A DNA stretch of 34,119 bases from positions 1 to 34,119 of the forward strand of contig CAZDXD010000001.1 of NCBI GenBank assembly GCA_964509415.1, written 5' to 3'. Below, piece after piece: positions 1-34,119 of the stretch. A program made the position numbers and the translations under genes. Under the pieces are notes generated by a model. It had not been told where the DNA came from, ran no database searches, and saw only the letters and a list, made by a program, of their open reading frames with translations. Each line of letters begins with the position of its first letter. The stretch's first letter is position 1. Source of the DNA: an uncultured Treponemataceae bacterium. Lineage in GTDB: Bacteria; Spirochaetota; Spirochaetia; Treponematales; Treponemataceae.

Positions 1-173
1 AGCAGCTAGGAGGAAGTGAAAAAAGGGCTTGCTATTTAGGGAATGGTATACTAGGCAACTAGGCAACTAGTAAACTACCTCGCTGAGCACACGCTCGTAT
101 AACTGCCATGCATATTGCAATATGACTCCTTGAGTTTCGAAAGAAATCGAGCCTCATCGCCTGCCTTAATCCA

Positions 174-203
174 TTGACAATAGCCAAGCAACTTAATTAC
201 AAT
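174..203 (+). promoter_or_regulatory. Candidate sigma70-type promoter: TTGACA (174..179), 18-nt spacer, TACAAT (198..203), ending 6 nt before ATG 210
   Basis: Hexamers read directly. The TTG that the ORF track uses as a start (174) is the first codon of the TTGACA -35 box. There is no SD before ATG 210. Confidence 0.4.
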
Positions 204-209
204 TTTGGC

Positions 210-1523
210 ATGGGGTCACATCAAAAAATCAACAGCCTTGCAGAAGAGTTAAACGAAATTTTAGATAGCTGCGCGGCGGGCAGGCTGCTTTCAGGCTTGG
301 GCAGGCGCATTTACTTTCCTAAGGGCATTATCGCGCAAAGCGACGAAGCCAAGCGGCTTGGAAAAAACGCAAACGCCACAATCGGCACGGCGGTTAAAGA
401 CGGCGAGCCTATGATGCTCTCGTCCATTAAAAAATACCTGCCAGCCTTTGCGCCTAGTGAAGCCGTGGGCTACGCTCCAACGGCTGGAAACCCTAAGCTG
501 CGCGAGCTTTGGAAAAAGTTTATCCTTGATAAAAACCCTTCGCTTAAAGGCGTGGATTTTTCGCTCCCCATTCTTGTGCCGGGGCTGACAGCTGGCGTAT
601 CATATCTTTCCGATATGTTCCTTGACGAAACAACCGCGCTTCTTACCGCAGACCCGTACTGGGAAAACTATTCCCTTATAGTCGAAGCAAGGCGGAACTC
701 AAGCCTGCATAAATTCAAAATGTTTGAAAACGGCGCGTTCAGCACGGCGAACTTCAAGAAGGCGCTTAAAAAAGAAGCTGAAAGCGGCGCTGTCAGGCTT
801 CTTTTGAACTTTCCGCAGAACCCGTCAGGCTACACGCCTTATAAAGGCGAAGCGGAGGAAATCTGCGCCGCTATAGCGGAAACAGCCGAAAGCGGCGCTG
901 ACGTTCTTGTATGGTGCGACGATGCCTATTTCGGCTTAAACTACGAAGAGGGAATTTGCGCAGAGTCGCTTTTTGCGAAACTTGCATCCGCGCACGAGAG
1001 AATACTTGCCGTTAAAATTGACGGACCTACGAAGGAAGATTATGCATGGGGATTCCGCACGGGATTCGTTACATTCGCTTCAAAGGGAATGACAGCGGAG
1101 CAATACGACGCGCTGGCAAAAAAGATGATGGGCTTTATCCGCTCTTCGACTTCATGCGCAGCGACAGAATCCCAGTCAATTATCCTTAAAGCCTTTGAAG
1201 ACCCTTCAACCGAAGAAGAAAAAGAAGAGTTTAAGAGCATTCTCCTTGAACGCTATCGCCTCGTCAAAAAAAGCCTTGAGGCTCACAAGGGAAGTCCAGC
1301 GATAGAGCCGCTTCCGTTTAATTCAGGCTACTTTATGTGCCTGCGCTGCATTGGAGCCGGCGCGGAAGAAGTGCGGCAGGAGCTTTTGGCAAAGCACGGC
1401 ATAGGCACGGTGGCAATAGATGAAAGCCACCTGCGGATTGCGTTTTCTTCGCTTGACACTGAAAAAATCGAATACGTTTACGACATGATTTTCAAGACTG
1501 CGGAAGAGCTTGCAGGCAAATAA
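210..1523 (+). CDS. PLP-dependent aminotransferase, class I/II fold (aspartate/aromatic aminotransferase-like)
   Basis: NFPQNPSGYTP motif, DDAYFGL, and a Lys-containing TKEDYAWGFRTGF segment that fits the SxxK...GxRxG PLP site. Length is about 437 aa. I chose ATG 210 (MGSHQK...) over the upstream TTG 174. Confidence 0.8.
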   Translation: MGSHQKINSLAEELNEILDSCAAGRLLSGLGRRIYFPKGIIAQSDEAKRLGKNANATIGTAVKDGEPMMLSSIKKYLPAFAPSEAVGYAPTAGNPKLRELWKKFILDKNPSLKGVDFSLPILVPGLTAGVSYLSDMFLDETTALLTADPYWENYSLIVEARRNSSLHKFKMFENGAFSTANFKKALKKEAESGAVRLLLNFPQNPSGYTPYKGEAEEICAAIAETAESGADVLVWCDDAYFGLNYEEGICAESLFAKLASAHERILAVKIDGPTKEDYAWGFRTGFVTFASKGMTAEQYDALAKKMMGFIRSSTSCAATESQSIILKAFEDPSTEEEKEEFKSILLERYRLVKKSLEAHKGSPAIEPLPFNSGYFMCLRCIGAGAEEVRQELLAKHGIGTVAIDESHLRIAFSSLDTEKIEYVYDMIFKTAEELAGK

Positions 1524-1535
1524 ACCAAGCGCCCC

Positions 1536-2024
1536 TTACAGCCGCAACAAATGCGCCGTCTGCACGTTTTCGGGGATTTTTTCGTACAGCGGCTTTGCCT
1601 TGCTGTTGCTTTTATCAAAGCAGACAGCAGCCTCGAAAAGCTCGATTGTGTACTGTTCAAGTATGTCAATATTGGGACCAAAATTGCTGATAGCCATGTT
1701 GCAAAAAATTCTCTGCGGATCGTTCTCGGACGAGCCGAAAGAACGGCCGCCAATCGAGCTATTTAGCGATGGTATAACGGTAGTACGGACATCGCTTATA
1801 AAGCGCGCCAGCGCATTAATTTGAAGGTAAAGCTCATCAAGAGGGATTCCGCGGTTAAGCGCGTCCAAGGGATACTCCGTTAAATCGGAAATGCGATGGT
1901 CAATGACAGGGGCGGAAAGCACAGGCACAAGCAAGGGGCGGATAAACCTTGTAGCAACATTCTGCGTATAGTGTTCCGCAAGCCGCAGAATCATTCCGGA
2001 AATCTCAGGATCGCGCACAATCAC
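1536..2024 (-). CDS. Hypothetical protein (162 aa), no family recognised
   Basis: Longest ORF in this interval. It has a GTG start bounded by an in-frame TAA 2 codons upstream. TATAAT (complement of 2032..2037) lies 7 nt upstream and TTGTCA lies at -35 spacing. No motif recognised. Confidence 0.45.
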   Translation of the reverse strand: MIVRDPEISGMILRLAEHYTQNVATRFIRPLLVPVLSAPVIDHRISDLTEYPLDALNRGIPLDELYLQINALARFISDVRTTVIPSLNSSIGGRSFGSSENDPQRIFCNMAISNFGPNIDILEQYTIELFEAAVCFDKSNSKAKPLYEKIPENVQTAHLLRL

Positions 2025-2053
2025 TTTTTAGATTATAGTCTCTTGAACCCTAA

Positions 2054-2082
2054 TTGACAACGGCGTTTTTCATTCATAAGAT
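2054..2082 (+). promoter_or_regulatory. Candidate promoter: TTGACA (2054..2059), 17-nt spacer, TAAGAT (2077..2082), 9 nt before ATG 2092
   Basis: Hexamers read directly. It overlaps a divergent minus-strand promoter candidate (TTGTCA/TATAAT, 2032..2060). Confidence 0.35.
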
Positions 2083-2091
2083 TCACGCCAG

Positions 2092-3363
2092 ATGAACAAG
2101 CATAACAGCAAAGCGCCGCCCACCGCGTTTTCCGTAGTGTTTTGCCTGCTGATTCCGCTTTTTTTTGCAGTTTCGTGCGCAAACCATGGAAACCCAATCG
2201 TTGTAATCAAAACCAACAGGAGCGAATTTGCCGCATACGCGGAATTGTTCAACAAGGAGCAGGACACTTGGAAGGCGATGGTTGTGTTTTCAGAAAACCC
2301 TGCTGAAGAGCTTTTGTCACCCGGCATGGATGCGGACATTGTCGCAGGCCCTTGGATTAAAGGAGAAAAAACGCGCTCAAAACTCATTCCGCTGACATAT
2401 CTTTTTAACGAAAGAAAGCTGGACGGAAGCATTTTTTACCGCTCCCTTCTTGAGCTTGGAAACACGCGCGGAACGCAGTTTTCGCTTCCCGTAAGCTTTA
2501 ATCTCCCCGCGCTCATCTTTTCGCAGGAGCATCGCGCCCTTATGCGCGAAGACCCTTTAATCGATTTTGCCGAAATCCAAGAGCTGTCAAAATCCTTTAA
2601 CGAAATGGAAAACGGTGCTTACACGCGCATGGCGTTTTCTCCGCGCTGGGATGCGGAATTTCTCTACACGACGACGCAAATGATGAATGCGGACTTTCAT
2701 GAGTCGGAGAATATCTTTTCTTGGAACGAAAAAAACCTGCGCGACGCTATAATTTTCTTGCGGAACTGGGAAAGCGAGATTAACACATCGGCGGCAGCCG
2801 TGGAAGACTTCAAGTTTAAGTATCTCTATATCCCGCTGGAGCGCGCTGCGACAGGAGGGCGGATTTTGTTCGCTCAAACATACACAAACGAGCTTTTTTC
2901 CGGAACAACTGACAATCTCCGCCAGCTGGATTTCCGATGGCCCGCGCATAACAGAAAGATACCGATGAAAGACGAAATTATCTATCTTGGAATATGCCGC
3001 GGCACAAAAAACAGAGCTGCGGCGGAAGCCTTTGTTTCGTGGTTTTTTAGCGTGGAAACCCAGCAGAGAATCATGGAATACAGCAGGGAAGTCGGCATGC
3101 TGGATAACTCTTTTGGCATTGCAAACGGGTTTTCATCGATAAAATCCGTCAATGAGAGAATTTTTCCGCTTTACTACCCCGATCTTCTCGGAAAAATGCC
3201 GGAAGAAGATCAGCTGAAAATCCCTGAAATTCTCCCCAATGACTGGGAAGAGATAAGGCAGGAAATTCTGCTTCCCTTTCTGTCAGAAATCATCGCCGCA
3301 GAAGATGCCGCTAGCGTGCCGTCTCTTTCAGAGCGCATTGAAAGAAGAGAGAAAACCCACTAA
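2092..3363 (+). CDS. Putative lipoprotein, possibly related to a family-1 extracellular solute-binding protein
   Basis: N-terminal signal peptide ending in the lipobox-like FFAVS-C. The mature part is about 400 aa with an SBP-like size and pattern (DIVAGPWIKGE...LIPL). The family assignment is tentative. Confidence 0.55.
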   Translation: MNKHNSKAPPTAFSVVFCLLIPLFFAVSCANHGNPIVVIKTNRSEFAAYAELFNKEQDTWKAMVVFSENPAEELLSPGMDADIVAGPWIKGEKTRSKLIPLTYLFNERKLDGSIFYRSLLELGNTRGTQFSLPVSFNLPALIFSQEHRALMREDPLIDFAEIQELSKSFNEMENGAYTRMAFSPRWDAEFLYTTTQMMNADFHESENIFSWNEKNLRDAIIFLRNWESEINTSAAAVEDFKFKYLYIPLERAATGGRILFAQTYTNELFSGTTDNLRQLDFRWPAHNRKIPMKDEIIYLGICRGTKNRAAAEAFVSWFFSVETQQRIMEYSREVGMLDNSFGIANGFSSIKSVNERIFPLYYPDLLGKMPEEDQLKIPEILPNDWEEIRQEILLPFLSEIIAAEDAASVPSLSERIERREKTH

Positions 3364-3436
3364 CGCCTCCCGCGCCAAAACATAAGCTAAAACTGGAGCG
3401 CCTCTCTTCCGATAATCTTAATCGGAGGACGAGAAA

Positions 3437-3841
3437 GTGGCTTCAAGTTTAGGCGCATTGAGAAGCGCGTCATTTGCCATGCTTGCTTCCGCCTCTTATG
3501 GAAGCAGGACGCATTTCCCGGTCAACGCGAACCAGTACGTTTACTCCCAATTTGAGCATGTGGCGGGCACCCCTGTAGATGACGGAAGCGGCATCCCGCT
3601 TGCAAAACTAAAAATCCTTAACACAATAATCGACCAGCTTATTGCAATGAAAAAAACCGCCGCCGTGGATTTAAGCGGCGAAAGCTTAGAATTTTTAAGT
3701 GAAGGCGCGGCGGAAAAAGAAATCGCGCCGATGATTGAAAGCTATCAAAGAGAAGTGCAGGTAATGGCGGAGAGCCTGCAAGATACATTCTATAAGCCGC
3801 CTGCACCCGAAGCAGGGCTGCTGTTTAATTTCGGTGCCTAG
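3437..3841 (+). CDS. Hypothetical protein (134 aa)
   Basis: GGAGGA (3424..3429) lies 7 nt before GTG 3437 and GATAAT lies at 3411..3416. No recognisable motif, so coding status rests on ORF length and the SD only. Confidence 0.4.
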   Translation: MASSLGALRSASFAMLASASYGSRTHFPVNANQYVYSQFEHVAGTPVDDGSGIPLAKLKILNTIIDQLIAMKKTAAVDLSGESLEFLSEGAAEKEIAPMIESYQREVQVMAESLQDTFYKPPAPEAGLLFNFGA

Positions 3842-3932
3842 CCTAGCCTGCCCCGTCACCGGAAACCGCGCAAATAGTACCCGCGAGCACGTTTATATTG
3901 ACCGCGCGTAATATTGGCATTACTATGTGGGC

Positions 3933-4097
3933 ATGACAATGATTGTCGTAACACACGAAATGGGCTTTGCGCGCGAGGCTGCAAGGCGCATCCTCTTTAT
4001 GGCGGGCGGGCAAATCCGTGAGCAAAACACACCGACTAAGTTTTTTGCCGAGCCTAAAAATGAGCGCCTGCGCGACTTTCTCTCTAAGGTGCTTTAG
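3933..4097 (+). pseudogene. 3' relic of a polar amino-acid ABC transporter ATP-binding protein (GlnQ/HisP-like C-terminus only)
   Basis: Hand translation gives MTMIVVTHEMGFAREAARRILFMAGGQIREQNTPTKFFAEPKNERLRDFLSKVL*. This matches the H-loop-to-C-terminus of GlnQ-type ATPases (MTMvvVTHEMgFArev...FsnP..eR...FLskvl). Walker A, the signature motif and Walker B are all absent, and an in-frame TAA sits at 3909..3911. Confidence 0.7.
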
Positions 4098-4110
4098 CCG
4101 TTAATCTTTT

Positions 4111-6144
4111 ATGCCGCTTGACTACAAAAGCGTCCTCAACCCAGAGCAATACAGGGCGGTTACCGCAATAAATGGTCCCGTGCTGATTATCGCAGGCGCG
4201 GGCTCAGGAAAGACGCGCGTAATTACGCACCGTATAGCCTATATGCTTGACCGCGGCATTCCGCAGTCAGAGATTTTAGCGCTTACCTTTACAAACAAGG
4301 CAGCGCAGGAAATGCAAACGCGGGTTAAGGAGCTCACCCAAAAAAAACTTCAGGCACTGACTGTAAGCACATTTCACTCGTTTGGCGTTAAAATCATAAG
4401 GGAGAACTCTGCCCTTCTTTCTAGGCGGGAAAACTTTAGCATTTACGATGAAGGCGATAAGGCGCAGCTTATAAAAGAGAGCGCGCGCGAGGCAGGCTTT
4501 AGTGCGGATGCCCTTGATGTCTATGAAGTCGGTAATCTCTTTTCTGCTATCAAGGGCGGCGTTAAGGACTGGAGCGAGGCGGATGCAAGAATGCGCCCTC
4601 TTTTTGCCGAGTATCAAAAAGGCCTTGAAGTTTACAATGCAGTTGACTTTGACGATCTAATCCTTCTTCCGATAAACCTTTTCCGAGAAAACCCCGCCGT
4701 GCGCGAGAAATACCGCGCTCGCTACAAGTACATTATGGTGGATGAGTTTCAAGACACAAGCGCTCAGCAATATGAGCTTTTGCGCCTTTTGGCGGGCGAA
4801 AATGTTTGCGTTGTAGGGGACGATGACCAGTCTATTTATTCGTGGCGCGGCGCGGACTTTGAAAATATCCGCAAGTTTGAGCGCGACTTCCCCAACCGCA
4901 TTGAAATACGCCTTGAGCAAAATTACCGCTCAACGGGGACAATACTTGCGGCGGCTAACGGCGTAATTTCGCACAACGTAAACCGCAAGCAAAAGGAACT
5001 CTGGTCAGGGAAAGGCGGCGGCAAGCCTGTGGAGCTTTTGACGCCGGAGGACGAAAAGGAAGAGGCTGAGTTTATAGCGGATACAATCCTCTCTCTAAGA
5101 ATGAGAGAGAGGCTAAAGTTTCAGGACTTTGCCGTTTTAATGCGCACAAACAGCTTGAGCCGCGCAATCGAGGAGGAGTTTCTTTCTCGCAACATTCCCT
5201 ACTCAATGTCAGGCGGGAGCAGCTTTTTTCAGCGCAAAGAAATTAAAGACGTGATAAGCTACCTCCGCGTGATTGCAAACCCCGATGACGACATAAACCT
5301 CCTGCGCATTATAAACACGCCGCGCAGGGGAATAGGAAGGAAGGCTGTTGCGGAAATTTCACGCGCAGCTGAAGCTGAAAAAGTGTCAATCTGGCGCGCG
5401 GGGAATCTCGCCTCCGAAAGGCAGGGCGCGCTCTTTTCTGAAAGCCCGACAACGCCTTTTGGGGAATTTGCAGTGTTAATCCGCAAATACCGCGGCGAAA
5501 TGTTAGGCGAGGGGGGTGCCCTTGCAGAGAAGGCGCGGCACTTAATAGAAGAGATTGACTACTGGGGCTTTCTTGTGCAGGAGTATCAAAAAAACGAGAA
5601 GACGGCGCGCTTTAAGTTTTTGAACATTGAAAGCCTTATTGCTTCAATCTCTGACTGGGAGAGGGACCCCGACAACTTTAGCAAATCGCTGTACGATTAC
5701 CTTAACCGCATTACGCTTATGCAGAGGGACAACCCGGAGGACGGCGAGGGGACGGGCAAGGTAAACCTGATGACAATACACGCCGCGAAGGGCCTTCAGT
5801 TTCCCGTTGTCTTTATTGCGGGCGCGGAGGACGGCATTATCCCGCACGCGCGCAGCCTTGAGGAAAGTGAGCTCACCCCCGAAAGCGGCTCAGGCGGCAT
5901 AGAAGAGGAAAGGCGGCTTTTTTACGTTGCAATTACGCGCGCGCAAGATAAGCTCTTTATTTCGAGCTGTGCCAGAAGGCGAAAGGGCGGCAACCGCGCG
6001 GAGTGCGCCCCCTCGCCTTTTATAAGCGAAATCCCCGAAGGCCTTGTGGAATACCGCGAAGCTGAAATAGAGCAACAGCTTAGCGCGGCGGAAGCAGTAG
6101 ATATTTTAGCGCAAATGCGGTCGCAGTTTGGGAAGGGCCGGTAA
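4111..6144 (+). CDS. ATP-dependent DNA helicase, UvrD/Rep/PcrA family (SF1)
   Basis: Walker A AGAGSGKTRVITHRIAYM, motif II VDEFQDTS, GDDDQSIYSWRGA, NYRST, and C-terminal TIHAAKGLQFPVVF plus EERRLFYVAITRA. Confidence 0.92.
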   Translation: MPLDYKSVLNPEQYRAVTAINGPVLIIAGAGSGKTRVITHRIAYMLDRGIPQSEILALTFTNKAAQEMQTRVKELTQKKLQALTVSTFHSFGVKIIRENSALLSRRENFSIYDEGDKAQLIKESAREAGFSADALDVYEVGNLFSAIKGGVKDWSEADARMRPLFAEYQKGLEVYNAVDFDDLILLPINLFRENPAVREKYRARYKYIMVDEFQDTSAQQYELLRLLAGENVCVVGDDDQSIYSWRGADFENIRKFERDFPNRIEIRLEQNYRSTGTILAAANGVISHNVNRKQKELWSGKGGGKPVELLTPEDEKEEAEFIADTILSLRMRERLKFQDFAVLMRTNSLSRAIEEEFLSRNIPYSMSGGSSFFQRKEIKDVISYLRVIANPDDDINLLRIINTPRRGIGRKAVAEISRAAEAEKVSIWRAGNLASERQGALFSESPTTPFGEFAVLIRKYRGEMLGEGGALAEKARHLIEEIDYWGFLVQEYQKNEKTARFKFLNIESLIASISDWERDPDNFSKSLYDYLNRITLMQRDNPEDGEGTGKVNLMTIHAAKGLQFPVVFIAGAEDGIIPHARSLEESELTPESGSGGIEEERRLFYVAITRAQDKLFISSCARRRKGGNRAECAPSPFISEIPEGLVEYREAEIEQQLSAAEAVDILAQMRSQFGKGR

Positions 6145-6153
6145 CGATGAGGA

Positions 6154-6906
6154 TTAACGCCCTTTAACAATGGCGCGGATTTTTTCTGCATAAAGATCGG
6201 CGTGGTTAAGGGAAAACTCTCCGTGGCGCATAGCTTGAAGCACATGCAAGCTGCTTTTGGGCAGCGTTTTATGCAGCTTTCTTGCAGAGAGCAAAATTCT
6301 TTTGTTTTCTAGCTCTCCGACAAACAAATGGACTTTTGCAGCACACTCTTTAAGTGGCTCTTTCATAAAATACATGGCGCTTTCTTGCAAGAAGGCAATC
6401 ATATTTTGCTTAGTGATACCGCAGGTGTCTTGATAATAGTCATTAAATAGGTTCGGTCTCATTCGAAGTGCGCGGAATTGCAGCTTAGAAAACCATTTTT
6501 GCCGAATTAGCCAATAACAGCTTCCAAATGCCGGTTTAATCAGCGAAAAGGTGAGTTTAGATGGAATAACCGCCGCACTCTCTACAAGCGCAAAACGGCA
6601 GATGCCTTTAGCTTGAGAGAGCATTTCAAGCAATATTTGCCCGCCAAGAGACAAGCCGCCAATCAGCAGTACCGAGCCTGCAAATTCCGCATCAATAAAA
6701 GAAATGATTTCTGCGGCATTGTCTTCTATTGTGGTAAAGTTTTTGTCGCTCCCTGCGTGCCCGTCCAATATCGGGATAATTATCCTAAAATCATTTTGAA
6801 GCCGCTCTGCCACTTCTCTATAATTCCACCACGACAAGCCGCCGCCATGCAAAAGAATAATTACATCGCGGTTCTGCCTTCCGTATTCTTTATATTGCAA
6901 TGCCAT
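6154..6906 (-). CDS. Alpha/beta-fold hydrolase
   Basis: VIILLHGGG oxyanion region and the GGLSLGGQ nucleophile elbow (GxSxG). I prefer ATG at 6906 (MALQYKEYG...), while the ORF track extends to a TTG at 6948. Confidence 0.8.
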   Translation of the reverse strand: MALQYKEYGRQNRDVIILLHGGGLSWWNYREVAERLQNDFRIIIPILDGHAGSDKNFTTIEDNAAEIISFIDAEFAGSVLLIGGLSLGGQILLEMLSQAKGICRFALVESAAVIPSKLTFSLIKPAFGSCYWLIRQKWFSKLQFRALRMRPNLFNDYYQDTCGITKQNMIAFLQESAMYFMKEPLKECAAKVHLFVGELENKRILLSARKLHKTLPKSSLHVLQAMRHGEFSLNHADLYAEKIRAIVKGR

Positions 6907-7020
6907 ATAAGCCGTCAGCTCCCAGCTTCCAGCTCTGGGGTCTAGCAAGTAGAACCTTGCATTCGCAAGCGCACCCGCAGCGCTAGCTTCTAGCGCACCG
7001 CTACTTGCTCATGCCCTAAC

Positions 7021-7045
7021 GCTGGTAGCTGGTAGCTGGTAGCTG
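7021..7045. repeat. Heptanucleotide tandem repeat (GCTGGTA) x3.6
   Basis: gctggta gctggta gctggta gctg read directly. It lies between the stop of the 7049..9103 gene and the start of the hydrolase gene. Confidence 0.85.
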
Positions 7046-7048
7046 ATT

Positions 7049-9103
7049 TCACTGCAACGGCGAGAAGTAGCCTGTTTCGTCCCTACCCGACCTATTCATA
7101 AGGTACACTTCAACCTCAACGGGAAGGTACGCCTCGCCGAAGTTTGCAGGCATTAGCGATTCAAAGGAAAGCGTATACAGGCCGTTAGGCTCGCGCGAAA
7201 GCTCATTTACAAGCGGAGCCAAGCCTTCAGGCCTGTAGACATAAAGCGTTCTCCCGCCTGTGGAGTCCGCGATGTAGCTTAATTCATCGGGGACTTCCCC
7301 CTGCCGGAGAGAGGCGGCGTAAAAGGAAACCCCGTTGTTTCTCAAATAAGAAACAAGGGAGTCAAGCCCGTAGCGAGCAAAGCTTTGGGAGGAAAGGGTT
7401 CCCGTAGAAAGGTAAATCACGGCGCGGCGGGGCGCGGCGTTTACAAGGCTATTCACGGCAAGCCTCAAGCCCAAATCAAAGCGCCATTGGGCAGAAGACG
7501 CGGCAGTCGGCGCAAATTCTTCCCACCACGACCCTTGCGGGTTGCCTGCTCCTTCAAGGACTGGAACCTCGCCTGCGGAAATTACAGTAAGATTCCCCCT
7601 GCCGCCCATTGCAGCGGAAATTTCAGAGAGAGCGGCTCTTATGGCGGGAAGATAGCGGTCAGAGTCCGCACTGCGGTCAATCAAAACGGCTATGTCGCAA
7701 GACTCTTCGGCAAAGCCCGTTCCTTCAAGCTTGAAAGAAGCGGGTGGGCGATTGTCTTCTGTCAGCATAAAATTCAGCTCTTTAAGGCCGGTTATTGGAT
7801 TTCGGCTTCTGTCCTCAACGCGGACATCCAGCGTTACATTCGGGAAACTGTCCGCGTTAACCCTGTCAATCCAGACAAAAAGACCTGATGCAAGGTCGCT
7901 CATTTTTGAAGCTACCTGAATGCAGTTTCCATCATAGTTAGCCATAACAAGGTTTCCGTTTGCGTCAAGGGCTGCGCTTAAAATCCGCGCGGGCGCTTGC
8001 CCTAGATTTGCCAAATCAGAATGTGCGCCCGTAACGGGGTCAATAAGGATAACCCTGTTTTTTACAGCACAGAGAAGGCGGTTGTTCCACACCCTGATTG
8101 ACTCAATTCCAGGGAATGAGCCCGCAGGTGAAAGGCAAAAAAGATAATTCCCCGACGCGTCAAAAACATAGACAGCCCCCGGCACGGAATCTGCTACAAA
8201 GACTCGACCCTCAATGCAGGCAATGCCTGAAGGGGCAACAAAGCCCGGAAAATCCGCTGTCTTTTCTCCAAAGGAAAAAAGAGGCTCAAACCTTGAACTA
8301 TAAACGGTAACCCTTGCATTCCCGAAATCCGTAACGTAAATGTTCCCTGCATCGTCTTGCGCAATATACTGCGGCCCTACAAAAGCGCCTGCGCCGCGCC
8401 CCTTTTCGCCAAAAGAAGAAATATAGAAGCCGTTTTCGTCCAGCACGGAAATCCTGTCCGCGCCTGTTTCAGAGACAAGAATGCGCCCGTCCGAAAGCCG
8501 TAAAATATCAAAGGGGCGGCCAAAGCCGCTTATGGGTCCCCGCACACGGGCAGTAATCATTCCATTGACATCAAAGCGAAGCAATTCATTGGAGCCGTAT
8601 GCAACCGCCCAAAAAGAGCCGTCCTCAAGCGGAAGAAGAGAAGAGGGCTTTGAAAAAAGCGTATTCTGCCCCTGCACAGCCTGGATAGCGCCTGTTTCAA
8701 CATAGCGCTCCCCCGCGGTGCCGGCCGGCCTTATCGTCCGCCATTCCGTAATGGTTTCAATTCTGTTTTGCAAAAGTTCCGTTTTATAGCCTGCCAAGGA
8801 GGCGGAGTTCCAGTGACTTAAAGCAGTGGATTCTGACCCTGTCTTAAAATAAGCGCGGCCAAGCCAGTCCAGAATAAGGGGATTGTCGGGTATATACGAA
8901 AGAGCGCGTTCAAAGACCATTAGCGCGTCGTTAAACGCACCGCGGTAATAAGCCTGAACACCGCGCCGGAATTCCTCTTCCGCAAGAAACCTGTCAGCAG
9001 AGGAAGCGCCGCCCGCGGCATTCTCTTGAGCAAAGCTCCCCGAAAGAAAAAAAAGAGAAAGCGCAATAGCCGCGCAGACAACGCTTTTGCCTAATTTTTT
9101 CAT
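7049..9103 (-). CDS. Secreted multidomain protein: signal peptide, TPR, NHL-type beta-propeller repeats, vWA-like C-terminal domain
   Basis: Signal peptide MKKLGKSVVCAAIALSLFFLSGSFAQ. TPR-like AYYRGAFNDALMVFERAL. Repeated NHL-like units (GxFxxPxGIA..DxxGNIYVxD, e.g. FVGPQYIAQDDAGNIYVTDFGNARV). The C-terminus carries IAVLIDRSADSD (MIDAS-like DxSxx) and a vWA-like alternation. Confidence 0.7.
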   Translation of the reverse strand: MKKLGKSVVCAAIALSLFFLSGSFAQENAAGGASSADRFLAEEEFRRGVQAYYRGAFNDALMVFERALSYIPDNPLILDWLGRAYFKTGSESTALSHWNSASLAGYKTELLQNRIETITEWRTIRPAGTAGERYVETGAIQAVQGQNTLFSKPSSLLPLEDGSFWAVAYGSNELLRFDVNGMITARVRGPISGFGRPFDILRLSDGRILVSETGADRISVLDENGFYISSFGEKGRGAGAFVGPQYIAQDDAGNIYVTDFGNARVTVYSSRFEPLFSFGEKTADFPGFVAPSGIACIEGRVFVADSVPGAVYVFDASGNYLFCLSPAGSFPGIESIRVWNNRLLCAVKNRVILIDPVTGAHSDLANLGQAPARILSAALDANGNLVMANYDGNCIQVASKMSDLASGLFVWIDRVNADSFPNVTLDVRVEDRSRNPITGLKELNFMLTEDNRPPASFKLEGTGFAEESCDIAVLIDRSADSDRYLPAIRAALSEISAAMGGRGNLTVISAGEVPVLEGAGNPQGSWWEEFAPTAASSAQWRFDLGLRLAVNSLVNAAPRRAVIYLSTGTLSSQSFARYGLDSLVSYLRNNGVSFYAASLRQGEVPDELSYIADSTGGRTLYVYRPEGLAPLVNELSREPNGLYTLSFESLMPANFGEAYLPVEVEVYLMNRSGRDETGYFSPLQ

Positions 9104-9130
9104 GCTGTTATCCCGGAATTCCTGCTTTGC

Positions 9131-9799
9131 TTACTCTCCGGAAATTTCCCTAAAATGCTCCATTACGGTTTCATTGTTTGGGAGCTTTTCCCGCGCGCGC
9201 TTAATGTAAGTGCGGGCTTCTTTGTCATGCCCCAGCTTGTAATGCGCCCACGCAAGGGAATCAAGATAAGCGGGGTTTTCAGGGTTTTCGCCGAACGCTT
9301 TTTTGCACAGAGACAAAGCCCTCGTCAAATCTTTCCCGGCATCCGCAAGAATATAGCCAAGTCCGTTCATGGCTGTCGCGTTTTTTTCGTCCATTTCAAG
9401 CGCTTTTTCGTACCATTTAAGCGATTCATCGGCATCTCCGAATGTATACGAAATAAAGCCGAGCGCGGAAAAAACCTGCGGGGATTCATAGCCAATTTCG
9501 GCGAGCTTTTTCAGCTCAAAGTCAGCAAGCCTTGTTCTTCCTGTGCGAGCGTACAGGACCGCAAGCGCAAGGCGGCATTGATAAACGCGGGCAAAATCCA
9601 CATTCATAGTTACCACCTGCTCAAGATAAACAATCGCATCCTCGTACTGCTCCATTCTCGCAAAACACAAGCCAATCAAATAAGCAAGATCAGGGTCTTT
9701 TCCAGCCTCTGCGGCGGGAATGGAAAGCAGAACAGTCAAGGCCGCGCTGTAGTTTTTGATTTTGTACAGCCTAAACCCTTCTTTTATTGAATCAGTCAT
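9131..9799 (-). CDS. Tetratricopeptide (TPR) repeat protein
   Basis: Multiple TPR units (YLIGLCFARMEQYEDAIVYLEQ, ALGFISYTFGDADESLKWYEKALE, GLGYILADAG, SLAWAHYKLGHDKEARTYIKRA). Start set at ATG 9799, which is preceded by GGGAGGGG. The track start at 9826 lacks an SD. Confidence 0.75.
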   Translation of the reverse strand: MTDSIKEGFRLYKIKNYSAALTVLLSIPAAEAGKDPDLAYLIGLCFARMEQYEDAIVYLEQVVTMNVDFARVYQCRLALAVLYARTGRTRLADFELKKLAEIGYESPQVFSALGFISYTFGDADESLKWYEKALEMDEKNATAMNGLGYILADAGKDLTRALSLCKKAFGENPENPAYLDSLAWAHYKLGHDKEARTYIKRAREKLPNNETVMEHFREISGE

Positions 9800-9835
9800 A
9801 ACCCCTCCCGTAATGAGCTTATTCAAAGCCAGCCA

Positions 9836-10624
9836 TTACACCGCTGAATTACAGCAAAAAGGCGCAGAGATAAAGGCATCCAGCAAGTTTTCAGCAACTG
9901 CGGGCTGCGCCGACACCGGAGAAACAGAAATGTACCCGCTTTTAACGGCATCCCAGTCATCGCCCGGAGAAGATATTGTCTCGATTGAACCGCCTTCAAA
10001 GACGCATTCAAAGCAGTTTCCCGCGTTTTCCTCTTTCACTTCGGCAGGGGAAAAGCGCATTACATCATGGTAAATTCTTCGGCAAAGTCCCGTAATCTTA
10101 AAGCCCTTGTACGCCTCTAATGAAACGGCATTCACATTGGCAAAGACATCCTCGCCACAAACTTTGGCAAACGCTTCAAGATTGCATGTCGTGAAATCTG
10201 CAAGACCTTCCCACTGCGGCGGGCTCGCCATGCGCACCTCTTCTACAATAAGACTCACTGCAATCGCCGGAATGCCGTGAATAGCAGCCTGCCTTGCTGC
10301 CGCCGCTGTTCCTGAAAAAATAATATCGGTGCCAATATTCGCGCCGCAGTTTATACCTGAAAGGACAGCGTCAGGCCTGCGCGGAAGAAGACCGTCAAGA
10401 GCAGCAATCACGCAGTCCGCCGGCTTTCCAGAGCAGGAAAAAACGCGCTCTCCGTGTTTTTTAACTTTGAGCGGCTCTGAAAGAGAAATTCCATGAGAAA
10501 CGCCTGAACGGTTTGATGCGGGAGCCACAATCCAGACTTCGTGGCTGTGCTTTGCAAGAGAGGCGGCAAGCGCGTTAAGACCCGGCGCGTCGATTCCATC
10601 GTCATTTGTAAGAAGAACAAGCAT
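9836..10624 (-). CDS. surE: 5'/3'-nucleotidase SurE
   Basis: Hallmark N-terminus MLVLLTNDDGIDAPGLNAL, plus GINCGANIG and SGTAAAARQA motifs. Confidence 0.9.
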   Translation of the reverse strand: MLVLLTNDDGIDAPGLNALAASLAKHSHEVWIVAPASNRSGVSHGISLSEPLKVKKHGERVFSCSGKPADCVIAALDGLLPRRPDAVLSGINCGANIGTDIIFSGTAAAARQAAIHGIPAIAVSLIVEEVRMASPPQWEGLADFTTCNLEAFAKVCGEDVFANVNAVSLEAYKGFKITGLCRRIYHDVMRFSPAEVKEENAGNCFECVFEGGSIETISSPGDDWDAVKSGYISVSPVSAQPAVAENLLDAFISAPFCCNSAV

Positions 10625-10648
10625 ATCTTTACCATATCACAAAACCGC

Positions 10649-11818
10649 TTATAAGATAACCGCCGCGCCGGAAGGGTGAACAGGATAATGCACAGGCGTA
10701 AAGCCGAAAATCCGCTCGTAGTTGTCCAGCTTTGAAATAAAGGCATCAAGAGACTCTGATGGCAGGATTGCGTAAGCGCATCCGCCGAACCCCCTGCCCG
10801 TCATTCTGGCGCATAGAAGTTCCTGCTTTTCAGGAACGGAAAATTCGAGCGCGCGCTTTACAATCCAGTCCAGCTCCGGGCAGGAAATTTCAAATCTGTC
10901 GCGCAAGCCTTCGTGTGAATGAATTACCGCCTTGGAGAAAGAGGTATAATCCTTTGTTTTCAAAAGCTGCACAGAGCTGCCGGCTCTTCGGGATTCATTG
11001 AGGATAAACAAAGCCCTGCGGCGGACAGATTCCGCAATTCCAGGCATTTCAGCAAGAATAGACTCATCCATAGAAGAAAAGTCCGCAGGCGTATCTTTTG
11101 AGCTGCGCACAAGATTGTATGCCTCTATGCATTCCTGAATCCGCTCGTTAAATTCCTCGCGCGCTAAAAGCCTCGGCACCTTCGTGTCTACAAGGACAAC
11201 TGAATAGCGGTTTGCAGGAAACGCCGCGTATTCGTATGTTCCGTCGTTAATATTGGTTTTAATGCAGTTTCCCTGCTTTGCATGGAAAACGCAAAAAAGA
11301 TCCGCGCGGTGCGGATGAATGTTAAGAAAGCTCGTGTTTGCTGTTTCCAGAAGTGAAATTAAAGTCCTGTCGCTGATTTTTCTTTTTTTTCCCTCATATA
11401 GGAATTTCCTTAACACAAGCGCAAGTCCGGCTTTCATTGCATTGGGAACGCCAAGCCCCGCATCAACAGGAATTTCCGACTGAATAGCAATATTAAGGCC
11501 CGGAACGTTTTCGCCATATTCAATAAAAGCGGAAATCACCGCCTTCAAGGAATTTACCCAGCGGTCTTCTTTTCTGTAATTTAAGTTTGCAGGTGAAATC
11601 TTTTTGCGCTCTCCTGTTGTGGCAAAATAAACCCTATAGCTGGAATCCTGGCGGGGAGAAATAGAAATGGAAAGCCGGGAATCAATCGACATGGAAAGTA
11701 CAGATCCGCCGGCAAACCAGGTATGCTCGCCTAAAAGATGAAAGCGGCCTGGAACAGAAGCTGCCGCATCGGGCAGACAACCATACTCGCTTTTATGACA
11801 TTCTGCAATGCTGAACAT
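10649..11818 (-). CDS. Galactokinase-family GHMP protein with a divergent phosphate-binding motif
   Basis: Galactokinase signature-like PGRFHLLGEHTWFAGG and GHMP motif III MTGRGFGGC. Motif II reads PVDAGLGVPNAMKA where GLSSSA is expected. Confidence 0.7.
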   Translation of the reverse strand: MFSIAECHKSEYGCLPDAAASVPGRFHLLGEHTWFAGGSVLSMSIDSRLSISISPRQDSSYRVYFATTGERKKISPANLNYRKEDRWVNSLKAVISAFIEYGENVPGLNIAIQSEIPVDAGLGVPNAMKAGLALVLRKFLYEGKKRKISDRTLISLLETANTSFLNIHPHRADLFCVFHAKQGNCIKTNINDGTYEYAAFPANRYSVVLVDTKVPRLLAREEFNERIQECIEAYNLVRSSKDTPADFSSMDESILAEMPGIAESVRRRALFILNESRRAGSSVQLLKTKDYTSFSKAVIHSHEGLRDRFEISCPELDWIVKRALEFSVPEKQELLCARMTGRGFGGCAYAILPSESLDAFISKLDNYERIFGFTPVHYPVHPSGAAVIL

Positions 11819-11826
11819 ACAAGACT

Positions 11827-11855
11827 ATAATAGAGGTTATATTGAAACAATTCAA
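11827..11855 (-). promoter_or_regulatory. Candidate promoter on the minus strand: TTGAAT, 17-nt spacer, TATTAT, 8 nt, ATG (11818)
   Basis: The reverse complement of 11819..11855 reads ttgaat tgtttcaatataacctc tattat agtcttgt followed by atg. No SD. Confidence 0.4.
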
Positions 11856-11860
11856 GAAAA

Positions 11861-13549
11861 ATGACTAGAATAAAAGAAATTATGCCGGCTTTTTCCCTGT
11901 TTTTTTCCGCAGTTTTATCATCTTTTATGCTTGCGCTTGGAATCCCAAATGAACTGTTTTCAGCTGGCTCGGCTCTTTTTGGCATTTTTTGCCTTGTTCC
12001 GCTGTACACAGCTTTAATTTATGCTAAATCCTTTGCGCTTTCAGGGCTAATCTGCGGCACTCAAATTGCCTGCGTTCATCTTTTTTCTAGCTTTTGGCTT
12101 GCAAATTTTAAGGATTTCGCGATTTTCACGCTGGGTGCCTCCACAATAGCCTACTTTGGATTGGGCGTTTTAATCGGCTGGTGCCTGAAAACTGTACTCT
12201 GCTCGCGAAAAAACTTGCGCCCGTTTGCATTTGCCGCCTGCTGGGTGTGCTGGGAGTGGCTTAAATCCACGGGCTTTCTGGGCTACCCATGGGGCACGCT
12301 GTCGATGACCTCTTTAAGCATGAGGCGCTTTATACAAATCGCTGACACAACCGGCATTTGGGGAATATCGTTCCTCTTTGCGCTCGCGTCAGCGGTTGCA
12401 GCGGAGCTCCTCTTGCCGGAAAACAGATGGCTGCTGCAAGGCCTTCCCCGCGCCCTGAAAGCCCCCGCGCGGCTAAGGCTTCTTGCCAGCTCAAACTGTC
12501 TCCGAGCCGCGCTTTTTGCGGCAGCTCTGTTTGCTTTAAGCGTTTTTTACGGCTTTTACGCGCTTTCTAAAATCCCTGAGCCTGAAGGGAGCTTTGCCGC
12601 CTCGCTGATACAGCAAAACTCGGACCCTTGGGGCGAGGACGGAGACCCGGATGCCACTCTACAAGACTTGCAAAACCTCACACGGGATGCCCTCGCTGAT
12701 TGGGAAAGCTTGAGCAAAAAGCCTGACATTGTCATTTGGAGCGAGTCATCGCTTCCTTACGCATATAATATCAACAGGCGCTATTACAGCATACGCCCTG
12801 CAGAAGACCCGTTTCTTTCATTTTTAAGGGAAACCGGTGTTTATCTTTTTACAGGCTCGCCTTTTATCGAAACGGAAAACGGCAAAAGGCGCTCCTTTAA
12901 TGCGACAATACTTATTCGCCCTGATGACGGGGAAATCGAAGACTGGTACGGCAAAATCCAGCTTGTGCCTTTTGCGGAATATGTTCCGTTTTCTGACAAT
13001 GAATTCCTTGCGGGGCTTTTTGAAAGAATTGTAGGCTTTTCTTCGGGCTGGACGCCGGGAAAGAAGAGAACCGTCTTTACAATCACCGCGAAAGGGGACG
13101 GCGGAACCGCGCTTGAAATTCCCTTTACAGCCCCCATCTGCTTTGAAGACGCTTTCCCAGCCGTAACCGCGCGGCTTCACAAGGCGGGCGGAAAAGTTCT
13201 TATAAACCTTACAAACGATTCCTGGTCAAAAACTGAAAGCGCGGAGTATCAGCATTACGCTGTCGCGAGCTTTAGGGCTATTGAGCTTCGCACAACCATG
13301 ATTAGAAGCACAAACGGAGGCTTTACCGCAATAATTCTGCCTTCAGGGGAAATCCTTGCCTCCCTCCCTCTCTTTGAACGCGCGTTCTTGAATGCGGAAG
13401 TCCCCGTTTATCCGGCAGTCAAAACGTTCTATATCAAGTTTGGAGACTGGTTTGCGGGGCTTTGCGCGATTTTCGCGGCAGCGGCTGTCATTGATGCCCT
13501 GCGGCAGAAAAAGGGCGGCGCGCTTATTCCTAAGGGAGCGGCCTTATGA
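11861..13549 (+). CDS. lnt: Apolipoprotein N-acyltransferase
   Basis: Polytopic N-terminal half followed by a CN-hydrolase domain with the E-K-C triad context (VIWSESS, KIQLVPFAEY, APICFEDAF). Size is 562 aa. Confidence 0.85.
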   Translation: MTRIKEIMPAFSLFFSAVLSSFMLALGIPNELFSAGSALFGIFCLVPLYTALIYAKSFALSGLICGTQIACVHLFSSFWLANFKDFAIFTLGASTIAYFGLGVLIGWCLKTVLCSRKNLRPFAFAACWVCWEWLKSTGFLGYPWGTLSMTSLSMRRFIQIADTTGIWGISFLFALASAVAAELLLPENRWLLQGLPRALKAPARLRLLASSNCLRAALFAAALFALSVFYGFYALSKIPEPEGSFAASLIQQNSDPWGEDGDPDATLQDLQNLTRDALADWESLSKKPDIVIWSESSLPYAYNINRRYYSIRPAEDPFLSFLRETGVYLFTGSPFIETENGKRRSFNATILIRPDDGEIEDWYGKIQLVPFAEYVPFSDNEFLAGLFERIVGFSSGWTPGKKRTVFTITAKGDGGTALEIPFTAPICFEDAFPAVTARLHKAGGKVLINLTNDSWSKTESAEYQHYAVASFRAIELRTTMIRSTNGGFTAIILPSGEILASLPLFERAFLNAEVPVYPAVKTFYIKFGDWFAGLCAIFAAAAVIDALRQKKGGALIPKGAAL

Positions 13550-14139
13550 AAGCGAAAACGCGCAAATCCGTCGCCGTGCTTGCGGGAGCCGCCGTTCTTT
13601 GCCTGTGCTCCCTTTTTCAGATAACGGCGCGGGGAAACTTGCAGCTCCCCGTTACGCCGCACTCTTGCGCAACCGCCGTTCTAGGCATGCTGCTAGGACC
13701 TGCAAGCGGCGCCGGAGCCGCGGGGCTTTTTTGCATTGCAGGCGTTATAGCGGGCTTTTTTGGCCTTAAATTTTTCCCCAGTGACCTTGCGGGCTTTAGC
13801 GCGCTTGGAACGCTTGCAGGCGGCGCGGTTACCGGCTATTTTTTTGCCGCGGTTGTGGCGGGAATTTGCACAAGAAACATTAAGCCCTCCGATGAGCGGG
13901 CAAAAGCCTTTCCCGCAATTGTGCACGGGGCAATAGCGGGCATTCTGTGTTCAGCCATCCCTGTAATTCTCGCATTCAGAAACCTTGCAGGCGCGAGCCT
14001 CCTTCAGGCGCTGCGGTACGCTTTTGTTCCCTATTTGCCTGCGGACATAATCAAAATGATTCTCGCTATTATCATAACAGATGTCCTGCGAAAGCCGGTC
14101 GGCTCATGGATTAACAGCGCGGTTTCCGCAGGACAATAG
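13546..14139 (+). CDS. bioY: BioY-family biotin transporter S-component (divergent)
   Basis: About 6 TM helices. LPVTPHSCATAVLGMLLGP corresponds to IPITLQT..vlLaGlLLGP, GGAVTGYFF to GPTGGYl.gF, and FVPYLPADIIKMILA to F.PGD..K. The ATGA overlaps the lnt stop. Confidence 0.65.
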   Translation: MKAKTRKSVAVLAGAAVLCLCSLFQITARGNLQLPVTPHSCATAVLGMLLGPASGAGAAGLFCIAGVIAGFFGLKFFPSDLAGFSALGTLAGGAVTGYFFAAVVAGICTRNIKPSDERAKAFPAIVHGAIAGILCSAIPVILAFRNLAGASLLQALRYAFVPYLPADIIKMILAIIITDVLRKPVGSWINSAVSAGQ

Positions 14140-14167
14140 ACTTTGGCTACGGTGCAGCCGTCTATTG
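14134..14167 (+). other. Stem-loop overlapping the bioY stop codon (8 bp + 4 bp stem, no U-tract)
   Basis: caatagac (14134..14141) pairs with gtctattg (14160..14167). The inner ggct (14145..14148) pairs with agcc (14156..14159). Confidence 0.4.
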
Positions 14168-14196
14168 CCCGCGTTCCATCTCGCAAAGCATCACGC

Positions 14197-14356
14197 AAAA
14201 ACGGCGATTTTTGTGTCTGAAAAACCGCGATTTTCGTTGTTCAATAACGGCGATTTTTGCAACAGTCATACGTACGTATGCATGCCATCAATCTAGGCTA
14301 GATTGGTGCCTGAATTATCGCCGTAATTGTGATTGAATTGCCGCCGTAATTCAGGT
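14197..14356. repeat. Five-copy A/T-flanked ACGGCGAT-core motif array with a 23-bp period (3 forward, 2 inverted)
   Basis: Forward cores lie at 14201..14208, 14224..14231 (ACCGCGAT variant) and 14247..14254. Inverted cores lie at 14317..14324 (ATCGCCGT) and 14340..14347 (GCCGCCGT variant). All were read directly. Confidence 0.7.
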
Positions 14357-14363
14357 GGTTGAC

Positions 14364-14391
14364 AGCCTGCCTGTCCGCAGAGCTTTTTTTT
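14364..14391 (+). terminator. Candidate intrinsic terminator (7-bp bulged stem, 6-nt loop, T8 tract)
   Basis: agcctgc (14364..14370), loop ctgtcc, gcag-a-gct (14377..14384) running into tttttttt (14384..14391). It lies downstream of bioY and upstream of the nrdR promoter. Confidence 0.5.
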
Positions 14392-14411
14392 ATACTTCAG
14401 CCTATTGCATG

Positions 14412-14469
14412 AAACAACAAATAGTTGTAAATTTGATATTGACACGGAAAAAGACACCATATGTAGTTG
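14412..14469 (+). promoter_or_regulatory. Candidate nrdR-nrdD promoter with two NrdR-box-like sites
   Basis: Box-like 16-mers are aaacaacaaatagttg (14412..14427, about 11/16 to acaCwAtATaTwGtgt as I recall it) and acaccatatgtagttg (14454..14469, about 12/16). TTGACA at 14439..14444 is followed 17 nt later by TGTAGT (14462..14467), which overlaps box 2. Confidence 0.45.
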
Positions 14470-14496
14470 CGCAAGATATGGCTACGGGAGGCGGCT

Positions 14497-14964
14497 ATGC
14501 GCTGTCCATATTGCGGCAGCTTTAACGACAAAGTTCTCGATTCGCGAACGCTTGCGAGCGGCTTGAAAATCCGCAGAAGGCGTGAATGCATGGACTGCGG
14601 CTATCGCTTTACAAGCTATGAGCGGGTTGAAGAAAGGCCGCTTATGGTTGTAAAAAAAGACGGCAGGCGGCAGCCTTTCGACAGGCCTAAGCTGGAGAGG
14701 GGAATTAGCCGCGCCCTTGAAAAAAGGCCTTTTTCCGGCAACACAATAGAAAATATTCTCAACGAGGTTGAGGATATCGCCATCATGGAAGGCAAAAAGG
14801 AAGGCGAAATTGCAAGCTCTCGCCTCGGCGAAATTGTGCTTGACAAGCTTTACGAGACAGACAAGGTTGCTTATATCCGCTTTGCATCGGTATACAGGCA
14901 TTTTGATAACCTTGAGGAATTTATTTTAGAGATACAGAAAGCGGAGGAAAGAAGCAATGGCTGA
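14497..14964 (+). CDS. nrdR: Transcriptional repressor NrdR (Zn-ribbon + ATP-cone)
   Basis: MRCPYCGS...DSR...RRRECxxCGxRFTSYE followed by an ATP-cone (VVKKDGRRQPFDRPKL...YIRFASVY). GGGAGG lies 5 nt before ATG 14497. The track start at 14467 is an upstream extension. Confidence 0.92.
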   Translation: MRCPYCGSFNDKVLDSRTLASGLKIRRRRECMDCGYRFTSYERVEERPLMVVKKDGRRQPFDRPKLERGISRALEKRPFSGNTIENILNEVEDIAIMEGKKEGEIASSRLGEIVLDKLYETDKVAYIRFASVYRHFDNLEEFILEIQKAEERSNG

Positions 14965-17083
14965 AGAAGCGCCCCTGTCTCAGGGCATTTTCCCTGAATG
15001 GAAATCTTTTCTTGGGGCATCTAGCGACCCTGAGGCGGCATCTTTTATTAAAAGCGTTGTAAAGCGCTCAGGGGAGGTTACCCCATACAATAGAGAAAAA
15101 ATCGAAAGCGCCATCAACAAGGCCATTGCAGCTGCCGAAGGGCAAGGCGACGATGAAAAGGCTAAGGCTCTCACTGATAGGGTAGAAGAGGAACTTCGCC
15201 TTCTTATGGCGGGAAGGCACGAGCACTCAATCCCTGCAATAGAAGAAATTCAAGACATTGTCGAAAACGTCCTTATCAGGGCGCAAGAAGTAAAAGCCGC
15301 AAAAGCCTACATTCTCTACCGCGCAAGGCACGAGGCTTTCCGCGATGCGAAGCGCCTCATGCTCGACATTGACGAAACCATGAACGGGTATTTAAGCCAG
15401 TCCGACTGGCGCGTCAAGGAAAACGCTAACGTAAACTTTTCGCTTGGCGGGCTTATCCTGCACAACTCTGGTACAATCACGGCGAACTACTGGCTTAAAA
15501 ACATTTATCCAAAAGAGATTGCAGAGGCGCACAGGACAGCGGCGTTTCACATTCACGACCTTTCCATGTTTTCAGGCTACTGCGCGGGCTGGTCTCTTCG
15601 CCAGCTTATTGCGGAAGGCTTGGGCGGAGTCCCCGACAAAATCACTTCAATGCCCGCAAAGCACCTGTCCACGCTAATTCAGCAAATTGTAAACTTTTTA
15701 GGAATAATGCAAAACGAATGGGCGGGCGCTCAAGCCTTCAGCTCTTTCGACACATATCTTGCGCCCTTTGTGCGGGAAGACAACTTGTCAGAAAAGGAAG
15801 TCAAGCAGTGCCTTCAGAGCTTTATCTACGGCGTGAACACGCCGAGCAGATGGGGCTCGCAGGCGCCGTTTACAAATATCACGCTGGACTGGGTTTGCCC
15901 GAAAGACCTCGCGGATAAGCCCGCAATCATTGGCGGCAAAGAGGCAGGCTACACTTACGGCGACTGCCAAAAGGAGATGGATTTAATCAACCGCCTTTTT
16001 ATAGAGCTTATGATTGAAGGAGATGCCGCGGGGAGAGGCTTTCAATATCCTATTCCCACTTACAACATCACGCGGGACTTTGACTGGGAGGGCGGCAACG
16101 CGCGGCTTCTTTTTGAAATGACCGCGCGGTACGGAACGCCGTATTTCCAGAACTTTATCAATTCGGACCTCAACCCGAATGACGTGCGCTCGATGTGCTG
16201 CCGCCTGCAGCTAGACAAGAGGGAGCTGCGCAAGAGGGGCGGCGGGCTTTTTGGCTCCGACGAGTTTACAGGCTCCATTGGCGTTGTGACGATTAACCTG
16301 CCGCAAATAGCCTATCTTTCCAAAACAGAGGACGAGTTTTTTGGCCGTCTTGACCTCCTCATGGTTCTCGCAAAAGACAGCCTAGAGATAAAGCGCAAGG
16401 TGATAAACAGGCTGCTCGAAGGCGGGCTCTTCCCCTACACGAGGCGCTACCTTTCGCACCTCAACAACCATTTTTCTACAATAGGAATCTGCGGGATGAA
16501 CGAGGCTTGCCTCAACTTTTTAGGCTGCGACATAACGCACAGCGACGGCAAGGCGTTTGCGGAAAGGGTGCTTGTCCACATGAGGGAAAGATTGGCCGAC
16601 TTTCAGGAAGAAACGGGCAGCCTCTTCAACTTGGAGGCAACCCCTGCGGAGAGTACAAGCTACAGGCTTGCCCGCCACGACAAGGAGCGCTTCCCCGGCA
16701 TAATCGCGTCGGGGGAAGATGAGCCTTTTTACACAAACTCTAGCCAGCTTCCTGTGCATTTTACAGACGACGTGTTTGAGGCTTTGGACTTGCAAGACTC
16801 TCTTCAAACAAAGTATACAGGCGGGACGGTCTTTCACGTGTTTTTGGGCGAGGCAATAACGGACTGGCAGGCCTGCCGTAACCTTGTCAAGACAATAGCC
16901 TTTAACTATAGGCTGCCTTATTTTTCCATCTCGCCCACCTTTTCGGTGTGCCCAATTCACGGCTACCTTGCGGGCGAGCACTTTGAGTGCCCCAAGTGCA
17001 AGGAAGAAAAGGAGGCTGCCCTAAAAAAGAGGCTTGCCGAGCTGGAAGAAGAAAAAGCGGCGGCGGCAAAGGCTGTCATATAA
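14957..17083 (+). CDS. nrdD: Anaerobic (class III) ribonucleoside-triphosphate reductase NrdD, lacking the C-terminal glycyl-radical segment
   Basis: N-terminal ATP-cone (VVKRSGEVTPYNREKI), FHIHDLS, the SMCCRLQLD finger loop, NLEATPAES, TGGTVFHVFLGE, and the C-terminal ribbon SVCPIHGYLAGEHFECPKC. The ORF ends at TAA 17081..17083 without an RxxGY motif. GGAGGA lies 8 nt before the ATG. Confidence 0.9.
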   Translation: MAEEAPLSQGIFPEWKSFLGASSDPEAASFIKSVVKRSGEVTPYNREKIESAINKAIAAAEGQGDDEKAKALTDRVEEELRLLMAGRHEHSIPAIEEIQDIVENVLIRAQEVKAAKAYILYRARHEAFRDAKRLMLDIDETMNGYLSQSDWRVKENANVNFSLGGLILHNSGTITANYWLKNIYPKEIAEAHRTAAFHIHDLSMFSGYCAGWSLRQLIAEGLGGVPDKITSMPAKHLSTLIQQIVNFLGIMQNEWAGAQAFSSFDTYLAPFVREDNLSEKEVKQCLQSFIYGVNTPSRWGSQAPFTNITLDWVCPKDLADKPAIIGGKEAGYTYGDCQKEMDLINRLFIELMIEGDAAGRGFQYPIPTYNITRDFDWEGGNARLLFEMTARYGTPYFQNFINSDLNPNDVRSMCCRLQLDKRELRKRGGGLFGSDEFTGSIGVVTINLPQIAYLSKTEDEFFGRLDLLMVLAKDSLEIKRKVINRLLEGGLFPYTRRYLSHLNNHFSTIGICGMNEACLNFLGCDITHSDGKAFAERVLVHMRERLADFQEETGSLFNLEATPAESTSYRLARHDKERFPGIIASGEDEPFYTNSSQLPVHFTDDVFEALDLQDSLQTKYTGGTVFHVFLGEAITDWQACRNLVKTIAFNYRLPYFSISPTFSVCPIHGYLAGEHFECPKCKEEKEAALKKRLAELEEEKAAAAKAVI

Positions 17084-17104
17084 ACAAACTTTAAGGAGGA
17101 GATT

Positions 17105-17659
17105 ATGGCAAGAACTGTAGCAGAGATTGAAGCTGACATTGCAAAAACAAAAGAAGAATTGGCGAATGTTCGCGGCACGGAGGCGGAAGTTTATGCCCGC
17201 ATTGTAGGCTACTACCGCTCTGTGCGCAACTGGAACAAGGGCAAGCGGGAAGAATACAAAGAGAGAAAGCTTTTTGTTCCTTCAGAGAAAGAAACTGAAG
17301 CCCATCTGGACGGAATATCAGCAAGCCCTGCAAATCAAAGTCCTTGCGGGAACGTTACGGCACCGGGCGCTTTTTCCGCGCGGGAAAAGCAAACTGTGCG
17401 CTATGAGCTTTTTACCCGCAGGACCTGCCCGAACTGCCCACCTGTTAAAGAGTACTGCGAAGCGCACTTTGAAGGCGGGAAAATCTTTGACGTTGACGGC
17501 GACGAAGGGCTAAAGCAGGCTCAAGAGCGCGGCGTTCTTTCAACGCCAACTGTTATCTTCTACGCGGATGACGGCGCGGAGATTGCAAGAGCGCATTCTG
17601 TAAGCGAACTGAAGACGGCTGAGGAGGCGCTTCTTTCTATAGCGAAAGCCTCCGCGTAA
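17105..17659 (+). CDS. NrdD-type glycyl-radical domain fused to a thioredoxin/glutaredoxin-fold CxxC domain
   Basis: Residues 28-55 read EVYARIVGYYRSVRNWNKGKREEYKERK, the class III RNR glycyl-radical signature (Gly codon 17207..17209). The C-terminal part, about 85 aa, reads VRYELFTRRTCPNCPPV...STPTVIFY...SVSELK, a Trx-fold pattern with CPNC at 17426..17437. AAGGAGG (17093..17099) lies 5 nt before the ATG. Confidence 0.75.
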   Translation: MARTVAEIEADIAKTKEELANVRGTEAEVYARIVGYYRSVRNWNKGKREEYKERKLFVPSEKETEAHLDGISASPANQSPCGNVTAPGAFSAREKQTVRYELFTRRTCPNCPPVKEYCEAHFEGGKIFDVDGDEGLKQAQERGVLSTPTVIFYADDGAEIARAHSVSELKTAEEALLSIAKASA

Positions 17660-17664
17660 AGGCA

Positions 17665-18420
17665 ATGATTCGCGCAGGTTTGCAGAAAACTTCGCTTGTC
17701 AATTACCCCGGCAAAGTTGCCGCTGCTGTTTTTTTGCCGGGATGCAACCTGCGCTGTCCGTATTGCTACAACAGTGAGCTTGCTCTTGCCGATCCCTTAA
17801 CGGGGCCTGACATGCCAGCGCCTGAAAGGGATAGCGGGGAGGCTTACTTTACAGAAGAGGAGATTTTCCGGCATCTTGAAAAACGGGCGGCTATGCTTGG
17901 AGGAGTTGCAATATCCGGCGGCGAGCCGCTCCTCTCCCCCTTTCTTGAGCCGCTTGTCTTAAAGGCAAAATCTTTGGGTCTTGCCGTTAAAATCGACACA
18001 AACGGCACTCTCCACGAAAGGCTAATGCGCCTAATTGAAGATGAGCGCCTTCGCCCTGACATGATAGCCCTTGATATAAAAACCGCGCCAAGGAAATATC
18101 ATCTGCTTTTTCCAGCGGATAAAGGCAAGGCCTTGGGGGAAGCTATTGTCAAGTCAATCGCCTTGCTTTCAAAAGCATCAGCCAAAAAGCTCGTCTCTGT
18201 AGAATACAGGACAGTGCTCGTGCCCGGTCTTGTCGACAAAGCCGATGCGCTTGAAATTGCTGCCTTGCTCCCTCGTGATGCTGACTGGCAGTTTGCGGCT
18301 TTTTCTCCCGGAAGATGCCTTAACCCCGCATGGAATGAAAAAGCGCCGTACACGCAAGAAGAAATGGCGGAAATAATTGAGGCTGCAAAAGAGAAGGTGC
18401 CGGGGGCGGAGCTTAGGTAA
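17665..18420 (+). CDS. nrdG: Anaerobic ribonucleotide reductase activating protein (radical SAM)
   Basis: YPGKVAAAVFLPGCNLRCPYCYN (CxxxCxxC cluster), a GGEPLL SAM-binding motif, and position directly after nrdD. Confidence 0.9.
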   Translation: MIRAGLQKTSLVNYPGKVAAAVFLPGCNLRCPYCYNSELALADPLTGPDMPAPERDSGEAYFTEEEIFRHLEKRAAMLGGVAISGGEPLLSPFLEPLVLKAKSLGLAVKIDTNGTLHERLMRLIEDERLRPDMIALDIKTAPRKYHLLFPADKGKALGEAIVKSIALLSKASAKKLVSVEYRTVLVPGLVDKADALEIAALLPRDADWQFAAFSPGRCLNPAWNEKAPYTQEEMAEIIEAAKEKVPGAELR

Positions 18421-18471
18421 TTTAGCTCTCAGTTTGAGACTTCTGAATGGTTAGCCGCAATTAAAATATTT

Positions 18472-18480
18472 TGCTATAAT
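18472..18480 (+). promoter_or_regulatory. Extended -10 element TGcTATAAT upstream of the membrane-protein gene
   Basis: tgctataat read directly, 20 nt before ATG 18501. A weak AGGAAA SD lies in between. Confidence 0.35.
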
Positions 18481-18500
18481 TAAAAACTAGGAAACCTCCC

Positions 18501-19340
18501 ATGACAGAAATAATCGCGCGCCGCCAGTTTGACCCCATGTATATCTGGCTTGATATAGCCTTTCTTGTTCTCTTTGTTGCGCTTCTCATCTGGAAAAAGA
18601 AATACATGACCGTAATCGTCGGTCTGGTTTTCGGCGCTGTTTATATGGCAGTCGATTACGGCATATTTCACCTTCTTACCCATTCGCGCACGATATTCAA
18701 CGGATACAGCATGTTCGGCGTGCTTCTTTGGATGTCGGTAAGCTACGGATTTACAAACTTTGCCTGGATATGGCTTTGGATATCAAAAGACAAAAACCTC
18801 TTTGAGTGGTCTCTTTTAATACTTTGCTGGTGGCTTTGCTGCCCGCTGCTCGCAGAAACCTTCTCTTACGGCGCGCCGCCCGTTATCATTCAAAGGACAA
18901 CGGGCGCATATCACGGATTTATGGCGTTAATCCTCTTTGCGGGCTACCTAATGCTAATCATCTGGAATATGTCGAGGAAAGATAGCCGCGCCCGCGTCAA
19001 CATCCCGCGCCTTCTTGCCTGCGGCGTGCTTGTGCAGTTCGGCTGGGAAGCCGCGCTCCTTTTAGGCGGCATTCGCAGCTCCGGCTTTGAAACATTTTGG
19101 GACAAGTTGCTCACGCTTGCGGTAAACTCGCTCCTTGAAACCAATTTAGGACTTCCTTATATTTATTTTATCTTTATCGCGTTTTCATCGCGATTCACGG
19201 AGCAGCTTAAAAAAAGAAGAAAGCCTGTTAAGTTTGTCGCGCGGCTTATCGAAAACAATGCCCGCCGTGTGCGCGATGATATGGCAGACGATCCGTATCT
19301 CGAAGGCAACTGCGATAAAGCCGAGAGTACGGAAAATTAA
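18501..19340 (+). CDS. Polytopic integral membrane protein, family unknown
   Basis: About 7-8 hydrophobic Trp/Leu-rich helices (e.g. LDIAFLVLFVALLIW, FGVLLWMSVSYGFTNFAWIWLWI, LLILCWWLCCPLL) and a charged C-terminal tail. No family motif recognised. Confidence 0.6.
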   Translation: MTEIIARRQFDPMYIWLDIAFLVLFVALLIWKKKYMTVIVGLVFGAVYMAVDYGIFHLLTHSRTIFNGYSMFGVLLWMSVSYGFTNFAWIWLWISKDKNLFEWSLLILCWWLCCPLLAETFSYGAPPVIIQRTTGAYHGFMALILFAGYLMLIIWNMSRKDSRARVNIPRLLACGVLVQFGWEAALLLGGIRSSGFETFWDKLLTLAVNSLLETNLGLPYIYFIFIAFSSRFTEQLKKRRKPVKFVARLIENNARRVRDDMADDPYLEGNCDKAESTEN

Positions 19341-19347
19341 AGCGAAT

Positions 19348-20190
19348 ATGGAGCTTGTTAAAAGAATAAAGGCCTCCATATTCCGCCAGCATTATTTTTC
19401 AGTAAGGAAAATAAACGAGCTGCGCGACATTGTGCGCTCGCAGCCGCTAGTCATTGAACTTCACCGCGCGGAATGCGAGGCGCGCAAGGCTGAAAGCCGC
19501 GGCGCTGCGCGGCGGACAGTTGTTTATACTGTCGCCATTTCAGACTGGGATATGCCAACGCTTCACTCTTATATTTCGCCTGACTGTGACTACGTCTGCT
19601 TTACCGACAGCGCGGCTCTTCTTTCCATTGGGCATTACGGCGTGTGGAATATAAAGCCGCTCGCGCGCATGGAAGCTACAGGCGCGCTTGCAAACAGGTG
19701 GCATAAGCTGCACCCGCACATTCTTTTTCCGCAGTACGAAAGGAGCATATACATCGACTCAAACATAGACATCAAAACGGGCTTTCTCTTTGAGCAAATT
19801 GAAAAGCGCCAAGACAGCAGTCTGCTTATTCCCGTCCACCATGACTGCAACTGCATTTATAAAGAAATCAAGCGCTGCCTAAAGGAAAAAGTTGAAACGA
19901 GAGAAAACGCGGAAAAAATAAAAAAGCTGCTAAAAGGCGCGGGGTTTCCAAAGAACTACGGGCTTGCGGAAAACAGCATTGTTTATAGGGCGCACAATGA
20001 CAAGGAGATAATCAGCCTGATGGAAGAATGGTGGGGCATTCTTTCTTCGCTTTCGCACAGGGACCAGCTTTCTCTTTCCTTTTTGCTGTGGAAGCGGGGA
20101 ATCGCTGTTTCTGAAATCACGCTGCCAAACGCAAGATACGATGAGCGCAATTTCCACTTCTACAGGGATCTGTTAAGGCAGACACTATAG
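19348..20190 (+). CDS. DUF616-like putative glycosyltransferase
   Basis: VVYTVAISDWD, YVCFTD, WHKLHPHILFPQYERSIYIDSNIDI and HRDQLSLSFLLWKRG resemble the DUF616 (TOD1/MUCI70-type) pattern as I remember it. The start was moved to ATG 19348, just after the upstream stop at 19340. Confidence 0.6.
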   Translation: MELVKRIKASIFRQHYFSVRKINELRDIVRSQPLVIELHRAECEARKAESRGAARRTVVYTVAISDWDMPTLHSYISPDCDYVCFTDSAALLSIGHYGVWNIKPLARMEATGALANRWHKLHPHILFPQYERSIYIDSNIDIKTGFLFEQIEKRQDSSLLIPVHHDCNCIYKEIKRCLKEKVETRENAEKIKKLLKGAGFPKNYGLAENSIVYRAHNDKEIISLMEEWWGILSSLSHRDQLSLSFLLWKRGIAVSEITLPNARYDERNFHFYRDLLRQTL

Positions 20191-20193
20191 CGA

Positions 20194-21201
20194 ATGCAAC
20201 GCGCAAATCAAGAAATGTCCTCAAACCTCATGACATCCGCAAAACCTACAGTAACGATTATGATTCCAACGTTCAACCACGAAAACTTTATACGCGATGC
20301 TATCCTTTCGGCGCTGGCGCAGGATTATCCTTTTATCGAAGTAATAGCCTCTGACGACTGCTCAACGGACAGGACAGCGGAAATTCTTCTTGAAATGCAA
20401 AAGGCGGATGCCCGCCTTAAAGTCTTTGCAAACGAAAGCAACTTAGGCCGCGTTGCCAATTACAGAAAGCTTCTATATGAACGCGCTTCTGGCGAATGGG
20501 TTATAAACCTTGACGGCGATGATTTTTTTACGGACGGTACATTTATCAGCCGCTATGTTGAGGCTCTGCAATTATGCCCCGATGCGGTTATCGTTTTCGG
20601 AGATATGCTGATGGGGGACGGCGACAAAAAAAGAAAAAACCCTGAAAACGCGCCAGCGCGCATTCTTGACGGAACGCGGTATATTTTTTCTTGGCCGCGC
20701 GCCAATCCGAAAATACAGCACGCCTCTTGCATGTACAAAAGGAGCGCAGTGCTAAAGCTCGACTTTTACTCTAAGGACATCGCAAGCTCTGACTACGAGT
20801 CTCTTTTTAGGCTTGCGCTCGGGAATAAAATCGTTTATTGCCCAGGAGAAATGGCGGTTTGGAGAAGCCATGAAAACAGCGTTTCAAAGAACATGAGCGT
20901 AGAAGATAAAATAAAAAACCTTAGTCTCTTTGAATCGATAAAAGCCTTCGCGCTTTCAATTCTTCCAGCAGGCTCTGCGGGAAAACTTGAACGATGGAAA
21001 GCGCGGAACATCAGGAGAAAAATCTATGGGGATGTGCTCGGCTTTGCGCTCAAAAAAGACAAGGGCGGTTTCAGACAGTACACGGGAATGCTCAAAAAAA
21101 CGCCGTACAGCCGCTGCCTTAGCCGCGTGTGCCTTTCGCCGGTTACGCATATAAAAATTGCGAGGAAAAGGCTAATTCAGAGCTTAAAACCTAGAGCTTG
21201 A
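20194..21201 (+). CDS. Family 2 glycosyltransferase
   Basis: VTIMIPTFNHENFIRDAILSALAQDY...IEVIASDDCSTDRT and LDGDDFF (DxD). Confidence 0.85.
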   Translation: MQRANQEMSSNLMTSAKPTVTIMIPTFNHENFIRDAILSALAQDYPFIEVIASDDCSTDRTAEILLEMQKADARLKVFANESNLGRVANYRKLLYERASGEWVINLDGDDFFTDGTFISRYVEALQLCPDAVIVFGDMLMGDGDKKRKNPENAPARILDGTRYIFSWPRANPKIQHASCMYKRSAVLKLDFYSKDIASSDYESLFRLALGNKIVYCPGEMAVWRSHENSVSKNMSVEDKIKNLSLFESIKAFALSILPAGSAGKLERWKARNIRRKIYGDVLGFALKKDKGGFRQYTGMLKKTPYSRCLSRVCLSPVTHIKIARKRLIQSLKPRA

Positions 21202-21261
21202 GAGCTAGGGCAAGAATAGAGACAATTTGAGAGTTTTTCCGCCTAGCGCTAAAAAAGGCGT

Positions 21262-22746
21262 TTAGCTCTGACCCCCCGCATACTCGCAATCGTAAATCAA
21301 CACGGTAAAGACAGTGCCCTCCCCCTTTTTGGAGTCAACGGTAATGTCCCAGCCGTAGGTATCGGCGATATGCTTTACAATGGCAAGCCCAAAGCCATGC
21401 CCTTCCCCCCTGCGGGAGTTTGCCTCTTTATAGAATGCGTCAAAAATGAAGGGGAGGCTTTGTTCAGAGATGCCAATGCCGTTATCGGCAACAATAATTT
21501 TCATAACGCCGTTTTTGCCTTTCTTTTCCTGCTCACGCCGCCTTTCCTTTCTTTCTGGCTCATAAGGTTCCCAGCTTGCGGCAAAAGTTATAGCGCCACC
21601 TTCTTGCGTATAGCGAAAAGCATTGCCCAAGATATTTTCAAGAAAGCGCGTAAGAATTTCTTCATCAACCAGCATAAAAAGATTGGCGGGCAGGCTAATT
21701 TCGGTATTCACGCTCTTTCCCAGAAGGTTTCCGTCCGCAGAGATTCTTTCGGCAAAGGTTGAAAGCCAGGAATTAAGCATGCATTTAGAAAGGCTTCCCT
21801 TCCATTCGCTATTTTCAATGCGCACGCTGTCAATAAGGGAATCAAGCATAATCGCAAGCTGGCTTGTCTTATCCGCAATAATGCTAAGCGCGTTTTCAAG
21901 AAACTCAGGGTCGCTCGACATATCGTCCTTGATTGCCTCCGTGTATCCTTTAATCAGCGCGATGGGAGTTCTAAGGTCATGGCTCAAGCCAATAATAAAA
22001 TTGGAATTACGGATTTTGTCTTTTTTAAGGCCGAGCCGCATTCTGTCAAGGCAGTCAGCAAGAGTCATAATTTCGTTTGTGGCTTTCAACTTTATTTCCT
22101 TGTCTAGGTTTCCGGCTTCAAGCGTTTCAGCAGCGTCTTTCAGCTTTTCTATAGAAGTTGTTATAAGCCTTATTATGAAAACCGAAAGAATAATTGCAAA
22201 AAGAAGAATGGCTTCAGAAGCAACGATAAACCACAAAAAGAAATTCCCGACAGGGGGCGGCCCTTTTTCCGCATCGCGCTTGGGTATTCGGGTTATAAAA
22301 AAGAGAAAGTCATCGTTTTCAAGCGGGTTGCCACCTTCTTCCATAAGGCCATTCTGAACAAGGAAGCTAAGATTCGTATCTATGCTGTAAAAATAGCTGT
22401 CTGACCCTGAAAATATAAAATCCCTAAAAGCATCCTGTGCAACAACCGCGTTTTCATGCAGTTCCTCCATTTCAGAATAAAGTATACGGCCTTTGCCAGA
22501 AACAGCGACGCAATCAACATCGTATGGCAGGTCGTTAAGGTAATCCCTTATATACCTTTCTGCCTGCTCTGATTGAGTGCCGCTGCTATCAGCGGAAAAA
22601 AGCGCGCCTCCGCCGCGTGCGCTGCCAATCGGTATGATTCTTGAAACCGAGCGGTAATAAACCATCGATGTCATTATTGCAATAGAAAGAATGGGGATTA
22701 AAAATATTCCTATAAGCAGTATAAAAAAAAGTTTTTTAATTTTCAT
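21262..22746 (-). CDS. Sensor histidine kinase (2 TM, extracytoplasmic domain, HAMP, HisKA, HATPase_c)
   Basis: H-box GLSHDLRTPIALIKGY, N-box LENILGNAFRYT, G1 VADNGIGI, G2 GHGFGLAIVK, and a HAMP-like segment after the second TM helix. Confidence 0.9.
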   Translation of the reverse strand: MKIKKLFFILLIGIFLIPILSIAIMTSMVYYRSVSRIIPIGSARGGGALFSADSSGTQSEQAERYIRDYLNDLPYDVDCVAVSGKGRILYSEMEELHENAVVAQDAFRDFIFSGSDSYFYSIDTNLSFLVQNGLMEEGGNPLENDDFLFFITRIPKRDAEKGPPPVGNFFLWFIVASEAILLFAIILSVFIIRLITTSIEKLKDAAETLEAGNLDKEIKLKATNEIMTLADCLDRMRLGLKKDKIRNSNFIIGLSHDLRTPIALIKGYTEAIKDDMSSDPEFLENALSIIADKTSQLAIMLDSLIDSVRIENSEWKGSLSKCMLNSWLSTFAERISADGNLLGKSVNTEISLPANLFMLVDEEILTRFLENILGNAFRYTQEGGAITFAASWEPYEPERKERRREQEKKGKNGVMKIIVADNGIGISEQSLPFIFDAFYKEANSRRGEGHGFGLAIVKHIADTYGWDITVDSKKGEGTVFTVLIYDCEYAGGQS

Positions 22747-22766
22747 AAAAAGAGTTTGTGTGCAGG

Positions 22767-23459
22767 CTAGCCTGCGGGATTGGCATTAAAGCGATAACCC
22801 ATTCCGAACACCGTTTCTATGTATTTGGGGTTTGAAGGATCGTCTTCTATTTTTTTGCGCAGCCGCTGTATATACACGGCTACGATTGTAAGGTCTCCAA
22901 AAGAGTTTTTCCATACATTTTTATAAATGGTTTCAGGGTTGAAAGGCACCCCTGTATGGCGGGCAAGAAAATCAAGCACCTCGTATTCCTTGACAGAAAG
23001 ATAAACCCTCTCCGCGCCTTTTTTAAGAATGCAGGTTGTCTCGTAGAGCGTAAATGCCCCGAATTGAAGCGTCTTTTCGCTTTCCACCGAAGAGTTCTGG
23101 TCACGGCGCAACATAGCGCTTGCCCTTGCCGCAAAGACCCTAGGCGAAAAGGGCTTTGTTACAAACTCATCGGCGCCGCTTCCAAGCCCTGCGATTATGT
23201 CCTCATCCGAATCCCGCGCCGACATTATCATGACCGGCGTTGAGTTTTCTTTCCTGAAGAGGCTTAAAAACTCAAAACCGTCCATTCCGGGCAAGTTAAG
23301 GTCAAGAACAACAAGATCAAATTTTCTTGTCTTGATTATTTTAAGGGCTTCTTCCGCAGTCTCGCAGAGGCAGGTGTCCATGCCCTCGCGCACAAGATAC
23401 ATGGACACAAGTTCTGCAAGCTCGCGGACATCCTCTACAATAAGAACATCCGCCTTCAC
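22767..23459 (-). CDS. OmpR/PhoB-family response regulator
   Basis: Receiver domain (LIVEDV, FDLVVLDLNLPGMDG, SARDS, KPF) plus a winged-helix output domain (LSVKEYEVLDFLARH, YIQRLRKKIE, IETVFGMGYRF). GTG start. Confidence 0.9.
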   Translation of the reverse strand: MKADVLIVEDVRELAELVSMYLVREGMDTCLCETAEEALKIIKTRKFDLVVLDLNLPGMDGFEFLSLFRKENSTPVMIMSARDSDEDIIAGLGSGADEFVTKPFSPRVFAARASAMLRRDQNSSVESEKTLQFGAFTLYETTCILKKGAERVYLSVKEYEVLDFLARHTGVPFNPETIYKNVWKNSFGDLTIVAVYIQRLRKKIEDDPSNPKYIETVFGMGYRFNANPAG

Positions 23460-23475
23460 CGCACACTTCTTCCTG

Positions 23476-23841
23476 TCAAAGCTCTTCGGGGAGGCAGCCT
23501 TTCATTATAAAAAGCTTAATCCCCTCGCCGTGGAATGTTTCCTTGACGGCGCGGACAGCTTTTTTTACGCCTGCAATCATATCCCTTGTAACGTATGCAA
23601 AAAGGATAAAGTTTGTCTCAGGCCAAGTGGCGGTGGAGAGCTTGCGGTCGTTTTTCCCACGCCCGTGCACAGTAGGAATAATCGTGTAAAGAATGCCGGG
23701 GCACACGGTTTCAAGAATCTCCACAATGTCGTCTTCAACTGAATTGTTCGCCACTATTTCGCAGCGGTAAAGCTCCTCATCACCTGCGGCTTGCCCGCCA
23801 TCAGCGGCAAGCGCCTCATCTTGCTTCAAATCATCAGACAT
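23476..23841 (-). CDS. Small P-II-like transporter-associated protein (PG0541-type, as I recall the family name)
   Basis: An acidic N-terminus followed by a double beta-alpha-beta pattern of about 100 aa: YRCEIVANNSVEDDIVEILE...IIPTVHGRGKN...NFILFAYVTRDMIAGVKKAVRAVKE...IKLFIM. ATG 23841 overlaps the RND stop by 8 nt, and the track start at 23904 lies inside the RND gene. Confidence 0.55.
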   Translation of the reverse strand: MSDDLKQDEALAADGGQAAGDEELYRCEIVANNSVEDDIVEILETVCPGILYTIIPTVHGRGKNDRKLSTATWPETNFILFAYVTRDMIAGVKKAVRAVKETFHGEGIKLFIMKGCLPEEL

Positions 23842-26800
23842 TTCCTGCCTCCTTGGCCTCAATTTCCGCAAGGCGCGCGAACGCCCTTGACCTGTTCTTG
23901 CCAACGTTATCGTTTTTCATGACAAAGGAGTAAACAACGGGAATAACCAGCAGAGTAATAAACGTACTTGATGTGAGACCGCCCGCGACGCACAGCGCGA
24001 TAGGCTGAACAATAGCGGCTTGCCCATCGGTGTCAAAGCACATTGGGAGCATCCCAAGTATTGTAGTAAGGGAAGTCATCAAAACGGGGCGAAGGCGCGA
24101 AACGCCGGCTGCAAGGCAAGCATCCATAAGCGCCATTCCCCTTTCGCGCAAGAGCGTCGTGTAGTCAACAAGGATAATGCCGTTGTTTACAACAATGCCC
24201 ACCAGCATGACAATTCCCATAATGGACATTATGGAAAGCGCCTGCCCCATCAGGACGTATGCCGCCGCGACACCTATTGTAAGCATGGGGATTGTAAAGA
24301 GGTTGATAAACGGAGCCTTGAAAGACTCATACGTTCCAGCCATAACGCCAAAGACAAGAAGGACAGCGAGTATGAAAATTTTAATGAACACGGAAGTTTG
24401 CTTCTGTATTTCTTCCCATGAGCCTTCATAGCTTACCGTAACGCCTTCCGGCACAATCATGTTCGCGGCAATCTCTTCTTGAATGCGCTGTTCCATAATG
24501 TCCGCGCGGGTATTGCTTATAATGTCCGCGGTAACGTGGATAACCCGCATTTGGTCTTCTCGCGCAATTGAAACGGGACCCGTTCCCTTTACAATTTCAG
24601 CGAAGTTCGCAACGCTTACGCGACCGTTTGTACCACTGACATAGATTTCGTCAAGGTTGTTAATACTCGCGCGGTCTGAAGGCTGGAGCATGACAACCAT
24701 GTTGTATTCTTCGCCCCTGTCGCGGTAAACGGCCGCCGTAACGCCGTCAATGGCCGCGTTAATCTCGTTAGCTATGGCATTGACCGTAACCCCAAAAGAG
24801 GATGCCCTCTCCCTGTCAATTATAATTTCAACCTGCGGAAGCCCCGCCGTCATTGAAACGCTAACATCCGCAATGTCATCGGTCATTGTGTTAAGGACGC
24901 GCGAGATCTCCTGTGCCGTGTCGTACGCCGCGTCAAGGTCGTTTGAACGCACTGCAATATCAATGTCATAGCCAGCCATGGACTGCGCGGTGCCCTGCTC
25001 GAAGGAGAACGTTACGCCGGGAAAATCAAGAAAATACTTTCTTAGCTTCTCTTTAATCACATCTGACGTGTCAATCCTGTCCTCAAGGTCAGGAAGCCGT
25101 ATGGAAAGGGAGCCCTTGTAGCTTGCGTCTCCCGACTGACGGCTAGATCCTGTGCCAACGCTTACAATAATGTTGGTGTAGCCTTCAATTTCATTAAAGG
25201 CAATCTGCTCAAGCTGGCGCATAACGGTTTCAGTTTCCGCAAGCGTTGTTCCTATAGGAAGTTCCACACTAAGGTCAACGGAACCTTCTTGAGCGTCATT
25301 CATGAATACGAAGTTCATGCGGTTAAGCACGACAAGCGAAAGTATAAACACGGCAACTGCCACGATTGTTGTAATAAGCCTGTGCTGCAAAACCGCTTTA
25401 AGCGAAATCCTATAGGCATTTGTAATCGCGTCAAGGATTTTGTCCAAGAATGCGTAGAAAGCGGCAAGCGCCTTGTTCTTTACAGGATGCTCCTGCCTGT
25501 TTGTAAGCGGAAGAAAATGCCCCGCGAGCGCTGGAACAAGGAGGAGAGCAACAAGAAGGCTGGACAGAAGCGCTATGACAATGACGAAAATAATTTCCTT
25601 TAACATCTGCCCCATCATTTCAAGGTCCGCCATAAAGAGAATGAACGGAATAAAAACGCAGACTGTAGTCAGGTTTCCTGAAAAAACGGAAGCAAACATT
25701 TCAGAAGAACCGAGTATTGCCGATATGTGTGGCTTTGCCCCCCGCATTCGATATGCATAGATGTTATCGATCATAACAACGGAAGCGTCGACTACCATGC
25801 CAAGCGCTAGGATAAGCCCCGTAAAGGTAACCATGTTAAGCGTAATATCCGCAAGGTACATTGCAAGGATTGTTATAATCATTGAAAGCGGAATTGATAC
25901 GGCAATGATAATTGTGCTTTTCATGCTCTTTAGGAACACAAAAAGAACCGCGACCGCAAGGACAATGCCCTGCACTAGGGATTCAATCAATGTGGCGATA
26001 GTGTCCCTTATGTCGTCAGTGTTGTCAGAGATAATCTCAAGCGTAACACCGGGCGGCAGCATTTGGCGGACGGCGTCAAGCCTTTCATAGACGGCATTCG
26101 CTACCGTTACGGTGTTCTTGCCGCTTTGCTTCACAACGCTAAGGTAAACGCCTTCCTCTCCGTTTATATAGACCATGTTGGACCTGTCCTCGTAGCCTTC
26201 AAAGGCGCGCCCTATGTCGGAGAGTTTTACATTATAGCCGTTGACTGTAGCGACAACGGAATTGTTTATTTCTTCCATAGAAGAAAACTCGCCCATTGTC
26301 CTGATGGTGTAGTCGCGCGTCTGCTCGGTAATCTTTCCGCCGCCAAGCTCAAGGTTCTGCGCAGCGAGCGATGTTGCGACAGACGTGAGCGTAAGGCCGA
26401 AGGCATCGAGGCGGTTCTTGTCAATCTCAACGCGGATAATCTTTTCATCACCGCCTGAAACCCTTGTTTCGGCAACGCCCGATGCTTGAGTAATCAAGTC
26501 TGCGATTGTCTCGTCAGCGTACTCGCGAAGCTCGTTTGCCGACATATTCCCGCGCACGGCAATTCGCATAATGGGCCGCGATGAAGCGTCCATCTTCATA
26601 ATGCTTGGGCTGTCGCAGTCATCAGGGAGAAAGTCGCGCACCATGTCAATCTTGTCGCGAATATCGCTTGTGGCAACGTCAAGGTCCGTGCCGTAGTTAA
26701 ATTCAAGCATTATCATCGAAACTTCGTCCATAGAGTAGGACGTTATAGAGTTAAGGTCGCTTACGCTTACAAGGGTTCCTTCCAGAATTTCCGTAACAGA

Positions 26801-26983
26801 CTTTTCTACAGATTCAGGTCCCGCGTTGTCATACGATGTATAGACAAGAATCATGGGACTTTCAGTATCAGGGAAAAGGTCAATGGGGATGCTGCTTACA
26901 ACAAAGACACCCATTATGCCCAGAAGCACGAAAACAATGAGAGTAAGGACCGGATGGTTAACAGCAGCTTTTGACGGACTCAT
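23834..26983 (-). CDS. RND efflux transporter permease (AcrB/HAE1-like)
   Basis: 1049 aa with 12-TM, two-large-loop RND architecture. Typical N-terminus (NHPVLTLIVFVLLGIMGVFVVSSIPIDLFPD) and the motif GLILALGMVVDASVVMIDNI. Confidence 0.95.
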   Translation of the reverse strand: MSPSKAAVNHPVLTLIVFVLLGIMGVFVVSSIPIDLFPDTESPMILVYTSYDNAGPESVEKSVTEILEGTLVSVSDLNSITSYSMDEVSMIMLEFNYGTDLDVATSDIRDKIDMVRDFLPDDCDSPSIMKMDASSRPIMRIAVRGNMSANELREYADETIADLITQASGVAETRVSGGDEKIIRVEIDKNRLDAFGLTLTSVATSLAAQNLELGGGKITEQTRDYTIRTMGEFSSMEEINNSVVATVNGYNVKLSDIGRAFEGYEDRSNMVYINGEEGVYLSVVKQSGKNTVTVANAVYERLDAVRQMLPPGVTLEIISDNTDDIRDTIATLIESLVQGIVLAVAVLFVFLKSMKSTIIIAVSIPLSMIITILAMYLADITLNMVTFTGLILALGMVVDASVVMIDNIYAYRMRGAKPHISAILGSSEMFASVFSGNLTTVCVFIPFILFMADLEMMGQMLKEIIFVIVIALLSSLLVALLLVPALAGHFLPLTNRQEHPVKNKALAAFYAFLDKILDAITNAYRISLKAVLQHRLITTIVAVAVFILSLVVLNRMNFVFMNDAQEGSVDLSVELPIGTTLAETETVMRQLEQIAFNEIEGYTNIIVSVGTGSSRQSGDASYKGSLSIRLPDLEDRIDTSDVIKEKLRKYFLDFPGVTFSFEQGTAQSMAGYDIDIAVRSNDLDAAYDTAQEISRVLNTMTDDIADVSVSMTAGLPQVEIIIDRERASSFGVTVNAIANEINAAIDGVTAAVYRDRGEEYNMVVMLQPSDRASINNLDEIYVSGTNGRVSVANFAEIVKGTGPVSIAREDQMRVIHVTADIISNTRADIMEQRIQEEIAANMIVPEGVTVSYEGSWEEIQKQTSVFIKIFILAVLLVFGVMAGTYESFKAPFINLFTIPMLTIGVAAAYVLMGQALSIMSIMGIVMLVGIVVNNGIILVDYTTLLRERGMALMDACLAAGVSRLRPVLMTSLTTILGMLPMCFDTDGQAAIVQPIALCVAGGLTSSTFITLLVIPVVYSFVMKNDNVGKNRSRAFARLAEIEAKEAGNV

Positions 26984-27975
26984 GCGGCGCTTCCTCCCGT
27001 GGGTCCTGCATCCGCTTTCGCCGTTTCAACCGAGTCTGCCTGCAAAAGGGAGGCTGAAACCGCAGAAATATCGCGAATTGAAGCGCCGTCATAAAGAAGG
27101 TGCATTCCCTCGATAATCACCCTATCATTATCATTAATCCCGCTTACAATCTCTGTAAGGCCGTCAACAGTCATGCCCACGTCAACATTGCGCTGAATAG
27201 CACGGGAACCGTCTTCGCTTACAACAAAGACGTGCGGCGTTCCAAAGGAAGTGAGAATGGCGGTCTCGGGGACTACAATCGCATTATTCTTTTCCGTTGT
27301 GAAGAGCCTTACCTTGGCGTACATGCCGGCGTTGATACGGGAGTCGTCTTCGTTAAAGGTAAGCTGAAGCTCCTTTGTCCTTGAAGTTGAGTCTACAACG
27401 GGAGACACACGCACTACAGTCGCCGCAAACTCAACGCCGGGATAGGCATCTAGGGTAACGACAGCCTGCATTCCCGTTGACAAAAGGGCGGAATAGCGTT
27501 CCGGCACGTTGGTGGTAACCTGAAGGTCGTCAATGCTGCCTATAACGGCTATAGCTGTGGAAGTGGTTACGGTGCTGCCCGGCTGGAGCGGCTGCGACGT
27601 AATTGCCCCTGAAAGGGGCGCTACAACGGGGCTTATTTCGTAGGGAACGCCGGGCGTTGACGGGTCAACCTCCGCTATTACCTGCCCCCTCGTTACCATG
27701 GAGCCCAAGTTTACATGGGTGCGCACTAGCTTTCCGCCCATGTCGGGATACACGTCAATGGAGCTTGTAGCCTCGACATCGCCGCTTGCCTGAATATAGT
27801 CAATCAGTGTTTGCCGCGCTGCTGGCTCGCTTCGCACCGAATATGTAACCGTCTGATCGGCGCTCCGCTCAGGCATTCTTGAAGCTCCGCCTGGCATCAT
27901 AAACACGGCTACGACTACTATAACGCAGATTGCCGCAACAATAACTACAGCGGCTTTTTTTTTGGTATTCGCCAT
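26980..27975 (-). CDS. Efflux RND periplasmic adaptor (membrane fusion protein, HlyD family)
   Basis: N-terminal TM anchor, lipoyl/beta-barrel motifs (GQVIAEVDP, APLSGAIT, PGSTV, VVPETAIL), and an overlap with the RND start. Start set at ATG 27975 (MANTKKK), just after the tolC stop. Confidence 0.88.
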   Translation of the reverse strand: MANTKKKAAVVIVAAICVIVVVAVFMMPGGASRMPERSADQTVTYSVRSEPAARQTLIDYIQASGDVEATSSIDVYPDMGGKLVRTHVNLGSMVTRGQVIAEVDPSTPGVPYEISPVVAPLSGAITSQPLQPGSTVTTSTAIAVIGSIDDLQVTTNVPERYSALLSTGMQAVVTLDAYPGVEFAATVVRVSPVVDSTSRTKELQLTFNEDDSRINAGMYAKVRLFTTEKNNAIVVPETAILTSFGTPHVFVVSEDGSRAIQRNVDVGMTVDGLTEIVSGINDNDRVIIEGMHLLYDGASIRDISAVSASLLQADSVETAKADAGPTGGSAA

Positions 27976-27979
27976 TATT

Positions 27980-29311
27980 CTATTCCTCCGATTCTTCCAC
28001 CGGCGTGACAAATGTCCCGAATGGGATTCCGGTAGTGTTTTCAAGATTGAGTATTGTAACGCTTAAATTGTAAAGCTCTGAAAGAAGGGCGACCTCAGCC
28101 TCAAAGAGGGTATCAGAGGCATCCTGAAGGCTCAAGAAATCCCGCGCCCCGCGATTGTATGCGTCAAAGGCAAGGTCGTATGACCTTTGCGCAAGATTGA
28201 CATTAGCCCGGCAAGTTTCTATGGAAGAGCGGGTAACATTCACCTGCCTTAGATAGGAAGAAACACTGTTCCTTACAGAAAGCCTTTCATCTTCAAGCTG
28301 AAGCTCAAGGTCGGCAACAGTATCTTTGGCATCCGATATGCTGTCAGCTGCGGATGACCAAGGGAAGTAGCAGTCAATCGGCACTGAAACAGAAATGGTC
28401 AATCCCCCGTAGTCTGTCCAGTCGTCAAAAAGGCTTTCGCCGGTTATGCCGCCCCCCCGAGTTGTAGGCTGCACATTCCAAGAAAGGCCGATTGTAGGCC
28501 CGTAGTAGTAAAGCCGCGTTGAGGTAAGCGTTGAGCGCGCCGTCTCTAGCTGCTTTTCCAGCAATGTGATGGAAGGCGGCTTTATCTCCTCTAGGTTGAG
28601 GGTAATCTCTCCTATATTAAGGAAGTCATCGAGCGAGCCGTCAAGCTCAATCTCATCGCGCACATCCAAGCCAATCAAAATCTTGAAAGTGTCAAGGTCG
28701 TTAAGGTATGTCGTGCGCGCGTTCTCTAACGTGGGCTTTTGCTGCTCGTACTGCACCTGCGCGGTGAGCACGTCAAGCTCGCTTATCCTCCCCGCCTGAT
28801 ACTGGCGCAGGTTTTGCTCGTACTGCTGCCTCGCCGTTTCAAGGTTGCGCTCTTGCTGTTCAATATAAGCCTGCTCGTACAAAAGCCCGTAAAACGCCTG
28901 CCTTACCGAAAGCTCTATGGAGCGGACAGCCTCGTCAAAGGTAAGCTCCCCAGTTTCATACTGAAGGCGGGCGTTTTTAATGCCTGCGATTAGCGCGGGC
29001 GAAAGATTAAAGCCCACCGCGACATTCCCGTACATCATGTGGCGGTAGCTCGTGCTTGCGTACTCGCTGCTCTCGTTCACCGAGTAGCCGCCGCCTACGC
29101 TCACCGATGGCGAAAACTCATTCCAAGCGTGCTTTTTTGCCCTTTCAAGCGCCCGCAGGGTAATGGCGCTACGCTCAATGCTTATATTGTTTTCAAATGC
29201 CAGCTGAACCGCATAGTCAATGGTCACAACAGTCTGCGCGGACACAGCGCCTGCAAAAAGCGCAAAGAGCGCCAGCGCGGGCAACAGCCGGCAGCCGAAT
29301 CTTATCTTCAT
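27980..29311 (-). CDS. TolC-family outer membrane efflux protein
   Basis: Signal peptide MKIRFGCRLLPALALFALFAGAVSAQ and two repeated coiled-coil/beta halves with typical TolC phrases (AVQLAFENN, LEQQERNLETARQQYE, AGRISELDVLTAQ). GGAGG lies 4 nt before ATG 29311. Confidence 0.85.
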   Translation of the reverse strand: MKIRFGCRLLPALALFALFAGAVSAQTVVTIDYAVQLAFENNISIERSAITLRALERAKKHAWNEFSPSVSVGGGYSVNESSEYASTSYRHMMYGNVAVGFNLSPALIAGIKNARLQYETGELTFDEAVRSIELSVRQAFYGLLYEQAYIEQQERNLETARQQYEQNLRQYQAGRISELDVLTAQVQYEQQKPTLENARTTYLNDLDTFKILIGLDVRDEIELDGSLDDFLNIGEITLNLEEIKPPSITLLEKQLETARSTLTSTRLYYYGPTIGLSWNVQPTTRGGGITGESLFDDWTDYGGLTISVSVPIDCYFPWSSAADSISDAKDTVADLELQLEDERLSVRNSVSSYLRQVNVTRSSIETCRANVNLAQRSYDLAFDAYNRGARDFLSLQDASDTLFEAEVALLSELYNLSVTILNLENTTGIPFGTFVTPVEESEE

Positions 29312-29387
29312 AAAACCTCCAATCCTGAAGCTTTGATTGAACAATATATCAATAAAAGGCACAAGCCTCCAGAAATGTTGCACAAAA

Positions 29388-29414
29388 AAGCATATAACAT
29401 TTTGTTATATGCTT
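29388..29414. promoter_or_regulatory. Perfect 11-bp inverted repeat (AAGCATATAAC-N5-GTTATATGCTT), candidate operator
   Basis: Read directly. It sits in the 187-bp divergent region between the tolC operon and the GT4 gene, 15 bp upstream of a TTGACA box. Confidence 0.45.
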
Positions 29415-29429
29415 GCAGCAAGTTCTCAT

Positions 29430-29458
29430 TTGACATCCCTCTTCTTTCACTGTATCTT
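29430..29458 (+). promoter_or_regulatory. Candidate promoter: TTGACA (29430..29435), 17-nt spacer, TATCTT (29453..29458)
   Basis: Hexamers read directly, 40 nt upstream of ATG 29499. Confidence 0.35.
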
Positions 29459-29498
29459 GGGCGGTGAAAGCTTGTAAAACAGGAACTAATAGATTTTC

Positions 29499-30653
29499 AT
29501 GACTATTCTCGGACTTTTCCTCAATAAGGAAGTGCTCACCGGCGGAAACAGGCGTTATTTGGAGTTAATGGAAGCCCTCGCGGAAAAGGGAGAAAGCGTG
29601 TTCGTAATTATGAATACGCTCCTTGACTACACTCCGCGCTTTTTTGCGAAAATCCCGCTGACTGTCCCGTATGTAAGACGGGGGTTTCCGCCCGCCTCGT
29701 TTTTATTCCGCAGAGCCTGCGTCAAACACTTTGAAAGCGAGATAAGCCCTGCTCTTCCTCAAAGCCTTGACTGGATACACATTCACGGTGACAAGCATTT
29801 AAGCGCGGCTCTTTTCTTGTGCAAAAAAACTAATGCTCCTCTTTTTTATGCTTCAAGACTGAACGATATAACCTGCATGCAAGTCTTGCGCGAGCATGGC
29901 GAGATGCGGGGAAAAGAGCTCTTGCGCTCATATTTAACAGAGCGGATTTGCCGCAAAAGGGAAAAGACGATTGCGCGCCGCGCCCGCCTTATAGCCTTTC
30001 AGGGCACAAGGGACAGGGATTTGTTTTGCATGCGCACGGGTGCGGATAAGGCAAAAACCGTGATTATACCCGGCAACATAGAACCTTCGCGCTGTACTGC
30101 GGAATGGGAAAACTCAAACGCTGCGGTGTCTGCGGAAAAGCTTGTCTTTCCAGGGGGTTTTTCAAACGCTAAAGGCTTTGCCGATATGCTTTACGCCTTT
30201 GCGGCCGCCGCAGAAAAAACAAAGAAAGCGCTTTATCTTTCAGTTATGGGGCGGGGAACGAAGAGGCAAGAAGCTGAAGCAATTAGGCTTATCGAAAAGC
30301 TTAAGGTTAAGAACAGAGTCTCTCTTGAAGGATATGTAAATCCCCCCTTTTCCGTTTTTGCCGCCTGCGGTCTTGTTGTGTATCCTACCATGCAAGATGC
30401 ATTCCCTGACACAATACTTGAAGCTCTTCATTGCGGCTGCCCTGTTATTGCAAGCGATATTGGGGACATTGCGGACATTCTCCCCGCGGAATGCCTTTTT
30501 GAGGCGGGCAACCCCGCATCTTGCGCCGAGCTCATCCTTCGCTGCGTAGAGGACGCAGGGTTTTATGCACAAATACGGGCGCTTTGCAGGGAGAGGGCTA
30601 CTGCTTTCCGCTTTGATTGGGCTGAAAGGTGGATTGAGGCCATGAGGGGCTAA
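29499..30653 (+). CDS. Family 4 (GT-B) glycosyltransferase
   Basis: C-terminal GT1/GT4 motif YPTMQDAFPDTILEALHCGCPVIASDIGDI (E-x7-E-like region) and an N-terminal GGxxRY segment. Confidence 0.85.
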   Translation: MTILGLFLNKEVLTGGNRRYLELMEALAEKGESVFVIMNTLLDYTPRFFAKIPLTVPYVRRGFPPASFLFRRACVKHFESEISPALPQSLDWIHIHGDKHLSAALFLCKKTNAPLFYASRLNDITCMQVLREHGEMRGKELLRSYLTERICRKREKTIARRARLIAFQGTRDRDLFCMRTGADKAKTVIIPGNIEPSRCTAEWENSNAAVSAEKLVFPGGFSNAKGFADMLYAFAAAAEKTKKALYLSVMGRGTKRQEAEAIRLIEKLKVKNRVSLEGYVNPPFSVFAACGLVVYPTMQDAFPDTILEALHCGCPVIASDIGDIADILPAECLFEAGNPASCAELILRCVEDAGFYAQIRALCRERATAFRFDWAERWIEAMRG

Positions 30654-30734
30654 GGGCTGCCTTGCCCTGCCATAACTCTAGAGGCTACCAGCCGCACGGC
30701 AGCGTACTACCCACTACCAACTAAACGCCCTTTC

Positions 30735-30743
30735 TGCTATTAT
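30735..30743 (+). promoter_or_regulatory. Extended -10 element TGcTATTAT, 7 nt before the prfA ATG
   Basis: tgctattat cttctat atg read directly. No SD. Confidence 0.4.
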
Positions 30744-30750
30744 CTTCTAT

Positions 30751-31833
30751 ATGAAGGAACGTCTTGAGCGGCTAAAGGCTCGCTTCAGCGAAATCGAGGC
30801 GGAAGTGCAGGACCCCGCTCTTGTTAAAAACCCTGCAAAGTACAAGGATGTTATGCGCGAGCACTCTTATCTTTCTGCCCTTATGGAAGAGTATGCCGCT
30901 TATCTCAAACTTGAGCAGGAGCTTGAGGAGGCAAAGGCGCTTTTGCGCGAGAGCAGCGACGCGGAAATAAAAGAAATGGCGCGGGAGGAGCAGCACTCGC
31001 TTGAAGAAAAACTTGAGGAGAGCGAGGGACGGCTTAAAACGCTTTTAATCCCCCCCGACCCTCTTGAAGAGAAGAACATCATTATGGAAATACGCGGCGG
31101 TACCGGCGGGGAGGAGGCCGCCCTCTTTGCGGCGGACCTTTTCAGAATGTACGCGCGCTATGCCGAGCGCAAGGGCTGGAAATACGAAATGCTGGGCGCG
31201 AACGAAACGGAACTTGGCGGCTATAAGGAAATCACCGTGTCAATTTCAGGAAAATACGTTTACGGCAGCCTGCGCTACGAGTCGGGCGTTCACAGGGTGC
31301 AGCGCGTGCCTGAAACCGAAGCGTCAGGGCGAATCCAGACAAGCGCGGCAACGGTTGCCGTGCTCCCCGAAGCCGAAGAAACGGAGGTGAACATCAGACA
31401 GGAAGACTTGCGCATTGACGTTATGCGGGCGGGCGGACCAGGCGGCCAATGCGTAAACACTACGGACTCCGCCGTGCGCATTACGCACATTCCCACGGGG
31501 ATTGTCGTTATTCAGCAGGACGAAAAAAGCCAGCTAAAGAACAAGGCGAAGGCTATGCGCGTCTTGCGCACTCGCCTTTTTGAAATGGAAGAAGCAAAGA
31601 AGAACGCAGAGCGCGCCGAAAACCGCAAAAGCCAGGTGGGCTCAGGGGACCGCTCCGAGCGCATACGCACATACAACTTTCCGCAAAACCGAGTTACTGA
31701 CCACAGGATTGGCCTAACTCTTTACAAGCTGGATGCCGTGATGCAAGGCGAGCTAGATGAGCTAATTGAAGCCCTGTGCATTGCCGCGCGCGAGGAGCAA
31801 CTACGCGCTACAGCTGAGGCTACAAACTCATGA
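30751..31833 (+). CDS. prfA: Peptide chain release factor 1
   Basis: GGQ motif (AGGPGGQCVNTTDSAVRITHIPTG), the PxT tripeptide region RVQRVPETEASGRIQTS (RF1-type, not SPF), and C-terminal RIRTYNFPQNRVTDHRI. Confidence 0.95.
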   Translation: MKERLERLKARFSEIEAEVQDPALVKNPAKYKDVMREHSYLSALMEEYAAYLKLEQELEEAKALLRESSDAEIKEMAREEQHSLEEKLEESEGRLKTLLIPPDPLEEKNIIMEIRGGTGGEEAALFAADLFRMYARYAERKGWKYEMLGANETELGGYKEITVSISGKYVYGSLRYESGVHRVQRVPETEASGRIQTSAATVAVLPEAEETEVNIRQEDLRIDVMRAGGPGGQCVNTTDSAVRITHIPTGIVVIQQDEKSQLKNKAKAMRVLRTRLFEMEEAKKNAERAENRKSQVGSGDRSERIRTYNFPQNRVTDHRIGLTLYKLDAVMQGELDELIEALCIAAREEQLRATAEATNS

Positions 31834-33182
31834 GGGCAGCCTTTGCAAATGAGCGCGCCGCGGACCGCCTTCCTCTAGAAAGCACGGAGAGCCTTGAAGC
31901 AAAAAAAGGGGCTATGGCCCTTGCGCGGCAGGCGCCGATTTACGGCAGGAACAACGACATCCGCAGCGAGTTTGAGCGGGATTACACGCGCATTTTGCAC
32001 TGCCAAGCCTTTAGGCGGCTTAAGCACAAGACGCAAGTGTTTTTTGCGCCGCAAAACGACCATATTTGCACGCGCATGGAGCACGTCTTGCACGTTGAAT
32101 CCGTTGCGGGGACCATCGCGAAATACTTAGGCTTAAACTCAAGCCTAACATCCGCTATCGCTATAGGGCATGACATAGGGCACGCGCCATTCGGCCATTA
32201 CGGGGAGGAATGCCTAAATGAGATTTTGGCAGAGACCGAAAGCGTTAACCCTCTAAAGAAAAGCGGAGACTCAAAGGAAGAAACCGCGCAAAAAAGCGGC
32301 ATTGTCCGAAAGAAGTTTTGGCACGAGCGCAACAGCCTTTTTTTTGCGGACTACATTGAAACTCTCCCCGACCCGGAAGGCATTGAAAGGCAACTTAATC
32401 TTACATACGCCGTGCGCGATGGGCTGATATGCCATTGCGGGGAAATTGACCAACAGGGGATTAAGCCGCGGAATGAGGCTTTTGACCTTTATTCGATTAA
32501 AACGCCTGGCACAGTGCAGCCCTTTACGTGGGAGGGGTGCGTTGTGAAGGTTGCGGACAAAATTGCCTATCTTGGCCGCGACCTTGAGGACGCGCGGCTT
32601 TACAATATTATAGACATGAAGGCGCACCGCCGCCTAAAGGAAATAACGGAAACCTGCCTAAGGCGGGTGGTTCCCGCTAAGGAAAGCGCAAAAAACACTG
32701 TGCTTAACACCACCGTGCTTATAAACGAGCTTGTTGCTGACTTGTGCAACCAAAGCTCGCCCAGTGAGGGCCTCAATTTTTCGCCTGCGTTTTTCGACTT
32801 TATTGTGGAGCTAAAGAAGTTCAGCTACAAGTTTATTTATTCGCACTGGCGGCTTTTGGAGTTTCAAAATTACGCAGGCGTTGTTCTGCGCACAATATGG
32901 CGCACTCTTCTTAGGGCTTACCCTTACGTTAAAAGCGGACGGATAGCTCAAGCCCTGCGGCAATATCGAAATCTCTCTGGAACCTTTGAGGAGTGGCTTA
33001 TCAAGTACACGGAGTATGTGCCCGAAGGCCGCTCTAGCGCAAGCGTTAAGGCAAAGTATGCCGTACGCCCCGTATTCGACATTGCCGATGAAGCCTCTTA
33101 TCATAAGTGTGTGCTCGAGTATATTTCAGGCATGACGGACATTTACGCCATCAAGGTGTTTGAGGAGATTGTGTCGTTTTGA
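31830..33182 (+). CDS. dGTP triphosphohydrolase-like HD-domain phosphohydrolase
   Basis: FERDYTRILHCQAFRRLKHKTQVF, TRMEHVLHVESV, GHDIGHAPFGH, DKIAYLGRDLEDA. An ATGA overlaps the prfA stop. An alternative start at ATG 31914 is possible. Confidence 0.85.
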   Translation: MRAAFANERAADRLPLESTESLEAKKGAMALARQAPIYGRNNDIRSEFERDYTRILHCQAFRRLKHKTQVFFAPQNDHICTRMEHVLHVESVAGTIAKYLGLNSSLTSAIAIGHDIGHAPFGHYGEECLNEILAETESVNPLKKSGDSKEETAQKSGIVRKKFWHERNSLFFADYIETLPDPEGIERQLNLTYAVRDGLICHCGEIDQQGIKPRNEAFDLYSIKTPGTVQPFTWEGCVVKVADKIAYLGRDLEDARLYNIIDMKAHRRLKEITETCLRRVVPAKESAKNTVLNTTVLINELVADLCNQSSPSEGLNFSPAFFDFIVELKKFSYKFIYSHWRLLEFQNYAGVVLRTIWRTLLRAYPYVKSGRIAQALRQYRNLSGTFEEWLIKYTEYVPEGRSSASVKAKYAVRPVFDIADEASYHKCVLEYISGMTDIYAIKVFEEIVSF

Positions 33183-33236
33183 GGCTAGAAGGCAATACGC
33201 CTGCGCTTCTTTCTTTTCTGTGATATGCTTTGACCA

Positions 33237-33593
33237 ATGGAAAATTATACGCTTGTACTAACGGAGCATCTCAACCACAACGGAAAGCTCTTTGGCGGCC
33301 AGCTTTTGAAGTGGGTTGACGAGTTCGCGTGGATTGCGGCTATTTCGGATTTTCGCCACTCGGTTTTAGTAACAAGAGCGATGGAGAAAATCGACTTTAA
33401 GGAAACAGTGCCGCTTGGCTCGGTTTTGAGATTTAGCACAAATCAGCGCAAAATCGGCACAACTTCCGTAACATATTCGGTGGAGGTTTTCGCGAGAGAG
33501 CCGAACAGGGACGGCGAGACGTTGATTTTCTCCAATCTGGTAACGTTTTGCGCGATTGACGAGGAAGGCAAAAAAACGCCGCTGCCATTTTAA
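33237..33593 (+). CDS. Hotdog-fold acyl-CoA thioesterase
   Basis: LNHNGKLFGGQLLKWVDEFAWIAA and VTRAMEKIDFKETVPLGSVL are typical of the YciA/BFIT-type thioesterase family. 118 aa. Confidence 0.8.
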   Translation: MENYTLVLTEHLNHNGKLFGGQLLKWVDEFAWIAAISDFRHSVLVTRAMEKIDFKETVPLGSVLRFSTNQRKIGTTSVTYSVEVFAREPNRDGETLIFSNLVTFCAIDEEGKKTPLPF

Positions 33594-34119
33594 TCCATTC
33601 CCCTAATCCTCTTGCTGAGCATCTCCGCCCCCGCCACGATGGCCACGTGCTCCTCTAGAGCAATGCGGCGGGCAAGGGTTTCCGCAGTGTCGCCCTGCAG
33701 AACAGGCACGCGGCGCTGCAAAAGCACCTCGCCGGTGTCGCAGCCTTCATCTACAAGATGCACTGTGCAGCCCGATTCTGCCTCTCCCGCCGCAAGCACC
33801 GCCTCGTGCACATGATGCCCCCACATGCCTACCCCGCCAAACTTAGGGAGAAGCGACGGGTGCAAGTTGATAATCCTCCCTGCAAAGCGAGCTATCAAAT
33901 CAGCGGTGAGCACCGTAAGAAAGCCCGCAAGAACAAGGCCTTCCGCGCCGTGCTTTTCGGCTAAAGCCATAACGCGGCTAGACACCGCACGGCGCCTTTC
34001 ATCGCGGCTAGCCGCCTTTGCAGCTCCTGAGCCTAAAACGGATGCCGCGCTTGCAACCTCCGCTGGGATTCCCGCCGCGCGCGCCCGCTCCAAAGCGTAT
34101 ACATCCTTTCTATCGCTAA
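33590..34119 (-). CDS. purN: Phosphoribosylglycinamide formyltransferase (5' end lies beyond the window)
   Basis: INLHPSLLPKFGGVGMWGHHVHEAVLAAGEAESGCTVHLVDEGCDTGEVLLQ. The reading frame stays open to the window edge (..SDRKDVYALERARAAGIP), so the 34093 start in the ORF track is internal. Confidence 0.9.
   Translation of the reverse strand, partial: SDRKDVYALERARAAGIPAEVASAASVLGSGAAKAASRDERRRAVSSRVMALAEKHGAEGLVLAGFLTVLTADLIARFAGRIINLHPSLLPKFGGVGMWGHHVHEAVLAAGEAESGCTVHLVDEGCDTGEVLLQRRVPVLQGDTAETLARRIALEEHVAIVAGAEMLSKRIRGMD

Follow-up and report, generated by a model that had tools for sequence, protein, structure and literature searches.

Class III ribonucleotide reductases (RNRs) have been grouped by the motifs of the NrdD finger loop (PMC9669993), and one subtype, NrdD2, was defined by Wei et al. 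by an extra active-site cysteine and a glutamate, according to a summarizing passage in PMC4493059. Thioredoxin has been reported as the reductant of the double-cysteine NrdD of N. bacilliformis (PMC9669993). Glycyl-radical domains (GRDs) that act in trans have precedents in GrcA and T4 Y06I (PMC12338860), and a redoxin fused to a radical subunit serves as RNR reductant in the Grx::ATP-cone::NrdB protein of Facklamia ignava (PMC6187632). A RefSeq survey of Grx-RNR fusions recorded a single Grx:NrdD, from Lachnospiraceae bacterium TWA4, and none from a spirochete (PMC6187632). Splits of phage nrdD genes have been ascribed to introns, inteins or homing endonucleases (PMC3653736).

We analyzed a window of 34,119 nucleotides from the genome of an uncultured Treponemataceae bacterium, in which an initial annotation had placed an NrdD that lacks a GRD and, on the next, separately initiated ORF, the missing domain fused to a CxxC thioredoxin-like domain. 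Four genes follow one another on the forward strand. The first, nrdR (14497..14964), encodes a transcriptional repressor with the Pfam Zn_ribbon_NrdR and ATP-cone domains and begins at ATG 14497 (conserved MRCPYCG), as opposed to TTG 14467 in the ORF list; its 3' end overlaps the start of nrdD by 8 nt. The nrdD gene (14957..17083, 708 aa) is followed by the small gene (17105..17659, 184 aa) and by nrdG (17665..18420), whose product is a radical-SAM activase that scored 130.8 bits with TIGR02495 (NrdG2) against a cut-off of 131.15 and matched Radical_SAM and Fer4_12 in the profile search. At the junction (17081..17104), the TAA of nrdD (17081..17083) is followed by a 21-nt spacer with the Shine-Dalgarno (SD) sequence AAGGAGG (17093..17099), and ATG 17105 lies 5 nt after the SD, in the frame of nrdD and separated from it by seven sense codons. 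These positions, like those given for the radical glycine and the CPNC motif below, agreed in full with the initial annotation. Neither a promoter-like or terminator-like site nor a mobile element was found in the gap between nrdD and the small gene, Rfam gave no match over 13500..18700, and no site within 3 mismatches of the NrdR-box consensus ACACWATATATWGTGT was present upstream of nrdR. The order nrdR-nrdD-small gene-nrdG is a genuine, conserved operon.

Profile searches divided one enzyme between the two ORFs. The NrdD ORF matched positions 1–534 of the 562 positions of PF13597 (NRDD; E 2.9e-176), and the remainder, positions 532–562, was matched by residues 26–57 of the small ORF; likewise, positions 3–657 of NF006126 (684 positions) fell in the NrdD ORF, which scored 1093 bits against a cut-off of 548, and positions 647–681 in the small ORF. 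With both models divided in this way between the two ORFs, the profiles show a clean split. NrdD itself carries an ATP-cone at aa 33–126 (15053..15334; PF03477, E 1.1e-21), an alpha/beta barrel with a finger-loop cysteine, a C-terminal zinc ribbon and a helical tail, and with the adjacent nrdG it has the features of a class III RNR. The RVxGY glycyl-radical loop is absent from its own C-terminus and is encoded by the next ORF, so that it is a feature of the enzyme rather than of the nrdD product. All loci examined had an NrdD without a GRD, and exactly one RI[VI]GY[YF]R motif was present per locus, always within the small ORF and not in nrdD.

The closest solved structure to NrdD was that of T. 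maritima NrdD (4COI). The finger loop, M413-C414-C415-R416 (16193..16204), is of the double-cysteine type and aligned with the SCCRL sequence of the T. maritima enzyme. The beta-A Y-C (GYC), the finger-loop MCC and the glutamate of FNLE correspond to T. maritima Y124-C125, the CC pair and FNIE, so that the third cysteine and the glutamate characteristic of NrdD2 are both in the active site. The finger-loop methionine needed for formate chemistry, which is retained in 83% of double-cysteine NrdDs (PMC9669993), is present here too (MCCR), and formate could therefore still be the reductant. The zinc ribbon, C665-P-I-H668 and C678-P-K-C681 (16949..16999), aligned with that of T. maritima. Most related loci conserve it in the form C[PA].H..C..C; C-S-V-H, C-H-I-H and C-R-S-H are minor variants in others.

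The small subunit consists of a helix, the GRD, a linker and a thioredoxin-like domain. Its GRD (aa 24–57, 17174..17275; GTEAEVYARIVGYYRSVRNWNKGKREEYKERKLF) was nearly invariant among 140 homologues and, in an AF2 model, forms a beta-hairpin (30–33 and 36–39) with the radical glycine G35 (codon GGC, 17207..17209) at its tip. It matched NrdD models only; the PFL-type Gly_radical model (PF01228) gave no match in the small protein at E<=0.01. The low-complexity linker that follows (aa 58–97, 17276..17395) varied from 23 to 72 aa, with a median of 41, and was not conserved across 133 homologues; its residues 71–90 were modelled at pLDDT 51–56. A conserved shuttle cysteine pair in the linker was considered and rejected, since CxC, CC or CxxC occurred in only 26 of the 133 linkers, 86 contained no cysteine and the linker in the window contains one. 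The C-terminal domain (aa 98–184, 17396..17656) has the redox motif C108-P-N-C111 (17426..17437) at the N-terminal end of its first helix and a putative cis-Pro, P148 (17546..17548), in a loop, the hallmarks of the thioredoxin superfamily, and C108, C111 and P148 were invariant in 140 sequences. Most of the domain was modelled at pLDDT 92–98, and Foldseek matched it to many thioredoxins at probability 1.00, with target-normalized TM-scores of at most 0.68. Pfam Glutaredoxin/Thioredoxin models matched 93, 70 and 57 of 140 family members. The best sequence match was PDB 1FO5 ("thioredoxin"; E 1.2e-3), presumably MJ0307, and the score with TIGR00411 was 22.3 bits against a cut-off of 92.75, which places the domain outside that equivalog. 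The predicted structure and these matches identify the C-terminal domain as a thioredoxin fold, as the initial annotation had read its last 85 or so residues. Thousands of small proteins of this family are annotated in databases as hypothetical, as "thioredoxin family" or as "NrdD".

The break between the two polypeptides is flanked by a pair of predicted helices. NrdD ends in an amphipathic helix (aa 682–708, 17000..17080; KEEKEAALKKRLAELEEEKAAAAKAVI), which may be one half of an inter-subunit tether; across 45 loci its E3, L8, L15 and E18 were invariant and position 12 was L or I, with heptad-like spacing, and AF2 placed a helix at 679–705 with 10-residue block means of 71–87. The proposed other half is the amphipathic helix at the N-terminus of the small subunit (aa 2–22, 17108..17170), modelled at residues 5–20 with pLDDT 90–95, whose hydrophobic positions lie 3-4-3-4-3 apart and were conserved in the 45 loci. 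The helical insertion, which the initial annotation did not recall from standard NrdDs, is real: it amounts to about 50 aa, is conserved, and is confined to split forms, its counterparts in unsplit relatives reading CPKCGKETEVYARIVGYY in phage NrdDs and CPHCGADAEVYSRIVGYY in P0234. An AF2 model of the concatenated subunits was poor (pLDDT 58, pTM 0.44, with the GRD region below 50) and uninformative on docking; no NrdD homologue available for it fell below 78% identity, which made the alignment too shallow.

Searches with the small ORF returned 1180 matches at E<=1e-3 among 90%-identity clusters and, at E<=1e-30, 159 clusters at 50% identity, a family size that, judged from these matches, is far beyond chance. 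The split was present in all related loci whose upstream DNA was long enough to show it (50 loci, and 45 complete gene pairs), and a GGAG-type SD preceded the small gene in 49 of the 50. The gaps ranged from 17 to 201 nt, the relative frames 0, 1 and 2 occurred in 21, 15 and 14 loci, and nrdD ended in TAA in 30, TGA in 15 and TAG in 5. The same split was found in cultured T. berlinense, T. porcinum, T. socranskii and T. zuelzerae and in Brucepastera. Among the best 120 database clusters, NrdD homologues were 699–721 aa long and 78–86% identical; none of the matches listed was long enough for a GRD, and those of T. denticola, T. pedis and T. zuelzerae ended in the same helical tail. Gene order and sequence comparison show that the split extends well beyond this genome: hundreds of spirochete genomes conserve the arrangement, which is a trait of the Treponemataceae.

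The two genes are also independent of each other. In T. phagedenis, the small gene overlaps nrdG and no nrdD lies within about 4.5–5 kb, and nrdD of T. denticola and T. pedis adjoins neither the small gene nor nrdG; a T. denticola small gene was not among the family matches listed. Divergent members of the family are stand-alone genes, and two cluster representatives are GRD-Trx-NrdG fusions. Unsplit relatives exist as well: phage NrdDs, 67–68% identical, have neither the junction insertion nor a thioredoxin domain, and an unsplit NrdD-GRD-Trx form, an addition to the initial annotation, is indicated by the contig-truncated fragment P0234/L101. Phage contigs further contain stand-alone NrdD-type GRD minigenes of 41–126 aa.

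We consider it probable that the locus encodes an obligate two-subunit class III RNR of the NrdD2 type, in which the small subunit provides the radical in trans, a helix tether and the enzyme's own reductant. The 708-aa subunit would contribute allosteric control, the catalytic barrel and the zinc ribbon, and the 184-aa subunit the glycyl-radical loop. Gly35 in the small protein would acquire its radical through NrdG; the N-terminal helix of the small protein and the C-terminal helix of NrdD would then pair, and the glycine hairpin would enter the barrel in trans beside the C414/C415 finger loop, in the way that the C-terminus of a one-piece NrdD enters it. With NrdD2-type chemistry, the active-site cysteine pair would be oxidized at each turnover, and the resulting disulfide would be re-reduced by the CPNC domain on its flexible tether of about 40 aa, which a cellular reductase would recharge. 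As O2 cuts the chain at the radical glycine, damage would cost only the 20-kDa subunit, which could be replaced, an advantage that we infer purely by reasoning. The initial annotation had suggested that the radical-bearing subunit may be replaceable and also tether the reductant, a proposal that fits the three-cysteine-plus-glutamate active site and the known analogues.

The role of the thioredoxin-like domain admits another reading of the same two subunits, in which it keeps the cysteines of the zinc ribbon or GRD, or the activation machinery, reduced so that NrdG can install the radical, and the reducing equivalents used in the active site come from formate. The domain might serve activation in this way: the MCCR methionine used in formate-type chemistry is retained, and the companion of the small gene, sometimes fused to it, is nrdG rather than nrdD. 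The active site, however, has the extra cysteine and the glutamate that define the thioredoxin-type NrdD2, and the length and flexibility of the tether fit a domain whose target, the active site, is far away. We regard this reading as unlikely. Considerably less probable still is a small protein that acts as a GrcA-like spare part for a complete NrdD encoded elsewhere, with the local GRD-less nrdD a degenerate copy. Such use is conceivable because phages carry stand-alone GRD minigenes, but the GRD-less NrdD is intact and closely conserved over the best 120 database clusters, always ends in the same conserved helix and is encoded in the nrdR operon, and the NrdD homologues listed are all too short to include a GRD.

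That the split is produced by a sequencing or assembly error or a pseudogene, or is undone by readthrough, frameshifting or trans-splicing into one polypeptide, is suggested by the shared frame and the single TAA in the window, and the initial annotation had itself asked for an assembly error at that codon to be excluded. The relatives speak against all of these: their frames are effectively random, the gaps extend to 201 nt, three stop codons are used and the genes are unlinked in some species. An assembly error is excluded by this variation around a conserved split, and readthrough and frameshifting by the statistics of frames, gaps and stop codons; as a whole, this explanation is hardly credible. 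A split intein was likewise rejected, as the flanks are amphipathic helices of 25–30 aa, which we presume to be too short for intein halves, and no intein motifs were seen by eye or matched by Pfam. The obligate two-subunit enzyme is our preferred reading. A bolder version of it, which we put forward tentatively and hold to be somewhat short of an even chance, is that treponemes have an obligately heteromeric glycyl-radical enzyme whose 20-kDa radical cofactor is diffusible and exchangeable, carries its own disulfide reductant, is activated by NrdG free in solution and plugs into a radical-less core, and that phages exploit the same principle through their GRD minigenes, which could recharge or hijack host NrdD cores.

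We know of no other glycyl-radical enzyme whose native radical domain is on a separate subunit and, if the reading is correct, this enzyme would be the first. The architecture had been thought undescribed, and our search of the full-text literature, including work on T. denticola NrdD and on phage autonomous glycyl-radical proteins, found no published description of a GRD-Trx small subunit or a two-piece NrdD. In glycyl-radical enzymes, the radical loop must exit the barrel for activation. A separate, helix-tethered loop fused to a reductant would make testable both this exit and the route by which a protein reductant gains access to the buried active-site disulfide of thioredoxin-type class III RNRs, and the system would offer a minimal substrate for activase-GRD structures, subunit exchange after oxygen damage, and the kinetics of tethered versus free reductant. 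It would also be relevant to how treponemes, among them the periodontal pathogen T. denticola, tolerate oxygen and supply themselves with dNTPs, and would correct the annotation of the small proteins.

Compared with the one-piece NrdD2 RNRs of T. maritima (4COI/4U3E) and N. bacilliformis, the present enzyme shares the ATP-cone or barrel, the double-cysteine finger loop, the beta-A cysteine, the active-site glutamate, the zinc ribbon, the RIVGYY motif and the adjacent radical-SAM activase, and the thioredoxin-type reductant shown for the N. bacilliformis enzyme is paralleled by the reductant-like domain here. It differs in that the GRD is on a second polypeptide, with about 50 aa of proposed paired helices at the break, and in that a reductant-like domain covalently joined to the GRD takes the place of a free thioredoxin. 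The compact thioredoxin fold of about 85 aa, with CPxC and cis-Pro, resembles the archaeal MJ0307-family proteins (1FO5, TIGR00411), although its score is far below the cut-off of that family and it is attached to a GRD.

GrcA/YfiD and phage T4 Y06I, the PFL cofactors, are like the proposed small subunit in being small free GRD proteins that are activated by an activase and work in trans in a large barrel. The parallel with GrcA drawn at the outset stands as a functional analogy only, because the large subunit here never has a GRD of its own, whereas PFL, the partner of GrcA, normally does; further, GrcA has no redoxin domain and a different partner enzyme, and the small protein here has no Pfam Gly_radical match. 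The F. ignava Grx::ATP-cone::NrdB protein resembles the proposal in that a redoxin on the radical-carrying subunit reduces the catalytic subunit, but it belongs to class I, its radical subunit is of the tyrosyl or metal type and its Grx is N-terminal. The class II RNR is split into NrdJa and NrdJb in Pseudomonas aeruginosa and Thermus phage phiYS40. There, as in split phage nrdD genes and in the present locus, an RNR catalytic chain is made from two consecutive ORFs, although NrdJa/NrdJb belongs to another RNR class and is broken at another point.

The class III ribonucleotide reductase (RNR) region of the window begins with nrdR (14497..14964), which overlaps the start of nrdD (14957..17083) by 8 nt. 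The latter encodes a 708-aa product and terminates with TAA at 17081..17083. A Shine-Dalgarno sequence, AAGGAGG (17093..17099), stands ahead of a small ORF of 184 codons (ATG at 17105, end at 17659), whose product carries the radical glycine Gly35 (codon GGC, 17207..17209) and a CPNC motif (17426..17437); nrdG (17665..18420) lies downstream. These boundaries and signals in the window sequence agree with the initial annotation. The 708-aa product matched the ATP-cone and positions 1-534 of the 562 positions of Pfam NRDD (E 2.9e-176), and residues 26-57 of the small product matched positions 532-562 of the same model. Likewise, NCBIfam NF006126 was covered at 3-657 of 684 by NrdD and at 647-681 of 684 by the small product. 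The NrdD profile is thus shared out between both ORFs, as the two-piece reading had implied, and breaks cleanly after the zinc ribbon, ahead of the glycyl-radical loop. For nrdR, the mechanical ORF call started at TTG 14467 and the conserved MRCPYCG start is ATG 14497 (14467..14499). No match with 3 or fewer mismatches to the NrdR-box consensus was found anywhere in the window, including 14140..14496.

Relatives of the small protein numbered 1180 at E<=1e-3, the best 120 of which were all 165-209 aa long, and 159 clusters at E<=1e-30 emerged from an exhaustive profile search that covered 1.84 billion representatives. When one genome of each species was scanned, 583 stretches matched. The best 80 of these came from Treponema, Treponemataceae or Spirochaetales, including the cultured species T. 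berlinense, T. porcinum, T. socranskii and Brucepastera parasyntrophica, except for a few labelled with other taxa, which we took to be mis-binned. The NrdD homologues at 78-86% identity among the best 120 clusters, including those of T. denticola, T. pedis and T. zuelzerae, were all 699-721 aa long.

Sequencing error, translational readthrough and frameshifting were each considered as explanations for the interrupted reading frame. Where upstream DNA was present, NrdD ended 24-32 aa past the zinc ribbon, with 17 to 201 nt separating nrdD from the small ORF. The relative frame of the two ORFs was 0, 1 and 2 in 21, 15 and 14 loci, respectively; the nrdD stop codon was TAA in 30, TGA in 15 and TAG in 5 of 50 loci; and a GGAG-type Shine-Dalgarno sequence preceded the small-ORF ATG in 49 of the 50. 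These varied gaps, frames and stop codons, together with the Shine-Dalgarno sequences, rule out all three explanations. The split seen in the window was found again in related loci. Each locus examined contained a single glycyl motif, in the short ORF every time, which bears out the claim that nrdD itself lacks one.

The C-terminal part of the small subunit had been read as a CxxC thioredoxin fold. The window product taken singly provided weak evidence (TIGR00411, 22 bits; PDB 1FO5, E 1.2e-3). Among 140 family members, Pfam Glutaredoxin, Thioredoxin_2 and Thioredoxin_3 matched 93, 70 and 57, respectively. An AF2 model built from the 140-sequence alignment had a mean pLDDT of 86, with 92-98 across most of this domain, which Foldseek matched to thioredoxins at probability 1.00; C108, C111 and P148 did not vary in the family alignment. 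Taken together, these family-level data strongly support a thioredoxin fold, as first proposed. The model also contained an N-terminal helix (residues 5-20, pLDDT 90-95) and a beta-hairpin (strands 30-33 and 36-39) whose tip is Gly35; the linker that comes next was modelled with low confidence. A linker Cys pair (CxC, CC or CxxC) was present in 26 of 133 homologues, often as HLP...GCxC, and resembles the shuttle cysteines found in the tails of class I and II RNRs. Cys81 of the window (17345..17347) is the lone remaining linker Cys, with SPCGN in place of the CRCGN of close relatives.

Past the last ribbon Cys, the NrdD tail has invariant E3, L8, L15 and E18, with L or I at position 12, and in the small-subunit N-terminus hydrophobic residues occupy positions -23, -20, -16, -13, -9 and -6 from the EVY motif (spacing 3-4-3-4-3). 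Both segments were predicted to be helical by AF2, and from this pattern we infer that they may form a coiled-coil tether. Useful close comparators are the unsplit phage NrdDs (L090; L091 2270..4114; L094/L095 2216..4111), which lack the ATP-cone and thioredoxin domain and are 67-68% identical to window NrdD over residues 138-679, close enough to suggest that treponeme-type hosts and their phages have exchanged genes. Their ribbon-to-GRD (glycyl-radical domain) stretch (...CPKCGKETEVYARIVGYY...) is without the junction helices, and the chain ends 24 aa past the motif. In P0234, an unsplit NrdD fragment (L101 5..946, JGI metagenome 3300035043), the ribbon runs straight into the GRD (...CPHCGADAEVYSRIVGYY...) with no helical insertion; a long repetitive linker then leads to a CPNC thioredoxin domain, and nrdG lies downstream. 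Thus, the thioredoxin fusion occurs without the split, and the helix pair only with it.

The order nrdR-nrdD-small gene-nrdG is kept in T. zuelzerae, T. berlinense and Brucepastera. In B. parasyntrophica (L001 2355..4964), nrdR and nrdD share a frame and no stop codon separates them (...EVTQVGEKT-MSINTDNKK...); the resulting 869-aa NrdR-NrdD ORF may encode a genuine fusion, or translation of nrdD may begin at the internal start. The nrdD and GRD-thioredoxin genes are unlinked in the T. denticola, T. pedis and T. phagedenis group. The nrdD genes of T. denticola (L084) and T. pedis (L085/L086) have the same truncated form and helical tail, with unrelated genes (Band_7 genes or proS) downstream, and no T. 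denticola small gene was among the small-protein matches listed. T. phagedenis (L088 4489..5750) has a 170-aa GRD-thioredoxin gene with a CPKC motif, overlapping the nrdG start, and the flanking DNA, about 4.5-5 kb in each direction, holds no nrdD. The two genes are therefore independent units. Apparent GRD-thioredoxin-NrdG fusions, in which the small subunit runs into a CxxxCxxC radical-SAM activase, were also observed (P0237, 320 aa; P0161, 255 aa, truncated); they may be real or reflect missed stop codons. Given these apparent fusions, the T. phagedenis linkage and the unlinked nrdD genes, the small gene's association with the activase is no looser than that with the catalytic core. Two divergent GRD-thioredoxin genes (L103 4001..4573; L102 4001..4540), with RIVGYHR and RIVGYMR variants, stand entirely alone, one beside Prim-Pol, SNF2 helicase and ssDNA-binding genes in surroundings like those of a mobile element and the other in an ordinary chromosomal setting.

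Stand-alone NrdD-type GRD minigenes of 41-126 aa were found in viral (phage) contigs among genes for structure and packaging, such as terminase, prohead protease and tail tube (L092/L093 3998..4201; L089 303..452; L096 about 3980..4120; L097 about 3977..4111; L100 about 3965..4111; L099 2406..2783), with neither an NrdD core nor NrdG in the flanks examined. The L092/L093 and L089 products have an N-terminal helix as in the Treponema small subunit, to which the former is 56-57% identical over aa 4-57; that of L099 comprises a zinc ribbon and GRD. Upstream of the L092 minigene (about 1100..3400), overlapping ORFs on both strands give highly repetitive Ala/Asp/Trp-rich and Gly/Cys-rich translations. 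These minigenes may encode radical subunits by which phages supply class III RNR with spares or hijack it; a full-text search for autonomous phage glycyl-radical proteins with ribonucleotide reductase matched only one paper on PFL/GrcA and one on Salmonella gene expression.

In the full-text literature searched, which extended to T. denticola NrdD, no account was found of an NrdD that lacks a GRD and is paired with a separate GRD-thioredoxin subunit. A 2018 RefSeq survey of redoxin-RNR fusions gave one Grx:NrdD case and none in spirochetes (PMC6187632), and a 2022 analysis of RNR extensions treated class III C-termini as GRDs only (PMC9669993). Neither Pfam nor NCBIfam has a dedicated model for the small protein, which is named "hypothetical", "thioredoxin family protein" or "anaerobic ribonucleoside-triphosphate reductase" in databases. 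The components are all of known kinds, and their arrangement is new to the literature searched.

Aligned to T. maritima NrdD, the window GYC corresponds to Y124-C125, MCCR to the double-Cys finger loop and FNLE to FNIE; three cysteines and a Glu define NrdD2 (Wei et al. 2014, as given in PMC4493059). In a double-Cys NrdD of this type, from N. bacilliformis, thioredoxin reduces the disulfide formed in the active site, and most double-Cys NrdDs also retain the Met used in formate chemistry (PMC9669993). Because window NrdD keeps this Met as well (MCCR), a thioredoxin-type reductant is probable rather than certain. In the mechanism we propose, Gly35 would be activated by NrdG, the small subunit would dock on the NrdD core by the helices and insert its hairpin into the barrel in trans, and the tethered CPNC domain would re-reduce the active-site disulfide, so that O2 damage would cost only the small subunit. 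Precedents exist for a GRD working in trans, in GrcA and T4 Y06I acting on PFL (PMC12338860), and for an attached reductant, in F. ignava NrdB, whose fused Grx domain reduces its own holoenzyme (PMC6187632).
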